Shown: in pieces, positions 1 to 64,000 of the stretch
Layout of the letters: every line of letters starts with the position of its first letter
Position numbering within the stretch: position 1 is the stretch's first letter
Position numbers and translations under genes: made by a program
DNA from: an uncultured Actinomycetota bacterium
GTDB lineage: Bacteria; Actinomycetota; Actinomycetes; JACCUZ01
Assembly: GCA_963728425.1 (NCBI GenBank)
Contig: CAVSKC010000002.1
Location: 74,806 to 138,805 of the forward strand
DNA length: 64,000 bases
Direction of reading: 5' to 3'
The notes under the pieces: generated by a model
Databases searched by the model: none
What the model was told of the DNA's origin: nothing
The model's input: the letters and a program-made list of their open reading frames with translations, nothing else

Positions 1-212
1 TGGTCCTCGGACCACTGGACCTCGACCTGCTCGGCCTGGTGGTGCACCTGGACAAGGTCGTGCTCGACATCACCGCCGTCCCCGGCGCCGGCGCCCTGCT
101 CGGCAACCTGCTCTGCGCCGTGGTCGGCCTGCTCGACGGCACCGGCATCGGCGGCCTGAGCGGCATCCTCACCAACCTGCTCAACGCCATCCTCGGCATC
201 CTGCAGGCGTAA
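1..212 (+). CDS. C-terminal end of a hypothetical Leu/Gly-rich protein (start lies upstream of the window)
   Basis: Frame 3 is open from the window edge to TAA at 210-212. It is absent from the ORF track because it is open-ended. Translation: ...GPLDLDLLGLVVHLDKVVLDITAVPGAGALLGNLLCAVVGLLDGTGIGGLSGILTNLLNAILGILQA. Third codon positions are G/C-rich. It shares a GPxDxxLLGxxVxxD block with the 3129-3614 product. Confidence 0.45.
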   Translation, partial: VLGPLDLDLLGLVVHLDKVVLDITAVPGAGALLGNLLCAVVGLLDGTGIGGLSGILTNLLNAILGILQA

Positions 213-282
213 CCAGCTGCTCGAGACCGCTGGCGCCCCGGCTTCGCGCGGAGCCGGGGCGCCGGCACGTCCTTATCAGCTC

Positions 283-347
283 TCCAGTGAAACGTTCCGC
301 CGGTCGTTCCGGCCGAGCAGCTCGTCGCACGTTTCAGTCGATGGTCC
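283..347. repeat. Diverged third copy of the family-1 hairpin element (TGAAACG...CGTTTCA...TCGAyGTGGTCC)
   Basis: ccagTGAAACGTtccgccggtcgttccggccgagcagctcgtcgcACGTTTCAgTCGAtGGTCC. It has the same termini and right flank as the copies at 56106-56172 and 58448-58514. It sits between two convergent gene ends (212 and 348). Confidence 0.5.
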
Positions 348-635
348 TCACTGTCCGCCGGCGTACCGCCGCTGGGCCATCTCGTGCACGGCCAGCGCCT
401 CGACCAGGAACTCCGACGCGGCGGTGGCGACCTCGGCCAGCTCCTCGGACCGGCTGTCCTGCAGCACGTCGAGGAGGACCTCGTGGTGGATACGGACCAG
501 CTCGAGCAGGCTCACGCCCTCGGCCACCGCCCTGCGGCCGAGCTCGTAGCCGCAGTGCAGCGCCGCCTCGTCCCGACGCGGCAGGTAGCGCAGGAAGGCG
601 GCCCGGTAGTCGCGGCTGGCGGCGTCCAGGGTCAT
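348..635 (-). CDS. Stand-alone RsbU N-terminal-domain-like protein (95 aa, no PP2C domain)
   Basis: This is the C-terminal part of track ORF 348..1814. The ATG at 633-635 overlaps the rsbS stop (ATGA). YRAAFLRYLPRRDEAALHCGYELGRRAVAEGVSLLELVRIHHEVLLDVL...FLVEALAVHEMA follows the helical pattern of the RsbT-binding N domain of B. subtilis RsbU. Confidence 0.6.
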   Translation of the reverse strand: MTLDAASRDYRAAFLRYLPRRDEAALHCGYELGRRAVAEGVSLLELVRIHHEVLLDVLQDSRSEELAEVATAASEFLVEALAVHEMAQRRYAGGQ

Positions 636-1040
636 CGGCGCAGCCCCTGCATCCCGGGCACCCGGCCGCTGCGGCCGACCCGCATGTTGAGGTAGGCCAG
701 ACCCTCCTCGAGATCGAGAGCGGTGGCGACGTCTCCGGTGCCCATGCCCAGCGCCACCATGGCGAAGGCGACGTCGGGCTGGATCCCGACGATGACGGTC
801 AGGGCACCCCGCAGGCGGGCCATCTCCGCGATGGTGCGCAGCGTCCGGGAGCCGAACGAGTCGAGCACGTCCAGAGCCGCGACGTCGATGATCACGCCGC
901 GGGCACGGTGCTGACCGATCTGGTCGACCAGGTCCTGCTTGGAACCGCACCATCTGCGAGTCGTCCAGGGCGGTGTGGATCGACGCGATCAGGTAGCTGC
1001 CCTGTCGCAGGATGGAGACGAGCGCCGGTCCTGAGGTCAC
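632..1040 (-). pseudogene. rsbS: RsbS-type STAS protein, frameshifted as sequenced (one extra base near 938-942)
   Basis: The N-terminus VTSGPALVSILRQGSYLIASIHTALDDSQMVRF is in one frame. ...QDLVDQIGQHRARGVIIDVAALDVLDSFGSRTLRTIAEMARLRGALTVIVGIQPDVAFAMVALGM is in the frame of track ORF 632..895. The length is 409 nt. The GTG at 1038-1040 overlaps the rsbR stop (GTGA). Confidence 0.75.
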
Positions 1041-1942
1041 TGGCTGCCGGCACCGTCCTCCCGGGTCACCGTGTAGCCGAGCAGCCGCTCGGCCTCCTCG
1101 AGCCCGCCCTGCAGGTCCCCGATGGTGTTCATCTTGCTGAGGTCCACGCCGATGGTCACGAGCGTCTGCGCGATCTCCGGCGACAGCCCGGTGATGATCA
1201 CGCTGGCACCCATCAGACGGGACGCGTCGACGGTCTGCACCAGGTGGTTGGCGACCGCCTCGTCGACGTCCGGCGCGCCGGTGATGTCGATGACGACCAC
1301 CTTGGCCCGGTGGGTCCGGATGCCGGCGAGCAGCTGCTCGGTCAGCTGTCGGGCCCGCTCGCTGTCGAGCACGCCGATGATCGGCAGGATCAGCAGCCGC
1401 TCCCGGACCGGCAGCACGGGCGTGGACAGCTCGCGGATCGAGTCCTGCTGCTGCCGGATGACCCGCTCGCGCTCGTCGACGAAGCTGACGGCCACGGTGT
1501 TGGCGATCCGGTTGGCGGCCGGCTCGTACGCGTCGAGCACGCGGTTGAGCAGGGCGAAGTCCTGCTGGTACTTCTCGAACAGCGAACGCGCCAGGACGTC
1601 GCGGAGCAGCAGCACGATGCCGACGACCTCGTGCGTCTCGACACCACGAGGGATGATCCGCTCGGAGAGGTCGCGGGCATAGTGCTGCAGCGCCTCGACG
1701 CTCCCGGTCTCGAGCACCTCGACGTAGTTGTCGTAGACCGAGGTGGTCTCCGCGGCCATCTCCTGCGGGGTCATCGCGTGCAGCAGATGCGCGTCGTGGA
1801 TGCGGCTGGCCCACTCCTGGCGCAGCTTGGTGCGGTGCTCGCGCAGGTGCGCGACGAGCTGCGGCAGCAGCTGGTCCTCGTCCTGGTGGTCGATCGAAGG
1901 GAAGTCCTGGGACACGTCCCTGCTCACGTCGTCCTCGGTCAT
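1037..1942 (-). CDS. rsbR: RsbR-type stressosome sensor (N-terminal globin-like sensor domain plus C-terminal STAS)
   Basis: Track ORF 1037..2185 trimmed to MTEDDVSRD (ATG 1940-1942, overlapping the upstream stop as ATGA). The C-terminus LSTPVLPVRERLLILPIIGVLDSERARQLTEQLLAGIRTHRAKVVVIDITGAPDVDEAVANHLVQTVDASRLMGASVIITGLSPEIAQTLV is a canonical STAS domain. Confidence 0.85.
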   Translation of the reverse strand: MTEDDVSRDVSQDFPSIDHQDEDQLLPQLVAHLREHRTKLRQEWASRIHDAHLLHAMTPQEMAAETTSVYDNYVEVLETGSVEALQHYARDLSERIIPRGVETHEVVGIVLLLRDVLARSLFEKYQQDFALLNRVLDAYEPAANRIANTVAVSFVDERERVIRQQQDSIRELSTPVLPVRERLLILPIIGVLDSERARQLTEQLLAGIRTHRAKVVVIDITGAPDVDEAVANHLVQTVDASRLMGASVIITGLSPEIAQTLVTIGVDLSKMNTIGDLQGGLEEAERLLGYTVTREDGAGSQ

Positions 1943-2369
1943 CGTCGTCCTTCCTGCAGCCATTTGGTCATGGTCACTGTGGTGCCGCGGCCCACCTCGG
2001 ACGCGACCGCGAACTCGTCCATCAGCCTGTCGTGCGCCGGGGAGCCCAAGGCCCAGGCCGTGCGTAGGTGCTGTACCCGTCGGCGAGCGCCTGCTCGACG
2101 TCGGTGATCCCCGGTCCGGTGTCGCGAGCCACCAGCTGAAGTCCCCGCCGTGGCTCGTCCAGCACCTCGACCGTGACCTCGCCACTGCTGGCGAACCGGA
2201 CGATGTTGCGGGCCACCTCGGAGACCGCCGTGGCGATCAGCGTCAGGTCGGTCCCGGCGAAGCCGACCTTGGCCGCGAGCTCGCGCACGGCCTGCCGGGC
2301 GATCACGATGTCGGCGTCGCCACGGATGGGGATGCGCACCTCGTCGTCGCGCTGCTGACCTCGCTCCAT
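1939..2369 (-). pseudogene. rsbT: RsbT-type anti-sigma regulatory Ser/Thr kinase (HATPase), two frameshifts as sequenced (about 2060-2066 and about 2030)
   Basis: MERGQQRDDEVRIPIRGDADIVIARQAVRELAAKVGFAGTDLTLIATAVSEVARNIVRFASSGEVTVEVLDEPRRGLQLVARDTGPGITDVEQALADGYST (frame of ORF 2022..2576). Then GLGLGLPGAR (frame of ORF 1037..2185). Then RLMDEFAVASEVGRGTTVTMTKWL (frame of ORF 1939..3102). Collinear with B. subtilis RsbT. Confidence 0.75.
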
Positions 2370-3039
2370 CAGCGGCTGGCTCAGCTGTGCGCAGAGGTCG
2401 CACTCCAGCAGGTGCCTCGCGGCGTCCACCTCGCGCTGACGACGTCGGTCCCCGCCGGAGATCGCCAGCAGCACCGGATCGGCAGCGGTCCGTGGGCGGC
2501 TCGGTGTGCTCCAGCGCGAGCAGGTACTCGACCCGCAGCCGGGCCCGGGTCCGGTTGAGCTGAGCCGCCACGGCACCTGGCGACGAGCCCAGCTCGGCCG
2601 CCAGCGACTGGGTGTCCTGACCGGCGACCTCGTGGGCCACCAGGGTCTCGCGCTCGCGCTGGCTGAGGCGGCCCAGCGCCGCGGCTACAGCCGCCTGCTC
2701 CTCCTGGGCCAGCAGGTCCTCGTCCGGCATCGGGGCCGGTCGGAGGTCGACGACTCGGTGCTGGTTGCGTCGGTGCCGGTCCTTCTCCACCCACATCGTC
2801 GCGATCACGTTGCGTGCCGTCACGATTGCGTACGGTTCCAGCATCCCCGGCTCGATCCGCTCGGCCGCAGCGAGGACGCGCACCAGCGTCTCCTGAACGA
2901 GGTCGTCCGCGGCCGCCTGGTCGCCGACCCGCGCTGCCACGATGCGCCGCAGCATGGGGATCAGGGCGGCGACGTCGGCCTCGTGCCCGGGCGGGCCAGC
3001 AGCCAGTCCGCCAGACGGATCCACGCTCACGGCCCTCAC
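2370..3039 (-). pseudogene. ECF-type sigma-70 family factor with Cys-rich C-terminal tail; one frameshift (about 2478) and no stop codon before rsbT
   Basis: The N-terminal part of track ORF 1939..3102 carries region 2 (DDLVQETLVRVLAAAERIEPGMLEPYAIVTARNVIATMW) and region 4 (LSQRERETLVAHEVAGQDTQSLAAELGSSPGAVAAQLNRTRARLR). The GTG at 3037-3039 is preceded by AGAAAGG. The tail ...TDRCR|PVLLAISGGDRRRQREVDAARHLLECDLCAQLSQPL continues in the rsbT frame. Confidence 0.7.
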
Positions 3040-3128
3040 GGTCGCCTTTCTCGCGTCATGTCGGTCGGGTGAAGAGGTCTTCAGGGGTGACAGGCACCGC
3101 ATCCGCTATACCCGCCGGAGGCCCTCTC

Positions 3129-3614
3129 ATGACCGTCCTTCCCTTCCGTGTTCGTCCCGCCGCTCGTGCGGGGGCGGCTGGGCCGTCCGTGACCGCCGCG
3201 GTGACGGGGACGTTCTGGTCACCGCAGGGGCCGGCCGGCACCTTCACCGGCACCTACCGGCTGGAGCGGCTTCTGGACCAGTACGGGCAGACGGCCGCTG
3301 CCGGTGTCTTCACCGGCGAGCTGGCCGGTGCCGGTGGCGAGCACCTCGGGATGGCCAGCCGCCGCCACACGGCGGCCGCGGACCTGGACACCGCCCCGGA
3401 CGCGTTCCTGGCCCGGATCGGGCCGGTGGACGTCAACCTCCTCGGCTTCCTCGTGACCGTGGACGAGTTCACCGTCAGCGTCCCCCGCGCCCTGCCGGAG
3501 CCGTCGACGGCGCACCTGCCCGCCACCGCCGGCGAGCTGCTCGACCAGGTGGTGTCGGCGGCCGGTGCCGGGCGCGCCTCCGATGCGGCAGCTCGAGAAG
3601 CCGGGACGAGGTAG
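3129..3614 (+). CDS. Hypothetical protein
   Basis: The ATG at 3129 has GGAGG 8 nt upstream (part of track ORF 2814..3614). It is divergent from the sigma gene. It contains GPVDVNLLGFLVTVDEFTVSV, which resembles the motif in the 1-212 product. Confidence 0.55.
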   Translation: MTVLPFRVRPAARAGAAGPSVTAAVTGTFWSPQGPAGTFTGTYRLERLLDQYGQTAAAGVFTGELAGAGGEHLGMASRRHTAAADLDTAPDAFLARIGPVDVNLLGFLVTVDEFTVSVPRALPEPSTAHLPATAGELLDQVVSAAGAGRASDAAAREAGTR

Positions 3615-3618
3615 CCGG

Positions 3619-3741
3619 ATGTTCTACCTGGTGCTGATCAGCCCGCTCGTCGTCCTGGGTTTCCTGCTCGTGATGCAGCTCTTCGAGGCCTGGGTGTTCG
3701 GCGACGACGACCGGCCGCGGGTCACCAGAGTTGGCCGCTAG
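3619..3741 (+). CDS. Possible 40-aa single-TM peptide
   Basis: Unlisted ORF MFYLVLISPLVVLGFLLVMQLFEAWVFGDDDRPRVTRVGR. GAGG lies 7 nt upstream of the ATG, and the ORF starts 5 nt after the previous stop. Confidence 0.3.
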   Translation: MFYLVLISPLVVLGFLLVMQLFEAWVFGDDDRPRVTRVGR

Positions 3742-4208
3742 CCGAAGCCACCCTCGAGGGCCATTACGAGCTGGTGCCGCCACGAGTTCACCTGTGCGGC
3801 CGTCCGGCGGCTGTGACAGTTGGCGCACCGCACGTCGCACTTCTGGATCTCGGCGAGGATGGACTTCCAGGACAAGGCGCCGCCGAGCAGATACGCCACG
3901 TTGGCCGTCTTGGTCGAGCGGTCCCGGTGGTCGAACTGCAGGCACCGAATGTCCCGCTCGCCGCAGTCGACGCACGGGTGCGTCGCGAAGTAGGCAGCGA
4001 TCTGGACGCGGAGCTCCTGCCGGTAGGCGATGTTGCGTCGAGCGACGTTGGCGATGTGATCGGCCCGGTGCTTGAGATACCAGTCGCGGCAGCACTCACG
4101 ACATCGAGACTGCAGCCCGTCCGCGGCGGCGGTTCGTACGTTGAACTCGGACAACAGCCGCATCTTCTTGCAGGTGTTGCACCGCTTCTGGCCGTCCATG
4201 GCGGGCAC
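3738..4208 (-). CDS. HNH endonuclease family protein
   Basis: Track ORF, 156 aa. It has Cys pairs (CNTCK, CRECC, CVDCG) and an FDHRD...CANCH core typical of the HNH/zinc-ribbon fold. Its start lies 41 nt from the 3' end of tRNA-Lys. Confidence 0.7.
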   Translation of the reverse strand: MPAMDGQKRCNTCKKMRLLSEFNVRTAAADGLQSRCRECCRDWYLKHRADHIANVARRNIAYRQELRVQIAAYFATHPCVDCGERDIRCLQFDHRDRSTKTANVAYLLGGALSWKSILAEIQKCDVRCANCHSRRTAAQVNSWRHQLVMALEGGFG

Positions 4209-4248
4209 TCAAGCACCCAGCCTGGACACAACTTCTGACCACGATCGG

Positions 4249-4323
4249 TGGGCCCCGTGGGGCTCGAACCCACGCTGATGACGGATTAAAAGTCCGCTGC
4301 TCTACCAACTGAGCTAGAGGCCC
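4249..4323 (-). tRNA. tRNA-Lys (anticodon TTT)
   Basis: Reverse complement: GGGCCTCTAGCTCAGTTGGTAGAGCAGCGGACTTTTAATCCGTCATCAGCGTGGGTTCGAGCCCCACGGGGCCCA. Acceptor, D, anticodon (loop CTTTTAA) and T arms (GTGGG/TTCGAGC/CCCAC) all fold. The variable region is unusually long, 7 nt. Confidence 0.9.
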
Positions 4324-4462
4324 GGGTTATGGACAACCCATGGCGCAAGGATAGGCACAAGGCAAGGAACAACTACCTCGGGGCGCACGTCCGCTTCCAT
4401 TCTGGACCGTCCTGGTCGTCACCTCGGTGGCAACTAGCCGCAATTTGGCGACCTTGGTCTCT

Positions 4463-4524
4463 TCAACCAGATGGTTGACAAGCGGGTTAGCCGACCCTAG
4501 GCTCCGTTATCAACCAAACGGTTG
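4463..4524 (+). promoter_or_regulatory. Promoter with two CAACC-N4-GGTTG operator palindromes upstream of the ArsR-family gene
   Basis: tCAACCagatGGTTGa at 4463-4478 overlaps a TTGACA (4475-4480). A 17-nt spacer separates it from TAGGCT (4498-4503). The second palindrome CAACCaaacGGTTG is at 4511-4524. Confidence 0.5.
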
Positions 4525-4539
4525 CAGAAGGTGGACGCC

Positions 4540-4881
4540 ATGGCCGACCAGCTGTCCCGGGTCTTCGCGGCACTGGCCGACCCGACCCGCCGCGACATCG
4601 TCGCCCGGCTCACGGTCGACGACGCGACGGTGGGCGAGCTGGCGGCGCCGTACCACGTGACGGTGCAGGCGGTGTCCAAGCATCTCAAGGTGCTGGAGGA
4701 CGCCGGGCTGGTGTCGCGCAGTCGCGACGCCCAGCGCCGGCCGGTCCATCTCGAGGCGGAGGTGTTCGACCTGATGACCGCGTGGATCGAGCGGTACCGC
4801 CGCCGGGCCGAGGAGCGGTTCCAGCGCCTCGACGCGCTGCTGGCCCGCATGGACGACGAGCAGGAACGAGGAGCCTCATGA
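4540..4881 (+). CDS. ArsR/SmtB family transcriptional regulator
   Basis: Track ORF 4522..4881. MADQLSRVFAALADPTRRDIVARLTVDDATVGELAAPYHVTVQAVSKHLKVLEDAGLV is the classic ArsR winged HTH. Confidence 0.85.
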   Translation: MADQLSRVFAALADPTRRDIVARLTVDDATVGELAAPYHVTVQAVSKHLKVLEDAGLVSRSRDAQRRPVHLEAEVFDLMTAWIERYRRRAEERFQRLDALLARMDDEQERGAS

Positions 4882-5381
4882 CCACCACCGAGAGCACGAC
4901 CAGCCGCGAGGCGCAGATCGTGGCCGACCCGGACATCCCCGTCATCACCATCACCCGGGAGTTCGACGCACCCGCCGACCGCGTCTTCCGCGCCTGGGAG
5001 GACCCCGAGCTGGTCCGGCTCTGGATGGGCCCGCGCTCGGTCGACATGGACATCACGACGTGGGACTGCCGCACCGGCGGCAGCTACCGCTACGCCGCCC
5101 ACCGCGACGGCGAGGAGATCGCCCGGTTCTACGGCTCGTTCCACGAGAGCCGGCCGGGGGAACGGCTCGTCCAGACCTTCACCTACGAGGGCTTCCCGGA
5201 CGGCGTGTGCCTGGAGACCATGACGTTCGAGCCGCTCGAGGGCCAGCGCAGCCGAATCGTCAGCGTCTCCGTCGTCGACTCGATGGAGGCGCAGCGGGCG
5301 ATGCTGGCCAGCGGCATGGAGGTCGGTATCAACGAAGGCTACGAGAAGCTCGACGAGCTGCTCGCCGCGGGCCGAGCCTGA
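4878..5381 (+). CDS. SRPBCC / AHSA1 (Aha1-like) domain protein
   Basis: The ATG at 4878 overlaps the arsR-family stop (ATGA). ITREFDAPADRVFRAWEDPELVRLWMGP...GGSYRY...F.E....ERLV.TF.YEG. This is the usual partner of ArsR-family regulators. Confidence 0.8.
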   Translation: MTTTESTTSREAQIVADPDIPVITITREFDAPADRVFRAWEDPELVRLWMGPRSVDMDITTWDCRTGGSYRYAAHRDGEEIARFYGSFHESRPGERLVQTFTYEGFPDGVCLETMTFEPLEGQRSRIVSVSVVDSMEAQRAMLASGMEVGINEGYEKLDELLAAGRA

Positions 5382-5386
5382 GCGGC

Positions 5387-5935
5387 ATGGATCCCGCCGA
5401 GGAGCACCGCTGGGTCGCGGCCGGGTTCACCGAGCGCGTCACGGGCGCCGTCGACTGGGACGCCCCCGCACCGGTGGAGGGGTGGGTCGCGCGTGACGTC
5501 GTCCGCCACCTCGTCGAGTGGTTCCCGTCATTCCTCGAGGCCGGCGCCGGCGTCGTCCTCGCGCGCGGGCCGTCGGTCGACGACGACCCTGTCACCGCGT
5601 GGCGGGTCCACGCCGACGCCGTCCAGGCACTGCTCGACGATCCCGGTACGCCGTCGAAGGTACTGACCGACCGCCACATCGGCGAGGTGCCGCTCGACCG
5701 GGCGGTCGACCAGTTCTACACCTCTGACGTCTTCATGCACACGTGGGACCTCGCCCGCGCGACCGGCCAGGACGAGACCCTCGACCCCACTAAGTGCGGC
5801 GAGCTGCTCGCCGGCATGGAGCCGATCGACGACCTCCTACGGCAGAGCGGTCAGTACGGCGCCAAGGTCGACGTCCCGCCGGACTCCGACGTGCAGACGC
5901 GGATGCTCGCCTTCATCGGCCGCAACCCGCTCTGA
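5387..5935 (+). CDS. DinB-superfamily / mycothiol maleylpyruvate isomerase N-terminal-like (TIGR03086-type) protein
   Basis: ATG at 5387 in the frame of track ORF 5060..5935. MDPAEEHRWVAAGFTERVTGAVDWDAPAPVEGWVARDVVRHLVEW...HTWDLARATGQDETLD. Confidence 0.7.
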   Translation: MDPAEEHRWVAAGFTERVTGAVDWDAPAPVEGWVARDVVRHLVEWFPSFLEAGAGVVLARGPSVDDDPVTAWRVHADAVQALLDDPGTPSKVLTDRHIGEVPLDRAVDQFYTSDVFMHTWDLARATGQDETLDPTKCGELLAGMEPIDDLLRQSGQYGAKVDVPPDSDVQTRMLAFIGRNPL

Positions 5936-6159
5936 CCCTCGCCGGCATTCTGTCGGCGGGCCTGGGACGGGCGGTGGCTCAGCTCTCGCAGATCCAGCAG
6001 TGGCAGGGGCGTCTTCCGCCTCGGCTGTGCCGGAACCGGAACCATGTCACCACGAAGGGCGTCATGCTCCAGATAATCGGCAACTCTGATGACGTGGTTG
6101 AGGGTTCCCGGTGACCAGCGGGTGAGTTCTGGGTGACAGGCTGCCGCTGAGTTCAGGCG

Positions 6160-7857
6160 TTACCCGGCGTCGGCGAGGCCGCACAGGTGCGGTTTGGTGT
6201 CGACCACCAGCACCGAGCCGTCCCGCTTGGCCTTGTACAGCGCCGCGTCGGCGGCACGGTAGAGCCGGGCCGCGTCGACCGGACGGGACGCGGCCTGGTC
6301 GGCGGGTTCGGTCGCGACCGCCATCCCGATGCTCGCGCCGACGACGAGGCCGTCGACGATCTCCGACCACGGCTCGGCCGCGATCGCTGCCACGAGGTCG
6401 GCAGCGCGCTGCTGGGCGGCGGCCAGCGTCAGGTGCTCGTCCTCGAGCAGGATCGCGAACTCGTCGCCGCCGTGGCGGACCGCCAGGTCGCCGGGACGTA
6501 CCGCGGCGAGCAGCAGCCGGCCGAACCGGCGCAGCACCTCGTCGCCGTAGTCGTGCCCGTGCGTGTCGTTGACCGCCTTGAAGTCGTCCAGGTCGACGAG
6601 CAGCAGAGCCGTCGGGCGCTGGCGTGAGGGGGTCCGGCGGTCCAGCCAGGCGTCGAACGTACGCCGGTTGTGCAGCCCCGTGAGCGGGTCCGTGTTGACC
6701 GCGTGCGACAGCCGGTCGTGCTCGCCCCGCCGGCGCTCCGCGGCGATCTGGGTTCGCGCCGCGACCAGCACCGCCAGCCGCGACTCCCAACGCAGCCGAC
6801 CGAGCAGCGCCGCGTGGTCCTGCTGCGCCTGCACGGCCGCCGACGGCGCGGGACCCGACAGCACCTGGGCGCGGACCCAGAGCGGGAAGCTCCGCGCGCC
6901 GGACGAGGCCGACGACGCCGGCGCCAGCTGGTCGGCTGCGGCGGCCGCTGCCGACGCCTGACCCGCGCGACTCAGCGCCAGCGCGGTTGCGGCGTCGAGC
7001 AGGGGCAGCACCTCGATGTCGGCCCCGTCGGCGAGCACCTGACGGAGGTCGGCGAGGGCGGCGGTGTCGGGGGGCGCGCCGGTCAGCAGGCCGGCCACCA
7101 CGGCCAGCGCCTCGACGTCGCGCCGCCACAACGGCGGCAGAGCCTCGGTGAGCGCGTACGGGACGGCGGCGACGGCCTGGTCCAGCCGATGCCGGGCCGC
7201 TGTCTCGTCCCCGTTCTCCAGCAGAGCCACGGCCCACTCGACCTTGGTCAGCACCCGGTTCACCGCGATCGCGGCCGACTGGGCCGGCCCCTCACAGAGC
7301 GGCTCCAGGTCGCTGGCCCGGCTGTACAGCTCGTCCACGAGCTCCCACAGCCGCAGCGTGTTGAAGGCGGCGGCGATGACCACGTAGCCGGTGCACCGGT
7401 CCAGCGGCGGCTGGTCGCCATCGTCCAACAGCGCCACCGCGCGGCTGGCGTCGGCCATCAGCCGGGCCGTGTCGCCGACCGACGAGGCGGCCAGGCCCCG
7501 CAGGCCGAGCACGATCGCGAGCAGGGCGGGCGCCTCGAGCGCCGTGGCCCGGTCGACCAGGGTGTCCAGGTCACCGGGCAGCAGCCCGGGACGGCCCGGC
7601 GCGGCGGGACGGGAGATCGCGTGCACAACGGCGGCAGCGTCCAGGACCAGGGTGACCTCGGGCCAGCCGCGGGCCTGCGCCGCGACCCGGGCCGCCGGCA
7701 GCGCCGCCAGCGCGGCTGCGTGCTGCTCGCTCTGCACGGCCTCGAACAGCGCGTACGCCGCCAGGTAGGCAGCCCGTCGCGACACATCCACCCCCGCCCG
7801 ATGCGCCCCTGTCACAAGTTCCCATCGACCGGTCGATGGGCCGGCTTGACCCGGCAT
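6160..7857 (-). CDS. Diguanylate cyclase (GGDEF) with long helical N-terminal sensor region
   Basis: Track ORF 6160..8178 trimmed to the ATG at 7855-7857. The C-terminus DPLTGLHNRRTFDAWL...ALLLVDLDDFKAVNDTHGHDYGDEVLRRFGRLL...RHGGDEFAILL is a GGDEF domain. The start is uncertain. Confidence 0.75.
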   Translation of the reverse strand: MPGQAGPSTGRWELVTGAHRAGVDVSRRAAYLAAYALFEAVQSEQHAAALAALPAARVAAQARGWPEVTLVLDAAAVVHAISRPAAPGRPGLLPGDLDTLVDRATALEAPALLAIVLGLRGLAASSVGDTARLMADASRAVALLDDGDQPPLDRCTGYVVIAAAFNTLRLWELVDELYSRASDLEPLCEGPAQSAAIAVNRVLTKVEWAVALLENGDETAARHRLDQAVAAVPYALTEALPPLWRRDVEALAVVAGLLTGAPPDTAALADLRQVLADGADIEVLPLLDAATALALSRAGQASAAAAAADQLAPASSASSGARSFPLWVRAQVLSGPAPSAAVQAQQDHAALLGRLRWESRLAVLVAARTQIAAERRRGEHDRLSHAVNTDPLTGLHNRRTFDAWLDRRTPSRQRPTALLLVDLDDFKAVNDTHGHDYGDEVLRRFGRLLLAAVRPGDLAVRHGGDEFAILLEDEHLTLAAAQQRAADLVAAIAAEPWSEIVDGLVVGASIGMAVATEPADQAASRPVDAARLYRAADAALYKAKRDGSVLVVDTKPHLCGLADAG

Positions 7858-8272
7858 GAACCCCGTCACCCGCGACCTTGCCACACTGGTCGCCCGGAGG
7901 GAGGCGGAGTCGCAGATGGTGGACCACCAGCCCGTCTTCGTGCTGCACGAGCACCACAAGCCACGCCACCACTTCGACCTCCGGCTCGAGGAGGATGGCG
8001 TCCTGCGCTCCTGGGCTGTCCCCCGCGGGCTCCCGGACAGCCCCTCCGACGACCGCCTGGCCGTCGAGGTGGACGACCACGACCTCGAGCACGCGACGTA
8101 CACCGATGCCGACAAGTCGATCGCCGACCACGGCTGGTGGGAGGAGCACGACCGCAACGACCGCCGGATCCTGCTCACCCTGCACGGCGAGCACGGTGCC
8201 CGCCGCTACGCCCTGATCCGCACCGACCGCGACTGGCTGCTGCACCTGACCAAGGAACAGCCGGCCCGCTGA
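7856..8272 (+). CDS. Stand-alone LigD-type 3'-phosphoesterase (PE) domain protein
   Basis: Track ORF. PVFVLHEHHKPRHHFDLRLEEDGVLRSWAVPRGLP...HGARRYALIR is the PE-domain signature. The true start is possibly the ATG at 7916 (MVDHQP). Confidence 0.7.
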   Translation: MNPVTRDLATLVARREAESQMVDHQPVFVLHEHHKPRHHFDLRLEEDGVLRSWAVPRGLPDSPSDDRLAVEVDDHDLEHATYTDADKSIADHGWWEEHDRNDRRILLTLHGEHGARRYALIRTDRDWLLHLTKEQPAR

Positions 8273-8317
8273 GCCGGAGTTGACTCATCAGCCTGGACTG
8301 GTGTGTCCTAGGCCGCG

Positions 8318-8611
8318 ATGACCGTCGCCGCGACCCTGCAGATCCTGGCCGACCCGGTCCGGGCCGCCATCCTCGAGCGGCTGGCGACCGAGTCGCTGTG
8401 CGTCTGCCACTTGCAGGACGAGCTGGGCGCCAAGCAGACCCTCGTCTCCCACCACCTGCGGGCCCTGCGCGAGGCGGGCCTGGTGCTGGCCGAGCCGTGC
8501 GGCCGGTTCACCTACTACCGGCTGACCCCCGGCGCCTTCGACGCGGTCCGTGACAGCGTGGCCGGGCTGGCCGCCGCCAGCGCGGCCGACGTGCCGCGGC
8601 GGCCGTGCTGA
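8318..8611 (+). CDS. arsR: ArsR family metalloregulator
   Basis: Track ORF. LADPVRAAILERLATESLCVCHLQDELGAKQTLVSHHLRALREAGLV has the CVC metal-binding motif. It is the first gene of the ars operon. Confidence 0.85.
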   Translation: MTVAATLQILADPVRAAILERLATESLCVCHLQDELGAKQTLVSHHLRALREAGLVLAEPCGRFTYYRLTPGAFDAVRDSVAGLAAASAADVPRRPC

Positions 8612-9294
8612 TGACCGCGCCGCTCCCCCGCCGGCTGCTCGCCGAAGGTGTCGGCACCGCACTGCTGGTCACGGTCGTTGTGGGCTCCGGCATCGCCGCG
8701 CAACAGCTGTCGCCCGACGACGTCGGCCTGCAGCTCCTGGAGAACAGCATCGCCACGATGCTCGGGCTCGGCGTGCTGGTCGCGCTGCTCGGACCGGTCT
8801 CGGCGCACCTCAACCCGGTCATCTCCGCCGCCGACTGGTGGCTCGGCCGCCGCGGCGGCACCGGTCTGGGCGGCCGCGACCTCACGGCGTACGCGGTGGT
8901 GCAGACCGCCGGCGGCGTCCTCGGCTGCCTGCTCGCCAACGCGATGTACGACGTGCCGGTGCACCTCGCGACCACCGACCGGTCCGGGGCACACCTGCTG
9001 GTCGGCGAGGTCGTGGCGACCGCCGGACTGGTGGCGCTCGTGGTCGCGCTGGCCCGCACCGGCCGGCTGGCGCTCGCGGCGCCGGCCGTCGGCGCCTACA
9101 TCGGGGCTGCCTACTGGTTCACGTCCTCGACCTCGTTCGCCAACCCGGCGGTGACGGTGGGGCGCGCGTTCTCCGACACGTTCGCGGGCATCGCGCCGTC
9201 GTCGGTGCCGGGGTTCGTGCTCGCGCAGCTGGTCGGTGCCGTGGTCGGTGTCGCACTGGCCGTCACCCTCTACCCGAAGGAAGCCACGCCGTGA
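8605..9294 (+). CDS. MIP-family aquaglyceroporin (arsenite channel candidate)
   Basis: Track ORF. It has two NPx boxes (HLNPVIS, FANPAVT) and six hydrophobic segments. The start is at 8605 or the ATG at 8611, overlapping the arsR stop. Confidence 0.85.
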   Translation: MLMTAPLPRRLLAEGVGTALLVTVVVGSGIAAQQLSPDDVGLQLLENSIATMLGLGVLVALLGPVSAHLNPVISAADWWLGRRGGTGLGGRDLTAYAVVQTAGGVLGCLLANAMYDVPVHLATTDRSGAHLLVGEVVATAGLVALVVALARTGRLALAAPAVGAYIGAAYWFTSSTSFANPAVTVGRAFSDTFAGIAPSSVPGFVLAQLVGAVVGVALAVTLYPKEATP

Positions 9295-9719
9295 CCGACA
9301 AGCCCAGCATCCTGTTCGCCTGCCGCGCCAACGCCGGGCGGTCGGTGACCGGCAAGGTGCTCGCGCAGCACTACGCCGGCTCGGCCGCGGACGTCTTCTC
9401 CGCAGGCTCCGAGCCCGGCGACGCGGTGCACCCCGAGGTCGCGGCCGTGCTGTCGTCGCTCGGGCTCGACACCAGCAGCGAGACGCCCAAGCCGTTCGAC
9501 CCGGCCGCGACCTACACGGCGGTCGTGACGATGGGCTGCGGCGAGGAGTGCCCTTACTACGCCGGCGCGACCTACCAGGACTGGGAGCTCGACGACCCGA
9601 AGGGGCAGGACGAGGCCACCGTCCGGCGCATCGTCGGTGAGATCGACGACCGGGTACGCCGATTGCTCGCCGACCTCCTGCCCGACCTGTCACTGCCGCC
9701 GGCGGTTACGCGCAACTGA
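9291..9719 (+). CDS. arsC: Arsenate reductase, LMW-PTPase family
   Basis: The GTG at 9291 overlaps the upstream stop (GTGA). VTDKPSILFACRANAGRSVTGKVLAQ... carries the CX5R(S/T) P-loop. This is the C-terminal part of track ORF 8550..9719. Confidence 0.85.
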   Translation: MTDKPSILFACRANAGRSVTGKVLAQHYAGSAADVFSAGSEPGDAVHPEVAAVLSSLGLDTSSETPKPFDPAATYTAVVTMGCGEECPYYAGATYQDWELDDPKGQDEATVRRIVGEIDDRVRRLLADLLPDLSLPPAVTRN

Positions 9720-9752
9720 CGTCCAGCGGCAGGACCGCCGCAGGGTCAGCCC

Positions 9753-9928
9753 AAAGCGGACCGGCTGCCGTTGTGCTGCCATCGGCGTGACAGGAAGCGG
9801 ACCGGCTTCCGTCGTGTCTCCCGCACCGCTAACCGGTCCGCTTCGGCTTTGGCCGCGCTCGACCACCCGCTCGGCCCGAAGCGGACCGGCTGGCGTGGTG
9901 TCCGATGGGCCGTTAGCCGGTCCGCTTC
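9753..9928. repeat. Intergenic array of five AGCGGACCGGCT motifs (three direct, two inverted) forming two long hairpins
   Basis: Direct copies are at 9755-9766, 9796-9807 and 9880-9891. Inverted copies are at 9831-9844 and 9915-9926. Stems pair 9794-9805 with 9833-9844 and 9878-9891 with 9915-9928. Confidence 0.8.
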
Positions 9929-10096
9929 TGCTTAGCCCCGCGACGGAACTCGCGCGCAGCTACGTCAGAGCGGCTCGACCGGCGTACCAGAATGGAACAG
10001 GTCCGGGAGGCGGTGTCGGATCAAGGCAGAGGCGTTCGTTGCAGGGGTGAGCGGCCGCCCACGAGGGGCGCCCCACAGCACAGGAGATGATCCGAG

Positions 10097-10420
10097 ATGC
10101 AGTACTTGGTTTCCGTGATCGACGACGGCACCGGCCCGGCTACCCCGACGGAGGACGCTGCCATCGACGTGTTCAACGACCGGCTCCGGGACGAGGGCTA
10201 CTGGGTCTTCGCCGGCGGCCTCGGGTCGCCCGAACCGGCCACCGTCATCGACAACAGGGGTGAGAAGCCGGTGTTCACCGACGGGCCCTTCGTGGAGTCG
10301 AAGGAGTACCTCGCCGGCTTCTGGATCATCGAGGCCCCCGACCTGGACGTGGCGCTCAAGCTCGCCGCCGAGGGATCGAGGGCCTGCAACCGGAAGATCG
10401 AGGTGCGGCCGTTCCTGTGA
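10097..10420 (+). CDS. YCII-related (YciI family) protein
   Basis: Track ORF. MQYLVSVIDD...GPFVESKEYLAGFWIIEAPDLDVALKLA. Confidence 0.85.
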   Translation: MQYLVSVIDDGTGPATPTEDAAIDVFNDRLRDEGYWVFAGGLGSPEPATVIDNRGEKPVFTDGPFVESKEYLAGFWIIEAPDLDVALKLAAEGSRACNRKIEVRPFL

Positions 10421-11658
10421 GCGGGATCGACGTCCAGGAGGCGATCACCCGGGCCCACCAGGAGGAGTGGGCACGGGTGGTGGCCGGTCTGACGAGGCGG
10501 TTCGGTGACCTCGACATCGCGGAGGAGGCAGCAGCCGAGGCGTTCGCGACGGCCGTCGAGCGGTGGCCGGCCGACGGCGTGCCCCCCAACCCCGGCGCCT
10601 GGCTGACCACCACCGCCACCCGCAAGGCCATCGACCGGATCCGGCGCGAGAGCAAGCGCGACGACAAGCAGAAGGAGGCTCAGATGGTGTACGACGTCGC
10701 CCCGCCCGAGCCGGTCGGCGTCATCGAGGACGAGCGGCTCCGGCTGATCTTCACCTGCTGTCACCCGGCGCTCGCGACGGAGTCCCGGGTGGCGCTCACC
10801 CTGCGCATGGTCGGCGGTCTGACCGTGCCCGAGATCGCCCGCGCCTTCCTGGTCCAGGAGGCCACTGTGGGGCAGCGGATCACCCGCGCCAAGGCGAAGA
10901 TCAAGGTCGCTCGGATCCCGTATCGGGTGCCGTCCGCGGAGGATCTCCCGGCGCGCGTCTCCGGCGTGCTCGCCGTCCTCTTCCTCGTCTTCAACGAGGG
11001 CTACCTGGCGACCGGCCCCGACACCGATCCCGTACGCCACGAGCTGACCGCCGAGGCGATCCGGCTCACTCGCCTGGTCCGTGCCCTCATGCCGGAGGAC
11101 GGTGAGGTGGCCGGGCTGCTGGCCCTGATGCTCCTCACCGAGGCCCGCCGCACCGCCCGGGTCTCGGCGAGCGGCGAGCTGGTCACCCTCGACGAGCAGG
11201 ACCGCGGGGCCTGGGACTCGGCGCTGGTCGCCGAGGGTCATCGGCTGGTGCGCGAGCGCTTAGCAGCCAGTGCCGCCGGGGTGGCTCCGGGTCGCTACCA
11301 GATCCTCGCCGCGATCAATGCCGTGCACACCTCCGCCCGCGACGTACGCGACACCGACTGGTCGCAGGTCGTCGCCCTCTACGACCAGCTCGTCCGCCTC
11401 GACCCCTCGCCGATCGTCGCCCTCAACCGGGCCGTCGCCGTCGCCGAGCTCGACGGCCCGGAGGTGGCACTGGCGACCGTCGACCGGCTCGAGGACAGGT
11501 TGGCCGGCTATCACGCCTACCACGCGACCCGCGCCGACCTGCTGCGCCGGCTGGGCTGCAGTCAGCAGTCGCGCGCGGCGTACGACAGAGCCATCGAGCT
11601 CGCGGGCAACACCGCCGAGACCGCCTACCTGACACGCCGGCGCGACCAACTGGGGTAG
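10417..11658 (+). CDS. RNA polymerase sigma-70 family factor of the YciI-associated class (ECF-like N-terminus, long TPR-like C-terminus)
   Basis: Track ORF, 413 aa. The GTGA overlap with yciI is the typical pairing. AWLTTTATRKAIDRIRRE and LRLIFTCCHPAL motifs are present. Confidence 0.8.
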   Translation: MSGIDVQEAITRAHQEEWARVVAGLTRRFGDLDIAEEAAAEAFATAVERWPADGVPPNPGAWLTTTATRKAIDRIRRESKRDDKQKEAQMVYDVAPPEPVGVIEDERLRLIFTCCHPALATESRVALTLRMVGGLTVPEIARAFLVQEATVGQRITRAKAKIKVARIPYRVPSAEDLPARVSGVLAVLFLVFNEGYLATGPDTDPVRHELTAEAIRLTRLVRALMPEDGEVAGLLALMLLTEARRTARVSASGELVTLDEQDRGAWDSALVAEGHRLVRERLAASAAGVAPGRYQILAAINAVHTSARDVRDTDWSQVVALYDQLVRLDPSPIVALNRAVAVAELDGPEVALATVDRLEDRLAGYHAYHATRADLLRRLGCSQQSRAAYDRAIELAGNTAETAYLTRRRDQLG

Positions 11659-11673
11659 TGCCCGTGCGCTCAG

Positions 11674-12456
11674 TCAGAGCACGGCGAGCATGCCGCCGTC
11701 GACGTAGACGACCTGGCCGTTGACGAAGTCCGCCGCCGGGCTGACCAGCCACAGCAGCGGCCCGACCAGGTCCGCCACCTCGCCCCACCGCCCGGCCGGC
11801 GTCCGGCCGCGCACCCAGGCGCTGAACTCCTTGTCCGCCACCAGGTCCGCAGTCAGCTCGGTCACGAGGTAGCCGGGGCCGAGCCCGTTGACCTGGATGC
11901 CGTGCGGCGCGAGGTCCGCGCACATCCCCTTGGTCAGCATCTTCAGCGCGCCCTTGGTGGCGGCGTAGGGCGCGATGCCCGGCCGGGCGACCTCGCTCTG
12001 CAGCGAGCAGACCGTGACGATCTTGCCTTGGCGCCGCGGCACCATCCGCCGGCCGACCTCGCGGGCGACCAGGAAGGTGCTGGTGAGGTTGGTGTCCAGC
12101 AGCCGGAACCAGTCGTCGTCGGCGAAGTCCAGGAACGTACGCCGGTGCTGGGCGCCCGTGTTGCACACGACGATGTCCAGCGGTCCGGCGACCTCCTCCA
12201 CCTGCGCGACACCCGCCACCACCGCGGCCGGGTCGGCGTTGTCGAAGGCCACGGCGTGCACCGCACCGCCACCGGCGTCGGCGGCCGACTGCAGCGATGC
12301 CCGGGCCGCCTCGAGGGCAACGCCGTCACGACCGTTGATGACCACCGTGCAGCCGGCGTGCAGCAGCCCGGCCGCAAGGCCGAGCCCGATGCCGCGGCTC
12401 GACCCCGTCACCAGAGCCACCCGCCCCGTGATGTCGAACAGCGGGTGCGCGGTCAC
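11674..12456 (-). CDS. SDR family oxidoreductase (gluconate 5-dehydrogenase-like)
   Basis: Track ORF. It has the TGSSRGIG Rossmann motif and the YAATKGAL catalytic motif. Confidence 0.85.
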   Translation of the reverse strand: MTAHPLFDITGRVALVTGSSRGIGLGLAAGLLHAGCTVVINGRDGVALEAARASLQSAADAGGGAVHAVAFDNADPAAVVAGVAQVEEVAGPLDIVVCNTGAQHRRTFLDFADDDWFRLLDTNLTSTFLVAREVGRRMVPRRQGKIVTVCSLQSEVARPGIAPYAATKGALKMLTKGMCADLAPHGIQVNGLGPGYLVTELTADLVADKEFSAWVRGRTPAGRWGEVADLVGPLLWLVSPAADFVNGQVVYVDGGMLAVL

Positions 12457-12749
12457 CGCCGCATCATCCCGCTCGCTGGCCGGGACGCCAGACGGCAGGC
12501 GCTCTGTCTACGCGGGGTCGCGCGCCGCCCATCCCCCGCCGGCGACGCGCGACCCCACCCAGTCACCCGGGGCCACCGGGTAAGCACTCGGCAGGTTCGC
12601 CGGCGGTGCAGGCAGGGGACCGCCCCTGTTCGGCCCCTACCCGACACCATCCTCGGCTTCTACCAGGGCGCCTCGTCAAGAGTGTCTTGACGATGTGTCA
12701 CCATGCGAGTCATGCCGGACGGTGCGCGGAACCGCAGCCGACGGGCAGG

Positions 12750-12872
12750 TCAGCAGCAGCGCGGCGGCAGGGACTGGGCGCCGCCACCATCCGCGACCGC
12801 CGGCGACGACACGCCACCGGACAACACCAGCGCGAGCGCCACGGCGACGGCCATGGCAATCTTCTTGATCAT
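12750..12872 (-). CDS. Unlisted 40-codon ORF encoding a Sec-type pro-peptide ending in Cys-Cys
   Basis: MIKKIAMAVAVALALVLSGGVSSPAVADGGGAQSLPPRCC. ATG at 12870-12872 with GGGAG 5 nt upstream. It has a K-rich n-region, a hydrophobic core and an AVA|D cleavage-type site. About 36 of 40 third positions are G/C. TGA at 12750-12752. Confidence 0.55.
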   Translation of the reverse strand: MIKKIAMAVAVALALVLSGGVSSPAVADGGGAQSLPPRCC

Positions 12873-12913
12873 CTTGACTCCCGTGTCAGAGAATCTGACA
12901 CCTCAGAGTCAAG
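12873..12913. promoter_or_regulatory. Compound nested palindrome in the divergent promoter region (candidate operator or 5'-UTR hairpin)
   Basis: CTTGACTC cc GTGTCAGA gaa TCTGACAC ctca GAGTCAAG. A third TGTCAGA half-site is at 12942-12948. The related palindrome CGTCAAGA gtg TCTTGACG is at 12674-12692. Confidence 0.6.
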
Positions 12914-13024
12914 GCTCGTTGTCGACGGCAGTCAATGGGCCTGTCAGAATGACTGCGATGCGTGGTCACGTCCGCACGGAGTGTCCTGGCTCTTCCCCGC
13001 CGACCAACCCTGGAGGCTGCCCCC

Positions 13025-14395
13025 ATGCACCCGGCGTCGGACCTCGGAACCTTCGGCAGCAGGCTGCACGCGGCACGGCTCCAGGCCGGCCTGTCCCAGG
13101 CAGAGCTCGCCGGCGACGACTTCCACTCCAGCTACGTGTCGCTGCTCGAGTCGGACAAGCGGACCCCGACCCACGACATCGTCGCGGCCGTCGCCCTCCG
13201 CCTCGGCGTGAGCGAGGACTACCTGCTGCACGGCGACGACCCGGTGCTGGCCAACCAGGTCGCCCTGGCCGTCACCTACGCCGAGATCGCCGTCCGCAAC
13301 GGCGAGGCGGCAGATGCACTCGCCCAGATCGACACCCTCATCGCCCGCGGTGGACGGTTGTCACCGCGGCTGCACGCGCAGGCGCATCGAGTCCGCGCGC
13401 AGGCGCTCGAGGCCGTCGGCCGCCTCCGGGACGCTGCCACCGAACTCGAGGAGCTCGCCGCCGCCGCCCAGCACGGGCATCGTTGGAACGACTACCTCGC
13501 CATCACCGTTGACCTGGTCCGCTGCTATCAGCAGGCCGGCGACGTCGACCACTCGATCGACCTGGCGCGGTCGGCTCTGAGTGAAGTCAGCGGCCTGGGA
13601 CTGGCCGGATCGGACGAGCACGCCCGACTGGCCTCGACCCTCGTCGGCAGCTACTACGTGCGCGGCGACCTGACCAAGGCGGCCATCGAGGCCCGGCAGG
13701 CCCTGGAAGCTGTCGAGAGCCGCGGCTCCGCCACCGCCCGGGGGTCAGTCCTCTGGAACGCCTCACTCGTCGCCGAGGCCGCTGGCAACATCGACGAGGC
13801 ACTGGCCTTGGCCGAGCGAGCCCTCGCGTTGTTCGCCGACGGCGACGACGAGCGCGCACTTGCCAGACTTCAGGTCGCCTACGCCTGGCTCCTCCTGCGC
13901 ACGACACCCCCGCAGCCGCAGGAGGCACGCAAACTGCTGACCAAGGCCCACAAGAAGCTCAAGGACGTCGGCGCCGCCGCGGACCTGGCCTCCGTCGAGA
14001 CCGAGCTGGCAGTCGCCGCCCTCATGCTCGACGAACCCGAACGGGCGCTGAGCCTGGTCGACGACGCCAGCAACCGGCTCACCGACGACAGCCCCATCGA
14101 GCAGGCCACCGCACGACTCGTCCGCGGCCGGGTACTCATGTCGATGCGACGTAGGGCCCAGGCCACCAAGGAGTACCGGGCCGCTGCTGAGACTCTCGCG
14201 CAGACCACGTCCGGGCGCACCGCGGCCGCCGCCTGGCGGGAGCTCGCCGACGCGTACGTCCGCCTCGGCATGGTCGAGGACGCCGCCTTGGCCTACCAGC
14301 AGGCGCTCACCGACGTCGGCATCACCGCGGCCCCGGGCGTCGACGACCCAACCAGCCGGCGCGAGCCGACCACCACCTCACCGCGCGACCGCTGA
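13025..14395 (+). CDS. XRE-family HTH regulator with about 400-aa TPR-like C-terminal region
   Basis: ATG at 13025 with GGAGG 8 nt upstream (track ORF 12962..14395). FGSRLHAARLQAGLSQAELAGDDFHSSYVSLLESDKRTPTHDIVAAVALRLGVSEDYL is an XRE HTH. The remainder is repeated helical A/L-rich pairs. Confidence 0.8.
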   Translation: MHPASDLGTFGSRLHAARLQAGLSQAELAGDDFHSSYVSLLESDKRTPTHDIVAAVALRLGVSEDYLLHGDDPVLANQVALAVTYAEIAVRNGEAADALAQIDTLIARGGRLSPRLHAQAHRVRAQALEAVGRLRDAATELEELAAAAQHGHRWNDYLAITVDLVRCYQQAGDVDHSIDLARSALSEVSGLGLAGSDEHARLASTLVGSYYVRGDLTKAAIEARQALEAVESRGSATARGSVLWNASLVAEAAGNIDEALALAERALALFADGDDERALARLQVAYAWLLLRTTPPQPQEARKLLTKAHKKLKDVGAAADLASVETELAVAALMLDEPERALSLVDDASNRLTDDSPIEQATARLVRGRVLMSMRRRAQATKEYRAAAETLAQTTSGRTAAAAWRELADAYVRLGMVEDAALAYQQALTDVGITAAPGVDDPTSRREPTTTSPRDR

Positions 14396-14413
14396 CAGAC
14401 ACCAGGGGGGACC

Positions 14414-15256
14414 ATGTCGAGCACAGCGCAAGGAGACGCTCGGACCACCTACCGCCAGCTGAGGGTGGCAATGCCACTTCTGGTAGCGCTCCTGGCGGCC
14501 GCCGTGTTGCACCAGATCTTCAAGCCGGAACCCGACTGCTGGCTCGGATCGATCAGCGCGTACTACTACACCCCTGCACGGGCCGTCTTCGTGGCCAGCC
14601 TCTGCGCGATCGGCATCTGCCTCATCATCTACCGCGGGAGCACTCCGCGCGAAGACGCCGTGCTCAACCTGCCTGGGGTGCTGGCGTTCGTCGTGGCGTT
14701 CATTCCGACGCCACTCAAGGACCTCACAGTCGAGCCCGACAGCTGCCAACACAGCAACGTGCCGACCGAGACCCAGCTGGCGACCGCCCTCAACAACAAC
14801 ATCTTCGCCCTTCTCACCGGACTGACCCTGGCGGTCGTTGTGGTGATCGCATTCCGCGCGCTGCACGTCAGCTCAGCCAGCGCGGTACCCACGTATGGCT
14901 TCGCCGTCTTCGTTGCGGCGGGCTGGGTCTGGTTCGTGGCTGCCCCGGCCAACCTTCGCCAGTACGGCCACATAACCGCCGCGATCCTGTTGTTCATCGG
15001 CATCGTGGCCGTGACCGTCATGCACGCGTTCAACATGGTGTGGTTCGACCCGAAGTCCACGCCGGCGCCGGCACCTTATCGCGACATCTACCGCGCCATC
15101 CTCGCCGTCATGATCGTCGGCTTCGTCGTCATCGGCGGCCTCGCCCTGTTCGCCAGCTTCGACCACACCGTGTTCTGGCTCGAGAGCCTGTTCATCACCT
15201 TGTTCGGCGGGTTCTGGATCACCCAGACCGCCGAGCTGTGGCACGACACCGACTGA
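14414..15256 (+). CDS. Polytopic membrane protein of unknown function (about 8 TM segments)
   Basis: Track ORF, 280 aa, starting 18 nt after the regulator stop. It has eight hydrophobic stretches and conserved-looking extracytoplasmic Cys residues (PDCW, DSCQH). Confidence 0.7.
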   Translation: MSSTAQGDARTTYRQLRVAMPLLVALLAAAVLHQIFKPEPDCWLGSISAYYYTPARAVFVASLCAIGICLIIYRGSTPREDAVLNLPGVLAFVVAFIPTPLKDLTVEPDSCQHSNVPTETQLATALNNNIFALLTGLTLAVVVVIAFRALHVSSASAVPTYGFAVFVAAGWVWFVAAPANLRQYGHITAAILLFIGIVAVTVMHAFNMVWFDPKSTPAPAPYRDIYRAILAVMIVGFVVIGGLALFASFDHTVFWLESLFITLFGGFWITQTAELWHDTD

Positions 15257-15277
15257 TGTGCCAACTGGGGGGTGCGG

Positions 15278-15547
15278 TCACGGACCAGTGGCGAGCTGGA
15301 GGTAGGAGAGGCCGCGCAGGTCCAGCCAGGTGCGGCCCGGTGCGCTGACCACCCGCAGCAGCACCGAGTCGCAGCCGGCGCAGCGGACGACGGCGCCGGG
15401 GGCGTCCATGAAGACGTGCGCCTCGGCGAGCACCGCCACCGAGCCGCATCCGTCGCACCGACCCATGGCGGTCGTGACGTCGACCGCGAACACCTCCCCC
15501 AGCGCGCCCGCCATCGCGTTGCCGTCGAGATACGTCGGCTCGGTCAT
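15278..15547 (-). CDS. DUF6510-like small Cys-containing protein
   Basis: Track ORF. It has CDGCG...CAGC pairs. Its usual partners are the two upstream oxidoreductase genes. Confidence 0.65.
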   Translation of the reverse strand: MTEPTYLDGNAMAGALGEVFAVDVTTAMGRCDGCGSVAVLAEAHVFMDAPGAVVRCAGCDSVLLRVVSAPGRTWLDLRGLSYLQLATGP

Positions 15548-16269
15548 GAGCTGCCTCCACTGGGTCCGAAGCGTTCGGTGCGTACGCGGCGCGGGTCGTG
15601 CCCGGCGTCGACCAGCAGGTCGGCGACCGTCTCGACGAAGCCGGTCGGGCCGCAGACGTAGGACGTCGGCGACTCGGCCGGCGGGAAGGCCGACGCCGCG
15701 AGCAGCCCCGCGTCGAGCCGGCCGGGCGGACGGGGCCAGCCCTCCGGCGTACGGCGTGTGTAGACGTAGGTCAGCGACAGCCCGCCGGCGGCAAGACGCG
15801 CGAGCTCGTCGCGGTACAGCGTCGCGTCCGGGTCACGCAGCGAGTAGACGAGGCGCAGCCGCGCGGAGCTGCCGGCCCCGACGTGCCGGCGCACCATCGA
15901 CATCAGCGGCACCACGCCGGAGCCGCCGCCGACCAGCAGCACCGGCTCGACCTGTTCCGGCCGCCAGACGAACCAGCCGCCGACCGGGCCGCGCACCTCG
16001 AGCCGGTCGCCCGGCGCCACGACGTCGACGAGGTAGGGCGACACCTCACCGTCGTCCAGGCGTTCGACAGTCACCTCGACCAGCTCGCCGTCGGCCACCG
16101 ACGCGATCGAGTAGGACCGGGACGCGGTGTAGCCGTCGTCGGCGGTGAGCCGGATGTCGACGTGCTGGCCGGCCTGGTGCCCCGGCCAGCCCGGCACCTG
16201 CAGCACGACGGTACGAGCGGCCGGTGACTCCGGTCGCACCGACGCGACAGTCGCGGGACGCCAGCTCAT
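15544..16269 (-). CDS. Ferredoxin-NADP reductase-like FAD/NAD(P)-binding oxidoreductase
   Basis: Track ORF. It has RSYSIAS (the RxYS FAD motif) and GGGSGVVPLMSM (NAD-binding motif). Confidence 0.85.
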   Translation of the reverse strand: MSWRPATVASVRPESPAARTVVLQVPGWPGHQAGQHVDIRLTADDGYTASRSYSIASVADGELVEVTVERLDDGEVSPYLVDVVAPGDRLEVRGPVGGWFVWRPEQVEPVLLVGGGSGVVPLMSMVRRHVGAGSSARLRLVYSLRDPDATLYRDELARLAAGGLSLTYVYTRRTPEGWPRPPGRLDAGLLAASAFPPAESPTSYVCGPTGFVETVADLLVDAGHDPRRVRTERFGPSGGSS

Positions 16270-16859
16270 TCGTCCCAGTAGCGCTGCTCACGCCACGGGT
16301 CGCCGTAGTTGTGGTAGCCCGCGGTCTCCCAGAAGCCGGGCTCGTCGTCGTGCGACAGGGTGATGTCGCGCACCCACTTCGCGCTCTTCCAGAGGTAGAG
16401 GTGCGGCACCAGCAGCCGGGCCGGCCCGCCGTGCTCGGCGCGCAGGTCCTCGCCGTCGAACTGGTAGGCCACCCACGCCTTGCCGTCGGTGAGGTCCTCC
16501 AGCGGGACGTTGGTGGTGTATCCCCCGTACGACGTGATGAGCGCGAAGTCCGCGGTGGTCTCGATGTCCTCGAGCAGTGCGTCGAGGGAGACGCCCTTCC
16601 AGTCGGTGGCGAGCTTGGACCAGCGGGTGACGCAGTGCAGGTCGACCGTGGGTGTGTCGGCCGGCATTGCCATCAGCGCGGCCCAGTCCCACCTGTGCAC
16701 CTGGCCGGTCTCGGTAGTCACCGTGAGCTCCCAGGTGTCGGTCGCGACCCGCTGGGTCGGGCCGGCCGTCAGCACCGGGAAGTCCTCGGTGAGGTACTGC
16801 CCCGGCGGCAGGTCGGCGGACGCGCGGCGCCGACCGGAGAAGCCTCGCGAGAACACCAT
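16266..16859 (-). CDS. Sulfite-oxidase-like molybdopterin oxidoreductase (MsrP/YedY-like catalytic domain)
   Basis: Track ORF 16266..16970 trimmed to the ATG at 16857-16859. LHCVTRWSKLATDWKGVSL...EHGGPARLLVPHLYLWKSAKWVRDI. Confidence 0.8.
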   Translation of the reverse strand: MVFSRGFSGRRRASADLPPGQYLTEDFPVLTAGPTQRVATDTWELTVTTETGQVHRWDWAALMAMPADTPTVDLHCVTRWSKLATDWKGVSLDALLEDIETTADFALITSYGGYTTNVPLEDLTDGKAWVAYQFDGEDLRAEHGGPARLLVPHLYLWKSAKWVRDITLSHDDEPGFWETAGYHNYGDPWREQRYWDE

Positions 16860-17002
16860 GGGGCACCACCTCGTCGTTCGGTCGGGACCGGGACCGGGAC
16901 CGCACTGCATCGTCGGCCCCGGGCACCGTCGGCGTCCAGAGTCGTCCCGTCCCGCGGTCGCGCCCGGCAACGAATGAGAGGATCGGCGCGAGGGGGCGGG
17001 AC

Positions 17003-19268
17003 ATGACGACAGCGAGGACCGGCGCGGGGGCTGGCCCCGCCGCAGGCATGCAGTGGTGGCTGGGTGTCCCGCTGGCCGTCGCCCTGATGGCCGTGCTCGC
17101 GGTGCTCGACCTCTCCGTGGGTGCGGACACCGAGTTGAGCGGTCTGATTGTGGTCGGCCCGGCCGTGGCCGCGTTGGGCGCCGGGCCTCGGGCCGTCATC
17201 GCTGTTGGCGCAGCGGCGGTGGCTGCCATCCTGGCCCTGTCCGGCCCCGACAACCTGTGGGGCGAAGCCGAGCTCGTCTACTTCGTCGCTGCGGCCGTTG
17301 TCATCACCGCGGTGAGCGCCTCCATGGCACACATGCGCGAGAAGCTGACCGTCGACGCCTCGCGCCTGGCTGCCATCGTCGAGTCGTCGGCCGACCCGGT
17401 CGTCGGCAAGGCGCTCGACGGCACGATCGTGAGCTGGAATGCCGCGGCCGAGCAGGTCTTCGGCTGGTCCGCCGACGAGGTGCTCGGCCGCAACATCACC
17501 GTGATGGTCCCCGAGGAGCTGCGCGACGAGCTGGCCGGCATCATGACGCGAGCGGCCCACGGGGAGGCCGTCACGCACTACGTCACGCAACGGCTGACCA
17601 AGGACGGCCGACGGCTGGACATCTCGGTGACCACGTCACCGATCCGCGCCGCCGACGGGTCGATCATCGGGGTCTCGGCGCTGGGTCGCGACGTCACCGA
17701 GGCGCTGAAGGCAGCCGATGCGATGCGGGAGAGCGAGGCCCGCAAGTCGGCGATCCTCGCCGGTGCGCTGGACGCGGTGATCACGATCGACCACACCGGG
17801 CGGGTGCTCGAGGCCAACCCGGCGATGACCGCGACGTTCGGCTGGACGGCCGAGGAGATGGTCGGCCATGAGCTGGCCGACCTGCTGGTGCCGGAAGAGA
17901 AGCGCGCCTTGCATCGCGACGGCATCGCCGACTACGTGAGCACGGGTTCCTCCCCCATGATCGGGACGCGGCTGCAGCTGACCGCCGTACGGAAGGACGG
18001 GACGCGGATCCCGGTCGAGGTGACGATCACCCGGGTCGAGCTGCCCGGCGACCCGGTCTTCACCGGCTACCTGCGGGACATGACCGCCCAGCACGCGGCG
18101 CAGGCCGAGGCGGACCGGCTGCGCGAGCGGTTGAGCCAGACCGAGCGGCTCGACTCCCTCGGACAGCTGGCCGGCGGGATCGCCCACGACTTCAACAACC
18201 TGCTGGCGGTGATCCTCAACTACGCGGCGCTGGCGCGGGTCGAGCTGCCGGCCGGTGCGGTGCGCGACGACCTGGACGCGATCTCCGCGGCGGCCCAGCG
18301 TGCGGCGGGCCTGACCCGGCAGCTGCTCACCTTCAGCCGCGGCGACCAGGGGCAGGTGGCGGTCCTCGACCCGAACGCGGTGGCCAGCGAGGTCTGCGAG
18401 GTGCTGCGTCGCACCCTGCCTGCCTCGATCGACGTCGTGCTGCAACCTCGAGCCGGACGCCTGGCCGGTGCGATGCGACACCGCCCGGCTGGACCAGGTC
18501 CTGATGAACCTCGCCGTCAACGCCCGGGACGCCATGCCGGACGGCGGGACCCTCACCGTCGAGACCAGCAACGAGGACCTGGACGAGCTCTCCGCCGGCA
18601 GCCGGGTCTCGCTGCGACCGGGCCGCTACCTCTGCCTCGCGGTGAGCGACACCGGGACCGGGATGACGCCGGAGGTGCAGGAGCGGGCCTTCGACCCGTT
18701 CTTCACGACCAAGCCGCCCGGGAAGGGCACCGGCCTCGGCTTGGCCAGCGTCTACGGCATCGCCCGGCAGATGGAGGGTGAGGTGTCCATCTACACCGAG
18801 CTCGGCCGCGGCACCACGGTCCGGCTGCACCTGCCGGTGGCCGACGCCGAGGTCACCGATACCCCGGTCACCCGGGTGCCCGCGCCGGCGCCGCACGGCC
18901 GCAGTGTGCTGCTGGTCGAGGACGAGGAGCTGCTCCGACAGGCGCTGCACCGGACGCTGTCCGAGGCCGGCTTCGTGGTCTCCACCGCCGAGAGCGCGGA
19001 GAAGGCCCTCGGCCGGCTCGACGACGGCGAGCTGCCCGACCTGCTGATCTCGGACGTGAGCCTGTCCGGCATGCCCGGCCCCGAGCTGGCCCTGCTGCTG
19101 CGCGAGCGCAGCCCGGACCTGCCCGTGCTGCTGATGAGCGGGTACGCCGCCCACCCGCTGCCCGATGGCCTGCTCGGCAAGGCGGCGATGATCGACAAGC
19201 CGTTCCCCACCCGCGAGCTGCTGGCCCAGATCGCCGCCCTCCTCGGCGACCCCTCGTCCGCACAATGA
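17003..19268 (+). pseudogene. Hybrid sensor histidine kinase (TM region, two PAS, HisKA, HATPase, receiver); one frameshift near 18443-18447
   Basis: ORF 17003..18781 carries the PAS domains and the H-box SLGQLAGGIAHDFNNLL. ORF 18468..19268 carries ARLDQVLMNLAVNARDAM, the G-boxes and a receiver domain (VLLVEDEE...LLISDVSLSGMPG). The two join as IDVVL.LEPDAWPVRCD. Confidence 0.85.
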
Positions 19269-19302
19269 TCACGGGGTCAGCGTCGACGCAGCGGGCCGCC
19301 GG

Positions 19303-19653
19303 TCAGCGCTGGTAGGCCTCGCGCATGCGGCGTTGGGCGTCGCCGCCGTAGACGTAGGCCTGGGCGTTGTCGTCGAGGATCTGGTCGTTGGCCCGGTCCA
19401 GGTGGATGGACGGCGGCAGCACGAACCGCCGCTCGATCAGGTCGAAGTCGATCGGCTCGTCCAGGTACGCCGACCAGCCGTGCGGCTGCGGGATGAACCC
19501 GAAGTTCTGGTTGCGCACGCTGACCCGGTTGCCCGCCTCGACCAGCGCGACCATCACCGGCGCGATGTGGCTCATCGCCGGCTCACCGCGCCGGTCGTTG
19601 GCCTCGATCACCTCGCGGTCGTCGGCAGGCAGGCCCGGCTGTTGTTCGGTCAT
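19303..19653 (-). CDS. Hypothetical protein, positional candidate for the toxin's immunity protein
   Basis: Track ORF 19303..19689 trimmed to MTEQQ (ATG 19651-19653, GGAGAGG upstream). It starts 22 nt after the toxin stop. Confidence 0.55.
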   Translation of the reverse strand: MTEQQPGLPADDREVIEANDRRGEPAMSHIAPVMVALVEAGNRVSVRNQNFGFIPQPHGWSAYLDEPIDFDLIERRFVLPPSIHLDRANDQILDDNAQAYVYGGDAQRRMREAYQR

Positions 19654-19675
19654 CCCGACATCCTCTCCGCACGGC

Positions 19676-21160
19676 TCACGGTGCCGCACACACGGGGTGC
19701 AGCCGCGCCGTCGTGTTGGTCAGCGGCCGCTGGTCCACCATCTCGAGCACGCCGCGCTCGATCAACGACTGCATCTCGTGCACGTACGACCTGCCGCAGC
19801 CCGCCCTCGCCGAACTGCGGGTTGTGCCAGGCGTAGCGCACCGCCACCGGCAGGTCCTCGGTCGCGCGGAACATCGTCACCTGGTCGCGGTAGGTGCCCG
19901 CGGTACGGGTTGACCTGCACGCCCTCGAACAGCCGCCGCGCGTCGCCCGCGACACCGTCGACCACCTCGGCGCGGCACCGCGAAGCCGGAGAACGGCAGG
20001 TCCCGTCCCGCCACGCTGCCGGCGCCGACCACGTCACCGGACGGAAGCGTCGCGTTGAACCACCTGTCCACCCCGCCGTAGGGCGGCTCGGCTCTGGAAC
20101 TGCGCCGCCAGCCCGGCCGGGCTGTGCCGGCCGAGGTTGGGCGCCGGCAGCCCCTCGCCGCTGAGCAGGTTGCGGGCCCGGCGCAGGTAGGTCAGCCGCT
20201 CGCCGCCCTCGCCGAGCCGGTCCAGCCGCCGGAACGTCGTCGCCATCGACTCGGCCACCGCGACGCCTTGCGCCGCGCGCCCTTCACCGCCGCTCCCGCC
20301 CCGCCGGACGCCAGCGCGATCAGCAGGTCGGGCAGCAGGTGGCCGATCGCGCGGCCGGGCGACTCCTGCCAGGTGTCCCAGTCGACGATCGCCTTGCCGA
20401 GCTCGACCGGGTGCTGCACGCCGTACCAGAGGCCCTCCCCGAGCGCGACCATGTCCCGCGACCAGCCCTCGGGGTCGACCAGCATCCGCACCGTCGACAT
20501 CTGCCAGGCGAACTCCACCAGCCCGGCCGTCGCCTCCCACGCGCCCCGCCCGATCTCGGCGACGAAGTGCCCGGCCTTCTCCCACCAGTGCGGCTCGCGC
20601 GGCGCCCGCTCCCACGCGGCCGCGATGGTGCGCGACGCCGTCGACCCGGCCCGCAGCACCTGCTCGCGGGCCGCGGTCAGCAGCGCCAGGGCACGGGCGC
20701 GGTCGTCGGCACCTGGGTCGTACGCCGGGGGGCGACGCAGCGCGTCGACGGCCCGGTCCGGGTGCTCCGCCGTCCTGGCGTCGCGGACCGCCGCGTCGTA
20801 GCTGTCGACCTGCTGCGACCAGGCCGACGTGACCGCGGCGGCGTCCTCGTAGAGCCGGATCGCGACCCGGGCGGCGGCCTGGGCGTCGCGCAGCACCGCG
20901 GTGTAGGCCCGCACCGCATCGGCGGTCGCGCTGAAGGCGCCGGCGGCATCGTCGTACCGGCCAGGCTCGATGTCGACGACCGACCGGAACGCGTCACCGG
21001 CCGGGCCGACCCACTCGCCGGCGTCGATCGCGCGTACCCGGGTGGCGGCGCCGCCGAGGCCCTGGGCGACGGTGCCGCAGCGGGCGACCAGGACGTCGAG
21101 GTCGACCGGGTTGCCGGGCACCAGCTCGGTGACCGTGGCGCCCGGCTGCAGGCCGGTCAC
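19676..21160 (-). pseudogene. T7SS-type polymorphic toxin: intact N-terminal secretion/helical domain, C-terminal TNT-like toxin domain broken by about 5 frameshifts
   Basis: The GTG at 21158-21160 overlaps the upstream stop. The N-terminal part (track ORF 20192..21607) has ELVPGNPVDLDVLVARCGTVAQGLGGAATRVRAIDAGEWVGPAGDAFR. The C-terminal pieces lie in ORFs 20034..20615, 19877..20071, 19762..20037 and 19650..19955, plus a last frame ending ...PQFGEGGLRQ/SYVHEMQSLIERGVLEMV...AAP with TGA at 19676-19678. Confidence 0.65.
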
Positions 21161-21468
21161 CGGGGCACCGCCGTGATCACGACCCCGCGACCAAGGGCGC
21201 TGGCGGGCAGGACGGCTGGGTGCGGGCCGGCCGGGTCGAGCACGACGCCGTAGCCGTCGGGGACCAGCTGGAGCAGGTCGCGGCCGGTGGCGCTGGCCCA
21301 GTCGCACTCGCCGGCGTGCAGCTCGAGCGTGGCCAGCGAGGAGAACATCGCCACGAAACCCGCACCCGGCGGCCCGAACGCCGCGACGGCCGGTCGCCCG
21401 CCCGGGCCGGGCACCCGCTGGACGTAGAGGGTGGCGGTCTCGAAGTCGGCCGGCAGCTCGGCGCTCAC
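21157..21468 (-). CDS. SseB-family (secretion-associated) protein
   Basis: GTG at 21466-21468 (GTGA overlap with the upstream gene). VSAELPADFETATLYVQRVPG...AAFGPPGAGFVAMFSSLATLELHAG...LLQLVPDGYGVVLDPAG. Confidence 0.55.
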   Translation of the reverse strand: MSAELPADFETATLYVQRVPGPGGRPAVAAFGPPGAGFVAMFSSLATLELHAGECDWASATGRDLLQLVPDGYGVVLDPAGPHPAVLPASALGRGVVITAVPR

Positions 21469-21762
21469 CGGGTGCCGCCCGCTGCCTGCGCGATCTCGGT
21501 CTCGACCTCGACGTAGACCCGGCCGGCGTCGGTGAGCATCGACGCCAGGGTGGTGGCGTCCTCGACCAGGCAGCCGAGGCCGTGCGCCCACCGGGACATG
21601 AACTCATCCACCGTGTCGGCGAGCGGCTCGTGGCCCGCGGCGGCGGCCAGCGCGGCCAGCTCGCCCTTCCGCTTGGACACCTCGCGTGGCGACCGTCACC
21701 GCGTCGCGCAGCCGGGCGCCCGCCTGGGCCAGGACCTGGGGGTCGACCTCGAGGTAGCTCAC
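21465..21762 (-). pseudogene. WXG100/EspC-like small helical T7SS-associated protein; one frameshift near 21681-21688
   Basis: VSYLEVDPQVLAQAGARLRDAVTVATR (frame of ORF 21604..21936) joins EVSKRKGELAALAAAAGHEPLADTVDEFMSRWAHGLGCLVEDATTLASMLTDAGRVYVEVETEIAQAAG (ORF 21465..21680). Confidence 0.55.
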
Positions 21763-21923
21763 CCGATCGACGCTAGAGAAATCGGCGGCAGCCACCGTCG
21801 GAGTTGTCCACAGGCCAGTCCGCGCCAGGCTGGCTGTGGACGGCGGGGATATATCGGCCGGTTGTCGGTGGGCAGCGGTAGCACAGGACCGACAGCTCAC
21901 GAGACGGACACGGAGGCAGTGAG

Positions 21924-22544
21924 ATGACACACGCATTTCCGACCGGTGTTCAGGTGCACGGCCCCGAGGACGGCCCGGCCGTCCTGGTGCTGCACCCGTG
22001 GTGGGGCATCAGCCCCGGCGTGCTCGCCTGGACCGACACGCTCGTGCAGGCGGGCGCCCGGGTGGTGCTGCCCGACCTCTACGACGGCAAGGTCGTCGAC
22101 ACGATCGAGGAGGCCAAGGCGATGGCCAACGCGGTCGACGACGACGCGGCCAACGCCGTGCTCGACGCCTGCGCCGACCGGCTGAGCGAGAGCGGCCGCC
22201 CGTGGGGCGCGCTGGGCTGGTCGATGGGCGCCTTCCTCGGCACCCGCCTGACCGGCCGGGGCGAGCAGGCCCCGCGGCGGTTCGTGATGTTCTACGGCGC
22301 CGGCGTGGCCGACGGCTCCGGCACCGAGGCGGTGCAGCTGCACGTCGCGCCGGGCGACGACTTCTTCGACCCGGACGAGGAGGCCGAGGCGCTGCGCGGC
22401 TTCGAGAAGGCGGGCATCCGGGTGGAGCGGTACGAGTACCCCGGGCTGGGGCACTGGTTCGCCGAGGTCGGCTCACCGGCGTACGACGAGGAAGGGACCC
22501 GCCTGGCCACCGAGCGGTCGCTGGCGTTCCTCGGGCTCACCTAG
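21924..22544 (+). CDS. Dienelactone hydrolase family protein
   Basis: Track ORF with GGAGG upstream. VLVLHPWWGISPGVLAWTDTLVQAGARVVLPDLY...GWSMGA. Confidence 0.8.
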   Translation: MTHAFPTGVQVHGPEDGPAVLVLHPWWGISPGVLAWTDTLVQAGARVVLPDLYDGKVVDTIEEAKAMANAVDDDAANAVLDACADRLSESGRPWGALGWSMGAFLGTRLTGRGEQAPRRFVMFYGAGVADGSGTEAVQLHVAPGDDFFDPDEEAEALRGFEKAGIRVERYEYPGLGHWFAEVGSPAYDEEGTRLATERSLAFLGLT

Positions 22545-22603
22545 CCGGGGCGGCTGCGCGCGGCCGATGGGTGACTCCCACGCCTGCGGGGTAGGGACGC
22601 GCC

Positions 22604-24273
22604 GTGCGCATCACCGACACCAGCGACCTCTGGTACAAGAACGCCGTCATCTACTGCCTCGACGTCAAGCGGTACGCCGACTCCGACGGCGACGGCTGGG
22701 GCGACTTCGTCGGCCTGTCCCGCAAGGTCGACTACCTGGCCGACCTCGGCGTCACCTGCATCTGGCTGATGCCGTTCTACCCGAGCCCGCTGCAGGACGA
22801 CGGCTACGACATCTCCGACTTCTACACCGTCGACCCGCGGCTGGGCAGCCTCGGCGACGTCGTCGACTTCCTGCGCACCGCGCACGACCGCGGCATCCGG
22901 GTCATCGCCGACCTGGTGCCCAACCACACCTCGGTCGAGCACCCGTGGTTCCAGTCCGCCCGCAAGGGCCCCGACTCGCCGTTCCACGACTGGTACGTCT
23001 GGTCCGACGACCCGCCGCCGGTCGCGCCCGCCGACGTCGCGTTCCCCGGCGAGGAGACGAGCATCTGGCAGTACGACGAGGAGTGCGGCCGCTACTTCCT
23101 CCATCGCTTCTACCGGTTCCAGCCCGACCTGGACGTGTCGAACCCCGAGGTGCGCAACGAGCTGGCCAAGATCGCCGGCTTCTGGACCGAGCTGGGGATC
23201 GACGGGTTCCGGGTGGACGCCGTCCCGGCCCTCCTGCAGACGCGACGACGACGCCGAGCGGGCCCGGCTGCCCGACCCGCACGACTTCCTGCGCGACCTG
23301 CGCGCCTACCTCGGCCGCCGCCGGGGCGAGACGTTCCTGCTCGGCGAGGCGAACCTGCCGCACGACCAGCAGCGCAAGTTCTTCGGCGACGGCAGCTCGC
23401 CGGAGCTCTCCGGCTCGTTCGACTTCATCACGATGGCCAACCTGTGGCTGTCGATGGCCCGCGGTGACGCGGCGCCGCTCGCGCACGCCGTCGAGTCCCG
23501 CCCGGAGATCCCGCCGGAGTGCCAGTGGGCGACCTTCGTGCGCAACCACGACGAGCTGACCCTCGACCGGCTGACGCCGAGCGAGCGCAACGAGGTGTTC
23601 GCAGGCCTTCGGGCCGAAGAAGTCGATGCAGGTCTACAACCGCGGGCTGCGCCGGCGGCTGGCCGCGATGCTCGACGGCGACAACGACCGGCTGCGGCTG
23701 GCGCTGTCGCTGCTGTTCACGCTGCCGGGAACGCCGGTCATGTTCTACGGCGACGAGCTCGGGATGGGCGAGAACCTCGCCGCCAAGGGCCGGCTCGCCG
23801 TGCGCACCCCGATGCAGTGGACGTCGGGCCGCAACGGCGGCTTCTCCACCGCGCCGGCCGCGGACCTCGTGTCGGCGGTGGTACGCGGCGAGCTCGGCCC
23901 GAGGAACGTCAACGCGCGCGACCAGCGCTCCGACCCGGAGTCGCTGCACTCCTACGTGCGCGCGCTGATCCGGGTCTACCGCGAGTGCCCGGAGCTGGGC
24001 TGGGGCAGCTTCTCGCTGCTGGCCTGCGAGGCGCCGTCGGTGCTCGCCCACCAGTGCGTCTGGGAGGACCGCACCCTGGTGGTGCTGCACAACCTGACCG
24101 ACGCCCCGGTCACCGCGTCGGTGCAGCTGCCGTCCGGCCGCGGGCCGGTCGAGCTGGCCGAGCCGCTGGGCACCCGCACCGTGACGAGCGACCAGGCGGG
24201 TCAGGTGACCGTGAAGCTCGGCCGCTACGGCTCGCTGTGGCTGCGGCCGACCGGCGTACATCACTCTGAGTAG
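22604..24273 (+). pseudogene. GH13 alpha-amylase family / trehalose synthase-like enzyme; two frameshifts (about 23238-23244, about 23601-23606)
   Basis: ORF 22604..23467 has WYKNAVIYCLDVKRYADSDGDGWGDF...GIRVIADLVPNHTS...GIDGFRVDAVP. ORF 23433..24269 has FLLGEAN...FVRNHDELTL. ORF 23626..24273 has LLFTLPGTPVMFYGDELGM. Confidence 0.85.
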
Positions 24274-24418
24274 TCGGACTTGACCTTTTCGTGACTCACG
24301 CTCCGTTGGGGTGACGCTGCGCGGGTCATGTGTACGGACACGCTCTGTGACGGGACTATGGACCCAGGCTCGGGCGCTGGCCGTGAGGGGGGAGGAGTGC
24401 TGACGCACGACGACGTCC

Positions 24419-26128
24419 ATGAGGGCGCGGCCGGTGCCGCGCCCTCCGTCGACGTGCCCGCCCAGTCGCGGCGGCCCGCTGCAACTCGGGCCGGCCTTCG
24501 CCCGCAGCCCGGTGGCGATGGGCGTGGTCGACGCCTTCGGCAGGCTGCTCGCCGTCAACCAGGCGCTGGGCGACTACCTGGGCCGGTCGCCGGCCAAGCC
24601 TTGGTCGGTACGACGTTGCACGCGCACGCCTCGGCCGACGACGTGGGCCGGCTGCGCACCGGGACCTCGGAGCGACGGCTGCGGCACGCCCGCGGCCATG
24701 ACCTGTGGGCCGTCGTGTCCGCGGTGCCGATGCCGGAGGCGGGCGACGGCGCGACCCTGGTCTGCCTGGACGACGCCACCAGCCGGCGCAACACCGAGCG
24801 GATGCTGCTGCACGCCGCCCTGCACGACAGCCTGACCAACCTGCCCAACCGGCGGCTGCTGCGGGACCGGCTCGACACCGCGCTGAGCCGGGCCCGGCGG
24901 TCGACCGAGCGGGTGGCGGTGCTGTTCGTCGACCTGGACCGCTTCAAGGCCGTCAACGACACGTTCGGCCACGACGTCGGCGACGAGGTGCTGGTGTCGG
25001 TGGCGAAGGGCATCCTCGGCGCGCTGCGGTCCAAGGACACGGTGGCCCGGCTGGGCGGCGACGAGTTCGTGGTCGATCGCGCGAGGAGCTGGGCGACGAC
25101 GAGGACCTGGGCCGGCTGGTCGCGCGGCTGGTCGACGGCATCAGCCGGCCGGTGACACGTGCACGGGCGCGAGGTGTCGGTGTCGGCGAGCATCGGGGTG
25201 GCGATCGCCGTCGCCGGACGCCGACACCGGCGACGAGCTGCTGCGGCTGGCCGACCTGGCGATGCTGCGGGCCAAGCAGCACCCGGAGCTGGCCTACGTG
25301 GTGGCCGACGAGTCGGTGGGCGACGAGCTCAACGGTGACCCGCGCGAGGGCGCGCGGCCTGACCGCCGAGCTGCGGCACGCGATCCAGGCCGACCTGCTC
25401 GAGCTGCACTACCAGCCGGTGGTACGCGTCGACGGGCACCTGATGGGGCTCGAGGCGCTGCTGCGCTGGCAGCACCCGCGGCTCGGGATGCTGCTGCCCG
25501 AGGACTTCCTGCCGCGGGTGGCCGGCACCGAGCTGGCCGGGTCGCTGTCCGACTGGGTGCTGCGGGCCGCCGTACGCGACGCCGCGAGCTGGCACGACCC
25601 GAGCCTGCGGGTCAGCGTGAACATGTGGGCCGGCGAGGTGGCCCGGCCGGGCTTCTCCGACACGGTGGCGATGCTGCTGACCTGGGCCGGGCTGCAGGCG
25701 GGCGGGCTGTATCTCGAGCTGCACGAGCGCGACCTGCCGGAGGCCGGCCCGTCCCTGGGCGACGAGCTGGACCGGCTGCGGCGGATGGGCGTCGGCCTGG
25801 CGATCGACGACTTCGGCTCCGGCGGCACGTCGCTGGCCGGGCTGCGGCGGCTGCCGGTCGACACGCTGAAGGTGGACCGGTCGTTCGTGCAGGGCTGCGT
25901 CGACGACCCGGAGGACGGCGCGGTGGTGGCGGCGGTGGCGACCGCGGCCCGCGCGGCCGGGCGGCACCCGCTGGCGACGGGCGTCGAGACCGCGGCCCAG
26001 CTGCGGCGTGCTGCGGCGGCTCGGCTACGAGAGCGTGCAGGGCTACCTCACCGGTGCCCCGGCGCCGGCTGATCGACCTGCGCGACGTCATCGCCAGCCG
26101 CCAGATCGCGCTCCCCGCGACCAGCTGA
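24419..26128 (+). pseudogene. PAS-GGDEF-EAL signalling protein, about 7 frameshifts
   Basis: Pieces lie in ORFs 24419..24835 (PAS: SPVAMGVVDAFGRLLAVNQALGDYLG), 24328..25155 (GGDEF: VLFVDLDRFKAVNDTFGHDVGDEVL...LGGDEFVV), 24705..26072 (EAL: LELHYQPVV...LEALLRWQHP...LAIDDFGSGGTSL), 25262..26128 and 26008..26343. The start is uncertain. Confidence 0.8.
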
Positions 26129-26153
26129 GTCGGCGCGGCCGAGGGAGCGGGAC

Positions 26154-27761
26154 TCAGCCGTCGCCGAGGTCGGGCAGCACTTGGTCCTGGTGCAGCACGG
26201 CGGCAAACAGGTCGCCCTGCTCCCGCAGCCGTGTCGGGACGTCGCGGATGGTGAACCCGTCCGGCCGCAGAGCCGGGTCGTCGAGCTCGTCCCAGCCGAT
26301 CGGCATCGACACCGGGGCGCCCGCCGCGGCGCGCGGGCTGTAGGGCGCGACCAGGGTCTTGTTCACCGCGTTCTGGGTGTAGTCCAGCCGGGCCTGCCCG
26401 CCGCGGGAGCTCACCTCCCACTTCCAGCTCACCAGCTCGGGCACCACGGCGCCGACGGTCTTGGACAGCTGCTCGGCCCAGGCGCGGGTCTCGGTGAAGC
26501 TCGGCCCGCGGCTGATCGGCACCCAGATCTGGATGCCCTGCCGGCCGGTCACCTTGGCCACGGCCCGGACCCCGAGGTGCTCCAGCGCGGTGCGGTGCAG
26601 CCGGGCCAGCACCAGCACGTCGTCCCAGGTCGTGCGGGTTCCGGGGTCGATGTCGAGCATCACGTACGTCGGGAGGTCGGGCTCGTCGGTGCGCGAGGTC
26701 CAGGCGTGCCACTCGAGTGCGCCGAAGTTCGCGCACCACACCAGCGCGGCCGGCTCGTCGACCACGACGTAGGTGGCGGTCTCGCCCTTGTCGGCCTTCG
26801 GGTTGTCCCAGCCGGTCACCCAGTCGGGGGCGTGCTTGGGGCGGGCCTTGTGCCAGAAGCCGTTCGACCCGGCGCCGTCAGGGAAGCGGTGCATGTTCAG
26901 CGCCCGGCCCCGCAGGTAGGGCAGCACCGTCGGCGCGACCTCGGCCGTGTAGCGCAGCAGCTCGCGCTTGGTGACCGTTCTTCTGCTTGCCGCGGGCCGG
27001 GAAGAGCACCTTGTCGAGGTTGCTGACCTTCAGCGACCTGCCGAAGACGTCCCAGCTGCCGCCGGTCGCCTTCAGGTCGGCAAGCGCGTCCAGCTCGTCC
27101 GCGGTCACGCTCGGGCCACGCCACCTGCTCGGCCGCCTCGGCGGCGGGCCGGTCGCTGTGCCAGAGCAGGTCCGGCGCGGCCGCGACCTCCTCGTTGGTC
27201 CGGCCGCTGAGCACCGACTGCGGGTGGTCCTCCGGGTCCCAGCCCTCCTCGGCGTGGTCGTCGTGCTTGTGCAGCAGCAGCCACTCCTCCTTGTCGCCGT
27301 CCCGGGAGCGTCCCTTGTCCCGACGCACCAGCACCAGCCGGCCGCGCAGCTTCTCGCCGTGCATCTCGGCGTGCAGCTCGCCGGCCTCCACCGCCGCCGC
27401 CGGGTCGTCGGTGCCGTGCGGCTCCCAGGTGCCGCGGTCCCAGACGATGACGTCGCCGCCGCCGTACTCGCCGGCCGGGATCACCCCCTCGAAGTCGGCG
27501 TACTCCACCGGGTGGTCCTCGACGTGCACCGCCATGTGCCGCACCGACGGGTCCAGCGTCGGCCCGCGCGGCACCGCCCAGCTGACCAGCACGCCGTCGA
27601 TCTCGAAGCGGAGGTCGTAGTGCAGCCGCCGGGCCCGGTGCCGCTGGACGACGAAGCGCCGGCCACCGGACGGCTGGCCGGCGTTCGTCACCTGCGGGCT
27701 CCGGCGTACGGCCGAAGGAACGCTTGTCGCGGTAGCGCCCGAGCTTGTCCGCCGGGCTCAC
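26154..27761 (-). pseudogene. ligD: LigD-type two-domain NHEJ protein (3'-phosphoesterase plus polymerase/primase, no ligase domain); three frameshifts (about 27695, 27110, 26970)
   Basis: GTG at 27759-27761 (GTGA overlap with the SDR stop). LGRYRDKRSFGRTPEPAG, then RRFVVQRHRARRLHYDLRFEIDGVLVSWAVPRGP (ORF 26897..27691). Then GSWDVFGRSLKVSNLDKVLFP (ORF 26878..27108). Then the Pol domain ...ALNMHRFPDG...MLDIDP...TGRQGIQIWVP (ORF 26154..26927). Confidence 0.85.
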
Positions 27762-28597
27762 AGGATCGGTCGTCCTCCCGTGACCGCGACCCGGGCGCCG
27801 GAGATGTAGCTGGCCTCGTCGGAGGCAAGCAGGACGTAGACGGGGGCGAGCTCGGCCGGCTGGCCGGCCCGCCCGAGCGGGGTGTCGCTGCCGAACTTCT
27901 CGACTCGCTCCGGCGGCATCGTCGCGGGGATCAGCGGCGTCCAGACGGGGCCCGGCGCGACGCTGTTGACCCGGATGCCGCGCTCCCCGAGCATCTGCGC
28001 GAGGCTGGCGCACAGGTTGGCGATCGCGGCCTTGGTGGCCGCGTACGGCGCCAGGGTGGGCGACGGCATGTCGGAGTTGACCGACGAGCTGCCGATGATC
28101 GACCCGCCGGCCGGCATGTGCGGCACCGCTGCCTTGCAGAGATGGAACATCGCCGAGACGTTGGTGGCGAAGGTGTGGTCCCACTCCTCGTCGGGGATGT
28201 CCTCGATCGCGTCGTGGTGCATCTGGTAGGCCGCGTTGCTCACCAGCACGTCGATCCTGCCGAGCTCGCGGACCGCCGTGTCGATGATGTCGCGGCAGTG
28301 CTGCGGCGAGGAGAGGTCGCCGGCGATGAGGACGGCTCGTTGGCCGGCCTCCTCGACCAGCCGGGCGGTGTCCTTGGCGTCCTCGTGCTCCTCCAGGTAG
28401 GAGATGACGACGTCGGCGCCCTCGCGCGCGTAGGCGATCGCGACGGCGCGGCCGATGCCGCTGTCGCCGCCGGTGATGACGGCGGCCTTGCCGGTCAGCC
28501 GGCCTGACCCGCGGTAGCTGTCCTCGCCGCAGTCGGGTTCCGGGGTCATCTCGGACTGGGTGCCGGGGGGTGTCTGCTGCTGCGCCGGCTGGCTCAT
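27758..28597 (-). CDS. SDR family oxidoreductase (YhdF/general-stress-protein-39-like)
   Basis: Track ORF, intact. It has the TGGDSGIG, NAAYQ and YAATKAAI motifs. Confidence 0.85.
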   Translation of the reverse strand: MSQPAQQQTPPGTQSEMTPEPDCGEDSYRGSGRLTGKAAVITGGDSGIGRAVAIAYAREGADVVISYLEEHEDAKDTARLVEEAGQRAVLIAGDLSSPQHCRDIIDTAVRELGRIDVLVSNAAYQMHHDAIEDIPDEEWDHTFATNVSAMFHLCKAAVPHMPAGGSIIGSSSVNSDMPSPTLAPYAATKAAIANLCASLAQMLGERGIRVNSVAPGPVWTPLIPATMPPERVEKFGSDTPLGRAGQPAELAPVYVLLASDEASYISGARVAVTGGRPIL

Positions 28598-28835
28598 GGC
28601 GGCCTCCGTGGACTGCTCGGTTGCGCGGACAAGATTGCGTTACCCCGGTGCACGCGCGCTACGCCGCGCTAGTTGCCGACCGCCGCGAGCAGGCCGTTCG
28701 GCAACATGGCGATGGGCCCCTGGGACGTGGGATAATGACCGCCATCACCGGTGGCGCAGCACAGCAGCTCCGGGGTCGGCTCCCTCACCCTACCGGGGCC
28801 ACGGCCGCTGCCGCGGCCAGGTCGATGGAGATCCC

Positions 28836-29228
28836 ATGACCCTGCCGGATCATTTCTCTGTCAGCTCGGACTCGTCCCCTGGCGTCGTCACCGTCGTCGT
28901 CACGGGCGAGGTCGACCTCGACACCGCACCCGCCGTGCGGGACGAGGTGCTCCGGCACCTGCACGGCGGCGTCGCGGTGCACCTCGACCTCGGCGACGTC
29001 ACGTTCATGGACAGCAGCGGGCTGCACGTGCTGCTCGCTGCCACGCGCCAAGCCTCGCTGGTCGGCGCCGAGCTGCGGATGGTGCGGGTGTCCGCCCGGG
29101 TGCAGCGGCTGCTCGAGCTCACCGGCACCGAGGCGGTGCTGCAGCAGGCGGCCGCGCCTTCCGAGCCCGCCTCGATCCCGTCGCAGGGCGCGGGCCAGTC
29201 CGACGACGGACGGTTGGCTCAGTCGTAG
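28836..29228 (+). CDS. STAS-domain anti-sigma-factor antagonist
   Basis: ATG at 28836 in the frame of track ORF 28560..29228. VVTVVVTGEVDLDTAPAVRDEVL...LDLGDVTFMDSSGLHVLLAA. Confidence 0.8.
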   Translation: MTLPDHFSVSSDSSPGVVTVVVTGEVDLDTAPAVRDEVLRHLHGGVAVHLDLGDVTFMDSSGLHVLLAATRQASLVGAELRMVRVSARVQRLLELTGTEAVLQQAAAPSEPASIPSQGAGQSDDGRLAQS

Positions 29229-29563
29229 CCGAGCGCGTGCAGGCGGTCGTCGTCGATGCCGAAGTGGTGCGCCACCTCGTGCACGACGGTGACGTGCACC
29301 TCCTCGACCACCTCGTTCTCGGTGTGAGCACATCCGCAGCGTGGGGTTGCGGAAGATGGTGATCCGGTCGGGCAGCGCCCCGCCGTACGCCCAGTCGCGC
29401 TCGGTCAGCGGCGTCCCTTCGTAGCAGCCCGAGCAGCTCGCGCTCGCCGTCCGGCGGCTCGTCCTCGACGAGCACCACCACGTTGTCCATCACCGCGGTC
29501 AGCTCGGGCGGGATCTCGTCGAGCGCGCAGCGCGACCAGCTCGTCGAACCGCTCCGGCTCCAT
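29219..29563 (-). pseudogene. Small zinc metallopeptidase (HExxH, DUF1025/zincin-like), three frameshifts
   Basis: Four pieces in successive frames: MEPERFDELV, ALDEIPPELTAVMDNVVVLVEDEPPDGERELLGL, YEGTPLTERDWAYGGALPDRITIFRNPTLRMCSH, and NEVVEEVHVTVVHEVAHHFGIDDDRLHALGYD. TGA at 29219-29221. Confidence 0.7.
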
Positions 29564-29670
29564 CTGCAGCACGCCGCCATTCTGGTACGCCGGGCATGCC
29601 GGCCGCGCTACGGTCACGCCGTCCGGCCTGCCGATTGCAGCCGAGACCGCTGATCGGGTAGGCAGGAGGC

Positions 29671-31319
29671 GTGACCGACGTGCCGACCGACGACGCGCCA
29701 CCGCCGCGCCGCCCGTGGTGGCGCACGCCGTGGTGGCGGGGCACCCGCGAGCGCAAGGCCCTGCTCATCGCCGAGGTCGTCCTGATCGGCCTGGTCGGCG
29801 GCTGGCTCGGCCTGCATCGCCGGCGGCACCCTGGACGCCGGCGTCGGCCCGCTGCGGACCCAGCTGTCGGTCCAGCCGTCGGTCCACGGCGGCAGCGTCC
29901 TGTCGATCCCGCCGCTGGGCGAGCTGCGGGTGCGACACCCACGCCGGGCCGTGGCGGCTCAACGCCGAGGTGACCCGGATCGACGCGGCCGACGCGCGGC
30001 GGATCTTCAGCGACCCGCCTCGGTGCAACGGGCTGGGCGAGAAGGTCGCCGACGGACCTCACCGGCGCGGTCATCACGGTGGCGATCAAGGCGGCGCTCG
30101 GCCACGGTCGCCGGCGGCCTCCTGCTCGGCGTCCTGGTGTTCCGCCGCCGCTGGCGGCTCGTGCTGCCTCGCGGTGCGGTCAGCGCGGCCGTGGTCATCG
30201 CGGGCGGCGCGGTCGCGCGCCCTCACCTGGGACCCGAAGGCGATCAACCAGCCGGAGTACGACGGACTGCTGGCCAGCGCACCGGGTGTCGTCGGCGACG
30301 CCGCAGGACATCGTGGCCAACTTCGAGCAAGTACGAGGACCAGCTGGCCGGCTGGTCACCAACGTGTCCCGGCTCTACGACGTGACGTCGACGCTGCCGG
30401 CGTACCAGCCAGATCCGTCGACGATCCGGGTGCTGTCGGTCTCGGACCTGCACCTGAACCCGGCGGCGTGGGACGTGATCCGGTCGGTGACCAAGCAGTT
30501 CAACATCGACGTGATCGTGGACTCGGGCGACCTCACCGACCACGGCAGCGCGCCGGAGAACGCCTACGTCGACGCAGATCGCGACGATGGGCGCGCCCTA
30601 CGTCTGGGTGCGCGGCAACCACGACTCGCTCGGTGACCGCAGGCCGCGGTCGCGGCGCAGCCCAACGCGGTCGTGCTCGACTCGACCACGCCGGTGGAGG
30701 TGGCGGGGCTGCGGTTCCTGGGCATCGGCGACCCGCGGTTCACCCCGGACAAGGACACCCGCGACGTGGCGGCGCCTTCGAGCGTGTCGCAGGTGGGGCA
30801 GCGCGCTGGCCCGGCGATGGCCGCGCAGCCGGCCGACGCGAACGGTCGACGTCGCGGTGGTGCACGACGGCGCGGCCGCCGACGAGATCGACGGCACCGT
30901 GCCCCTGGTGCTGTCCGGGCACTACCACCGGCGCGAGCAGCACCTGCTGCCCGGCGGGACGCTGCCGTTCTGGCAGGGCTCGACCGGCGCCTCCGGGCTG
31001 CGCGGGCTGGAGCACGAGAAGCCGACCCCGGTGCGCGCGTCGGTGCTCTACTTCGACCGGGACGACCCGGGCGCTGCAGGCGTGGGACGACATCACCCTG
31101 GGCGGGCTCGGGCTGGTGTCGGCCAAGATCGAGCGGCGGATCGTGGGGCAGCAGTTCCCCGAGCTGGCGCCGTTCGTGACGCCGTCGCCGACCGGGTCCC
31201 CGTCGTCCGGTACGCCGGTCCGCCCGCTGCCGTCGGCGTCGGCGCCTCCGGCGGTCGTGTGCCGCCGGCGTCGTCGGCGCCCGTGTCGGCGGTGCCGGCG
31301 GCGTCGGCCAGCCCGCTGA
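29671..31319 (+). pseudogene. Membrane-anchored metallophosphoesterase, at least 10 frameshifts
   Basis: Motifs are scattered over ORFs 29671, 29930, 29715, 30079, 30587 and 30673. The N-terminal TM is ALLIAEVVLIGLVGGWLGL. Then VLSVSDLHLNP, VDSGDLTDHG, VWVRGNHDS, VAVVHDG and LSGHYHRRE. The end point is uncertain. Confidence 0.7.
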
Positions 31320-31398
31320 TCGTGGGTTGCTTTGGTGCTCCCCGGGGGCGTCCCCTATGCTTTCCGGTCCCCGACGGCAAAGGACGCCGTGGGCCTCC

Positions 31399-31471
31399 GC
31401 CCTCATCGTCTAGAGGCCCAGGACGCTGCCCTTTCAAGGCGGTAGCACGGGTTCGAATCCCGTTGGGGGCA
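31399..31471 (+). tRNA. tRNA-Glu (anticodon TTC)
   Basis: GCCCTCATCGTCTAGAGGCCCAGGACGCTGCCCTTTCAAGGCGGTAGCACGGGTTCGAATCCCGTTGGGGGCA, 73 nt, full cloverleaf. Confidence 0.92.
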
Positions 31472-31484
31472 CGTAGTGATGCAA

Positions 31485-31559
31485 GGTCCTGTGGAGCAGC
31501 TTGGAGTGCTCGCCACCCTGTCAAGGTGGAGGCCGCGGGTTCAAATCCCGTCAGGACCG
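31485..31559 (+). tRNA. tRNA-Asp (anticodon GTC)
   Basis: GGTCCTGTGGAGCAGCTTGGAGTGCTCGCCACCCTGTCAAGGTGGAGGCCGCGGGTTCAAATCCCGTCAGGACCG, with anticodon loop CTGTCAA. Confidence 0.9.
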
Positions 31560-31586
31560 CTGGGCCGGCTCGTCGCCGGGTCCCTC

Positions 31587-31660
31587 GGCCAGGTAGCTCA
31601 GTTGGTACGAGCGTCCGACTGAAAATCGGAAGGTCGGCGGTTCGACCCCGCCCCTGGCCA
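31587..31660 (+). tRNA. tRNA-Phe (anticodon GAA); CCA encoded at 31661-31663
   Basis: GGCCAGGTAGCTCAGTTGGTACGAGCGTCCGACTGAAAATCGGAAGGTCGGCGGTTCGACCCCGCCCCTGGCCA, with anticodon loop CTGAAAA. Confidence 0.92.
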
Positions 31661-31856
31661 CCACAAATCCCCACCTCTTCGGCCGGCCAACCCCTCCGCG
31701 ACGAGCCGCGGGCGAGCGGGTCTCGTCGAGCATCCTGCCGCCGCCACACGGGACAAAGGCAGTGATTTCGGTCGCGATTCCCCCCACCGCTTGACGCTGG
31801 TTCGGCCCGGCAGGACTCTGACCGCATTCCGGATGGACCGGCCCAGGGAGGGCTAC

Positions 31857-33270
31857 ATGACCCAGACAGTTGGCGACGAGCTCGACACGCTTCGCGCGCT
31901 CATGAGCGGCAAGGTGCTCGTGCCGGGTGACGGTGACTACGACGAGGCGCGCCGGGTCTGGAACGCCGCGATCGACCGGCGACCGGCGGTCATCGCGCGG
32001 TGTACTTCGGCGGCTGACGTCGCCGCCGCCGTGACGTTTGCGGTTCAGCACGGCCTGGAGATCGCCGTCCGAGGTGGTGCACACGGAATCTCCGGCAAGG
32101 CCGTGGTCGACGACGGCCTGATGATCGAGTTGAGCGCGCTGAACTCGGTGGTCATCGACCCGGAGCGCCCGCCGCGCTCGGGTCGGCGGAGGAGCGTTGC
32201 TCGGCGACCTCATCGCGGCCGCCCAGGAGCATGGTCTCGCCACGCCTGTCGGCATGGTCGGTCACACCGGTGTGGGCGGGCTGACTCTGGGCGGCGGTAT
32301 GGGCTGGCTCACCCGCAAGCACGGCCTCAGCATCGACAACCTCGTCTCGGCTGAGGTCGTAACCGCGGACGGCCGGATCCTTCACACGAGCACTGACGAG
32401 AACCCCGACCTTTTCTGGGCGATCCGCGGCGGAGGCGGCAACTTCGGCGTCGTGACCGAGTTCGAGTTCGCACTGCACCCAGTCGGCCCCATGATCCAGG
32501 TCGCCCTCCAGTTCTGGAGCCTCGAACAAGGCAAGGAATACTTCCGGGTCGCACGCGATGTGTGTGCGTCACTTCCGCCAGACGTCAACGTCATCATCGG
32601 CGGCATCAACGCCCCGCCGGCGCCGTTCGTTCCTGCCGAGCACCACGGCAAGCCCGGCTACGTCGCCGTCACCGCCGGTTTCGGTCCGGAGGCCCAGCAC
32701 CAGGACGTTGTCAGTCGTTTCCGTGATTCCCTGCCGCCGCTGTGGGAGTTCGTCACACCCATGCCGTACCTGGGCCTGCAGACGATGCTCGACGAGGAAA
32801 ATGCCTGGGGGCAATACAACTACGACAATGGTTGCGCCCTCGAGGAGCTCACCGACGAGGTGATCGACGTTCTTACCGAGCACTTTCCGCTTAAGCAGTC
32901 ACCCGGTTCGGTCATGCTGTTCTACCGGCTCGATTCGGCTTACTCCGCCGTCGGTGACGACGAGACGGCATTCAGCGGAGTTCGCTCGCCCGGCTACATG
33001 TTGTTCACCATCGCGCTCTGCCCGTCACCGGAGGTGCTCGAGGCCGACCGGGCGTGGGTGCGCGGGCTGAACGCCGCGCTGGCTCCTCACGTAGTGACGC
33101 GCACCTACGTCAACGGACTCGACGAAGACAGCAGCGACATCCGAATTGCCTATGGGCCCGAGAAGTACGACCGGCTTGGGCGGATCAAGGCGAAGTACGA
33201 CCCCACCAACGTCTTCCGGCGCAATGCGAACATCAAGCCCGGGCTGCCGGAGCAACGGACCGGGTCCTAA
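31857..33270 (+). pseudogene. FAD-linked (BBE/VAO-type) oxidase; one frameshift near 32168
   Basis: ORF 31791..32354 (MTQTVGD...RCTSAADVAAAVTFAVQHGLEIAVRGGAHG) joins ORF 32197..33270 ([17 protein letters not shown]...[19 protein letters not shown]...[14 protein letters not shown]). Confidence 0.85.
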
Positions 33271-33367
33271 CCCCACATCGCCACGCCGAGGCGGCGTTCC
33301 GCCGTTCCCAGTCATGGTGAGCCACGCCTCGGGCTCACGACGCCGACGTCGTCGCTGTCGTAGCTAG

Positions 33368-35360
33368 GTGGTGAACGTGATTCGCCTTTCCATCGAGTTG
33401 TTCGGCGGGTTCCGCGTCAGCGTCGCCGAGCGCGCGGTGCCCGAGATGGCATGGCGCCGGCGGAAGCCGGCGGCGCTGATCAAGCGTACTGGCGCTTGCT
33501 CCTGGTCACCGGATGCACCGCGAGCAGCTCGGGGACGTCTTGTGGCCGGAGCTCGACGCTGCGGCAGCCGCCGCCAACCTGCGCAAGGCGCTGTACTACG
33601 CCCGCCGGGCTCTCGATAGCGGAGACGGTGTCCAGGTCCTCGGGTCGGACGCCGATCTCGTCTGGTTGCCGACGAATGGGCTATGGCTCGACATTGAGGC
33701 ATTTCGGATGGCGGTCGCCGCGGGCCGCCGGAGCAGAGATCCTGAGCGTTACCGGAGCGCCGTCGATCTGTACCGCGACGGCCTGCTGCCCGAGGACCGC
33801 TACGAGGAGTGGGCAGATGGGCCGCGCGAGGAGCTGCGGTCTGAGTACCTGTCGGCGCTCGAGGAGTTCGCGCGCCTGCTCGAGGCCGGCGGCGAGCTGG
33901 ACGACGCCGCGGCCGTCGCACGGCGGCTGATCGCGTCCGACCCGCTGCGAGAGGACAGCCATGCGACGTTGATCCGGCTGCACGCGCTGGCGGGACGGCG
34001 CGCCGAAGCGCTGCAGGCGTACGAGCAGCTACGGCGGCTTCTGGACGACGAGCTCGGCGTGGAGCCGTCGGCCGAGACCCAACGGCTGGTTGCGGAGGTC
34101 GGCGCCCGACAGGCGATCGAGCCCGAGCTCTCCGCCGACCTGTGGGAACGGGTGGGAGATCTACGTGTCATATCCGGCGACGCTGCCGGCGCCGCGCGGG
34201 CGTATGCGACGGCGCTTGATGTGGGCGGATCTGCCACGCCGGGGCGCCTGGAGCGCAAGTGCGCCGACGCCTGGTTGATGCGGCATCGTCCCGACGCCGC
34301 GGCGTCTCATCTTGCCGTTGCCGAGGTGCAGCCGGTGGCTGCCGGCGAGCGCAGCCGCCTGCTGCGGACCCGCGCGAACCTCGCCTGGGAGACCGGCGAT
34401 CTTTCAGCTGCGCGGACGTACGCCGAGCAGGCGCTCGCGGCCGCGCATCAGGACGGAACGGCCGACGACCTGGCTGCCGCACACGAGGCGCTGGCAATCG
34501 TGTCGCACTGCACGGGTGACTGGCGGCACGGTCTCGCGGCCGAGTTCAGCCGACTGACAGCGGAAGGTGACGACTCCACGGGACTCGCTCGCGTCTTCGA
34601 CATCCACCACTGCATCGGCCAATACCACCTTTACGGCGACGCCCTGTCCGACTCGGTCGAAAGCTACGCCCGTGAGCTGCTCGACCGCGCCGAGCAAGCC
34701 GGCGCGGCCCGCGCACAGGCGTTCGCGTGGTGCCTGCTCGGCGAGTCGACCCTGTTGCAGGGGCGCTTCGATGAGGCCGCCGGGTGTCTGGGCCGCAGCT
34801 GCGCGCTCTACGCCTCCGTCGACACCCGCTCGGGCGCGCTGGCCTGGCAACGACGCGCCGAGCTCGCGGCCTGCCGCGGCGTCTTCGACCAGACCGACGG
34901 CCACCTGGAGCAGGCGTCGTCGATCGCCACCATCTCGGCGATGGCGAGTCACCTGTGGGGACGCATCCACGCGACGCACGCGTTCGCCGCGGTGGAGCAG
35001 GGCGACCCGGACCGCGCCGTTCGGTCGGTGCGCGCCGCGGCCGCGGCCGCGGCCCGGTACGGGGACTGCCCCAGCTGCAGTGCATTGCTGAACCCGATCG
35101 CGGCCGAGGCGTTCGCGCTGCTCGGCGACGCCGCCAGTGCTCGCGTCTACGCCGACGCCGCGGCGCACGTCGCGACACTGTTCGACAGTTCGGCGTGGCG
35201 GGCCATGGCCGAGTCCGCGGCGGGCAGCGTCGCGGTCGCCGACGGCGACTTCGACACCGCCGCGACGAGCTTCGACTCCGCTCACACACTCTATGAGCGG
35301 GCGCGCCAGCCCTACTGGGCGGAGCGCTCGCTGCGGCTGGCCTCGGTCACCACCGGTTGA
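33368..35360 (+). pseudogene. SARP/AfsR-family regulator (OmpR-type winged helix, BTAD, TPR); one frameshift near 33481-33487
   Basis: ORF 33368..33619 (VVNVIRLSIELFGGFRVSV...RRRKPAALIK) joins ORF 33513..35360 (LAPGHRMHREQLGDVLWPE...YRDGLLPEDRYEEWA...HATLIRLHALAGRRAEALQAYEQLRRLLDDELGVEPS). Confidence 0.85.
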
Positions 35361-35446
35361 CCGAAGCCGAGGGAACGCGCAGGGAACGCGGCGTGCCTAC
35401 CGTCCACCTCATCAGTTTCGGTGAACGAGAAGAGAGGAGAGGCGTG

Positions 35447-36417
35447 ATGACCGAGTTGGTCACGACCGGGACCTGGCTGGTGGATGCGGACAAGCAGGAC
35501 GATTTCATCCGCGCGTGGACGGAGTTCACGACGTGGGCGGCCACGATGCGGGGCGCGTCGACGCTGCGGCTCGGCCGTGACGCCGACGACCCGCGGCGCT
35601 TCGTGAGCTTTGGCGCATGGACGGACGCAGACTCCGCGCACGCGTGGAAGCGCTCGCCGGAGTTCGGTGAGCAGATGGCGCAGGTCCTGCAGTACGTCGA
35701 CGAGTTCCACCCGAGCGAGCTCGATGTCGTCGCCACGGCCGGCGACGACTCCAGCGCGCAGGGAATCCTTCGTATCGGCGACACAGCGCCGGACTTCGTC
35801 GCCGACACGACCGAGGGCCGCATCGGCTTCCACGACTGGGTCGGCGACTCCTGGGCCGTGCTGTTCTCCCACCCGAAGGACTTCACCCCGATCTGCACGA
35901 CCGAGCTCGGCCGGCTGGCGGCGATCAAGAGCGAGTTCGACCGCCGCGGCGTGAAGGTGATCGGCCTGTCCGTCGACGCGGTGAGCAACCACGCGTCGTG
36001 GGCGCAGGACATCGAGGAGACGCAGGGTGCTCGGCCCAACTACCCGATCATCGGCGAACCGACCTCGCGGTCTCGAAGCTCTACGGGATGCTCCCGGCGA
36101 GCGAGAAGAGCGACGCGACCCGGACGCCGGCCGACAACCAGACGGTGCGCAACGTCTTCGTCATCGGCCCCGGCAGGAAGATCAAGCTCGTCCTCGCCTA
36201 CCCGATGACCACCGGACGCAACTTCGACGAGGTCCTTCGCGCAATCGATTCGCTGCAACTCACCGCGAAGCACCGCGTCGCGACGCCCGTCGACTGGAAG
36301 CCAGGCGAGGACGTCGTCATCGCAGGGTCGGTGTCGAACGACGAGGCGCGGGAGATCTTCGGCGACTGGAAGGAGCTCAAGGCCTACCTGCGGATCGTGC
36401 CGCAGCCGGTCAGCTGA
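35447..36417 (+). pseudogene. ABM (antibiotic-biosynthesis-monooxygenase-like) domain fused to 1-Cys peroxiredoxin; one frameshift near 36056-36062
   Basis: ATG at 35447 with an AGAGAGGAGAGG RBS. The N-terminal about 100 aa is TGTWLVDADKQDDFIRAWTEFTTWA...FVSFGAWTDADSAHAW. Then LRIGDTAPDF...WAVLFSHPKDFTPICTTELG (Prx6-type). The C-terminal part is in ORF 35998..36417. Confidence 0.75.
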
Positions 36418-36866
36418 CGAAGAAGCCGGCGCTCTCGGCCGAGGATCGCCCCCGATGCGCGACCCGCCTCGACCGAACTGCGGCCGGACGCGGCATCCCT
36501 CGCGGCGTGGCAGTTCATTATCGGCCCGTACGCGCACGCCCCCCGTGCCGGGTAGGAGCACCAACTTCGTCCACCCTTCGAAGGTCTCTGGCGCGCCCGG
36601 CGCGGGGACTCCCGCGTCCGCGATCGCATCGACGAGGACGCGGGGCGGGTCGACGTCCTTGACCTCGACCACCGCCGTGACGCCTACCGAACGTGGCGAC
36701 GGAGCCGAGCCGCGGTCGCAGCTGGCCGTGGGGGGATGCGCGTCGATACCGGCACCCCGCCGGCGGCGGGCCCTCTGCGCTAGGTGCTATAGGCTCCTGT
36801 GCGGTCCGAACCCACGGTCCTCCTGCGCGAGGGCATTACGTCTCCCTTCCTCCGCCCCAGGCCGTT

Positions 36867-36940
36867 TGCCAGGAACGTTCTCCACGTTGAGCGTCCGTTA
36901 CCCGGGTGCTTCGGTCGGTGGTTCGACACCCCTGGCCACC
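36867..36940 (+). other. Degenerate tRNA-Phe-like copy (pseudo-tRNA / att-type direct repeat)
   Basis: tGCCAGGaacgttctccacgttGAGCGTCCGttacccgggtgcttcGGTCGGtGGTTCGACaCCCCTGGCCACC. The blocks GCCAGG, GAGCGTCCG, GGTCGGnGGTTCGAC and CCCCTGGCCACC match tRNA-Phe at 31587-31663. Spacing is identical across the D region (15 nt) and differs by 1-3 nt across the anticodon and T regions. The D and anticodon arms are not foldable. Confidence 0.55.
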
Positions 36941-37089
36941 TCGCAGATGTCAGCACGTGGCCCCGCGGACCAGGACCTGCTGCGCCGCCGGCGTGTGGCG
37001 TCACCGCGCAGGTGATGCCTGGCTCTTGCGCTACCCCGCGTGCGAGAGCAGGGTCGGGGTGCGGACGATGATGGAGCTCGGAGGCCGAG

Positions 37090-37359
37090 ATGAACCAGAC
37101 CAGGACGCTCCCGATCCAGGTCCATCTGGTGGAGCGGGAGTCGGACACCACCGCCGACGTCACGCTGAGCTTGGAGTCGGGTGAGCAGGTACGAGGACAC
37201 GGTGCCGCCCACCGGCACCCCCGGGATGGCGACGTACCGGAAATCGGTGACGAGCTGGCGACGGCGCGGGCGTTATCCGAGCTCTCTCACCGGCTCGTGG
37301 AGATCGCGTCCGAGACGATCAGCCGCCGCGAGCACCGCAGCGTGCACCTGATCGGGTGA
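37090..37359 (+). CDS. DUF1876-like small protein
   Basis: Track ORF. ...TADVTLSLESGEQVRGHGAAHRHPRDGDVPEIGDELATARALSELSHRL. Confidence 0.6.
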   Translation: MNQTRTLPIQVHLVERESDTTADVTLSLESGEQVRGHGAAHRHPRDGDVPEIGDELATARALSELSHRLVEIASETISRREHRSVHLIG

Positions 37360-37412
37360 TCGCTCTGGCCGAAGGTCGTGACTGGTGCGCAGGGACACGG
37401 GACCCCGAGATC

Positions 37413-38453
37413 TCACTGGTCGCCGACAACGAGAACCGCAGCACCAACGACCCGGTCTTCGGCCACATCGCACAAGGCGTCCTGAGCCTCCTCGAAGCCG
37501 TAGGGCGTCGTGACGATGCGCAGGTCCAGCGCTCCGGCAAGTGCCAGGAACTCGTCACCATCACGCCTGGTGTTCGCGGTCACGCTGCGCAGCACCCGCT
37601 CGTGGAATAGCTCCGCCGCGTAGTCCAGCCCGGGAATCGCGCTCAGATGGATGCCCGCGACGGCGAGTGTGCCGCCGCGCTCCAGCGCCCGCAGCGCCGT
37701 GGGCACCAGTTCGCCCGCCGGCGCGAAAAGGATCGCGGCGTCCAACGGCTCGGGGGGAGGGTCCGACGCGCCGCCCGCCGAGGTGACACCGAGCTCGAGG
37801 GCCAGTCTCTGCCCGTCCTCGGACCGGGTGAGCACATGCACGGTCGCACCCTGCCGCAGCGCCAGCTGCGCCGTCAGGTGCGCAGAGGCGCCGAAGCCGT
37901 AGATACCGAGCCGGCCGGCTGGTGGCAACTGGCACAGCCGCAGGGCCCGGTAGCCGATGATCCCGGAGCACAACAGGGACGCCGCGTGCACGTCGTCGTA
38001 GCCCTCCGGCAGACGGTACGCGAACCGCTCATCGACGAGGCAGAGCTCGGCGTATCCACCGTCGGCGTCCCACCCCGTGAACAGCGGCGTGCGGCAGAGG
38101 TTCTCCTGACCGTGCCTGCAGAACCGGCAGCGGCCGCAGGTTCCGCGGAGCCAGGCCACGCCGACCCGGTCGCCGCGCGCGAACCGGCCCGCGCCGGGTC
38201 CGAGGGTGTCGACGTAGCCGACCACCTGGTGGCCCGGCACGACCGCTGGGTGTCGCTGCGGCAGGTCCCCCTCTGCAAGGTGCAGATCGGTCCGGCAGAT
38301 CCCGCAACAACTCACGCGCAGCCGCACCTCACCTGGACCGGGCACGGGATCGTCGCGCTGACCCTCGCGCAAGGGCCCACCTTCGATCGGCCCGGGTCGG
38401 TCGACCCACCACACGCGCACGCGAATAGCCAACCCGACAACGACCGCTTCCAC
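37413..38453 (-). CDS. Zinc-dependent alcohol dehydrogenase family protein
   Basis: Track ORF. GEVRLRVSCCGICRTDLHLAEGD..., a CGRCRFC structural-zinc loop and GFGASAH. The start is uncertain (possibly the internal GTG near 38420). Confidence 0.85.
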   Translation of the reverse strand: MEAVVVGLAIRVRVWWVDRPGPIEGGPLREGQRDDPVPGPGEVRLRVSCCGICRTDLHLAEGDLPQRHPAVVPGHQVVGYVDTLGPGAGRFARGDRVGVAWLRGTCGRCRFCRHGQENLCRTPLFTGWDADGGYAELCLVDERFAYRLPEGYDDVHAASLLCSGIIGYRALRLCQLPPAGRLGIYGFGASAHLTAQLALRQGATVHVLTRSEDGQRLALELGVTSAGGASDPPPEPLDAAILFAPAGELVPTALRALERGGTLAVAGIHLSAIPGLDYAAELFHERVLRSVTANTRRDGDEFLALAGALDLRIVTTPYGFEEAQDALCDVAEDRVVGAAVLVVGDQ

Positions 38454-38532
38454 CAGGGCTGAGCCGCATCACTGGCGTACGCAAATGAGGCTCGAGCCGA
38501 GTGGGAGCCCCGGTGAGGCGTCCCGTGGTTCA

Positions 38533-39747
38533 TCAGGCGCCGGCCACAACCGAACCGATAGCGTCGACCAGCATGTCGATGTCGTCCTCCGAGCAGACAA
38601 TCGGCGGGGCTAGACGGATTGTCGAGCCGTGGGTTTCCTTCGCGAGCACGTGGCGCTCGAGCAGGCTTTCGCACAGCTGACGCCCCGTCATGACCGTGGG
38701 GTCGACGTCGACGCCGGCCCATAGCCCGCGGCACCGGACCTCCCGGACGACCGCGGAGTCCAGCCCGAGCAGGCCGTCCGCCAGGCGGGCACCCAGCTCT
38801 GCGGCGCGCGCCTGGAACTCTCCGGTCGCGAGCATGAGGCACACCTCGTGACCTACCGCCGCCGCCAGCGGGTTGCCTCCGAAGGTCGAGCCATGGGTGC
38901 CGGGGGTGATCACACCGAGGACATCGGTGTCGGCCGCGATCGCCGACACCGGCAGGATTCCTCCGCCGAGGGCCTTGCCGAGGACCAGGATGTCCGCCAC
39001 TACGTCTTCGTGCTCGACGGCCAGGGTGCGGCCCGTGCGAGCGAGGCCGGACTGGATCTCGTCGGCGATCAGGAGAATCCCGTGCCGGTCGCAGAGCTCC
39101 CGCATCTGCTGAAGGAAGCCTGCCGGCGGGATGAGGACGCCGCCCTCGCCCTGGATCGGCTCCAGCAGCACGGCGATCGTGTCCTCTGTGATCGCGTCGC
39201 CGACGGCATCCGCCTTCCCGTACGGCACGAGATCGAAGCCGGGCGTGAAAGGGCCGAAGTCGCGCCGCGCGAGCTCGTCGGTGCTGAAACCGACGATCGT
39301 TGTCGTCCGCCCGTGGAAGTTCCCGTCCATCACGATGATCCGGCCGTGGTCCGGAGCGACGCCCTTGACCTGCGAACCCCACTTGCGGGCCACCTTCAGC
39401 GCCGTCTCGACAGCCTCGGCACCCGAGTTCATCGGCAGGATCATCTCCTTGGCGACCAGGTCGCCCAGGGCATCCGCGAAAGGTCCGAGCTGGTCGTTGT
39501 AGAACGCCCGGCTCGTCAGGGTCAACCGGCTCAGCTGCTGCTGCGTCCTCGCAATGAGTCGCGGGTGTCGGTGCCCGAAATTCAGCGCCGAGTAGCCCGC
39601 GAGGCAATCCAGGTACCGCTCACCCTCCAGGTCGGTCACCCAGGCCCCCTCACCGTGGGTGAGGACCACGGGGAGCGGATGGTAGTTGTGCGCCGCTCGC
39701 CGCTCGGTGAGCTCAATGTGCTGGGTGGTCGTCAAGGCATTCGTCAT
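38533..39747 (-). CDS. rocD: Ornithine aminotransferase (class-III PLP aminotransferase)
   Basis: Track ORF 38533..39927 trimmed to MTNALTT (ATG 39745-39747). HNYHPLPVVL..GEGAWVTDLEGERYLDCLAGYSALNFGHRHP...LLIADEIQSGLARTG...GKALGGG. Confidence 0.85.
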   Translation of the reverse strand: MTNALTTTQHIELTERRAAHNYHPLPVVLTHGEGAWVTDLEGERYLDCLAGYSALNFGHRHPRLIARTQQQLSRLTLTSRAFYNDQLGPFADALGDLVAKEMILPMNSGAEAVETALKVARKWGSQVKGVAPDHGRIIVMDGNFHGRTTTIVGFSTDELARRDFGPFTPGFDLVPYGKADAVGDAITEDTIAVLLEPIQGEGGVLIPPAGFLQQMRELCDRHGILLIADEIQSGLARTGRTLAVEHEDVVADILVLGKALGGGILPVSAIAADTDVLGVITPGTHGSTFGGNPLAAAVGHEVCLMLATGEFQARAAELGARLADGLLGLDSAVVREVRCRGLWAGVDVDPTVMTGRQLCESLLERHVLAKETHGSTIRLAPPIVCSEDDIDMLVDAIGSVVAGA

Positions 39748-40032
39748 GGGCACAGTCTCGCCGTTGACTGCCAGCCGTGGGCCCCTGACGGCGCGTTCAG
39801 CGGCGCCAGTCTGACGAGAACGCCGACGACATCGACTCGGGGCCGCTTTAGGTGTCGGCATCCTTTTCTCGAGGTTCTCGAAGATCCGGGTCAGAGCGGC
39901 CTGGACGCAGCACCTGCGCACGTCCACCGTCGGCCGGGTCGGGTTCGCGGCGGATCAGGCCGTCGCCTTCCGTGCGCGGCAAAGTATCGGCTGGCTTAGC
40001 GCCAGAGCCCTGCTCCAGGTGTCTGCCTCCTC

Positions 40033-43000
40033 CTAGTCCAGCAGGTGATCGAGCACCCGGCCCATCACTGCGTTGCGTTCGGCCTCAGTCGAGACGCCCT
40101 CAAGTCCGAACCCCAGCAGCAGCGAGCGCGGCGTGGCGATCGCGTTGCCGACCGGGAATCCCGATGCATCGGTTCGGATGAAGTTGTTGGCGTTGGGTGA
40201 GCTGCCCGCGGGCGGCCCGGTGATCGCCCAGCCGTCCAGGCCGGTCTCGAACGAGGTGCTGGTGCCGTCGGGCAGCGTGATGTCGTCCAGGAAGACGCCG
40301 ATGCCCTGCGTCGCCCAGTCGCTGGCGTAGGCGATGGAGATCTCGACGCTCCCGCCGGCGTACGCCGAGAGGTCGATGCTCCACTCCTGCCAACCCGCCG
40401 AGTTGCCGCTCGCGGCGTTCCAGGCGCCGGTGGTGCCGGTCTCTGTGCACGCGTCGACGCCGTCAAACGTCTGGTAGTGCGCGAGCTGCGGGTGCAGCTC
40501 GACCCAGCCCGCCGGGCAGCTCTCGCCGGTCGCCGTTGTCGTGTTCCCGTTGGCGTCGGGCAGCGTCGTCCAGTCGTCACCGCCGGGAGTGCGCGCCTCG
40601 ACGAACAGGTGGTCCCAGTCTGCTTCGGTGTCGTAGGACGTCCAGAAGGTCATCGACCCACCGGCTGCCGGCACGGCGATCTCGCGGGTGAGCCTCTTGT
40701 ACGAGACGTCAGCGATCTGCGAGTAGACGTACTGCTCGCCGGTGTGCGGGTCGAACGGCCCACCCGGCTTGGCGTACCGCGCAGCGGCCCAGCTCTCGAA
40801 CTGCTTGAAGTCGTCGATCGGCAGGATGCCGCTGGTCGCGAGGAACGACGACCTCCGGACCGCGTTGCCGGCGAAGACGGGATCGTCGAGACCCCACGCG
40901 AGGCCCGTGAACGGGTCGTCGACGCCTACCGCGTCGTAAGCGGTGCCTCCGTCGAGGCCGTCGTTGGCAATGGCCACGTAGCCACCCAGGTAGTACTGCA
41001 GCACGTCGTTGGTGGTGTCGCCACCGAAGAACGAGCCGAACAACGGCAGGCAGCGCCGCGGGTCGATGTCCGCGGGAGGCGGGTTGCAGGCGACCTCGCC
41101 CTTGGGGTCGTACAGCTGCGCCATGGTGTATTGCTGACCGGCGGAGTCGCCTGCCAGCATGACCTTGCCGCCCTCGTTCAGGTACGAGCGGAACTCGAGC
41201 AGCTCGTCGAGTGCCAGCCGGTCGGCATTTCCGCCACCGCGGCCGGCGGTGCGAGTGATCAGGTCGTTTCCTGTCTCCCAGATGGCTGCGTCGTAGTGGC
41301 TGAGCACTCCGAGGGCGTCCGGGGCGATCCGCCCGGCGGCGTCGATGTCGTAGACGTCGGCCTGCTGGCCGTTGGCGGCCAATGCGTCGGTGTACGCGTC
41401 GACGAAGTGCGGGCCTGCCGGATCCTGCACCGGCGAGGCGCCGGTGTAGTCCTCGGCCGCCACGACGAGCACGCGGTTACCGCTCTCGGACACGGCCTGG
41501 TAGGTGAAGGAGTCACTCCGCTGGCCGCCACCTTCGAACCAGACCTCGACCGAGTCGCCGGGGTCGGTGCCGGTCACCACGCCGCGCATCTGGTGGTAGT
41601 AGACCGACGCCGGGTCGTACGTCGACCCGCCCTCCCACTCGGACATGGGTGCCGACTGCACCGCGCCGCCGTCGATGCGGTACTTCGCAGTCACGGCACC
41701 GAGGCTGCGCTTGGCGATCACGGCGACCGGCTGCGGGTCACCGTACGACTTCGTGAAGCTCAGCCGGACGCCCGGGTTGCCGCGCTTGTAGGGGTCCTCG
41801 CTGTCGACGTAGAAGGGCTTGGTCGTGATCCCCGTGACCGTCTTCGGGTTGGAGGGGTCGACTGCCGAGTTCGCCACCGACTGGGCGAACGGCAGGTTGC
41901 GCACAAACTCCGCCTGCACCAACGCGTTGTCGTCCGGGAACACGAAGCCGCAGCCGTCGCAGCCCTCGGACAGCTCCGGGGTCCAGGCCAGGGCGCCGGT
42001 CACGGCGTGCGCGTAGTCGGTGGTCTCACCGTTCGTGACGTAAAGGACGTCCGAGCTCAGGCCCGGGTGGAAGTCGGCGATGGCCGGGTCGTCCAGGTTG
42101 CCGGACATGGCGTAGTAGATCGGGTCGTCCGCGGTGGGGGTGCTGGTCTGCCAGCCCTCGGCGTAGAGGAGCCACTGACCGGCGGAGTGCCAGTTGACCT
42201 GGAACGCGAAGCCGATCCGGTCGAGCAGCCCGACCATGGCCTGGGTCTCGGGCTCGGACAGCGGCCCCGGTCCACGGTACGTCTCACTGGACTGGATGGA
42301 GGACGACCCCTCCTCGTCGTAGCCCCAGTGGTTGGGGAAGTTGCGGTTGGGGTCGACACCGTCGCCGACCTGGGTCTGGCCGTCGTTGTTGTTGTCGCGG
42401 AGGTTCTTGCGCCACAGCCGCTCGTGGTCGAACGTGTACTGGTATCCGTCGGGGTTGGCCACGAGGACGAACCAGAGCTCGGTCGTCTGCAGAAGCTTGC
42501 GGACCTGCCGGTTGTTGGCCCGCCACTGGTCGATGTAGTGGTTCATCAGCCGCCGGTTGACCTCGGTCGAGATCCATTCACGCGCGTGCTGGGTGGAGCT
42601 GTAGAGGACAGCCGCACGACTGCCGTCCGGTACCTCACGAGCGCCCTGGGTCAGCTTGACCGCGATGATCTCGCGTCCCTGGCCGGTGTGGCCGAGGACC
42701 TCGAGCTTCACCAGCTGAGGGTTCCTGCGCGCTGCCGCGTAGAGCTGGTCGCGGATGCCGCCGGCCTCGTCGTACGAGCGCCAGACGGTGAAGCCATCGG
42801 CGGCCTGTGCCGCCGCAAACTCCTGGACGGTCTGGCCGCCCTTGAGCCGCTTGAGCTTGACCGACATGCCGCGATCCCGCAGGGCCGAGGCCTCCTGCGA
42901 TGTGAGCACGAGGTCGGCGATGACGCCGTCGGTCGTTCTCTTTGCCGAGCTCATGTCGTGGCCGGACCGGGCCAGCTCACCGGCCTGCTTCGCGGTCAGC

Positions 43001-43155
43001 GATGCGGAGTAGACGTTGAGCGGCGCCTGGGCCTCGGCGCTCCCGCGCCCGGCCGCTCCGGCCGGCGGCCCCACGAGGGTGGCCAGCACCAGCGCAACGG
43101 CGGCGCCCAGAACGACGAGGATGTGTCGACCGGTTCGAGTCGAGCGACGAGACAT
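40033..43155 (-). CDS. Secreted M14-family zinc carboxypeptidase with large C-terminal extension (1040 aa)
   Basis: Track ORF, intact. It has a signal peptide (HILVVLGAAVALVLATLVGPPAGAA). STQHAREWISTEV...LVANPDGYQYTF...WRKNLRDNN...DPNRNFPNHWGYD. Confidence 0.85.
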   Translation of the reverse strand: MSRRSTRTGRHILVVLGAAVALVLATLVGPPAGAAGRGSAEAQAPLNVYSASLTAKQAGELARSGHDMSSAKRTTDGVIADLVLTSQEASALRDRGMSVKLKRLKGGQTVQEFAAAQAADGFTVWRSYDEAGGIRDQLYAAARRNPQLVKLEVLGHTGQGREIIAVKLTQGAREVPDGSRAAVLYSSTQHAREWISTEVNRRLMNHYIDQWRANNRQVRKLLQTTELWFVLVANPDGYQYTFDHERLWRKNLRDNNNDGQTQVGDGVDPNRNFPNHWGYDEEGSSSIQSSETYRGPGPLSEPETQAMVGLLDRIGFAFQVNWHSAGQWLLYAEGWQTSTPTADDPIYYAMSGNLDDPAIADFHPGLSSDVLYVTNGETTDYAHAVTGALAWTPELSEGCDGCGFVFPDDNALVQAEFVRNLPFAQSVANSAVDPSNPKTVTGITTKPFYVDSEDPYKRGNPGVRLSFTKSYGDPQPVAVIAKRSLGAVTAKYRIDGGAVQSAPMSEWEGGSTYDPASVYYHQMRGVVTGTDPGDSVEVWFEGGGQRSDSFTYQAVSESGNRVLVVAAEDYTGASPVQDPAGPHFVDAYTDALAANGQQADVYDIDAAGRIAPDALGVLSHYDAAIWETGNDLITRTAGRGGGNADRLALDELLEFRSYLNEGGKVMLAGDSAGQQYTMAQLYDPKGEVACNPPPADIDPRRCLPLFGSFFGGDTTNDVLQYYLGGYVAIANDGLDGGTAYDAVGVDDPFTGLAWGLDDPVFAGNAVRRSSFLATSGILPIDDFKQFESWAAARYAKPGGPFDPHTGEQYVYSQIADVSYKRLTREIAVPAAGGSMTFWTSYDTEADWDHLFVEARTPGGDDWTTLPDANGNTTTATGESCPAGWVELHPQLAHYQTFDGVDACTETGTTGAWNAASGNSAGWQEWSIDLSAYAGGSVEISIAYASDWATQGIGVFLDDITLPDGTSTSFETGLDGWAITGPPAGSSPNANNFIRTDASGFPVGNAIATPRSLLLGFGLEGVSTEAERNAVMGRVLDHLLD

Positions 43156-43296
43156 GGCGGGCCTCCGTCCGCCGCGCCCGCAGCCTGGGCGCGGTTGGCC
43201 GAGAACCTACTCCCGCGTCAAGGCCCCGGGAAGGCTGGGTGACTGGGTCAACCTTTAGCTGATCGCACGAGCGTCGGCAGCTCCGGTCCGGAACGA

Positions 43297-44535
43297 TCAG
43301 GCGCCGTTTCGCCGCAGTTGAAGGTCCGACTCGTCAACGGGATCACTCCGGTACGGCGGCCCGTCCTTGAGGTGCAGCACGAGGCCGGCGGTCCCGATGC
43401 CCTCGGCGGGAGGGCTCGCGGCTCGCCACCAACGCCGCGGCGCGATGCGCACGAGCAGGGACGACGTGATCGCCAGGTCGGTCTCCAGCGGTGCCTTCGC
43501 GATCAGCCACAGCCAGAACGACCCCTCGAGCGGCCGCGCACGGGTAGGCGTGAACTCCCAGAAGGAGATCGACTCCTGCAGCCCGTATCCGCGCACGAAC
43601 ATCTTGCCGCCGCGGGTGGACTTCTGAGCCGCCTTCGCGCTGACGAACTTCACGTCGGCACCGATCTCGACGTTGTTCTCCTGTGCCGTCCCGTCCAGCT
43701 CGGACAGCGGCCTCAGCGAGTAGGCGATCGGCGCGGGAGCCGCCTTTCCGTCGGCGCGCGCCAGGACGACCGTCAGCTTCGCGCCGGTGAAGACCCAGTC
43801 CCTCGCCGGCCGGAAGCTGCAGGCAAGCTGCAGGTTGGCGAAGATCGCATCCTTCTCCTGAGCCAGGTGGTCCCGTAGGCGCGGGTCGTCCTCGGTCGTG
43901 GCCGGCGTGAGCACCAGCACGTCCGGCGTGCCCAAGGAGGCTCGCGGCCGGTCCTCGGCGAGCAGTGCCGCGTTGTCGAGGCGACGCACCGGTTGCCAGC
44001 CGTGCACCGGGGTCGATCGGCGGCGGCGAACCAGCAGCAGCCACAGCAGCAGACCGACCAGCAGGACCGCGGCGACAACCAGCAGCGTCACGAGGAGGAC
44101 CGGTGGGCCAGTGTCGGATCCCGGCCCCGGCGTGGGCGATGTGCTCGGCAGCGACGTGACGGAGGGCGTTTCGGACGGCACCGCAGTGTCGGACGGGGTG
44201 CCGCTGGGTGACCCGCTCGGAGTGGCGCTCCCGGACAGCCCGGTGCTCGGCGTACGGGAGACCGTGTCACTCGGTGACGGACTGAGGGTCGACACTGACG
44301 AAGGACCCGTCAACGCGTCGACGACCAGGAACAGGGATCCGCCGACGACCGACACGACCGTCACGGCCGCCCAGATCAGGCGTGGCCCCCAGGGAGGCAG
44401 CCGGGGCGCCCCCGGAGGGGCATCCGGTGGTGGCGGCGGGCCGGAGGCACGCGGGGCGACAGTCGGCTGCGCGGCCGGGGTCGCGCCGACGTCGATCTCC
44501 CGGGTGGCCTGGCCAGGCTTGGCGGTGACGCGCAT
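43297..44535 (-). CDS. Hypothetical bitopic membrane protein (Pro-rich N-terminus, TM, S/T/P-rich linker, TM, about 220-aa uncharacterised C-terminal domain)
   Basis: Track ORF, 412 aa, ATG at 44533-44535. I could not recognise any family. Confidence 0.65.
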   Translation of the reverse strand: MRVTAKPGQATREIDVGATPAAQPTVAPRASGPPPPPDAPPGAPRLPPWGPRLIWAAVTVVSVVGGSLFLVVDALTGPSSVSTLSPSPSDTVSRTPSTGLSGSATPSGSPSGTPSDTAVPSETPSVTSLPSTSPTPGPGSDTGPPVLLVTLLVVAAVLLVGLLLWLLLVRRRRSTPVHGWQPVRRLDNAALLAEDRPRASLGTPDVLVLTPATTEDDPRLRDHLAQEKDAIFANLQLACSFRPARDWVFTGAKLTVVLARADGKAAPAPIAYSLRPLSELDGTAQENNVEIGADVKFVSAKAAQKSTRGGKMFVRGYGLQESISFWEFTPTRARPLEGSFWLWLIAKAPLETDLAITSSLLVRIAPRRWWRAASPPAEGIGTAGLVLHLKDGPPYRSDPVDESDLQLRRNGA

Positions 44536-44603
44536 CGGCCCTCCGTACGTGCGAGCACCTACGCCGTTTCGAGGTTAGCCACGTCCAGCCGGGCCGTGCA
44601 GGG

Positions 44604-45770
44604 TCAGCTCAGGGCTGAGCCGGCCACCCAGTCTGTCCACGACACGTTCCACACGCCGCCCAGCCCGTTCCACGGCTCGGTCGAGCGCCCGGTGCCGGTC
44701 GTGACCACGGGGTCGCCCTCCTTGACCCGGTTGAACACCCAGCGGGCGCTCGACAGAGTCAGGTTGGTGCAGCCGTGCGAGTGGTTCCTGATGCCGACGT
44801 ACGGATTCCAGGGCGCCCCGTGCAGGAACTCCCCCGAGCTCGTGATCCGCATGGCGTACGGCACGTCCAGGTCGTACGCCTCCGAGCCGGTGATGCCCAC
44901 CGTCGTGGAGCGCATCCGGTAGGTGACGTGGGTGTCCATGATCACCTTGACCCCGGACCTGGTGGGGAACCCGGGCTTGCCCAGCGAGACGCCGAAGGTG
45001 CGGATCCGGTCACCGTCCTTGGTGACGGTCATCTTGTGCTTGGCGTTCGACACCCGCATCACGAAGGCGCGGCCGATCCGGAAGGCACCGTCGGTGTCCT
45101 GCATGCCCCACAGCCCCGGACCCGCGTGGACCTTGCGCAGGTCCGCGGTGACCGTCACCCCGGTGTGGGCCGGCCAGAACGTCCGCGGCCGGAACTGCAC
45201 GGTGCGCGACGACGTCCACGACCAGGACGCCGGGCCGATGGCCCGCGACGTCGTGACCTTCAGCGCTGCCTCGACGTCGGCCTTGCGGCGGACCGATTGG
45301 TTGAACGTCACGACGAGCGGCCGGCCGACGCCGACGGAGCGTCCGTTCGGGGAGATGGTGGCGCGCAGCACCTGGTCCGGCGCGCCGGTGCGGACCGTGA
45401 CGCTCATCGCGGACTGCTGGCCGTCGGGGCCGACCGCCACCGCCGCGAGCGCGTAGGTGGTACGGGGCACCAGGGTGCCGGTGCTCGTCCAGCGCGACGC
45501 CGTGAGCTCGCCGCGGAGCTGGCGTCCGTCCGGGGCGGTGAGGGTGACCGCCGTCAGGGTTCCGCCGGTGACGTTCACGACGACCGGCTTGTCCAGCGCC
45601 CACTCGGTCGCGCCGGCTGCGGGGCTGGCGAGCAGCGGGGCCGGTGTCGCGGTGGTCGCCGTGGCCGTGCCGCCGGCGGCCTGGGCAGCACCGGGGGCGA
45701 GGGCGGCGCCGCCGAGAGCAAGCAGGAGCATCGGCGCGACCAGGAGCGTCAGGGGGCGGCGAGCAAGCAC
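44604..45770 (-). CDS. L,D-transpeptidase (YkuD domain with N-terminal Ig-like domains)
   Basis: Track ORF 44604..45896 trimmed to the GTG at 45768-45770 (signal peptide LLVAPMLLLALGGAALAPGAAQA). The catalytic motif is SSGEFLHGAPWNPYVGIRNHSHGCTNL. Confidence 0.85.
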   Translation of the reverse strand: MLARRPLTLLVAPMLLLALGGAALAPGAAQAAGGTATATTATPAPLLASPAAGATEWALDKPVVVNVTGGTLTAVTLTAPDGRQLRGELTASRWTSTGTLVPRTTYALAAVAVGPDGQQSAMSVTVRTGAPDQVLRATISPNGRSVGVGRPLVVTFNQSVRRKADVEAALKVTTSRAIGPASWSWTSSRTVQFRPRTFWPAHTGVTVTADLRKVHAGPGLWGMQDTDGAFRIGRAFVMRVSNAKHKMTVTKDGDRIRTFGVSLGKPGFPTRSGVKVIMDTHVTYRMRSTTVGITGSEAYDLDVPYAMRITSSGEFLHGAPWNPYVGIRNHSHGCTNLTLSSARWVFNRVKEGDPVVTTGTGRSTEPWNGLGGVWNVSWTDWVAGSALS

Positions 45771-45951
45771 GGTGAGTGACTCCGGGTCTGGCGGGCGGTC
45801 AGCGGACGTTCGGTGCTGAACAGGACCGCCGGAAGCGGCGCACCTAGTCCCATTGTGCCCTGGACGGGGCCGGAGTCCGAAACCATGCGCCCCCACCCGG
45901 CGCGGCTAGCCTCGCCGGAGTGCCTCGACCTCGACCGGCTCGGGAGGGCTG

Positions 45952-46269
45952 ATGACCGACTTCACCGAGCTGCAGGAGCAGATGGAGCGCGCCTACGGCG
46001 AGCGGGACCGGGCCCGTGGCATCCCGGCCACCGTCGCCTGGCTGGCCGAGGAGATGGGCGAGCTGGCCAAGGCGGTGCGCAAGGGCAGCCGAGACGAGCA
46101 GGTGCACGAGCTCGGCGACGTGCTGGCCTGGCTGGCGTCGCTGGCCAACCAGCTCGGCCTGTCGTTCGAGGAGGCGGTGGCGCGCTATCGCGACGGGTGC
46201 CCGCGCTGCGGCTCGGTGCCGTGCGGGTGTCCCGGGACGACCGTGCGCTCCGGCATCGCATCGGGGTGA
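45952..46269 (+). CDS. MazG-type nucleotide pyrophosphohydrolase domain protein
   Basis: Track ORF. WLAEEMGELAKAVRKGSRDEQVHELGDVLAWLASLANQLGLSFEEAV, with a C-terminal CPRCGSVPCGC. Confidence 0.75.
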   Translation: MTDFTELQEQMERAYGERDRARGIPATVAWLAEEMGELAKAVRKGSRDEQVHELGDVLAWLASLANQLGLSFEEAVARYRDGCPRCGSVPCGCPGTTVRSGIASG

Positions 46270-46296
46270 GCCCTGAGGCTGCGACGTGATGGCACC

Positions 46297-49200
46297 ATGC
46301 GAACCGTGTTCATCACCCACCGGGCCCTCCACGGAGCCGCGCTGGCCCGCGGGCTGGCCGACGTGCTCGCCGTGCCGCCGGCCGACCCGTTCGCGGCCGA
46401 GGTCGTCGCGGTGCCGGCCAAAGGGGTGGAGCGCTGGATCGCGCAGCGCCTGTCGCATGTCCTCGGTACGTCGGTGGGAGACGGCGTCTGCGCGAACGTC
46501 TCCTTCCCGTGGCCGAGCTCGCTGGTCGACGAGGCGCTGGCCTCGTCGTCGGCCGAGCACGCCACGGCTGTCGAGCTGTGGGCGCCGGCCCGCGCGGTCT
46601 GGCCGCTGCTCGACGTCATCGACGCGTCGATCCCGTCCGAGCCGTGGGCCCGGTCGCTCGCGCAGCACCTCGGCACCGCTGCCGAGGACAAGGGACGACG
46701 GCTCTCCGTCGCCCGTCGACTGACGACGATGTACGACGAGTACGGGCAGTCCCGTCCGGAGATGCTGCGCGCCTGGGCCGCCGGCCGGGACGAGCAGGGT
46801 GACGGCAGCCCGCTCGACGACGACCTCGCCTGGCAGGCCGAGCTCTGGCGACGGCTGCGCGACAGACTCGGCACGCCGAGCCCGGCCGAGCTGCTCGAGG
46901 ACGCCTGCAGCCGGCTGCGGGACGAGCCGTCGCTGAGCGACCTGCCCGCGCGGCTCTCGGTGTTCGGCGCGAGCCGGCTCTCGCCAGCTCGGCTGCAAGT
47001 GCTGGCGACGTTGGCCGAGCACCGCGACGTGCACCTTTGGCTGCACCACTCCTCGCCCGCCTTGTGGGACACCGTGGCGGCAACGCCACCAGCCCTGCGC
47101 CGGAAGGACGACACCGCCCGCAGCCGGCTGAACAACCCGTTGCTCACCAGCCTGTCCCGCGACGTCCTCGAGCTACAGCAGCTCATCGCGCGCAGCGTAC
47201 GAGACAGCCAGACGATGTTGCACGAGTCGGGGCCGAACCCCGACACCCTGCTCGGCCGGCTCAAGCAGGACCTCGCCGACGACACCCTCCAGACCGACCC
47301 GCCGCCGCTGGCCGACATCGACCGCAGCGTCCAGGTGCACGCCTGCCACGGCCGCACCCGCCAGGTCGAGGTGCTCCGCGAGGTCATCGTCGGCCTGCTC
47401 GCCGACGACCCGACCCTCGAGCCGCGCGACGTGCTGGTCATGTGCCCGGACGTCGAGACCTTCGCGCCGATCGTCGCGGCCACCTTCGCGATCGGGGCGG
47501 AGGACGACGCCGCCCACCCCGCGGCCCGCTTGCGCGTCCGGCTGGCCGACCGGGCGTTGCGGCAGACCAACGCGCTGCTCGCCGTGCTGTCCCAGCTGCT
47601 CGAGCTCGGCACCGCCCGGCTCACCGCCAGCCAGGTGCTCGACCTGGCCGGCACTCCTGCGGTGCGGCAGCGGTTCGGGTTCGACGACGACGAGCTCGAG
47701 CGGCTGCGCGACTGGACGGTCGGAGCCGGCGTCCGCTGGGGCCTCGATGGCGAGCACCGCGCCACCTGGCAGCTCGGTGAGGTCGAGCAGGGCAGCTGGC
47801 GCGACGGGCTTGACCGGCTGCTGCTCGGCGCCACCATGGAGGGCGCGCTCGACAGCTGGGGCAACGTCGTACCCCTCGACGACGTCGACAGCTCTGACAT
47901 CGACCTGGCCGGCCGACTGGCCGAGCTGGTCGACCGGCTGGCCGCCGCCCAGCACCTGATGTCGACCAGGCACACCGCGCCGGACTGGATGACCGGGCTG
48001 GAGGACGCCGTCAGCGGGCTGGCCGCCACGACGTACGACACCGCCTGGCAGCTGTTGCAGCTGCGCGGCGAGCTCGGTGACATCGCCGAGGCCGCCGAGG
48101 GCAGCACCGCGCTGCTCAGCCTCGCCGACGTCCGCGCGCTGCTCGCGAGCAACCTGGCCGGACGGCCGACCCGGGCCAGCTTCCGCACCGGAACCCTCAC
48201 CGTCTGCACCCTGGTGCCGATGCGCTCGGTGCCGCACCGGGTGGTGTGCCTGCTCGGCCTCGACGACGGCGTCTTCCCCCGGCAGAGCAGCCACGACGGC
48301 GACGACGTGCTGGCCCGCGACCCGTGGGTCGGCGAACGCGACCCGCGCAGCGAGGACCGCCAGCTCTTTCTCGACGCCATCTGCGCCGCCGAGGACCATC
48401 TGGTCATCACCTACACCGGCGCCGACGAACGCACCGGCGCCCCCGTGCCGCCGGCCGTGCCGCTGGGCGAGCTGCTCGACGCGCTGGACCGCACGGCTGT
48501 TGCGCCATCTCCGTTGCGGGTCCGCGATCTCGTGACCAAACGCCACGCACTGCAGCCGTTCGACCCCCGCAACTTCTCGCCGTCGCACGGGCGGTCGTTC
48601 AGCTACGACCCTCTGTCGTACGCCGGTGCGCGTGCGGCCGCGGGACCACGGACCGAGCCGGCTCCGATGTTCGGCGGCCTGCTGCCGCCGTTTGTGGTCG
48701 GCGACGTCGACCTCGCCGACCTGCGGCGGCTGCTGACCCACCCGGCCCGAGGATTCCTCCGGCAGCGGCTCGGTGTGGCCGAGACCCGCGGCGAGGACGA
48801 GCCAGCCGACGCGCTGCCGGTCGAGCTGGACGCGCTCGAGCAGTGGGCCGTCGGCGAGCGGGTGCTGCATGAGCGACTGGGCGGCCTGGAGGTGGCTGAG
48901 TGCATCGAGCTCGAGCGGCACCGGGGCACGTTGCCGCCGGGTCCGCTCGGCGACACGACCCTGCGCGGCATCGGGCCGAAGGTCGAGAGCCTGCTGCAGG
49001 CCTCGACGCTGGAACGCGCGCTGCCGCCGGAGTCGCACGACGTGGATGTCTTGCTCGCCGACGGCAAGCGACTCACCGGCACCGTGGGTGACGCGCGAGG
49101 CAACACCTTGCTCTCGCTTACCTACTCGCGGCTGGCGGCTCGGCACCGGCTGCTGGTGTGGATCGACCTGGTGGCTCTGACGGTCGCGCAGCCGGATCGC

Positions 49201-49641
49201 GCGTGGCGGGCGGTCGCGGTCGGGCGGGGTCGCGGCAGCAAGGCGCAGCGCAGCGTCTTCGACCCGCTGCCCGCAGCCGAGGCGGCCGCTGCGCTGACCG
49301 AGCTGGTCGCGCTCCACCGGGCCGGGTTGCGCTCGCCGCTTCCGCTGCCGGTCAAGACCGCAGCCGCCTACGCCGACCGGCGCAACCACTCCGACACCCC
49401 GACCGCCCGGGAGGGCGCCGAGCGCGAGTGGCTCACCGACCGGTTCCCCGGCGAGCAGGAGGACGCCGAGCACGTGCTGCTCTACGGCGAGCGCGCGCCG
49501 CTGACCGTGCTCACCACCCAGCGCCCAGCAGACGGCGAGGGCGGCACCGGCTGGCACGCCGACGAGACGGACCGTTTCGGGCTGCTCGCCCGGCGCCTGT
49601 GGGGCCGGCTGCTCGACGCCGAGACGACGGTCCAGGTCTGA
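46297..49641 (+). CDS. recC: Exodeoxyribonuclease V gamma subunit
   Basis: Track ORF, 1114 aa, intact. It is collinear with actinobacterial RecC (VVAVPAKGVERWIAQRLS..., ...FRTGTLTVCTLVPMRSVPHRVVCLLGLDDGVFPR). Confidence 0.9.
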   Translation: MRTVFITHRALHGAALARGLADVLAVPPADPFAAEVVAVPAKGVERWIAQRLSHVLGTSVGDGVCANVSFPWPSSLVDEALASSSAEHATAVELWAPARAVWPLLDVIDASIPSEPWARSLAQHLGTAAEDKGRRLSVARRLTTMYDEYGQSRPEMLRAWAAGRDEQGDGSPLDDDLAWQAELWRRLRDRLGTPSPAELLEDACSRLRDEPSLSDLPARLSVFGASRLSPARLQVLATLAEHRDVHLWLHHSSPALWDTVAATPPALRRKDDTARSRLNNPLLTSLSRDVLELQQLIARSVRDSQTMLHESGPNPDTLLGRLKQDLADDTLQTDPPPLADIDRSVQVHACHGRTRQVEVLREVIVGLLADDPTLEPRDVLVMCPDVETFAPIVAATFAIGAEDDAAHPAARLRVRLADRALRQTNALLAVLSQLLELGTARLTASQVLDLAGTPAVRQRFGFDDDELERLRDWTVGAGVRWGLDGEHRATWQLGEVEQGSWRDGLDRLLLGATMEGALDSWGNVVPLDDVDSSDIDLAGRLAELVDRLAAAQHLMSTRHTAPDWMTGLEDAVSGLAATTYDTAWQLLQLRGELGDIAEAAEGSTALLSLADVRALLASNLAGRPTRASFRTGTLTVCTLVPMRSVPHRVVCLLGLDDGVFPRQSSHDGDDVLARDPWVGERDPRSEDRQLFLDAICAAEDHLVITYTGADERTGAPVPPAVPLGELLDALDRTAVAPSPLRVRDLVTKRHALQPFDPRNFSPSHGRSFSYDPLSYAGARAAAGPRTEPAPMFGGLLPPFVVGDVDLADLRRLLTHPARGFLRQRLGVAETRGEDEPADALPVELDALEQWAVGERVLHERLGGLEVAECIELERHRGTLPPGPLGDTTLRGIGPKVESLLQASTLERALPPESHDVDVLLADGKRLTGTVGDARGNTLLSLTYSRLAARHRLLVWIDLVALTVAQPDRAWRAVAVGRGRGSKAQRSVFDPLPAAEAAAALTELVALHRAGLRSPLPLPVKTAAAYADRRNHSDTPTAREGAEREWLTDRFPGEQEDAEHVLLYGERAPLTVLTTQRPADGEGGTGWHADETDRFGLLARRLWGRLLDAETTVQV

Positions 49642-49839
49642 GTTCGCCGGCGAGGTGACCCGGGCGGTGCCGTCTGCAAGGAGAAGCGCGAGGAGAGGCG
49701 CCGGTTCACGCTCGTGGGTCGGCGCCGCTCGACGTTTCTCCTTCGATACGGCACCACAACGGGCCGCATGTCTGACCTCGGGGCGGTGCAGACGTGGGGC
49801 GGTCTCAGCTCAGGGTGTGACGCAGGCGGCCGCACTCGG

Positions 49840-50361
49840 TCAGAGGCGGTACGTCGTCTGGCCGTGGTCGCCGCCGAAGACCATCACCTTGGCCGGCTCG
49901 ACCCGGTAGACCCAGGCGCCGCCCTCGGTGCTGCCGCCGGAGTGGCTGAGCTCGACGAACTCCTCGCCGCGCACCGCGAAGCGCCAGTCGTCGGCGTACT
50001 TGGCCGCCCAGGCGTCCGCCAGCGCCTGCAGGGCCTCGGCGTCGGTGACCCGCACCGCGGTGCCCTCGACGACGACGTCCTTGCCGGAGTTCCAGCCCTG
50101 GGCACCGGTGCTGCCGGTGGTCACCGCGACATGGGCGTTGCGCTCGAGGTTGCGGTGCTTCTGCTCGTCCGGCCCGGTGCAGAAGGCGAAGGCGCCGTCG
50201 TGCCAGACGCCGACGAGCGGCACCGCGTGCGGTCGGCCGTCCGCTCGGACGGTGACGATCCAGTAGAGCTGGGCGTCGGTGAGTAGTCGTTCGACGGCGT
50301 CCCACGCCGGGGCCGTCGCCGACGCGTCGCCATACCTCGGGTCGATGTGTCCTGTGGTCAT
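49840..50361 (-). CDS. Pyridoxamine 5'-phosphate oxidase family protein
   Basis: Track ORF. AQLYWIVTVRADGRPHAVPLVGVWHDGAFAFCTGPDEQKHRNLERNAHVAV. Confidence 0.75.
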   Translation of the reverse strand: MTTGHIDPRYGDASATAPAWDAVERLLTDAQLYWIVTVRADGRPHAVPLVGVWHDGAFAFCTGPDEQKHRNLERNAHVAVTTGSTGAQGWNSGKDVVVEGTAVRVTDAEALQALADAWAAKYADDWRFAVRGEEFVELSHSGGSTEGGAWVYRVEPAKVMVFGGDHGQTTYRL

Positions 50362-50441
50362 ACCCGTTCCGACTCCCCCAAGGCGCCGGACTCATCGGCG
50401 GCTAGGGTGGACGCCGAGCCGACGAGGCAGGGAGCAGCGCC

Positions 50442-50987
50442 ATGGGCCGGATCGTGTCGAACTTCTTCATCTCGCTCGACGGAGTCGTCGAGCGCCCCGA
50501 CCAGTGGCACTTCCCGTACTTCGACGACGCGATGGGCGAGATCGTCGGCGCGGGCATGGAGACGACCAGCGCCTTCCTGATGGGCCGGAAGCTGTACGGC
50601 GAGTGGTCCGACTACTGGCCCCAGCAGGGTCCTGAGGTGCCGTTCTCGGAGTTCATCAACGGCATCCCGAAGTACGTGGTGTCCACGACCCTGCAGGACG
50701 CGTCCTGGAACAACACCACCCTGGTCTCCGATGACGTCGCGGCCCAGCTCCACAAGATCAAGCAGAGCACCGACGGCGACATCGGCATGTCCGGTAGCGC
50801 CACGACCGTCCGGTGGCTGCTCGCCAACGGGCTGCTGGACGAGCTCGCACTGCTGGTGCACCCGATCGCGGTCGGCTCGGGCCAGCGGCTGTTCGAGGAC
50901 ACCCCCACCCAGCCGCTGACGCTGCTGCACTCGCAGACGCTAGACACCGGCGTACTGCACCTGCGGTACGCGCCGGCATCATCCTGA
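50442..50987 (+). CDS. Dihydrofolate reductase family (RibD C-terminal domain) protein
   Basis: Track ORF. MGRIVSNFFISLDGVVE...FLMGRKLYGEW...GDIGMSGSATTVRWLLANGLLDELALLVHPIAVGSGQRLF. Confidence 0.8.
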   Translation: MGRIVSNFFISLDGVVERPDQWHFPYFDDAMGEIVGAGMETTSAFLMGRKLYGEWSDYWPQQGPEVPFSEFINGIPKYVVSTTLQDASWNNTTLVSDDVAAQLHKIKQSTDGDIGMSGSATTVRWLLANGLLDELALLVHPIAVGSGQRLFEDTPTQPLTLLHSQTLDTGVLHLRYAPASS

Positions 50988-50992
50988 CCGAC

Positions 50993-53900
50993 GTGACGGC
51001 CCCCGAGCCGTTCGACCTGCTCGGGCCGCTACCCGAGGGCACCACGGTGCTGGAGGCCAGCGCCGGCACCGGCAAGACGTTCACCATTGCCAACCTGGTC
51101 GCGCGCTATGTCGCCGACGGGGTTGCGATGGAGGAGCTGCTCGTCGTCAGCTTCAGTCGCGAGTCGACCCGCGAGCTGCGGGAGCGGGTCCGCGAGCGGC
51201 TGGTCTCAGCACGCGACGGCTTGGCGGACCCAGCCACCATCCCCGACGACGACCTCGTCCTCGCACAGCTCGCCGACGCGGACCGGGAGCTCACCGACGT
51301 ACGGCGCAAGCTGCTCGAGGAGGCATTGACGGTCTTCGACGCCGCGACCGTCACAACGACGCACGGCTTCTGCCAGCAGGTACTGCTCGCCCTCGGCACC
51401 GCCGGCGACCACGACACCGGGGCGGTGCTCGTCGAGAGCATCGGCGACCTGGTGGCCGAGGTGGCCGACGACCTCTACCTGCGCAAGTGGGGCGCGGCGG
51501 GTTCCGAGCCGGCGGACATGACCCGGGCCGAGTTTCACGCGCTGGCGATGGCTGCGGCGACCGACCCGGCCACCGACCTGCTGCCGCCGACGACGACCGA
51601 CGGCATGCCCGGTCAGCGGGCCCGGATCGCCGCCGCGGTGCGCGCCGAGGTCGGCCGGCGCAAGCGGCGCCAGCAGCTCATCGACTACGACGACATGCTG
51701 CTCCGACTCAGGGACACCCTCACCGACGAGACCTCGGGTCCGATCGCGAAGGCCAGGCTGCGGGCGCGCTACCGGGTGGTGCTGGTCGACGAGTTCCAGG
51801 ACACCGACCCGGTGCAGTGGGCGATCCTGCGCGAGGCCTTCCACGGCCACCGCACCCTCGTGCTGATCGGCGACCCGAAGCAGGCCATCTACGGTTTCCG
51901 CGGCGCCGACGTGCACGCCTACCTCGAGGCGCGGACGTCGGCGCCGGTCGTGCGCACGCTGCCGACCAACCACCGCAGCGACCAGGCGTTGCTCGACGGG
52001 ATGGCCGCGGTCTTCGGTGGCGCGGCGCTCGGCGACGAGCGGATCCGGGTGCTGCCGGTCGAGGCCGCGCACGACGGGCGTCTCGTCGATGCGGCGGTGC
52101 CGTTGCAGCTTCGAGTAGTGCCGCGCGACGGACTCCCGGTCACCGGCAAGGGGCTCGCGACCGTCGGACCGGCCCGCGCCGCCGTCGTCCGCGACCTCGC
52201 CGACCGCGTCGTCGCACTGCTCTCCGGCAACACGCTGCTGCACCCCCGGGACGGCGCCGACGCGCGACCGGTCGAGCCGAAGGACGTCGCGGTGCTGGTG
52301 CGCACCAACACCCAGGCCGCGCTGGTGCAGGCGCAGCTTCAGGCCGCCGGCGTACCGGTCGTACTCACCGGCAAGACCTCCGTCTTCGCCACCCCCGCGG
52401 CCGCGGAGTGGCAGCGGCTGCTCGAAGCGCTGGAGCAGCCGCACCGCACCACCCGGGTACGCCGGGTAGCGCTGACCTGCTTCGTCGGGCTCGACGCGGC
52501 CGGGCTGGACGCGGCCGGTGACGCCTTCGCCGACGACCTGGCGCTGAAGCTGCGGATCTGGGGTGCGGTGCTCGAGGACCGCGGGGTAGCAGCGATGTTC
52601 GAGGCGGTGTCGCTCGACCAGGGGCTGCAGCCGCGGATCCTGAGCCTGGTCAACGGTGAGCGGCTGCTCACCGATCTGCGGCACATCGCCCAGGTGATGC
52701 ACGAGGCCACCTTGGAGGGACAGCTCGGGCTGACCGCCCTGCTGGTGTGGCTGCGGCGGCGCATCTCGGAGGCCGCCGGCGAGGGCGGTCAGGAGCGGAG
52801 CCGACGATTGGAGACCGACGCGGCCGCGGTGCAGATCATCACGGTGCACACCAGCAAGGGGCTGGAGTTCCCGGTCGTGCTGGTGCCGTTCGCGTGGGAC
52901 CACTTCGCCGGCCGCGACCCGTCGACAGCGGTCTTCCACGACGACCGCGACCACCGGGTGCGCGACGTCGGCGGGCCTGGGAGTCCCGACTGGGCCGGGC
53001 ACGTGCGCCAGCACAAGGCTGAGGAGACCGACGACGAGCTGCGTCTCACCTACGTCGCGCTCACTCGCGCCCAGTCGCACTTGCTGGTGTGGTGGGCGCC
53101 GACGACCAACACCCCGACGTCACCGCTGCACCGGCTGCTGCTGCACGACGGGCCCGACCTCGCGCCGCAGCTGGTGCCGGTGCCGACCGACGCCGACGCG
53201 CTGGCGGCGTTCCGGACGCGGGCCGCGGCGACCGTCGGCGGGATGGGTGTCGAGGTGGTGCGGGACCGGCCACCGTCGGTCTGGTCGCCGGCGGTTGGTG
53301 CCGTGCCGGCGCTGCAACTGGCAACGTTCGGCCGAGCGCTGGACACCGGCTGGCGGCGTACCTCCTACAGCGCGCTGACCTCGGCGGCGCACGACCAGCG
53401 GCTCGGCAGTGAGCCGGAGGTCGCGCAGAAGGACGACGAGGGCGACGTCGAGGAGGTGCCGGCTGTTGCTGCTGGCGGCGACGACGCGCTGCGCGAGGTG
53501 GTGTCGGCGTGGGACGCGATCCCCGGCGGCGCGGCCTTCGGCACCCTGGTGCACACCGTGCTCGAGGAGCTCGCCGACCCCTCGGATTCCGCCGCCGTAG
53601 CGGAGGTGGTGGCCGCGCAGGTGGCGCGATTCGCGCCCGGGCTCGACGCTGCGGCGCTGACCACCGGACTGCGGTCGGCGCTGGCCACCCCGCTGGGCGA
53701 CCTCACGGACGGGGGCGCGCTGACCGACGTACCGGCCAAGGATCGGTTGCCGGAGCTGGACTTCGAGCTGCCGCTGGCCGGGGGCGACGAAGCGACGACG
53801 GCGCGAGTGGTGCTCGCTGATCTGGTGCCGTTGTGGCGGGCGACGGTGCCGACCGGGCCGCTGTCGACCTACGCCGACGCGCTGGCCGGGCTGCCGGACG

Positions 53901-54304
53901 TGCCGCTGCGCGGCTACCTCACCGGCAGCATCGACGCGGTGCTGCGGGTCGGGTCGCCGGCGAGGTACCTGGTGGTCGACTACAAGACCAACCGGCTCGG
54001 CGGGTACGACGAGCCGCTGACGGCCTGGCACTACCGGTCGGCCGCGCTGGAGACCGCGATGATCGAGGCGCACTACCCGTTGCAGGCGGTGCTGTACGCC
54101 GTGGCGCTGCACCGCTACCTGCGGTGGCGGCAGCCGGAGTACGACCCGGACGTCCACCTCGGCGGCTGCCTGTACCTGTTCCTGCGCGGCATGCCCGGGC
54201 CGGGCGTGCTGGACGCAGTCGGTGCGGCGCCGGGCGTCTTCTCGTGGCGGCCACCGACCGGGCTGGTCGTCGGGCTGTCGGACCTGCTGGCGGGCCGGGC
54301 ATGA
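50993..54304 (+). CDS. recB: Exodeoxyribonuclease V beta subunit (helicase-nuclease)
   Basis: Track ORF 50813..54304 trimmed to the GTG at 50993. FDLLGPLPEGTTVLEASAGTGKTFTI, VLVDEFQDTDPVQW, and the C-terminal nuclease motif LTGSIDAV...LVVDYKTN. Confidence 0.9.
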   Translation: MTAPEPFDLLGPLPEGTTVLEASAGTGKTFTIANLVARYVADGVAMEELLVVSFSRESTRELRERVRERLVSARDGLADPATIPDDDLVLAQLADADRELTDVRRKLLEEALTVFDAATVTTTHGFCQQVLLALGTAGDHDTGAVLVESIGDLVAEVADDLYLRKWGAAGSEPADMTRAEFHALAMAAATDPATDLLPPTTTDGMPGQRARIAAAVRAEVGRRKRRQQLIDYDDMLLRLRDTLTDETSGPIAKARLRARYRVVLVDEFQDTDPVQWAILREAFHGHRTLVLIGDPKQAIYGFRGADVHAYLEARTSAPVVRTLPTNHRSDQALLDGMAAVFGGAALGDERIRVLPVEAAHDGRLVDAAVPLQLRVVPRDGLPVTGKGLATVGPARAAVVRDLADRVVALLSGNTLLHPRDGADARPVEPKDVAVLVRTNTQAALVQAQLQAAGVPVVLTGKTSVFATPAAAEWQRLLEALEQPHRTTRVRRVALTCFVGLDAAGLDAAGDAFADDLALKLRIWGAVLEDRGVAAMFEAVSLDQGLQPRILSLVNGERLLTDLRHIAQVMHEATLEGQLGLTALLVWLRRRISEAAGEGGQERSRRLETDAAAVQIITVHTSKGLEFPVVLVPFAWDHFAGRDPSTAVFHDDRDHRVRDVGGPGSPDWAGHVRQHKAEETDDELRLTYVALTRAQSHLLVWWAPTTNTPTSPLHRLLLHDGPDLAPQLVPVPTDADALAAFRTRAAATVGGMGVEVVRDRPPSVWSPAVGAVPALQLATFGRALDTGWRRTSYSALTSAAHDQRLGSEPEVAQKDDEGDVEEVPAVAAGGDDALREVVSAWDAIPGGAAFGTLVHTVLEELADPSDSAAVAEVVAAQVARFAPGLDAAALTTGLRSALATPLGDLTDGGALTDVPAKDRLPELDFELPLAGGDEATTARVVLADLVPLWRATVPTGPLSTYADALAGLPDVPLRGYLTGSIDAVLRVGSPARYLVVDYKTNRLGGYDEPLTAWHYRSAALETAMIEAHYPLQAVLYAVALHRYLRWRQPEYDPDVHLGGCLYLFLRGMPGPGVLDAVGAAPGVFSWRPPTGLVVGLSDLLAGRA

Positions 54305-56113
54305 CCGCGACGTCGGGCTTCGAGTCGGCTTTGGCGTTGCGAGCGACCGGGTTGCTGGCTTCCTTCAACCAGGCCGGGATCCTGTCGGCCGCCGACGTGC
54401 ACGTGGCGCTGCGGCTGGGGCGGATCGGCGGGGAGACCGACTCGGCTGTGCTGCTGGCGGCCGCGCTGGTGGTGCGGTCGACCCGGCACGGCTCGGTGGT
54501 GCTGGACCTGGCGACCGCGGAGGCGACCACGAGCCCGGACGCGGACCTGGAGTCCGACTCGGCCGTTGTCGAGGTGACCGCGCTCGAGTGGCCGGACGAC
54601 TGGGTGGCGCGGTGCGCGGCGAGCGTCCTGGTCGGCGGGCCGTTGCGGATGAGCGGCTCGCGGCTCTGGCTGGCGCGGTACTGGGACCAGGAGGAGCAGG
54701 TCGCGGCCGAGCTGCTGGAGCGGTCGGCGGTTTCGCCAGCGGACCTCGACACCGCGGTGTTGTCGGCCGGGCTGGCGCGGCTGTTCCCGGGAGCGGGTGA
54801 CCTCGACCAGCGGGCCGCCGCCGAGGCCTGCGCGCTGTCGCGGGTGAGCGTCCTGGCCGGCGGACCGGGCACCGGCAAGACCACGACGGTGAGCCGGCTG
54901 CTGGCGCTGCTGCGCGAGCAGCACCCGGAGTGGCGGATCGCGCTGGCCGCACCGACCGGCAAGGCGGCGGCCCGGCTGGAGGAGGCGGTGCGGTCGTCGA
55001 CGGCGTCGTTGCCGGCTGAGGACCGCCTGCGGCTCGGTGAGCTGCCGGCCACCACGCTGCACCGGCTGCTCGGCTGGCGGCCGGAGGCGCGCAGCCGGTT
55101 CCGGCACGACCGCACCAACCGGCTGCCGGTCGAGGTCGTGGTGGTCGACGAGGCCTCGATGGTGTCGCTGACGATGATGGCCCGGCTGCTCGAGGCGTTG
55201 CGACCGGCCACCCGGCTGGTGCTGGTGGGCGACCCGGACCAGCTCGCGTCGGTCGAGGCGGGGGCAGTGCTCGGTGACCTGGTCGATGCGGGGTCGCAGG
55301 TGGCGGTCGCCGACGCTGGCGACCAACCGGCGGTTCCCGGCGACCAGCGGCATCGCGCTGCTGGCCGCAGCCGTGCAGGACGGACGGGGCGTCGACGCAT
55401 TGGCTGTGCTGCGCTCCGACGACACCCCCGAGGTCGAGCTGGTCGAGGTCGCCGACGGCGCGGCCCTCCCGGCGTACCAGCTGGACGGGGTGAAGGCGGA
55501 CGTCACGATCAGCGGGTTGGCGCTGCTCGACGCGGCCGAGCGCGGTGACGCGGCGGCGGCGCTGGAGGCGCTGGACCGGCACCGGCTGCTGTGCGCGCAC
55601 CGTCGTGGGCCGCGCGGGGTGGCGCACTGGAGCGCGCTGGCCGCGCGGTGGATCGCCGACGAGCACCCGGTGGTGCCGCGGGCGGACGGGCGGTACGCGG
55701 GCGAGCCGCTGATGGTGACGGCGAACGACTACGAGATCGGGCTCTACAACGGCGACACCGGCGTGGTGGTCGACGACGGCGCGGGCGGGCTGGTGGCGGC
55801 GTTTGGCCGGGGCGGCGCACCGATCCTCGTGCCGCTCGTGCGGCTCGGTGCGGTGCGGCCGCTGCACGCGATGACGGTGCACCGCAGCCAGGGCAGCCAG
55901 TTCGCCCGGATCACGGTGCTGCTGCCGGCGGCGGGGTCACCGCTGGGCACGCGCGAGACGCTGTACACCGCGGTGACCCGGGCAACCACGCACGTGCGGG
56001 TGATCGGCTCGGCCGAGGCGCTCGTCGAGGCGGTGGCCCGGCCGGCCGCCCGCGCCACCGGGCTGCGCGAGCGGCTCAGTGGCGGGCTCGACGGACCGCA
56101 CCCCCTCAACTGA
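54301..56113 (+). pseudogene. recD: Exodeoxyribonuclease V alpha subunit; one frameshift near 55309-55313
   Basis: The ATG at 54301 overlaps the recB stop (ATGA). VSVLAGGPGTGKTTTV, VVVVDEASMV and LVLVGDPDQLASVEAG are in the frame of ORF 53833..55548. The rest (TNRRFPATSGI...MTVHRSQGSQF...LYTAVTRA) is in ORF 55274..56113. Confidence 0.9.
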
Positions 56114-56172
56114 AACGTCCGGCGCCCCTGTCGCGCCGTTTTGGTCGCCGGTCGTTTCACTCGACGTGGTCC
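56106..56172. repeat. Family-1 hairpin element, copy 1 (overlaps the recD stop codon)
   Basis: tcaacTGAAACGtCCGGCGcccctgtcgcgccgttttggtCGCCGGtCGTTTCActcgacgtggtcc. About 62 of 67 positions are identical to 58448-58514. Confidence 0.85.
56120..56142 (+). terminator. Possible intrinsic terminator after recD (inner hairpin of the repeat)
   Basis: CGGCGC ccctgtc GCGCCG followed by TTTT. The stem is only 6 bp, so this is weak. Confidence 0.3.
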
Positions 56173-56388
56173 GCGAGGTCATCGTCCGAGTCGAGCACCG
56201 ACGCGACGCCTACCGGCCGATGTAGCGACCAGGAGCCCTGGTGAGCGGGCGCGCTGGGGCCTCCGCGGATCGATCTTGGTCAGCGTGGCTGGCGTGGCCA
56301 CTGGCGGCAAACTTTGCGTTGACGCGACCCGGTCACCGGCCGATTATCGCGCTACGACGTGCCACCCAGCGAATTGTGCGAGGCAGCC

Positions 56389-58020
56389 ATGAGCGCACGA
56401 CGACGTCACCTTGTTGTTGCCGTGGCAACGGCGCTCCTGGTGAGCCTGATTGGCGGCGTGCGACCAGCCGACGCCGCGCCGCAGACGAAGGCCAACTGGA
56501 GCCCGTGCTTCCGGGCAGCGGGACCCTTCCAATGTGCGACGGTCGGAGTTCCGCTCGACTATGACCAGCCGAACGCTACCCAGATCTCGATCGCGATGGT
56601 GCGTCTCCCCGCGGCGAACCCGGCGTTGCGTCAAGGCTCGCTGTTCATCAATCCCGGCGGCCCGGGCGGGTCGGGGGTGGACTTCGCCGTCGGCGCTGCA
56701 CCGTTCCTGTTCACTCAAGACGTCCGGGACCGCTTCGACATCGTCGGGTTCGATCCCCGCGGTGTCATCCGTAGCGCGCCGCTTCGGTGCTTCGGCACGC
56801 CGAGGCAATGGGATCCAGCCTTCGCCCCAGTTGCCTTCCCCATGACGGACGACGAGGTTGCCGCCTGGGAGGCCGGGGACCGCTACCTCGACAGCGCCTG
56901 CGCCCGGCGCGGGGGCGCGATCATCGACCACATGTCCACGGCCAATGTCGCACGGGACCTGGACCAGCTGCGCCAGGCGGTCGGGGACCAGAAACTGACC
57001 TACTACGGCGTGTCCTACGGGACCATGTTCGGCCAGACCTACGCCAACATGTTCCCGCACAACTTCCGGGCACTCGCCATCGATGGTGTGCTGGACCCGA
57101 TCGCCTGGACGACCGGAGCTCCCGGCGAGCAAGGGCTACCGTTCTCGACCCGACTGCGCAGCGACGTTGGCGCCCGGGACACGTTGTTCGAGTTCTTCCG
57201 GCTGTGCGATGCAGGTGGGGACGCGTGTCCGCTGGCTGGCGGCACGGGCGCCGCAGCGCGATTTGCCGCCCTGGCCGACAAGCTGCGGACGGGGCCCATC
57301 CCCATCGAGGACCCGTCGACCGGTGAGACATTCGACTACAACTACTCGTTCCTCATCGGCGACACGCTCGGGGCGATGTACGACTCGTTCAGCTGGCCCG
57401 ACTTCGCGGAGTTCCTGTCCTTCCTCGAGTCGCAGGCGAGCGCCACCAGTCTGGGCCGCGCGTTGTCCACAGTGCGGGGCACCTCGGCACTGGCAGCGTC
57501 GTCGAACGAGCTGTCGCGAGCCGCGACGGGCTATGTCACGAAGCGTGGCTTCCCGCAGTACCCGAACTTCATCGAGAGCTTCCCGGCCGTGGCTTGCGCC
57601 GACTCGGACAACCCCTCCTCCTACGAGGCGTGGGTCGCTGCCGGGGCCGCCGCCGACGCCGCCTACGGGTACTTCGGCCGGATCTGGACGTGGGCATCGG
57701 CCATCTGCGCGGAATGGCCCGGTGCGGACGGTGACCGGTACATGGGTCCGTTCGACCGTACGACGGACAACCCGGTGCTCGTGGTCGGCGCCAAGTGGGA
57801 CCCCGCCACCCGGTACCAAGGCGCGGTGATCGCCCACAACCTGCTCCCGAACTCGGCGCTTCTCACCGTGAACTCGTGGGGGCACACCTCGCTCTTCACC
57901 TCGGCCTGCGCGGACGCGGCCATCGCCGCCTATCTCATCTCGACCGCTACCCCGCCCCCGAACACGGTCTGCAGCCAGGACCTCGTGCCCTGGGTCGACT
58001 TCGGCCCTGGCGGCCCATGA
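56389..58020 (+). CDS. Secreted alpha/beta hydrolase of the tripeptidyl-aminopeptidase (TAP) type
   Basis: Track ORF 56359..58020 trimmed to the ATG at 56389 (signal peptide LVVAVATALLVSLIGGVRPADA). LFINPGGPGGSGVDF, YYGVSYGT, and the C-terminal TAP-like domain ...NSWGHTS. Confidence 0.85.
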   Translation: MSARRRHLVVAVATALLVSLIGGVRPADAAPQTKANWSPCFRAAGPFQCATVGVPLDYDQPNATQISIAMVRLPAANPALRQGSLFINPGGPGGSGVDFAVGAAPFLFTQDVRDRFDIVGFDPRGVIRSAPLRCFGTPRQWDPAFAPVAFPMTDDEVAAWEAGDRYLDSACARRGGAIIDHMSTANVARDLDQLRQAVGDQKLTYYGVSYGTMFGQTYANMFPHNFRALAIDGVLDPIAWTTGAPGEQGLPFSTRLRSDVGARDTLFEFFRLCDAGGDACPLAGGTGAAARFAALADKLRTGPIPIEDPSTGETFDYNYSFLIGDTLGAMYDSFSWPDFAEFLSFLESQASATSLGRALSTVRGTSALAASSNELSRAATGYVTKRGFPQYPNFIESFPAVACADSDNPSSYEAWVAAGAAADAAYGYFGRIWTWASAICAEWPGADGDRYMGPFDRTTDNPVLVVGAKWDPATRYQGAVIAHNLLPNSALLTVNSWGHTSLFTSACADAAIAAYLISTATPPPNTVCSQDLVPWVDFGPGGP

Positions 58021-58156
58021 CAGGCAGCCGTGGGCATGCGAAGTACGCGGCTGACCCCACCTAGCCAGCGAGCCGACCCGGCGGTTGACTGTCCTCCGTA
58101 GCCGATGGTGATCGTCGGCCCGCGGATCGCACCGCGCTGGACGAGGGAGAACGAGC

Positions 58157-58417
58157 GTGCTGTTCCACATCGAGCAGGTCCACAGCCCGGAGAACTGCCC
58201 CTACGGCAAGGGTGGCTCGGGGTCGCTGCACGACGCGTCGGTGGCCGGCGTCGAGGTCAAGGGCTTCTACGGCTCCTTCATGGAGCACACGATCTACCTG
58301 GTCGTCGAGGCGCACGACGTCGAACGGCTCAACCAGTTCCTGCTCCCCGGGATGAAGGTCTGCACGGCCAGGATCACGCCGGTCAGCGAGCGACCGATGC
58401 CGGTCCAAGGCGGCTGA
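58157..58417 (+). CDS. Small hypothetical protein (DUF3303-like)
   Basis: Track ORF, 86 aa. MLFHIEQVHSPENCPYGKGG...FYGSFMEHTIYLVVEAHDVERLNQFLLPG. Confidence 0.55.
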   Translation: MLFHIEQVHSPENCPYGKGGSGSLHDASVAGVEVKGFYGSFMEHTIYLVVEAHDVERLNQFLLPGMKVCTARITPVSERPMPVQGG

Positions 58418-58447
58418 CTGGCCGCGGGCTCGACCGACGGCAGCCTG

Positions 58448-58514
58448 TCAACTGAAACGTCCGGCGCCTCTGTCGCGCCCATTCGGTCGCCAGTCGTTTC
58501 ACTCGACGTGGTCC
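58448..58514. repeat. Family-1 hairpin element, copy 2
   Basis: tcaacTGAAACGtCCGGCGcctctgtcgcgcccattcggtCGCCaGtCGTTTCActcgacgtggtcc. It lies 2342 bp downstream of copy 1 in the same orientation. Confidence 0.85.
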
Positions 58515-58598
58515 TGCGGGCGACAAGGGCCGGATGAAGTCACCCAGACTTCACCTGGACGCAGCACGACCGAGACGTGGCGCGTCGAGGATTGCCTC

Positions 58599-58742
58599 AT
58601 GACCCACATGGACCCACTGCCCGAGCTCTGCGACTGCGGCCAGCCGGTCGAGCCCTGCGCTGGTTGCTCTGCTCCGCGGTGCACGTCCTGCGAGCCCTAC
58701 GTTTCCGAGGACTGCACCGTCGTGTTCTCCCGCGCGAGCTAG
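58599..58742 (+). CDS. Possible 47-aa Cys-rich (zinc-ribbon-like) peptide
   Basis: Unlisted ORF MTHMDPLPELCDCGQPVEPCAGCSAPRCTSCEPYVSEDCTVVFSRAS. GAGGA lies about 9 nt upstream, and third positions are mostly G/C. Confidence 0.3.
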   Translation: MTHMDPLPELCDCGQPVEPCAGCSAPRCTSCEPYVSEDCTVVFSRAS

Positions 58743-58767
58743 CAGCCGCGACAGCTCGAGCGCGCTC

Positions 58768-58798
58768 AAGATCCCCAAAGTTGCATGATCAATGCGGG
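58768..58798. repeat. Family-2 element, single unit (AAGATCCCCAAAGTTGCATGATCAAtGCGGG)
   Basis: It matches units at 63047-63073 and 63104-63130. It lies between convergent gene ends. Confidence 0.8.
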
Positions 58799-58835
58799 AG
58801 TTGGGGGCGCGGCCGGGCGCGTCGGTTGGCAGCAG

Positions 58836-59290
58836 TCAGCCGATGGCGGTGAGGTCGCGGGCCCGGCGTACGGCCTCCAGCCGGGAGGACACCCCGAGCT
58901 TCGCGAGGATCGCCGAGACGTGGTGCCCACCGTCTTCTCCGACAGGTGCAACTTGGCCGCGATCTCCGCGTTCCTTGCCGGACGGCCTCCTCGTACCAGG
59001 GCAGCACCTCGGTCCGGATCCGCTCGATGTCGCCCTCGAGCAGGTACACCTCGCCGCGGGACTGGGCAATGAAACCCTGGTAGTTCAACGACTGGGACTT
59101 CTCGATGTGCTCGCGCGCCTCGTCCAACAGCTCCCACACGCGGTTGGCATCACCTCGCCGCGCGCTCAGGACGGCCGGGCTCATGGCCTCGAGCGCGGCG
59201 AGCCCGGCATCACCCCAGGCCGTCTCGAGCGTCGCCGGCCGTCGACCGCTCTCGTGCACGGGTTGCGACGAGCTCCTGCGGTCGGCACCA
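58836..59290 (-). pseudogene. Remnant of a LuxR-family (GerE HTH) regulator, C-terminal part only, at least 2 frameshifts
   Basis: ...VWELLDEAREHIEKSQSLNYQGFIAQSRGEVYLLEGDIERIRTEVLPWYEEAVR, then NAEIAAKLHLSEKTV, then HHVSAILAKLGVSSRLEAVRRARDLTAIG, in three frames (ORFs 58789..59646, 58766..59137, 58836..59069). The upstream extent is unclear. Confidence 0.45.
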
Positions 59291-59735
59291 GGAGGCGCTG
59301 GCCGGTGGCCACCACTTCGGTCCATCTCGGCGTGCTCGGCCCGCCGCGGCGCTGCACCGCGAGACCGAGTGCGCACTGCGCCAGCCACCTCGTCGTACAC
59401 CTCTGGACCCGACGCGTCTCTCGTCGCACCACCTGGGTCCTGGCCGGCGCGGCAGCCGTGGCGATCGCCGCCGGCAGCGTCGTCGTCGGCCTTCAGCTGG
59501 CCGGTGCCGATCCGACCACGGGGGTCGTCGGCAGCGTCCGCTCGGCAGTCGGCAACGACGCCGCGGGGACGCAGCACGGGCAGGGACCGGCTCGCGCGGC
59601 CGACGCACGGGATGCGGCGAGCATCGTGGCCGCCCAGGTCGCACACGGGGCCGCTGGCGGGCTCAGCGGCGCCGCCGGCAACCCGCTGCTTCCGTGACCA
59701 GACCGATCGCGAGCATGGTGTAGTAACCTTGCACC

Positions 59736-60053
59736 ATGCTCGTTGTCGACGGTGTAGAGATGCTGGACGTCCGGGAGACAGCCCGGCTGGCCGGCCGCAC
59801 GCCCGAGACGGTGCGTCGCTGGATCTGGTCCGGCCGCCTGGCCGCCCGGCGCCACGGCAGCAAGCTGCTGGTCACCCGGGACGACGTCGACCGGCTGATC
59901 CACAGTCGACCGGCACCCGCCCGGCTGACCCTGGCAGCCTGGGCCAAGGCCGTCGACGAGCAACGCGAGGCCGGCAACCTCGGCGGCGCGTCGGCCGACT
60001 CGTCCGCGGCCGACCTGGTGCTCGACGACCGGGCCCGTCGTCAGGCCGGCTGA
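59736..60053 (+). CDS. Excisionase/MerR-type HTH protein, antitoxin candidate
   Basis: Track ORF. LDVRETARLAGRTPETVRRWIWSGRLAARRHGSKLLVTRDDVDRL. Its stop overlaps the PIN gene start. The start is at 59736 or 59760. Confidence 0.7.
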   Translation: MLVVDGVEMLDVRETARLAGRTPETVRRWIWSGRLAARRHGSKLLVTRDDVDRLIHSRPAPARLTLAAWAKAVDEQREAGNLGGASADSSAADLVLDDRARRQAG

Positions 60054-60469
60054 TGCCGGTCGTCGACGCGAGCATCGTCGTCGACTGGGTGGCGCCCGGC
60101 GTCGACCCCGGCGGCCCCGCGGCGCGGTTGCTCGCCCGGCTGGGCAGCGCCAGCGAGGCAGTCCTCGCTCCGCGGCTGGTGCTCGAGGAGACCGCGAACG
60201 CGCTGGTGACCGGCATCCGCCGGCGCCGCTGGACCGGAGCCCAGGCCGACACAGCGTTTCTGCTACTCCGGCAGCTCCCGATCGAGCTGCTCGATCAGCC
60301 GCAGGACCTGGACCGTGCCTACGAGCTGTCCCGACGCTACGACGAGCACCCGGTGTACGACCTCGTCTACGTCGCGCTGGCCGAGCGGCTCGGCGAGCAG
60401 CTCGTGACAGCCGACGATGCCCTTCGGCGCCGGCTCGCCGCGATGCCCTTCGTCGTCGGCCCCGGCTGA
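60053..60469 (+). CDS. vapC: PIN-domain ribonuclease toxin (VapC-like)
   Basis: The ATG at 60053 overlaps the upstream TGA. MPVVDASIVVDW...LVLEETANAL...YDLVYVALAERLGEQLVTADDAL (C-terminal part of track ORF 59105..60469). Confidence 0.75.
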   Translation: MPVVDASIVVDWVAPGVDPGGPAARLLARLGSASEAVLAPRLVLEETANALVTGIRRRRWTGAQADTAFLLLRQLPIELLDQPQDLDRAYELSRRYDEHPVYDLVYVALAERLGEQLVTADDALRRRLAAMPFVVGPG

Positions 60470-60546
60470 CCGGCCCTACCGCGGCGTCTTGCTCTCGACC
60501 TTGGCCAATTCACCTCGGTCGACCACCAGTGATCACGGATCCGTGA

Positions 60547-61143
60547 TCAATCGGAGGCTGAGGAGGCAGCGAGGCCGGCGGTGGTGAGGACCAGGGTCGT
60601 CATCGCGTCCACGGCCTCCTGCTGGGTCAGCCCGCCGTCCAGGCAGAGCGACCGCCAGGTCCAGAACGAGATCGCGTGCCGGATCACGCCGGTCAGCCGG
60701 CGCCGCCGAGCAGCGCCACGGACCGTCCTGAAGGCCGCGAGCAGGGCCTCCCGCTGGGCCACCTCGGCCGCGGCGTTGCGCGCCTGGATGGTCGGCGGCA
60801 GCGCCTCGTGGTCGCGACGGATGCGAGTCAGCATCGGCTCGCCCTCGGCGTAGAACCGATAGAGGTCCGCCAGCGCGACCCGGAGCCGCTCGGCCGGGTC
60901 AGGCACCTGCAGCCAGGCCGGTACGTCGGGGTAGGTCTGCCCGCTGCCCCAGTGCGCGCTGCACGCGGCGAACAGCGCCTCGGCGTCCGGGAAGTGCCGG
61001 TAGACGGTGAGCCGGGTGACGCCGGCCTCCTGCGCCACCGCGGACACCGTCGTGGCCGCCGGCCCCACGCTGCCGTGCAGCCGGACCGCGGCCTCGACGA
61101 TGTCCTGCCGGGTCGCGGCGACGTCCTGGGCCCGCTTGTCCAT
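60547..61143 (-). CDS. TetR family transcriptional regulator
   Basis: Track ORF. TRQDIVEAAVRLHGSVGPAATTVSAVAQEAGVTRLTVYRHFPD. Confidence 0.85.
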   Translation of the reverse strand: MDKRAQDVAATRQDIVEAAVRLHGSVGPAATTVSAVAQEAGVTRLTVYRHFPDAEALFAACSAHWGSGQTYPDVPAWLQVPDPAERLRVALADLYRFYAEGEPMLTRIRRDHEALPPTIQARNAAAEVAQREALLAAFRTVRGAARRRRLTGVIRHAISFWTWRSLCLDGGLTQQEAVDAMTTLVLTTAGLAASSASD

Positions 61144-61216
61144 GCGGTACGCCCGCCGCCGGCACCCGACTTCTCGTCACTCACCTCTTGACAACTCCTC
61201 TGCGTCGAGCAACTCT

Positions 61217-61246
61217 ATTTCAGTCTACACTCCTGTTCACTGAAAT
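61217..61246. promoter_or_regulatory. Candidate TetR operator in the TetR/cupin divergent region
   Basis: ATTTCAGT ctacactcctgttc ACTGAAAT, with a TTGACA at about 61186-61191 and GAGAGGAG before the cupin ATG. Confidence 0.45.
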
Positions 61247-61261
61247 CGAGAGGAGCTCGGC

Positions 61262-61780
61262 ATGACCATCTCAGCACCACCGGACCTGACCATCCTCCAG
61301 CCCGGCGAGGGCCGCAGCGGCCAACTGGGCAGCATCGGCGTCGACTTCAAGTTCTGGGGCGCCGACACCGGCGGCACCCTCTCGGTCGTCGAGCACCCGT
61401 TCCCCGTCGGCGCGCTGGTGCCGCCGCACCTGCACACCCGCGAGGACGAGTACTCCATCGTCACCGAGGGCGAGATCGGCTTCCGGTCCGGCGACCGCGA
61501 GGTCGTGCTCGGCGCCGGCGGCTACATCACCAAGCCGCGCGGCGAGATGCACACGATGTGGAACGCCGGCAAGGTCCCGGCCCGCATGATCGAGATCATC
61601 CAGCCGGCCGGGTTCGAGGACTTCTTCGCGGCGATGTCGGACATGCTCACCAGCGGGCCGCCCGAGCCGGAGAAGCTGATGGCGCTCGCCGAGCGGCACG
61701 GTCTGGAGTTCGGCGAGCCGCCGTGGCTGGCCGACGTCATCAAGCGCTACGACCTCACGCCGCCCCCCGGGCCGCGGTAA
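61262..61780 (+). CDS. Cupin domain protein
   Basis: Track ORF. GGTLSVVEHPFPVGALVPPHLHTREDEYSIVTEGEIGF...GEMHTMWN. Confidence 0.8.
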   Translation: MTISAPPDLTILQPGEGRSGQLGSIGVDFKFWGADTGGTLSVVEHPFPVGALVPPHLHTREDEYSIVTEGEIGFRSGDREVVLGAGGYITKPRGEMHTMWNAGKVPARMIEIIQPAGFEDFFAAMSDMLTSGPPEPEKLMALAERHGLEFGEPPWLADVIKRYDLTPPPGPR

Positions 61781-61805
61781 GACCTAGGACGGGCACTATG
61801 GGGCC

Positions 61806-62692
61806 GTGATCACCGCGGTCGAGCCGTTGACCGACGTCCAGACCTGGCTGCGCGGGGACGCGCTCGAGATCCTGCTCATCGTCTCGGGCGCGATCCTGGC
61901 GGCCCGGGCCGTGGGCTGGGTCGGGGAGCTCACCACCGGCCGGATCGATGCCAACGCTGCAGGAGTCCGACGCGCTGGTCCGGTCCGAGGCCGCCAAGCA
62001 CCGGCACGCCCTGACCCAGGTCGTCACCTGGACCGTCGTGGTCGCGATCTACGTCGTCGCGGGCGATCCTGGTGGCGCAGCGGCTGGGCGTGCCGATGAG
62101 CGGGCTGGTGGGACCGGCCGCGGTCGTCGGCGTCGCACTCGGGTTCGGGGCGCAGCGCCTGGTGCAGGACGTGCTCTCCGGCTTCTTCGTCATCACCGAG
62201 CGCCAGTACGGGTACGGCGACGTGGTCCGGCTCTCGGTCGTCGGCATCGGTGCGCCGGTGCAAGGCACCGTCGAGGACGTCACCCTGCGGGTCACCCAGC
62301 TGCGCACGGTGAACGGTGAGGTCGTCATCACGCCCAACGGGCAGATCGTGCAGGCGACCAACCTGTCGCGCGACTGGGCCCGGGCCGTGATCGACGTGCC
62401 GGTGCCTAGCACCGCAGACGTCAGCACCGTGACGGGGATCCTGCAGGACGTCGGCACCGCGGCGTACGCGGACGACGATCTGCGGCCACTGCTGCTCGAC
62501 GCGCCCACCGTCATGGGTGTGGAGAGCATCGAGGTCGACACGCTCAACATCCGGATCGTGGCCCGGACTCTGCCGGGCAAGCAGTTCCAGGTCGGCCGGA
62601 TGATGCGGGCCCGGATCGCCGACGCGCTGCGCATCGAGGGCATCATCGTGGCGCCGTCGCTGAACACCGACGAGCCGAGCGGACAGTCGTGA
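61806..62692 (+). pseudogene. MscS-family mechanosensitive channel; two frameshifts (about 61948-61952, about 62064-62066)
   Basis: ORFs 61806..62099, 61948..62319 and 62072..62692. VGVALGFGAQRLVQDVLSGFFVITERQYGYGDVVRL...GTVEDVTLRVTQLRTVNGEVVITPNGQI. Confidence 0.8.
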
Positions 62693-63012
62693 GAGCGCTG
62701 AGGCGGATCCGGCCGACCACCTGGGCGCTGGCGGTGTTCTTCGTCGTGACCCTCGTCGTCTACCTTCTGGTCCGACCGCCGCCCCCGCCGCAGGTCGTCG
62801 TCATCCCCGCGCAGACGACCACGCCGAGCCCGACACCGTCGCCGACGCACACGAAGAAGCCGACCAAGACACCGACGCCGACGGTCACCAGCACGACACC
62901 CACGCCGTCGACGTCGCTGACACCGACTGTCACGCCCACCGGCTCGCCGTCGGTGACCGGCACACCCGTCCCCAGCACGAGCGGCCCGGAGGTCACGACC
63001 AGCACCCCGTGA
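62689..63012 (+). CDS. Membrane-anchored Thr/Pro-rich protein
   Basis: Track ORF. The GTG overlaps the mscS stop. It has one TM (WALAVFFVVTLVVYLLV) followed by a TPSPTPSPT-type low-complexity region. Confidence 0.55.
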   Translation: MRALRRIRPTTWALAVFFVVTLVVYLLVRPPPPPQVVVIPAQTTTPSPTPSPTHTKKPTKTPTPTVTSTTPTPSTSLTPTVTPTGSPSVTGTPVPSTSGPEVTTSTP

Positions 63013-63021
63013 CCCCACAGT

Positions 63022-63162
63022 CCGCGTTGATCATGCAGTTTTGGTGATCCCCAGAGTTGCATGATCAACGCGGACTTGTGGGGGCGTGACCTGCGGGAAC
63101 GCACAAGATCCCCAAAAGTGCATGATCAACTGCAGGTTGATCATGCACTTTTGGGGATCTTG
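63022..63162. repeat. Cluster of four family-2 units forming two palindromes
   Basis: P1 at 63022-63073 is imperfect, with tail-to-tail units. P2 at 63104-63162 has perfect 27-bp arms: CAAGATCCCCAAAAGTGCATGATCAAC tgcag GTTGATCATGCACTTTTGGGGATCTTG. Confidence 0.9.
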
Positions 63163-63192
63163 GTCAGGCGCTGCTGTGGCACATTCGAGGAC

Positions 63193-64000
63193 GTGCCCAC
63201 TGTCCACAGCTTCGACGACCTCGAGCTGGACACCGCGCTGTTCGAGCTGCGCCGACGACGGCGCCAAGGTCCCGCTGGAACCGCAGGCCTTCGACGTCCT
63301 CGTGTACCTGGTCTCGCACCGGGACCGGGTGGTGCCAAAGGAAGAGCTCATGGACGCCATCTGGGGCGGCCGCTTCGTCACCGAAACGGCCGTCACCAGC
63401 CGGATCAAGCAGGTGCGTCGGGCGGTCGGCGACGACGGCCAGTCCCAGCGGGTGATCCAGACCGTGCACGGCCGCGGCTACCGGTTCGTCGCACCCGTGC
63501 GGTCCGGCACCACGGGGGCCGAGTCGCCGGATCGGCCGATCGGGCCGATCGGCCCGATCCGGTACACGACCAGCGACGGGCTGCACATCGCCTACCAGGT
63601 CAGCGGCCGGACCGACGGGGTCGGGCCCGACGTCGTGCTGATCTCCGGCTTCGCCTCCCACCTCGAGCTCGACTGGGCGGACCCGCACCACGCGCACTTC
63701 CTGCACCGGCTGGGGTCGATGGGCCGGCTGATCCGCTTCGACAAGCGGGGCAGCGGGATGTCGGACCGGCCGCCCGGCGTGCCCGACCTCGAGACCCGGA
63801 TCCGCGACGTGCTGGCCGTCATGGATGTGGTCGGCTCGCAGCGTGCGCTGCTCTTCGGCTACTCCGAGGGGGGTCCGATGGCCGTGCTGATGGCCGCCAC
63901 CCACCCGGAACGGGTCGCTTCGCTGGTGCTGTACGCCGTGTATGCGAAGCGGCTGTGGTCGGAGGACTACCCGTGGGCGCAGACCCCCGAGGAGCGGGAG
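63193..64000 (+). pseudogene. OmpR/PhoB-type winged-helix domain fused to alpha/beta hydrolase (continues beyond the window); one frameshift near 63255
   Basis: Open-ended, so not in the ORF track. FDDLELDTALFELRR | DGAKVPLEPQAFDVLVYLVSHRDRVVPKEELMDAIWGGRFVTETAVTSRIKQVRRAVGDD...TVHGRGYRF. Then IAYQVSG...VVLISGF...FDKRGSGMSD...LFGYSEGGPMAV. The start is uncertain. Confidence 0.7.

Follow-up and report, generated by a model that had tools for sequence, protein, structure and literature searches.

Cell-cell signalling in actinobacteria is known almost entirely through small molecules, namely gamma-butyrolactones, furans and butenolides, and the known host range of RRNPP systems is the Bacillota and their mobile elements. 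Such systems usually take their signal from the C-terminus of a precursor. In the PlcR-PapR pair of the Bacillus cereus group, the receptor joins an N-terminal XRE-type HTH to a TPR domain, a neighbouring gene of some 40-50 codons encodes a Sec-type pro-peptide with a conserved C-terminal end, and a palindromic box precedes the target genes, including the peptide gene itself. The RRNPP_detector paper explicitly describes RRNPP-type cytoplasmic peptide receptors as a Firmicutes speciality. As the original prediction for this locus had supposed, full-text literature searches that included the three main RRNPP surveys returned no actinobacterial example.

Here we describe a locus that shares this architecture with PlcR-PapR, in a 64-kb window (the whole stretch of DNA that was analysed, 64,000 nucleotides from an uncultured Actinomycetota bacterium). 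We propose, with moderate confidence, that it is a two-gene peptide-receptor cassette most likely working like an RRNPP quorum-sensing pair, the signalling role itself being inferred.

Results

A small secretion-type gene lies divergent from an HTH-TPR regulator

The small gene occupies positions 12750..12872 of the minus strand and consists of 40 codons plus a stop, with the translation MIKKIAMAVAVALALVLSGGVSSPAVADGGGAQSLPPRCC. Its ATG is preceded at 5 nt by a Shine-Dalgarno sequence, GGGAG (12878..12882, minus strand), and the GC content at codon positions 1/2/3 is 0.68/0.57/0.90; translation and this third-position bias agree with the ORF as it was originally predicted. Although the ORF had been unlisted, an independent gene caller predicts it as a 40-aa gene in a public assembly with the same sequence, which supports its being a real gene. 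It was also the sole ORF of the window to pass a six-frame filter for a signal-like N-terminus and CC in the last 8 residues. Residues 1-27 (12792..12872, minus strand) form a predicted Sec signal peptide, with a KK n-region, a hydrophobic core and A-V-A before the cut, leaving a predicted exported 13-mer, DGGGAQSLPPRCC (12753..12791, minus strand), whose conserved tail PPRCC is encoded at 12753-12767. The signal peptide and the cleavage between AVA and D are predictions from heuristics and from a weak match of the N-terminus to the NCBIfam model Phr_nterm (sub-threshold, E = 4.5e-4, 20.5 bits for a cutoff of 25).

Across a divergent gap of 152 bp lies the regulator gene (13025..14395, plus strand; Shine-Dalgarno GGAGG at 13012..13016, plus strand), encoding a protein of 456 aa with an HTH (about 13052-13231) and a TPR superhelix (about 13241-14314). 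That this protein would combine an N-terminal XRE HTH with TPR-like repeats is confirmed by Pfam, in which HTH_3/HTH_19 match residues 10-72 (HTH_3 at 28.4 bits for a cutoff of 23) and TPR_12, TPR_2, TPR_14, TPR_16 and TPR_19 score above cutoff, the TPR matches reaching residue 429, and by an AlphaFold2 model in which the HTH is followed by 18 helices, or about 9 TPR-like repeats (mean pLDDT 88). A signal peptide or transmembrane segment was looked for in the regulator and neither was found. The family comprises at least 764 clusters at 50% identity (E <= 1e-30). Among 82 regulators, S36, Y37, S39, L40, E42 and R46 in the recognition helix region are invariant, as are G214, D215 and W244 in the TPR domain, with R213 and N245 kept in 81/82 and R277 and W404 in 80/82.

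A membrane-protein gene (280 aa, 14414-15256, plus strand) starts 18 nt after the regulator stop, the spacing first reported. Of the approximately eight transmembrane segments then counted, a hydropathy scan finds 7 clear ones and possibly an eighth. Its membership in the system does not hold: the gene is absent from a genome with 93% identical flanking DNA and from all other loci, and is thus a strain-specific indel outside the peptide-regulator system.

The pair is conserved and co-inherited across Actinomycetota

Conservation of the small gene was assessed at 80 loci, each with a gene for a regulator relative of 33-95% identity, all of them in Actinomycetota and drawn from Streptomyces, Kitasatospora, Actinoplanes, Cellulomonas, Actinotalea and uncultured genomes. 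The conservation that the original prediction called for was found: in 71 of the 80 loci there is an ORF of 40-70 codons whose product starts like a signal peptide and has Cys-Cys at its C-terminal end or close to it, next to orthologues as well as distant homologues of the regulator in at least five actinobacterial orders, and in six loci with complete flanks no peptide gene was found within 4 kb. Within 730 bp upstream of the regulator, the small ORF is present in 53/79 loci, compared with 19/718 control windows taken from the same loci (Fisher p = 1.3e-46). Variable sites at codon positions 1/2/3 number 2/1/15, 11/5/21 and 25/15/38 in three groups, while a fourth, made of three near-identical sequences, is uninformative (2/4/4). 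This enrichment over control windows and the codon-position pattern exclude a chance ORF. GGAG or GAGG stands at the equivalent place before nearly all the homologous small ORFs, and the ORF is annotated by gene callers.

Gene order depends on the clade (divergent, same-strand upstream or convergent downstream), and the small ORF lies up to about 2 kb from the regulator in some clades; the pairing nevertheless persists and follows the regulator tree. When neighbouring genes were clustered, the regulator was recovered in 76 of the 81 loci searched and the next most frequent family in 20, so that nothing is common to the loci beyond the pair itself. The cassette is chromosomal in the window and in most related loci, with some Streptomyces copies on large linear plasmids. 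A copy in an actinophage was sought and not found, the single match in a phage collection being an unverified high-GC contig in which no peptide gene was seen. The small gene and the HTH-TPR regulator are therefore a conserved, co-inherited module across Actinomycetota.

The peptides end in clade-specific Cys-Cys tails

Peptide conservation peaks in the C-terminal 4-6 residues, where three clade-specific tails track the regulator tree: P-x-C-C (class 1), G-x-C-C and G-C-C-R/K-x-x. In class 1, the proline at -2 and the CC are invariant (17/17), and PPRCC recurs in L081, a locus whose regulator is only 50% identical; the residue preceding CC varies by clade. To our knowledge, no RRNPP signal ends in an invariant Cys-Cys, and we know of no peptide signal described so far that carries two vicinal Cys at its C-terminus.

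In class-1 and many class-3 peptides, a typical A-x-A site followed by D or G lies 13-20 residues from the end (in relatives L081, L005, L007 and L002, at the position of the site in the window), whereas the class-2 peptides of Streptomyces have a 20-21-residue hydrophobic stretch with no clear A-x-A site and could remain membrane-anchored. Generalised to the whole family, this would make the product a small protein held by an uncleaved signal anchor, its CC tail acting outside at the membrane, for example as a redox-sensitive partner of a transporter or sensor, instead of being a diffusible signal, and the class-2 genes do abut ABC transporter genes. We nevertheless judge such an anchored role improbable: besides the cleavage sites of the other classes, no more than 3-5 residues would be cytoplasmic, too few to reach a regulator in the cytoplasm, and the pairing with the HTH-TPR protein would be left unexplained.

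Operator-like repeats precede the peptide gene

The intergenic region contains a nested, operator-like inverted repeat (12874..12912), in which TTGACTC (12874-12880) and GAGTCAA (12906-12912) flank GTGTCAGAgaaTCTGACAC (12883-12901); its arms do not vary among 7 genomes with regulators of 46-52% identity, while the spacers do, without covariation. A direct repeat, TTGACT-N17-TTGACT (12907..12935, minus strand), lies upstream of the peptide gene. Each of 23 loci has a single exact copy of this motif, which in 22 of them closely precedes the small ORF, and searching for the motif revealed peptide genes in L076 and L006 that the first ORF scan had missed. The third, TGTCAGA-type site, TGTCAGAATGAC (12942..12954, plus strand), is conserved in L001 and partly in L005, and three of the four TGTCAGA sites of the 64-kb window fall in 12884-12948. 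Classes 1 and 2 have TTGACT-N17-TTGACT and TGAC palindromes upstream of the peptide gene, and class 3 has TGTCA-N9-TGACA.

Read as RNA, the inverted repeat folds at -30.6 kcal/mol (z = -2.6) and would hide the Shine-Dalgarno sequence of the small ORF. This strong hairpin and the tandem terminal Cys codons recall the polycysteine attenuators of mycobacteria; leader ORFs of this kind immediately precede the cysteine-related operon that they regulate, on its own strand. That the ORF is a Cys-codon leader peptide of this type seems to us, like a chance ORF, scarcely credible. It cannot be the leader of one downstream gene because its orientation and distance to the regulator vary by clade; no downstream gene is conserved, no cysteine-metabolism genes were found nearby at the loci, GC-rich terminator-like hairpins follow the ORF in L081 and L005, and attenuation does not require a conserved secretion-type N-terminus.

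The regulator is weakly similar to RRNPP receptors and has a generic TPR fold

Set against the RRNPP definition, the locus has a TPR-type receptor domain, an N-terminal HTH and an adjacent pro-peptide gene (its export signal recognised by heuristics); all loci, being actinobacterial, fall outside the Bacillota host range, which describes where such systems are known and not how they work. At the sequence level, a family profile searched against the PDB retrieves PlcR as the only natural full-length match (E = 1.4e-6, query 10-194, thus the HTH and first TPRs), and in a single-sequence search only the HTH aligns, best with the ComR DNA-binding domain and the 434 repressor. The profile check suggested for the C-terminus recovered TPR families, but no RRNPP-specific Pfam or NCBIfam model matches the regulator at E <= 1. 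In Foldseek, NprR (apo, 5dbk; TM-scores 0.55/0.68), a phage Rap (0.53/0.64) and PlcR with PapR7 (0.38/0.56) are among the top 50, generic TPR proteins such as LGN rank first, and MalT domain III, which senses a sugar, has the best TM-score (0.59/0.71). Homology to RRNPP receptors is consequently weak and the fold match is that of a generic TPR protein. A regulator of the MalT/LAL/STAND type, which joins an NTPase (NB-ARC/AAA) domain to a LuxR- or SARP-type DNA-binding domain and a TPR-like sensor at the C-terminus, was considered and rejected: the protein has no ATPase, LuxR or BTAD domain, TPR_MalT reaches only E = 0.007 (16 bits for a cutoff of 45), and the structural likeness to MalT domain III is limited to the TPR-like superhelix. 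Nor does the regulator belong to an HTH-TPR family with a known non-peptide role, since its NCBIfam matches are sub-threshold and the names in the source are generic. With the conserved small ORF and the conservation of the peptide C-terminus, this favours the cassette architecture as originally proposed, from which a signalling function is the extrapolation.

Neighbouring genes bear on peptide fate and output

Throughout the Streptomyces class-2 clade, a complete Opp/Dpp-type importer (SBP_bac_5, two permeases and a fused ATPase) adjoins the peptide gene, an adjacency that is confined to one clade and could reflect inherited synteny. Genes for EAL proteins (c-di-GMP phosphodiesterases) are attached to the cassette in several lineages. 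In one clade, an S9 prolyl-oligopeptidase-family gene sits between regulator and peptide gene. This gene, and the short Cys-containing precursor with its conserved C-terminal core, could indicate a RiPP cluster with the HTH-TPR protein as its regulator. We regard this as very unlikely: the S9 protein lacks a signal peptide and is found in that clade only, neighbour clustering and neighbour Pfam domains (which are unrelated) revealed no modifying enzyme common to the loci, and RiPP precursors rarely have Sec signal peptides.

Alternatively, the peptide might be an extracellular end product, a regulated secreted effector, with the TPR domain sensing another ligand or a protein. Such an effector may buffer thiol/redox state, bind Cu, Zn or Hg through its vicinal cysteines, or have antimicrobial or surface activity. 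An invariant Cys-Cys is indeed typically associated with metal or redox chemistry, more so than with the RRNPP signals known so far, and a DsbA-like gene follows the peptide gene in L057. Moreover, the operator-like repeats imply control of the peptide gene rather than sensing of the peptide, and the regulator TPR fold matches a non-peptide sensor (MalT domain III) as well as RRNPP receptors. We still consider an effector unlikely, given that no metal-, redox- or resistance-related gene common to the loci was found by neighbour clustering or among Pfam domains, that the residue before CC is clade-specific, as in pherotypes, and that a peptide importer is adjacent in Streptomyces. The pair also stays linked through repeated rearrangements and on plasmids, which is a better fit to a signal and its receptor than to a regulator whose single target is tiny.

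Discussion

The signal-receptor reading suggests the following scheme. The 40-aa precursor would be exported by Sec and cut after Ala27, releasing the 13-mer, perhaps trimmed further to a short PPRCC-containing tail. The peptide would build up outside the cell until re-imported by an oligopeptide permease, and could then bind the concave face of the regulator TPR superhelix. Within the 152-bp divergent promoter region, binding would alter occupancy of the TTGACT / TGTCA-TGACA repeats, setting expression of the peptide gene, and probably also of the regulator, in a feedback loop. The vicinal cysteines might act through a disulfide, a metal or some other thiol chemistry. Outputs beyond the pair would vary by lineage, possibly through the EAL genes where these are attached. 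More tentatively, the family could represent phylum-wide, gene-encoded Cys-Cys peptide pheromones, imported by Opp and read by HTH-TPR receptors analogous or anciently related to RRNPP proteins, in which the vicinal cysteines add a redox or metal dependence and EAL proteins provide a c-di-GMP output in several lineages; this broader proposal is conceivable but we hold it with some doubt.

Actinomycetota thus probably have an undescribed peptide signalling system of a kind that has until now been known in Bacillus-type bacteria only. If so, the main antibiotic-producing bacteria would have a second signalling language. The broader, phylum-wide proposal, which would take in Streptomyces, Kitasatospora, Cellulomonas and many uncultured lineages, would overturn the textbook split between small molecules in actinobacteria and peptides in Firmicutes. 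It would also put forward specific molecules as the peptide signals that Opp/BldK-type importers have long been supposed to take up in Streptomyces development. The regulator family, its predicted operators and short synthetic peptides might also serve as gene switches in Streptomyces and uncultured relatives. Cultivable carriers include Cellulomonas species, the Streptomyces prunicolor group, S. goshikiensis (on plasmids) and Kitasatospora.

No curated family or searchable paper describes the Cys-Cys peptide/HTH-TPR pair, and its comparison with known systems reveals a mixture of shared and distinct properties. PlcR-PapR belongs to Bacillota, PlcR has 5 repeats in 285 aa (about 9 TPR-like repeats in 456 aa here), its box is TATGNAN4TNCATA rather than TTGACT / TGTCA-TGACA, and its Opp-dependent re-import is here only suggested by the adjacent Streptomyces Opp genes; sequence similarity is marginal and the peptide here ends in an invariant Cys-Cys. 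NprR-NprX of Bacillus is closer in receptor layout (an HTH and 9 TPRs, of similar size, with a secreted pro-peptide gene beside the receptor), but its peptide gene is downstream and co-transcribed, the active peptide comes from within the precursor and not from its C-terminus, and NprR, to which our searches detected no sequence-level homology, is also a Spo0F-binding protein. In PrgX-PrgQ of the Enterococcus plasmid pCF10 and TprA-PhrA of Streptococcus, regulator and peptide genes are divergent, as in the window, the intergenic region between them contains operator sites, and the regulator acts on the peptide promoter, as is predicted here; PrgX differs in belonging to a switch for plasmid conjugation on which two peptides act antagonistically, and its peptide comes from a lipoprotein signal sequence or from PrgQ. 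AimR-AimP, the arbitrium system of Bacillus phages, likewise combines an HTH-TPR receptor, a secreted pro-peptide (AimP, 43 aa, active as its C-terminal hexapeptide after Opp import) and a repeat operator with a long spacer, but is carried by phages, for which it settles the choice of lysis or lysogeny. Finally, the gamma-butyrolactone/ArpA-type systems of Streptomyces serve cell-cell signalling in the same organisms and also pair a cytoplasmic receptor-repressor with an adjacent signal-production gene, but their signal is an enzyme-made small molecule read by a TetR-type receptor, in place of the putative gene-encoded peptide and HTH-TPR protein described here.

A small Cys-Cys ORF is conserved together with an HTH-TPR regulator

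The small ORF of the window (12872..12750, minus strand, 40 codons) encodes MIKKIAMAVAVALALVLSGGVSSPAVADGGGAQSLPPRCC and has the features of the original prediction: GGGAG lies 5 nt ahead of its ATG and third codon positions are rich in G/C (GC 0.68/0.57/0.90 at positions 1/2/3). Gene calling on a publicly available assembly with identical sequence also predicts this ORF, which alone in the whole 64-kb window combines a signal-like N-terminus with a Cys-Cys pair in the last 8 residues. The divergent HTH and TPR protein described 152 bp away is also confirmed: the gene at 13025-14395 (plus strand) encodes 456 residues, with an XRE-type HTH (residues 10-72), TPR matches extending to residue 429 and an AlphaFold2 model that consists of the HTH followed by 18 helices (mean pLDDT 88).

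Conservation of the ORF beside relatives of this regulator had been put forward as a check of the prediction, and it is found in most loci. A profile of regulator homologues, run against one-genome-per-species data, yielded 80 loci (designated by L numbers below) at 33-95% identity, from Streptomyces, Kitasatospora, Streptacidiphilus, Actinacidiphila, Actinoplanes, Streptosporangiaceae, Cellulomonas, Actinotalea and uncultured genomes. CC-ORFs were defined by a K or R among residues 1-10, at least 10 consecutive hydrophobic residues and a CC pair among the final 8. Upstream of the regulator, at a distance of up to 730 bp, 53 of 79 loci have such an ORF, against 19 of 718 control windows from the same loci (Fisher p = 1.3e-46). 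It lies 100-300 bp downstream in 11 further loci, and seven more are recovered by relaxing the distance or allowing a C-terminal extension (L020, L076, L006, L043, L063, L057, L053), for a total of 71/80. Three of the remaining nine loci are cut short at the expected position; the other six have no CC-ORF within 4 kb. Nearly all start codons are preceded by GGAG or GAGG, and variable sites fall mainly at third positions (2/1/15, 11/5/21 and 25/15/38 at codon positions 1/2/3). The small ORF is a gene, and one that is conserved in association with the regulator. That it could instead be a Cys-codon leader peptide or a chance ORF is scarcely credible given its variable orientation, the terminator-like hairpins that follow it and the enrichment statistics.

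Some of the small ORFs are annotated as "hypothetical protein" in RefSeq or other annotations. Among 5.8 billion proteins, where short peptides cannot reach significance, the 40-aa peptide retrieves just two near-identical "hypothetical proteins".

Transposase-like ORFs lie within or beside the cassette in L076 (5839-7527) and L020 (5409-6641, DDE_5 confirmed), and the L076 insertion puts about 2.4 kb between regulator and peptide gene. Copies are carried by large linear Streptomyces plasmids (L082, 5541-5756 and 5836-6042, on S. goshikiensis plasmid NZ_CP108058.1; L077, 5865-6077), on which the CC-peptide gene (product annotated WP_008741297.1, "hypothetical protein") is followed by a second small secreted ORF lacking CC and then by a large BTAD/SARP-type regulator gene. 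Phage-borne copies were considered and dropped: the sole match in a phage collection is a high-GC contig, unverified, on which no peptide gene is visible.

The peptides fall into three tail classes

Aligning the peptides by anchoring on CC separates three tail types. Class 1 has the tail P-x-C-C, and all 17 of its peptides have Pro at -2; it comprises the window peptide (LPPRCC), uncultured relatives and Kitasatospora/Streptomyces peptides ending in D-[IVL]-P-[LVA]-C-C. Class 2, from Streptomyces, has G-x-C-C after a Ser/Gly-rich stretch, and class 3, from Cellulomonas and Actinotalea, has G-[AS]-T-G-C-C-[RK] plus 1-3 further residues. The central residues are free to vary, and both the tail class and the way the genes are arranged (divergent, same-strand upstream or convergent downstream) track the regulator tree. 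The tail PPRCC is identical in the window peptide and in that of L081, even though their regulators share just 50% identity. In a Streptosporangiaceae clade (L043, L057, L078), the peptides have D, E or a short extension after CC.

Candidate C-terminal fragments of the window peptide are PPRCC, SLPPRCC and DGGGAQSLPPRCC, any of which might serve as a ligand. The main rival to the signalling model set out below would make the peptide a secreted effector under regulation, acting through thiol, metal or redox chemistry, and not the ligand; to this reading we give appreciable but clearly lesser weight. That the product stays in the membrane as an anchored small protein seems improbable, and we regard a RiPP precursor as very unlikely. 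None of the three peptide classes is covered by a Pfam or NCBIfam model; the window peptide matches the Phr signal-sequence model only below threshold.

Elements upstream of the peptide gene resemble operators

In seven class-1 genomes, whose regulators are 46-52% identical to that of the window, the leader of the peptide gene consists of invariant blocks separated by diverging spacers: TTGACT, N17-18, TTGACTC, N4-6, GTCA, N7, TGAC, N3-4, GGAGTCA, N2-3, ATG (read on the strand of the peptide gene). In the window, the interval 12874-12948 contains two of the three GAGTCAA sites and three of the four TGTCAGA sites present in all 64 kb. The exact pattern TTGACT-N17-TTGACT is present as a single copy in 23 loci; in 22 of them, which span classes 1 and 2 with regulators about 36% identical, it lies a short distance 5' of the small ORF. 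The 23rd copy, that of L076, pointed to a CC-peptide gene split from its regulator by the transposase-like insertion, and a search with one mismatch uncovered the peptide of L006, which ends in NPPSCC and is encoded about 1 kb 3' of the regulator gene. Class 3 genes carry TGTCA-N9-TGACA some 40-50 nt before the start codon, to which Cellulomonas adds AGTCAA. The recognition region of the HTH (S36 Y37 S39 L40 E42 R46) is invariant in 82/82 regulators, which fits a shared TGAC core half-site.

The TTGACT repeat has promoter-like spacing but its second hexamer does not fit a TANNNT -10 box, and scans of window positions 12400-13100 for sigma-70 promoters and intrinsic terminators found none. As RNA, the window leader is predicted to fold into a strong hairpin (-30.6 kcal/mol) that covers the Shine-Dalgarno sequence. 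An RNA switch was rejected as the main reading of this hairpin: its arms are invariant, with zero compensatory changes in the seven diverged genomes, and the leader has no Rfam match. We therefore favour the reading of these elements as mainly putative DNA operators, perhaps with a dual DNA/RNA role. A palindrome 3' of the small ORF, TCGTCAAGAgtgTCTTGACGA (12673-12693), was set aside since it is not conserved even in the related locus L001.

The regulator fold is compatible with a peptide receptor

The regulator belongs to a family of 764 clusters at 50% identity (E <= 1e-30), almost all of 430-470 aa and bearing only generic names in their sources. When its profile is compared with PDB sequences, PlcR is the sole natural full-length regulator matched (E = 1.4e-6, over the HTH and first TPRs), the other matches being designed TPR proteins or isolated HTH domains; with the single sequence the HTH alone aligns, best to ComR. 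Foldseek against the PDB recovers NprR (TM 0.55/0.68), phage phi3T Rap (0.53/0.64) and PlcR with PapR7 (0.38/0.56); LGN-type TPR proteins rank first and the best TM belongs to MalT domain III (0.59/0.71). A fold match was therefore not retained as proof of an RRNPP receptor: as LGN-type TPR proteins and MalT domain III score like RRNPP receptors, the modelled fold is compatible with such a receptor and not diagnostic of one.

Neighbouring genes differ between lineages

Only the peptide-regulator pair is conserved across loci: in a clustering of neighbouring ORFs from 81 sources (the 80 loci and the window segment), the regulator is present in 76 and the next family in 20. The original prediction had included a membrane protein, and its description holds as to the gene (14414-15256, starting 18 nt past the regulator stop; 280 aa, 7-8 hydrophobic segments, no Pfam or NCBIfam match). 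Its membership of the system does not: the gene is an indel, replaced in L001 by about 70 bp between two flanks of 93% DNA identity, and every other related locus lacks a homologue. We therefore reject it as a component. The remaining window neighbours (SDR, ECF-type sigma factor, YCII, DUF6510, oxidoreductases) are unrelated to the cassette. At 10097-11658 the ECF-type sigma factor gene, whose product has a DUF6596 C-terminal domain, is overlapped at its start by a YCII-domain gene; YCII and ECF-type sigma factors form a common actinobacterial pair, unrelated to the cassette.

Certain neighbours that occur in particular lineages are suggestive. Throughout the Streptomyces class-2 clade, the genes of a complete Opp/Dpp-type peptide importer stop 35-50 bp short of the peptide gene (L085, 2562-8536; also L018, L022, L025-L039, L047-L049, L062, L064, L071 and L074). 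The importer is made up of an SBP_bac_5 protein, two permeases and a fused double ATPase that has oligo_HPY domains. The class-2 tail SGASGACC (for example L036, 3571-3723) has a mass of 654.2 Da, and BldK of S. coelicolor reportedly imports a 655-Da peptide that was never identified. An equation of the two was rejected: many fragments could match by chance and no model strain is found among the class-2 regulator matches. The link is at most a weak lead, and probably a chance match.

Stand-alone EAL genes of the c-di-GMP phosphodiesterase type adjoin the cassette in L081 (9383-10216, overlapping the regulator stop codon), L002 (2414-3592), L004 (1760-2491), L061 (6063-6770) and Cellulomonas loci (e.g. 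L021, 2006-3598), where they may form an output of the system peculiar to those lineages. In the window itself, neither a GGDEF gene (6160-8178) nor an EAL-like match (near 25353-25907) is adjacent to the cassette. The L004 contig (JAJAYQ010000108.1), binned as a Spirochaetaceae MAG, carries an actinobacterial-type regulator and an EAL gene 72% identical to that of L081; it is probably mis-binned. In the Streptosporangiaceae clade, a cytoplasmic S9 (prolyl-oligopeptidase-family) gene sits between regulator and CC-peptide gene (L043, 5359-7170; L057, 5360-7183; L078, 5440-7548), and in L057 a DsbA-like thioredoxin-fold gene (7689-8399) lies 3' of the peptide gene.

A candidate RRNPP-like system in Actinomycetota

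These comparisons establish a conserved module of three parts: (i), a cytoplasmic HTH-TPR regulator; (ii), a small predicted-exported peptide with a conserved C-terminal tail; and (iii), operator-like repeats at the peptide gene. An RRNPP-like signalling loop is the simplest model matching all three, and we hold it to be somewhat the better bet. The peptide would be exported, processed and accumulate; it would then be imported and bind the TPR domain of the regulator, which would alter occupancy of the repeats. The reading of the locus as an RRNPP cassette is supported as a candidate, by computational evidence much stronger than that of a single locus, the membrane protein being discarded. We drew up six features of RRNPP systems and tested four; the locus shows three of them, namely a TPR receptor, an HTH and an adjacent pro-peptide gene. 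Homology to known RRNPP receptors is weak, at the level of the PlcR match and the fold comparisons above.

The host phylum lies outside the known RRNPP range. The earlier statement that no such system had been characterised in Actinomycetota agrees with full-text searches of the open-access literature, which turned up no actinobacterial RRNPP-type or Cys-Cys peptide system; three large RRNPP surveys either state actinobacterial signals to be small molecules or leave the phylum unmentioned. We liken the candidate system to PlcR-PapR, NprR-NprX, PrgX-PrgQ and AimR-AimP, and by this analogy it would work in the same way.
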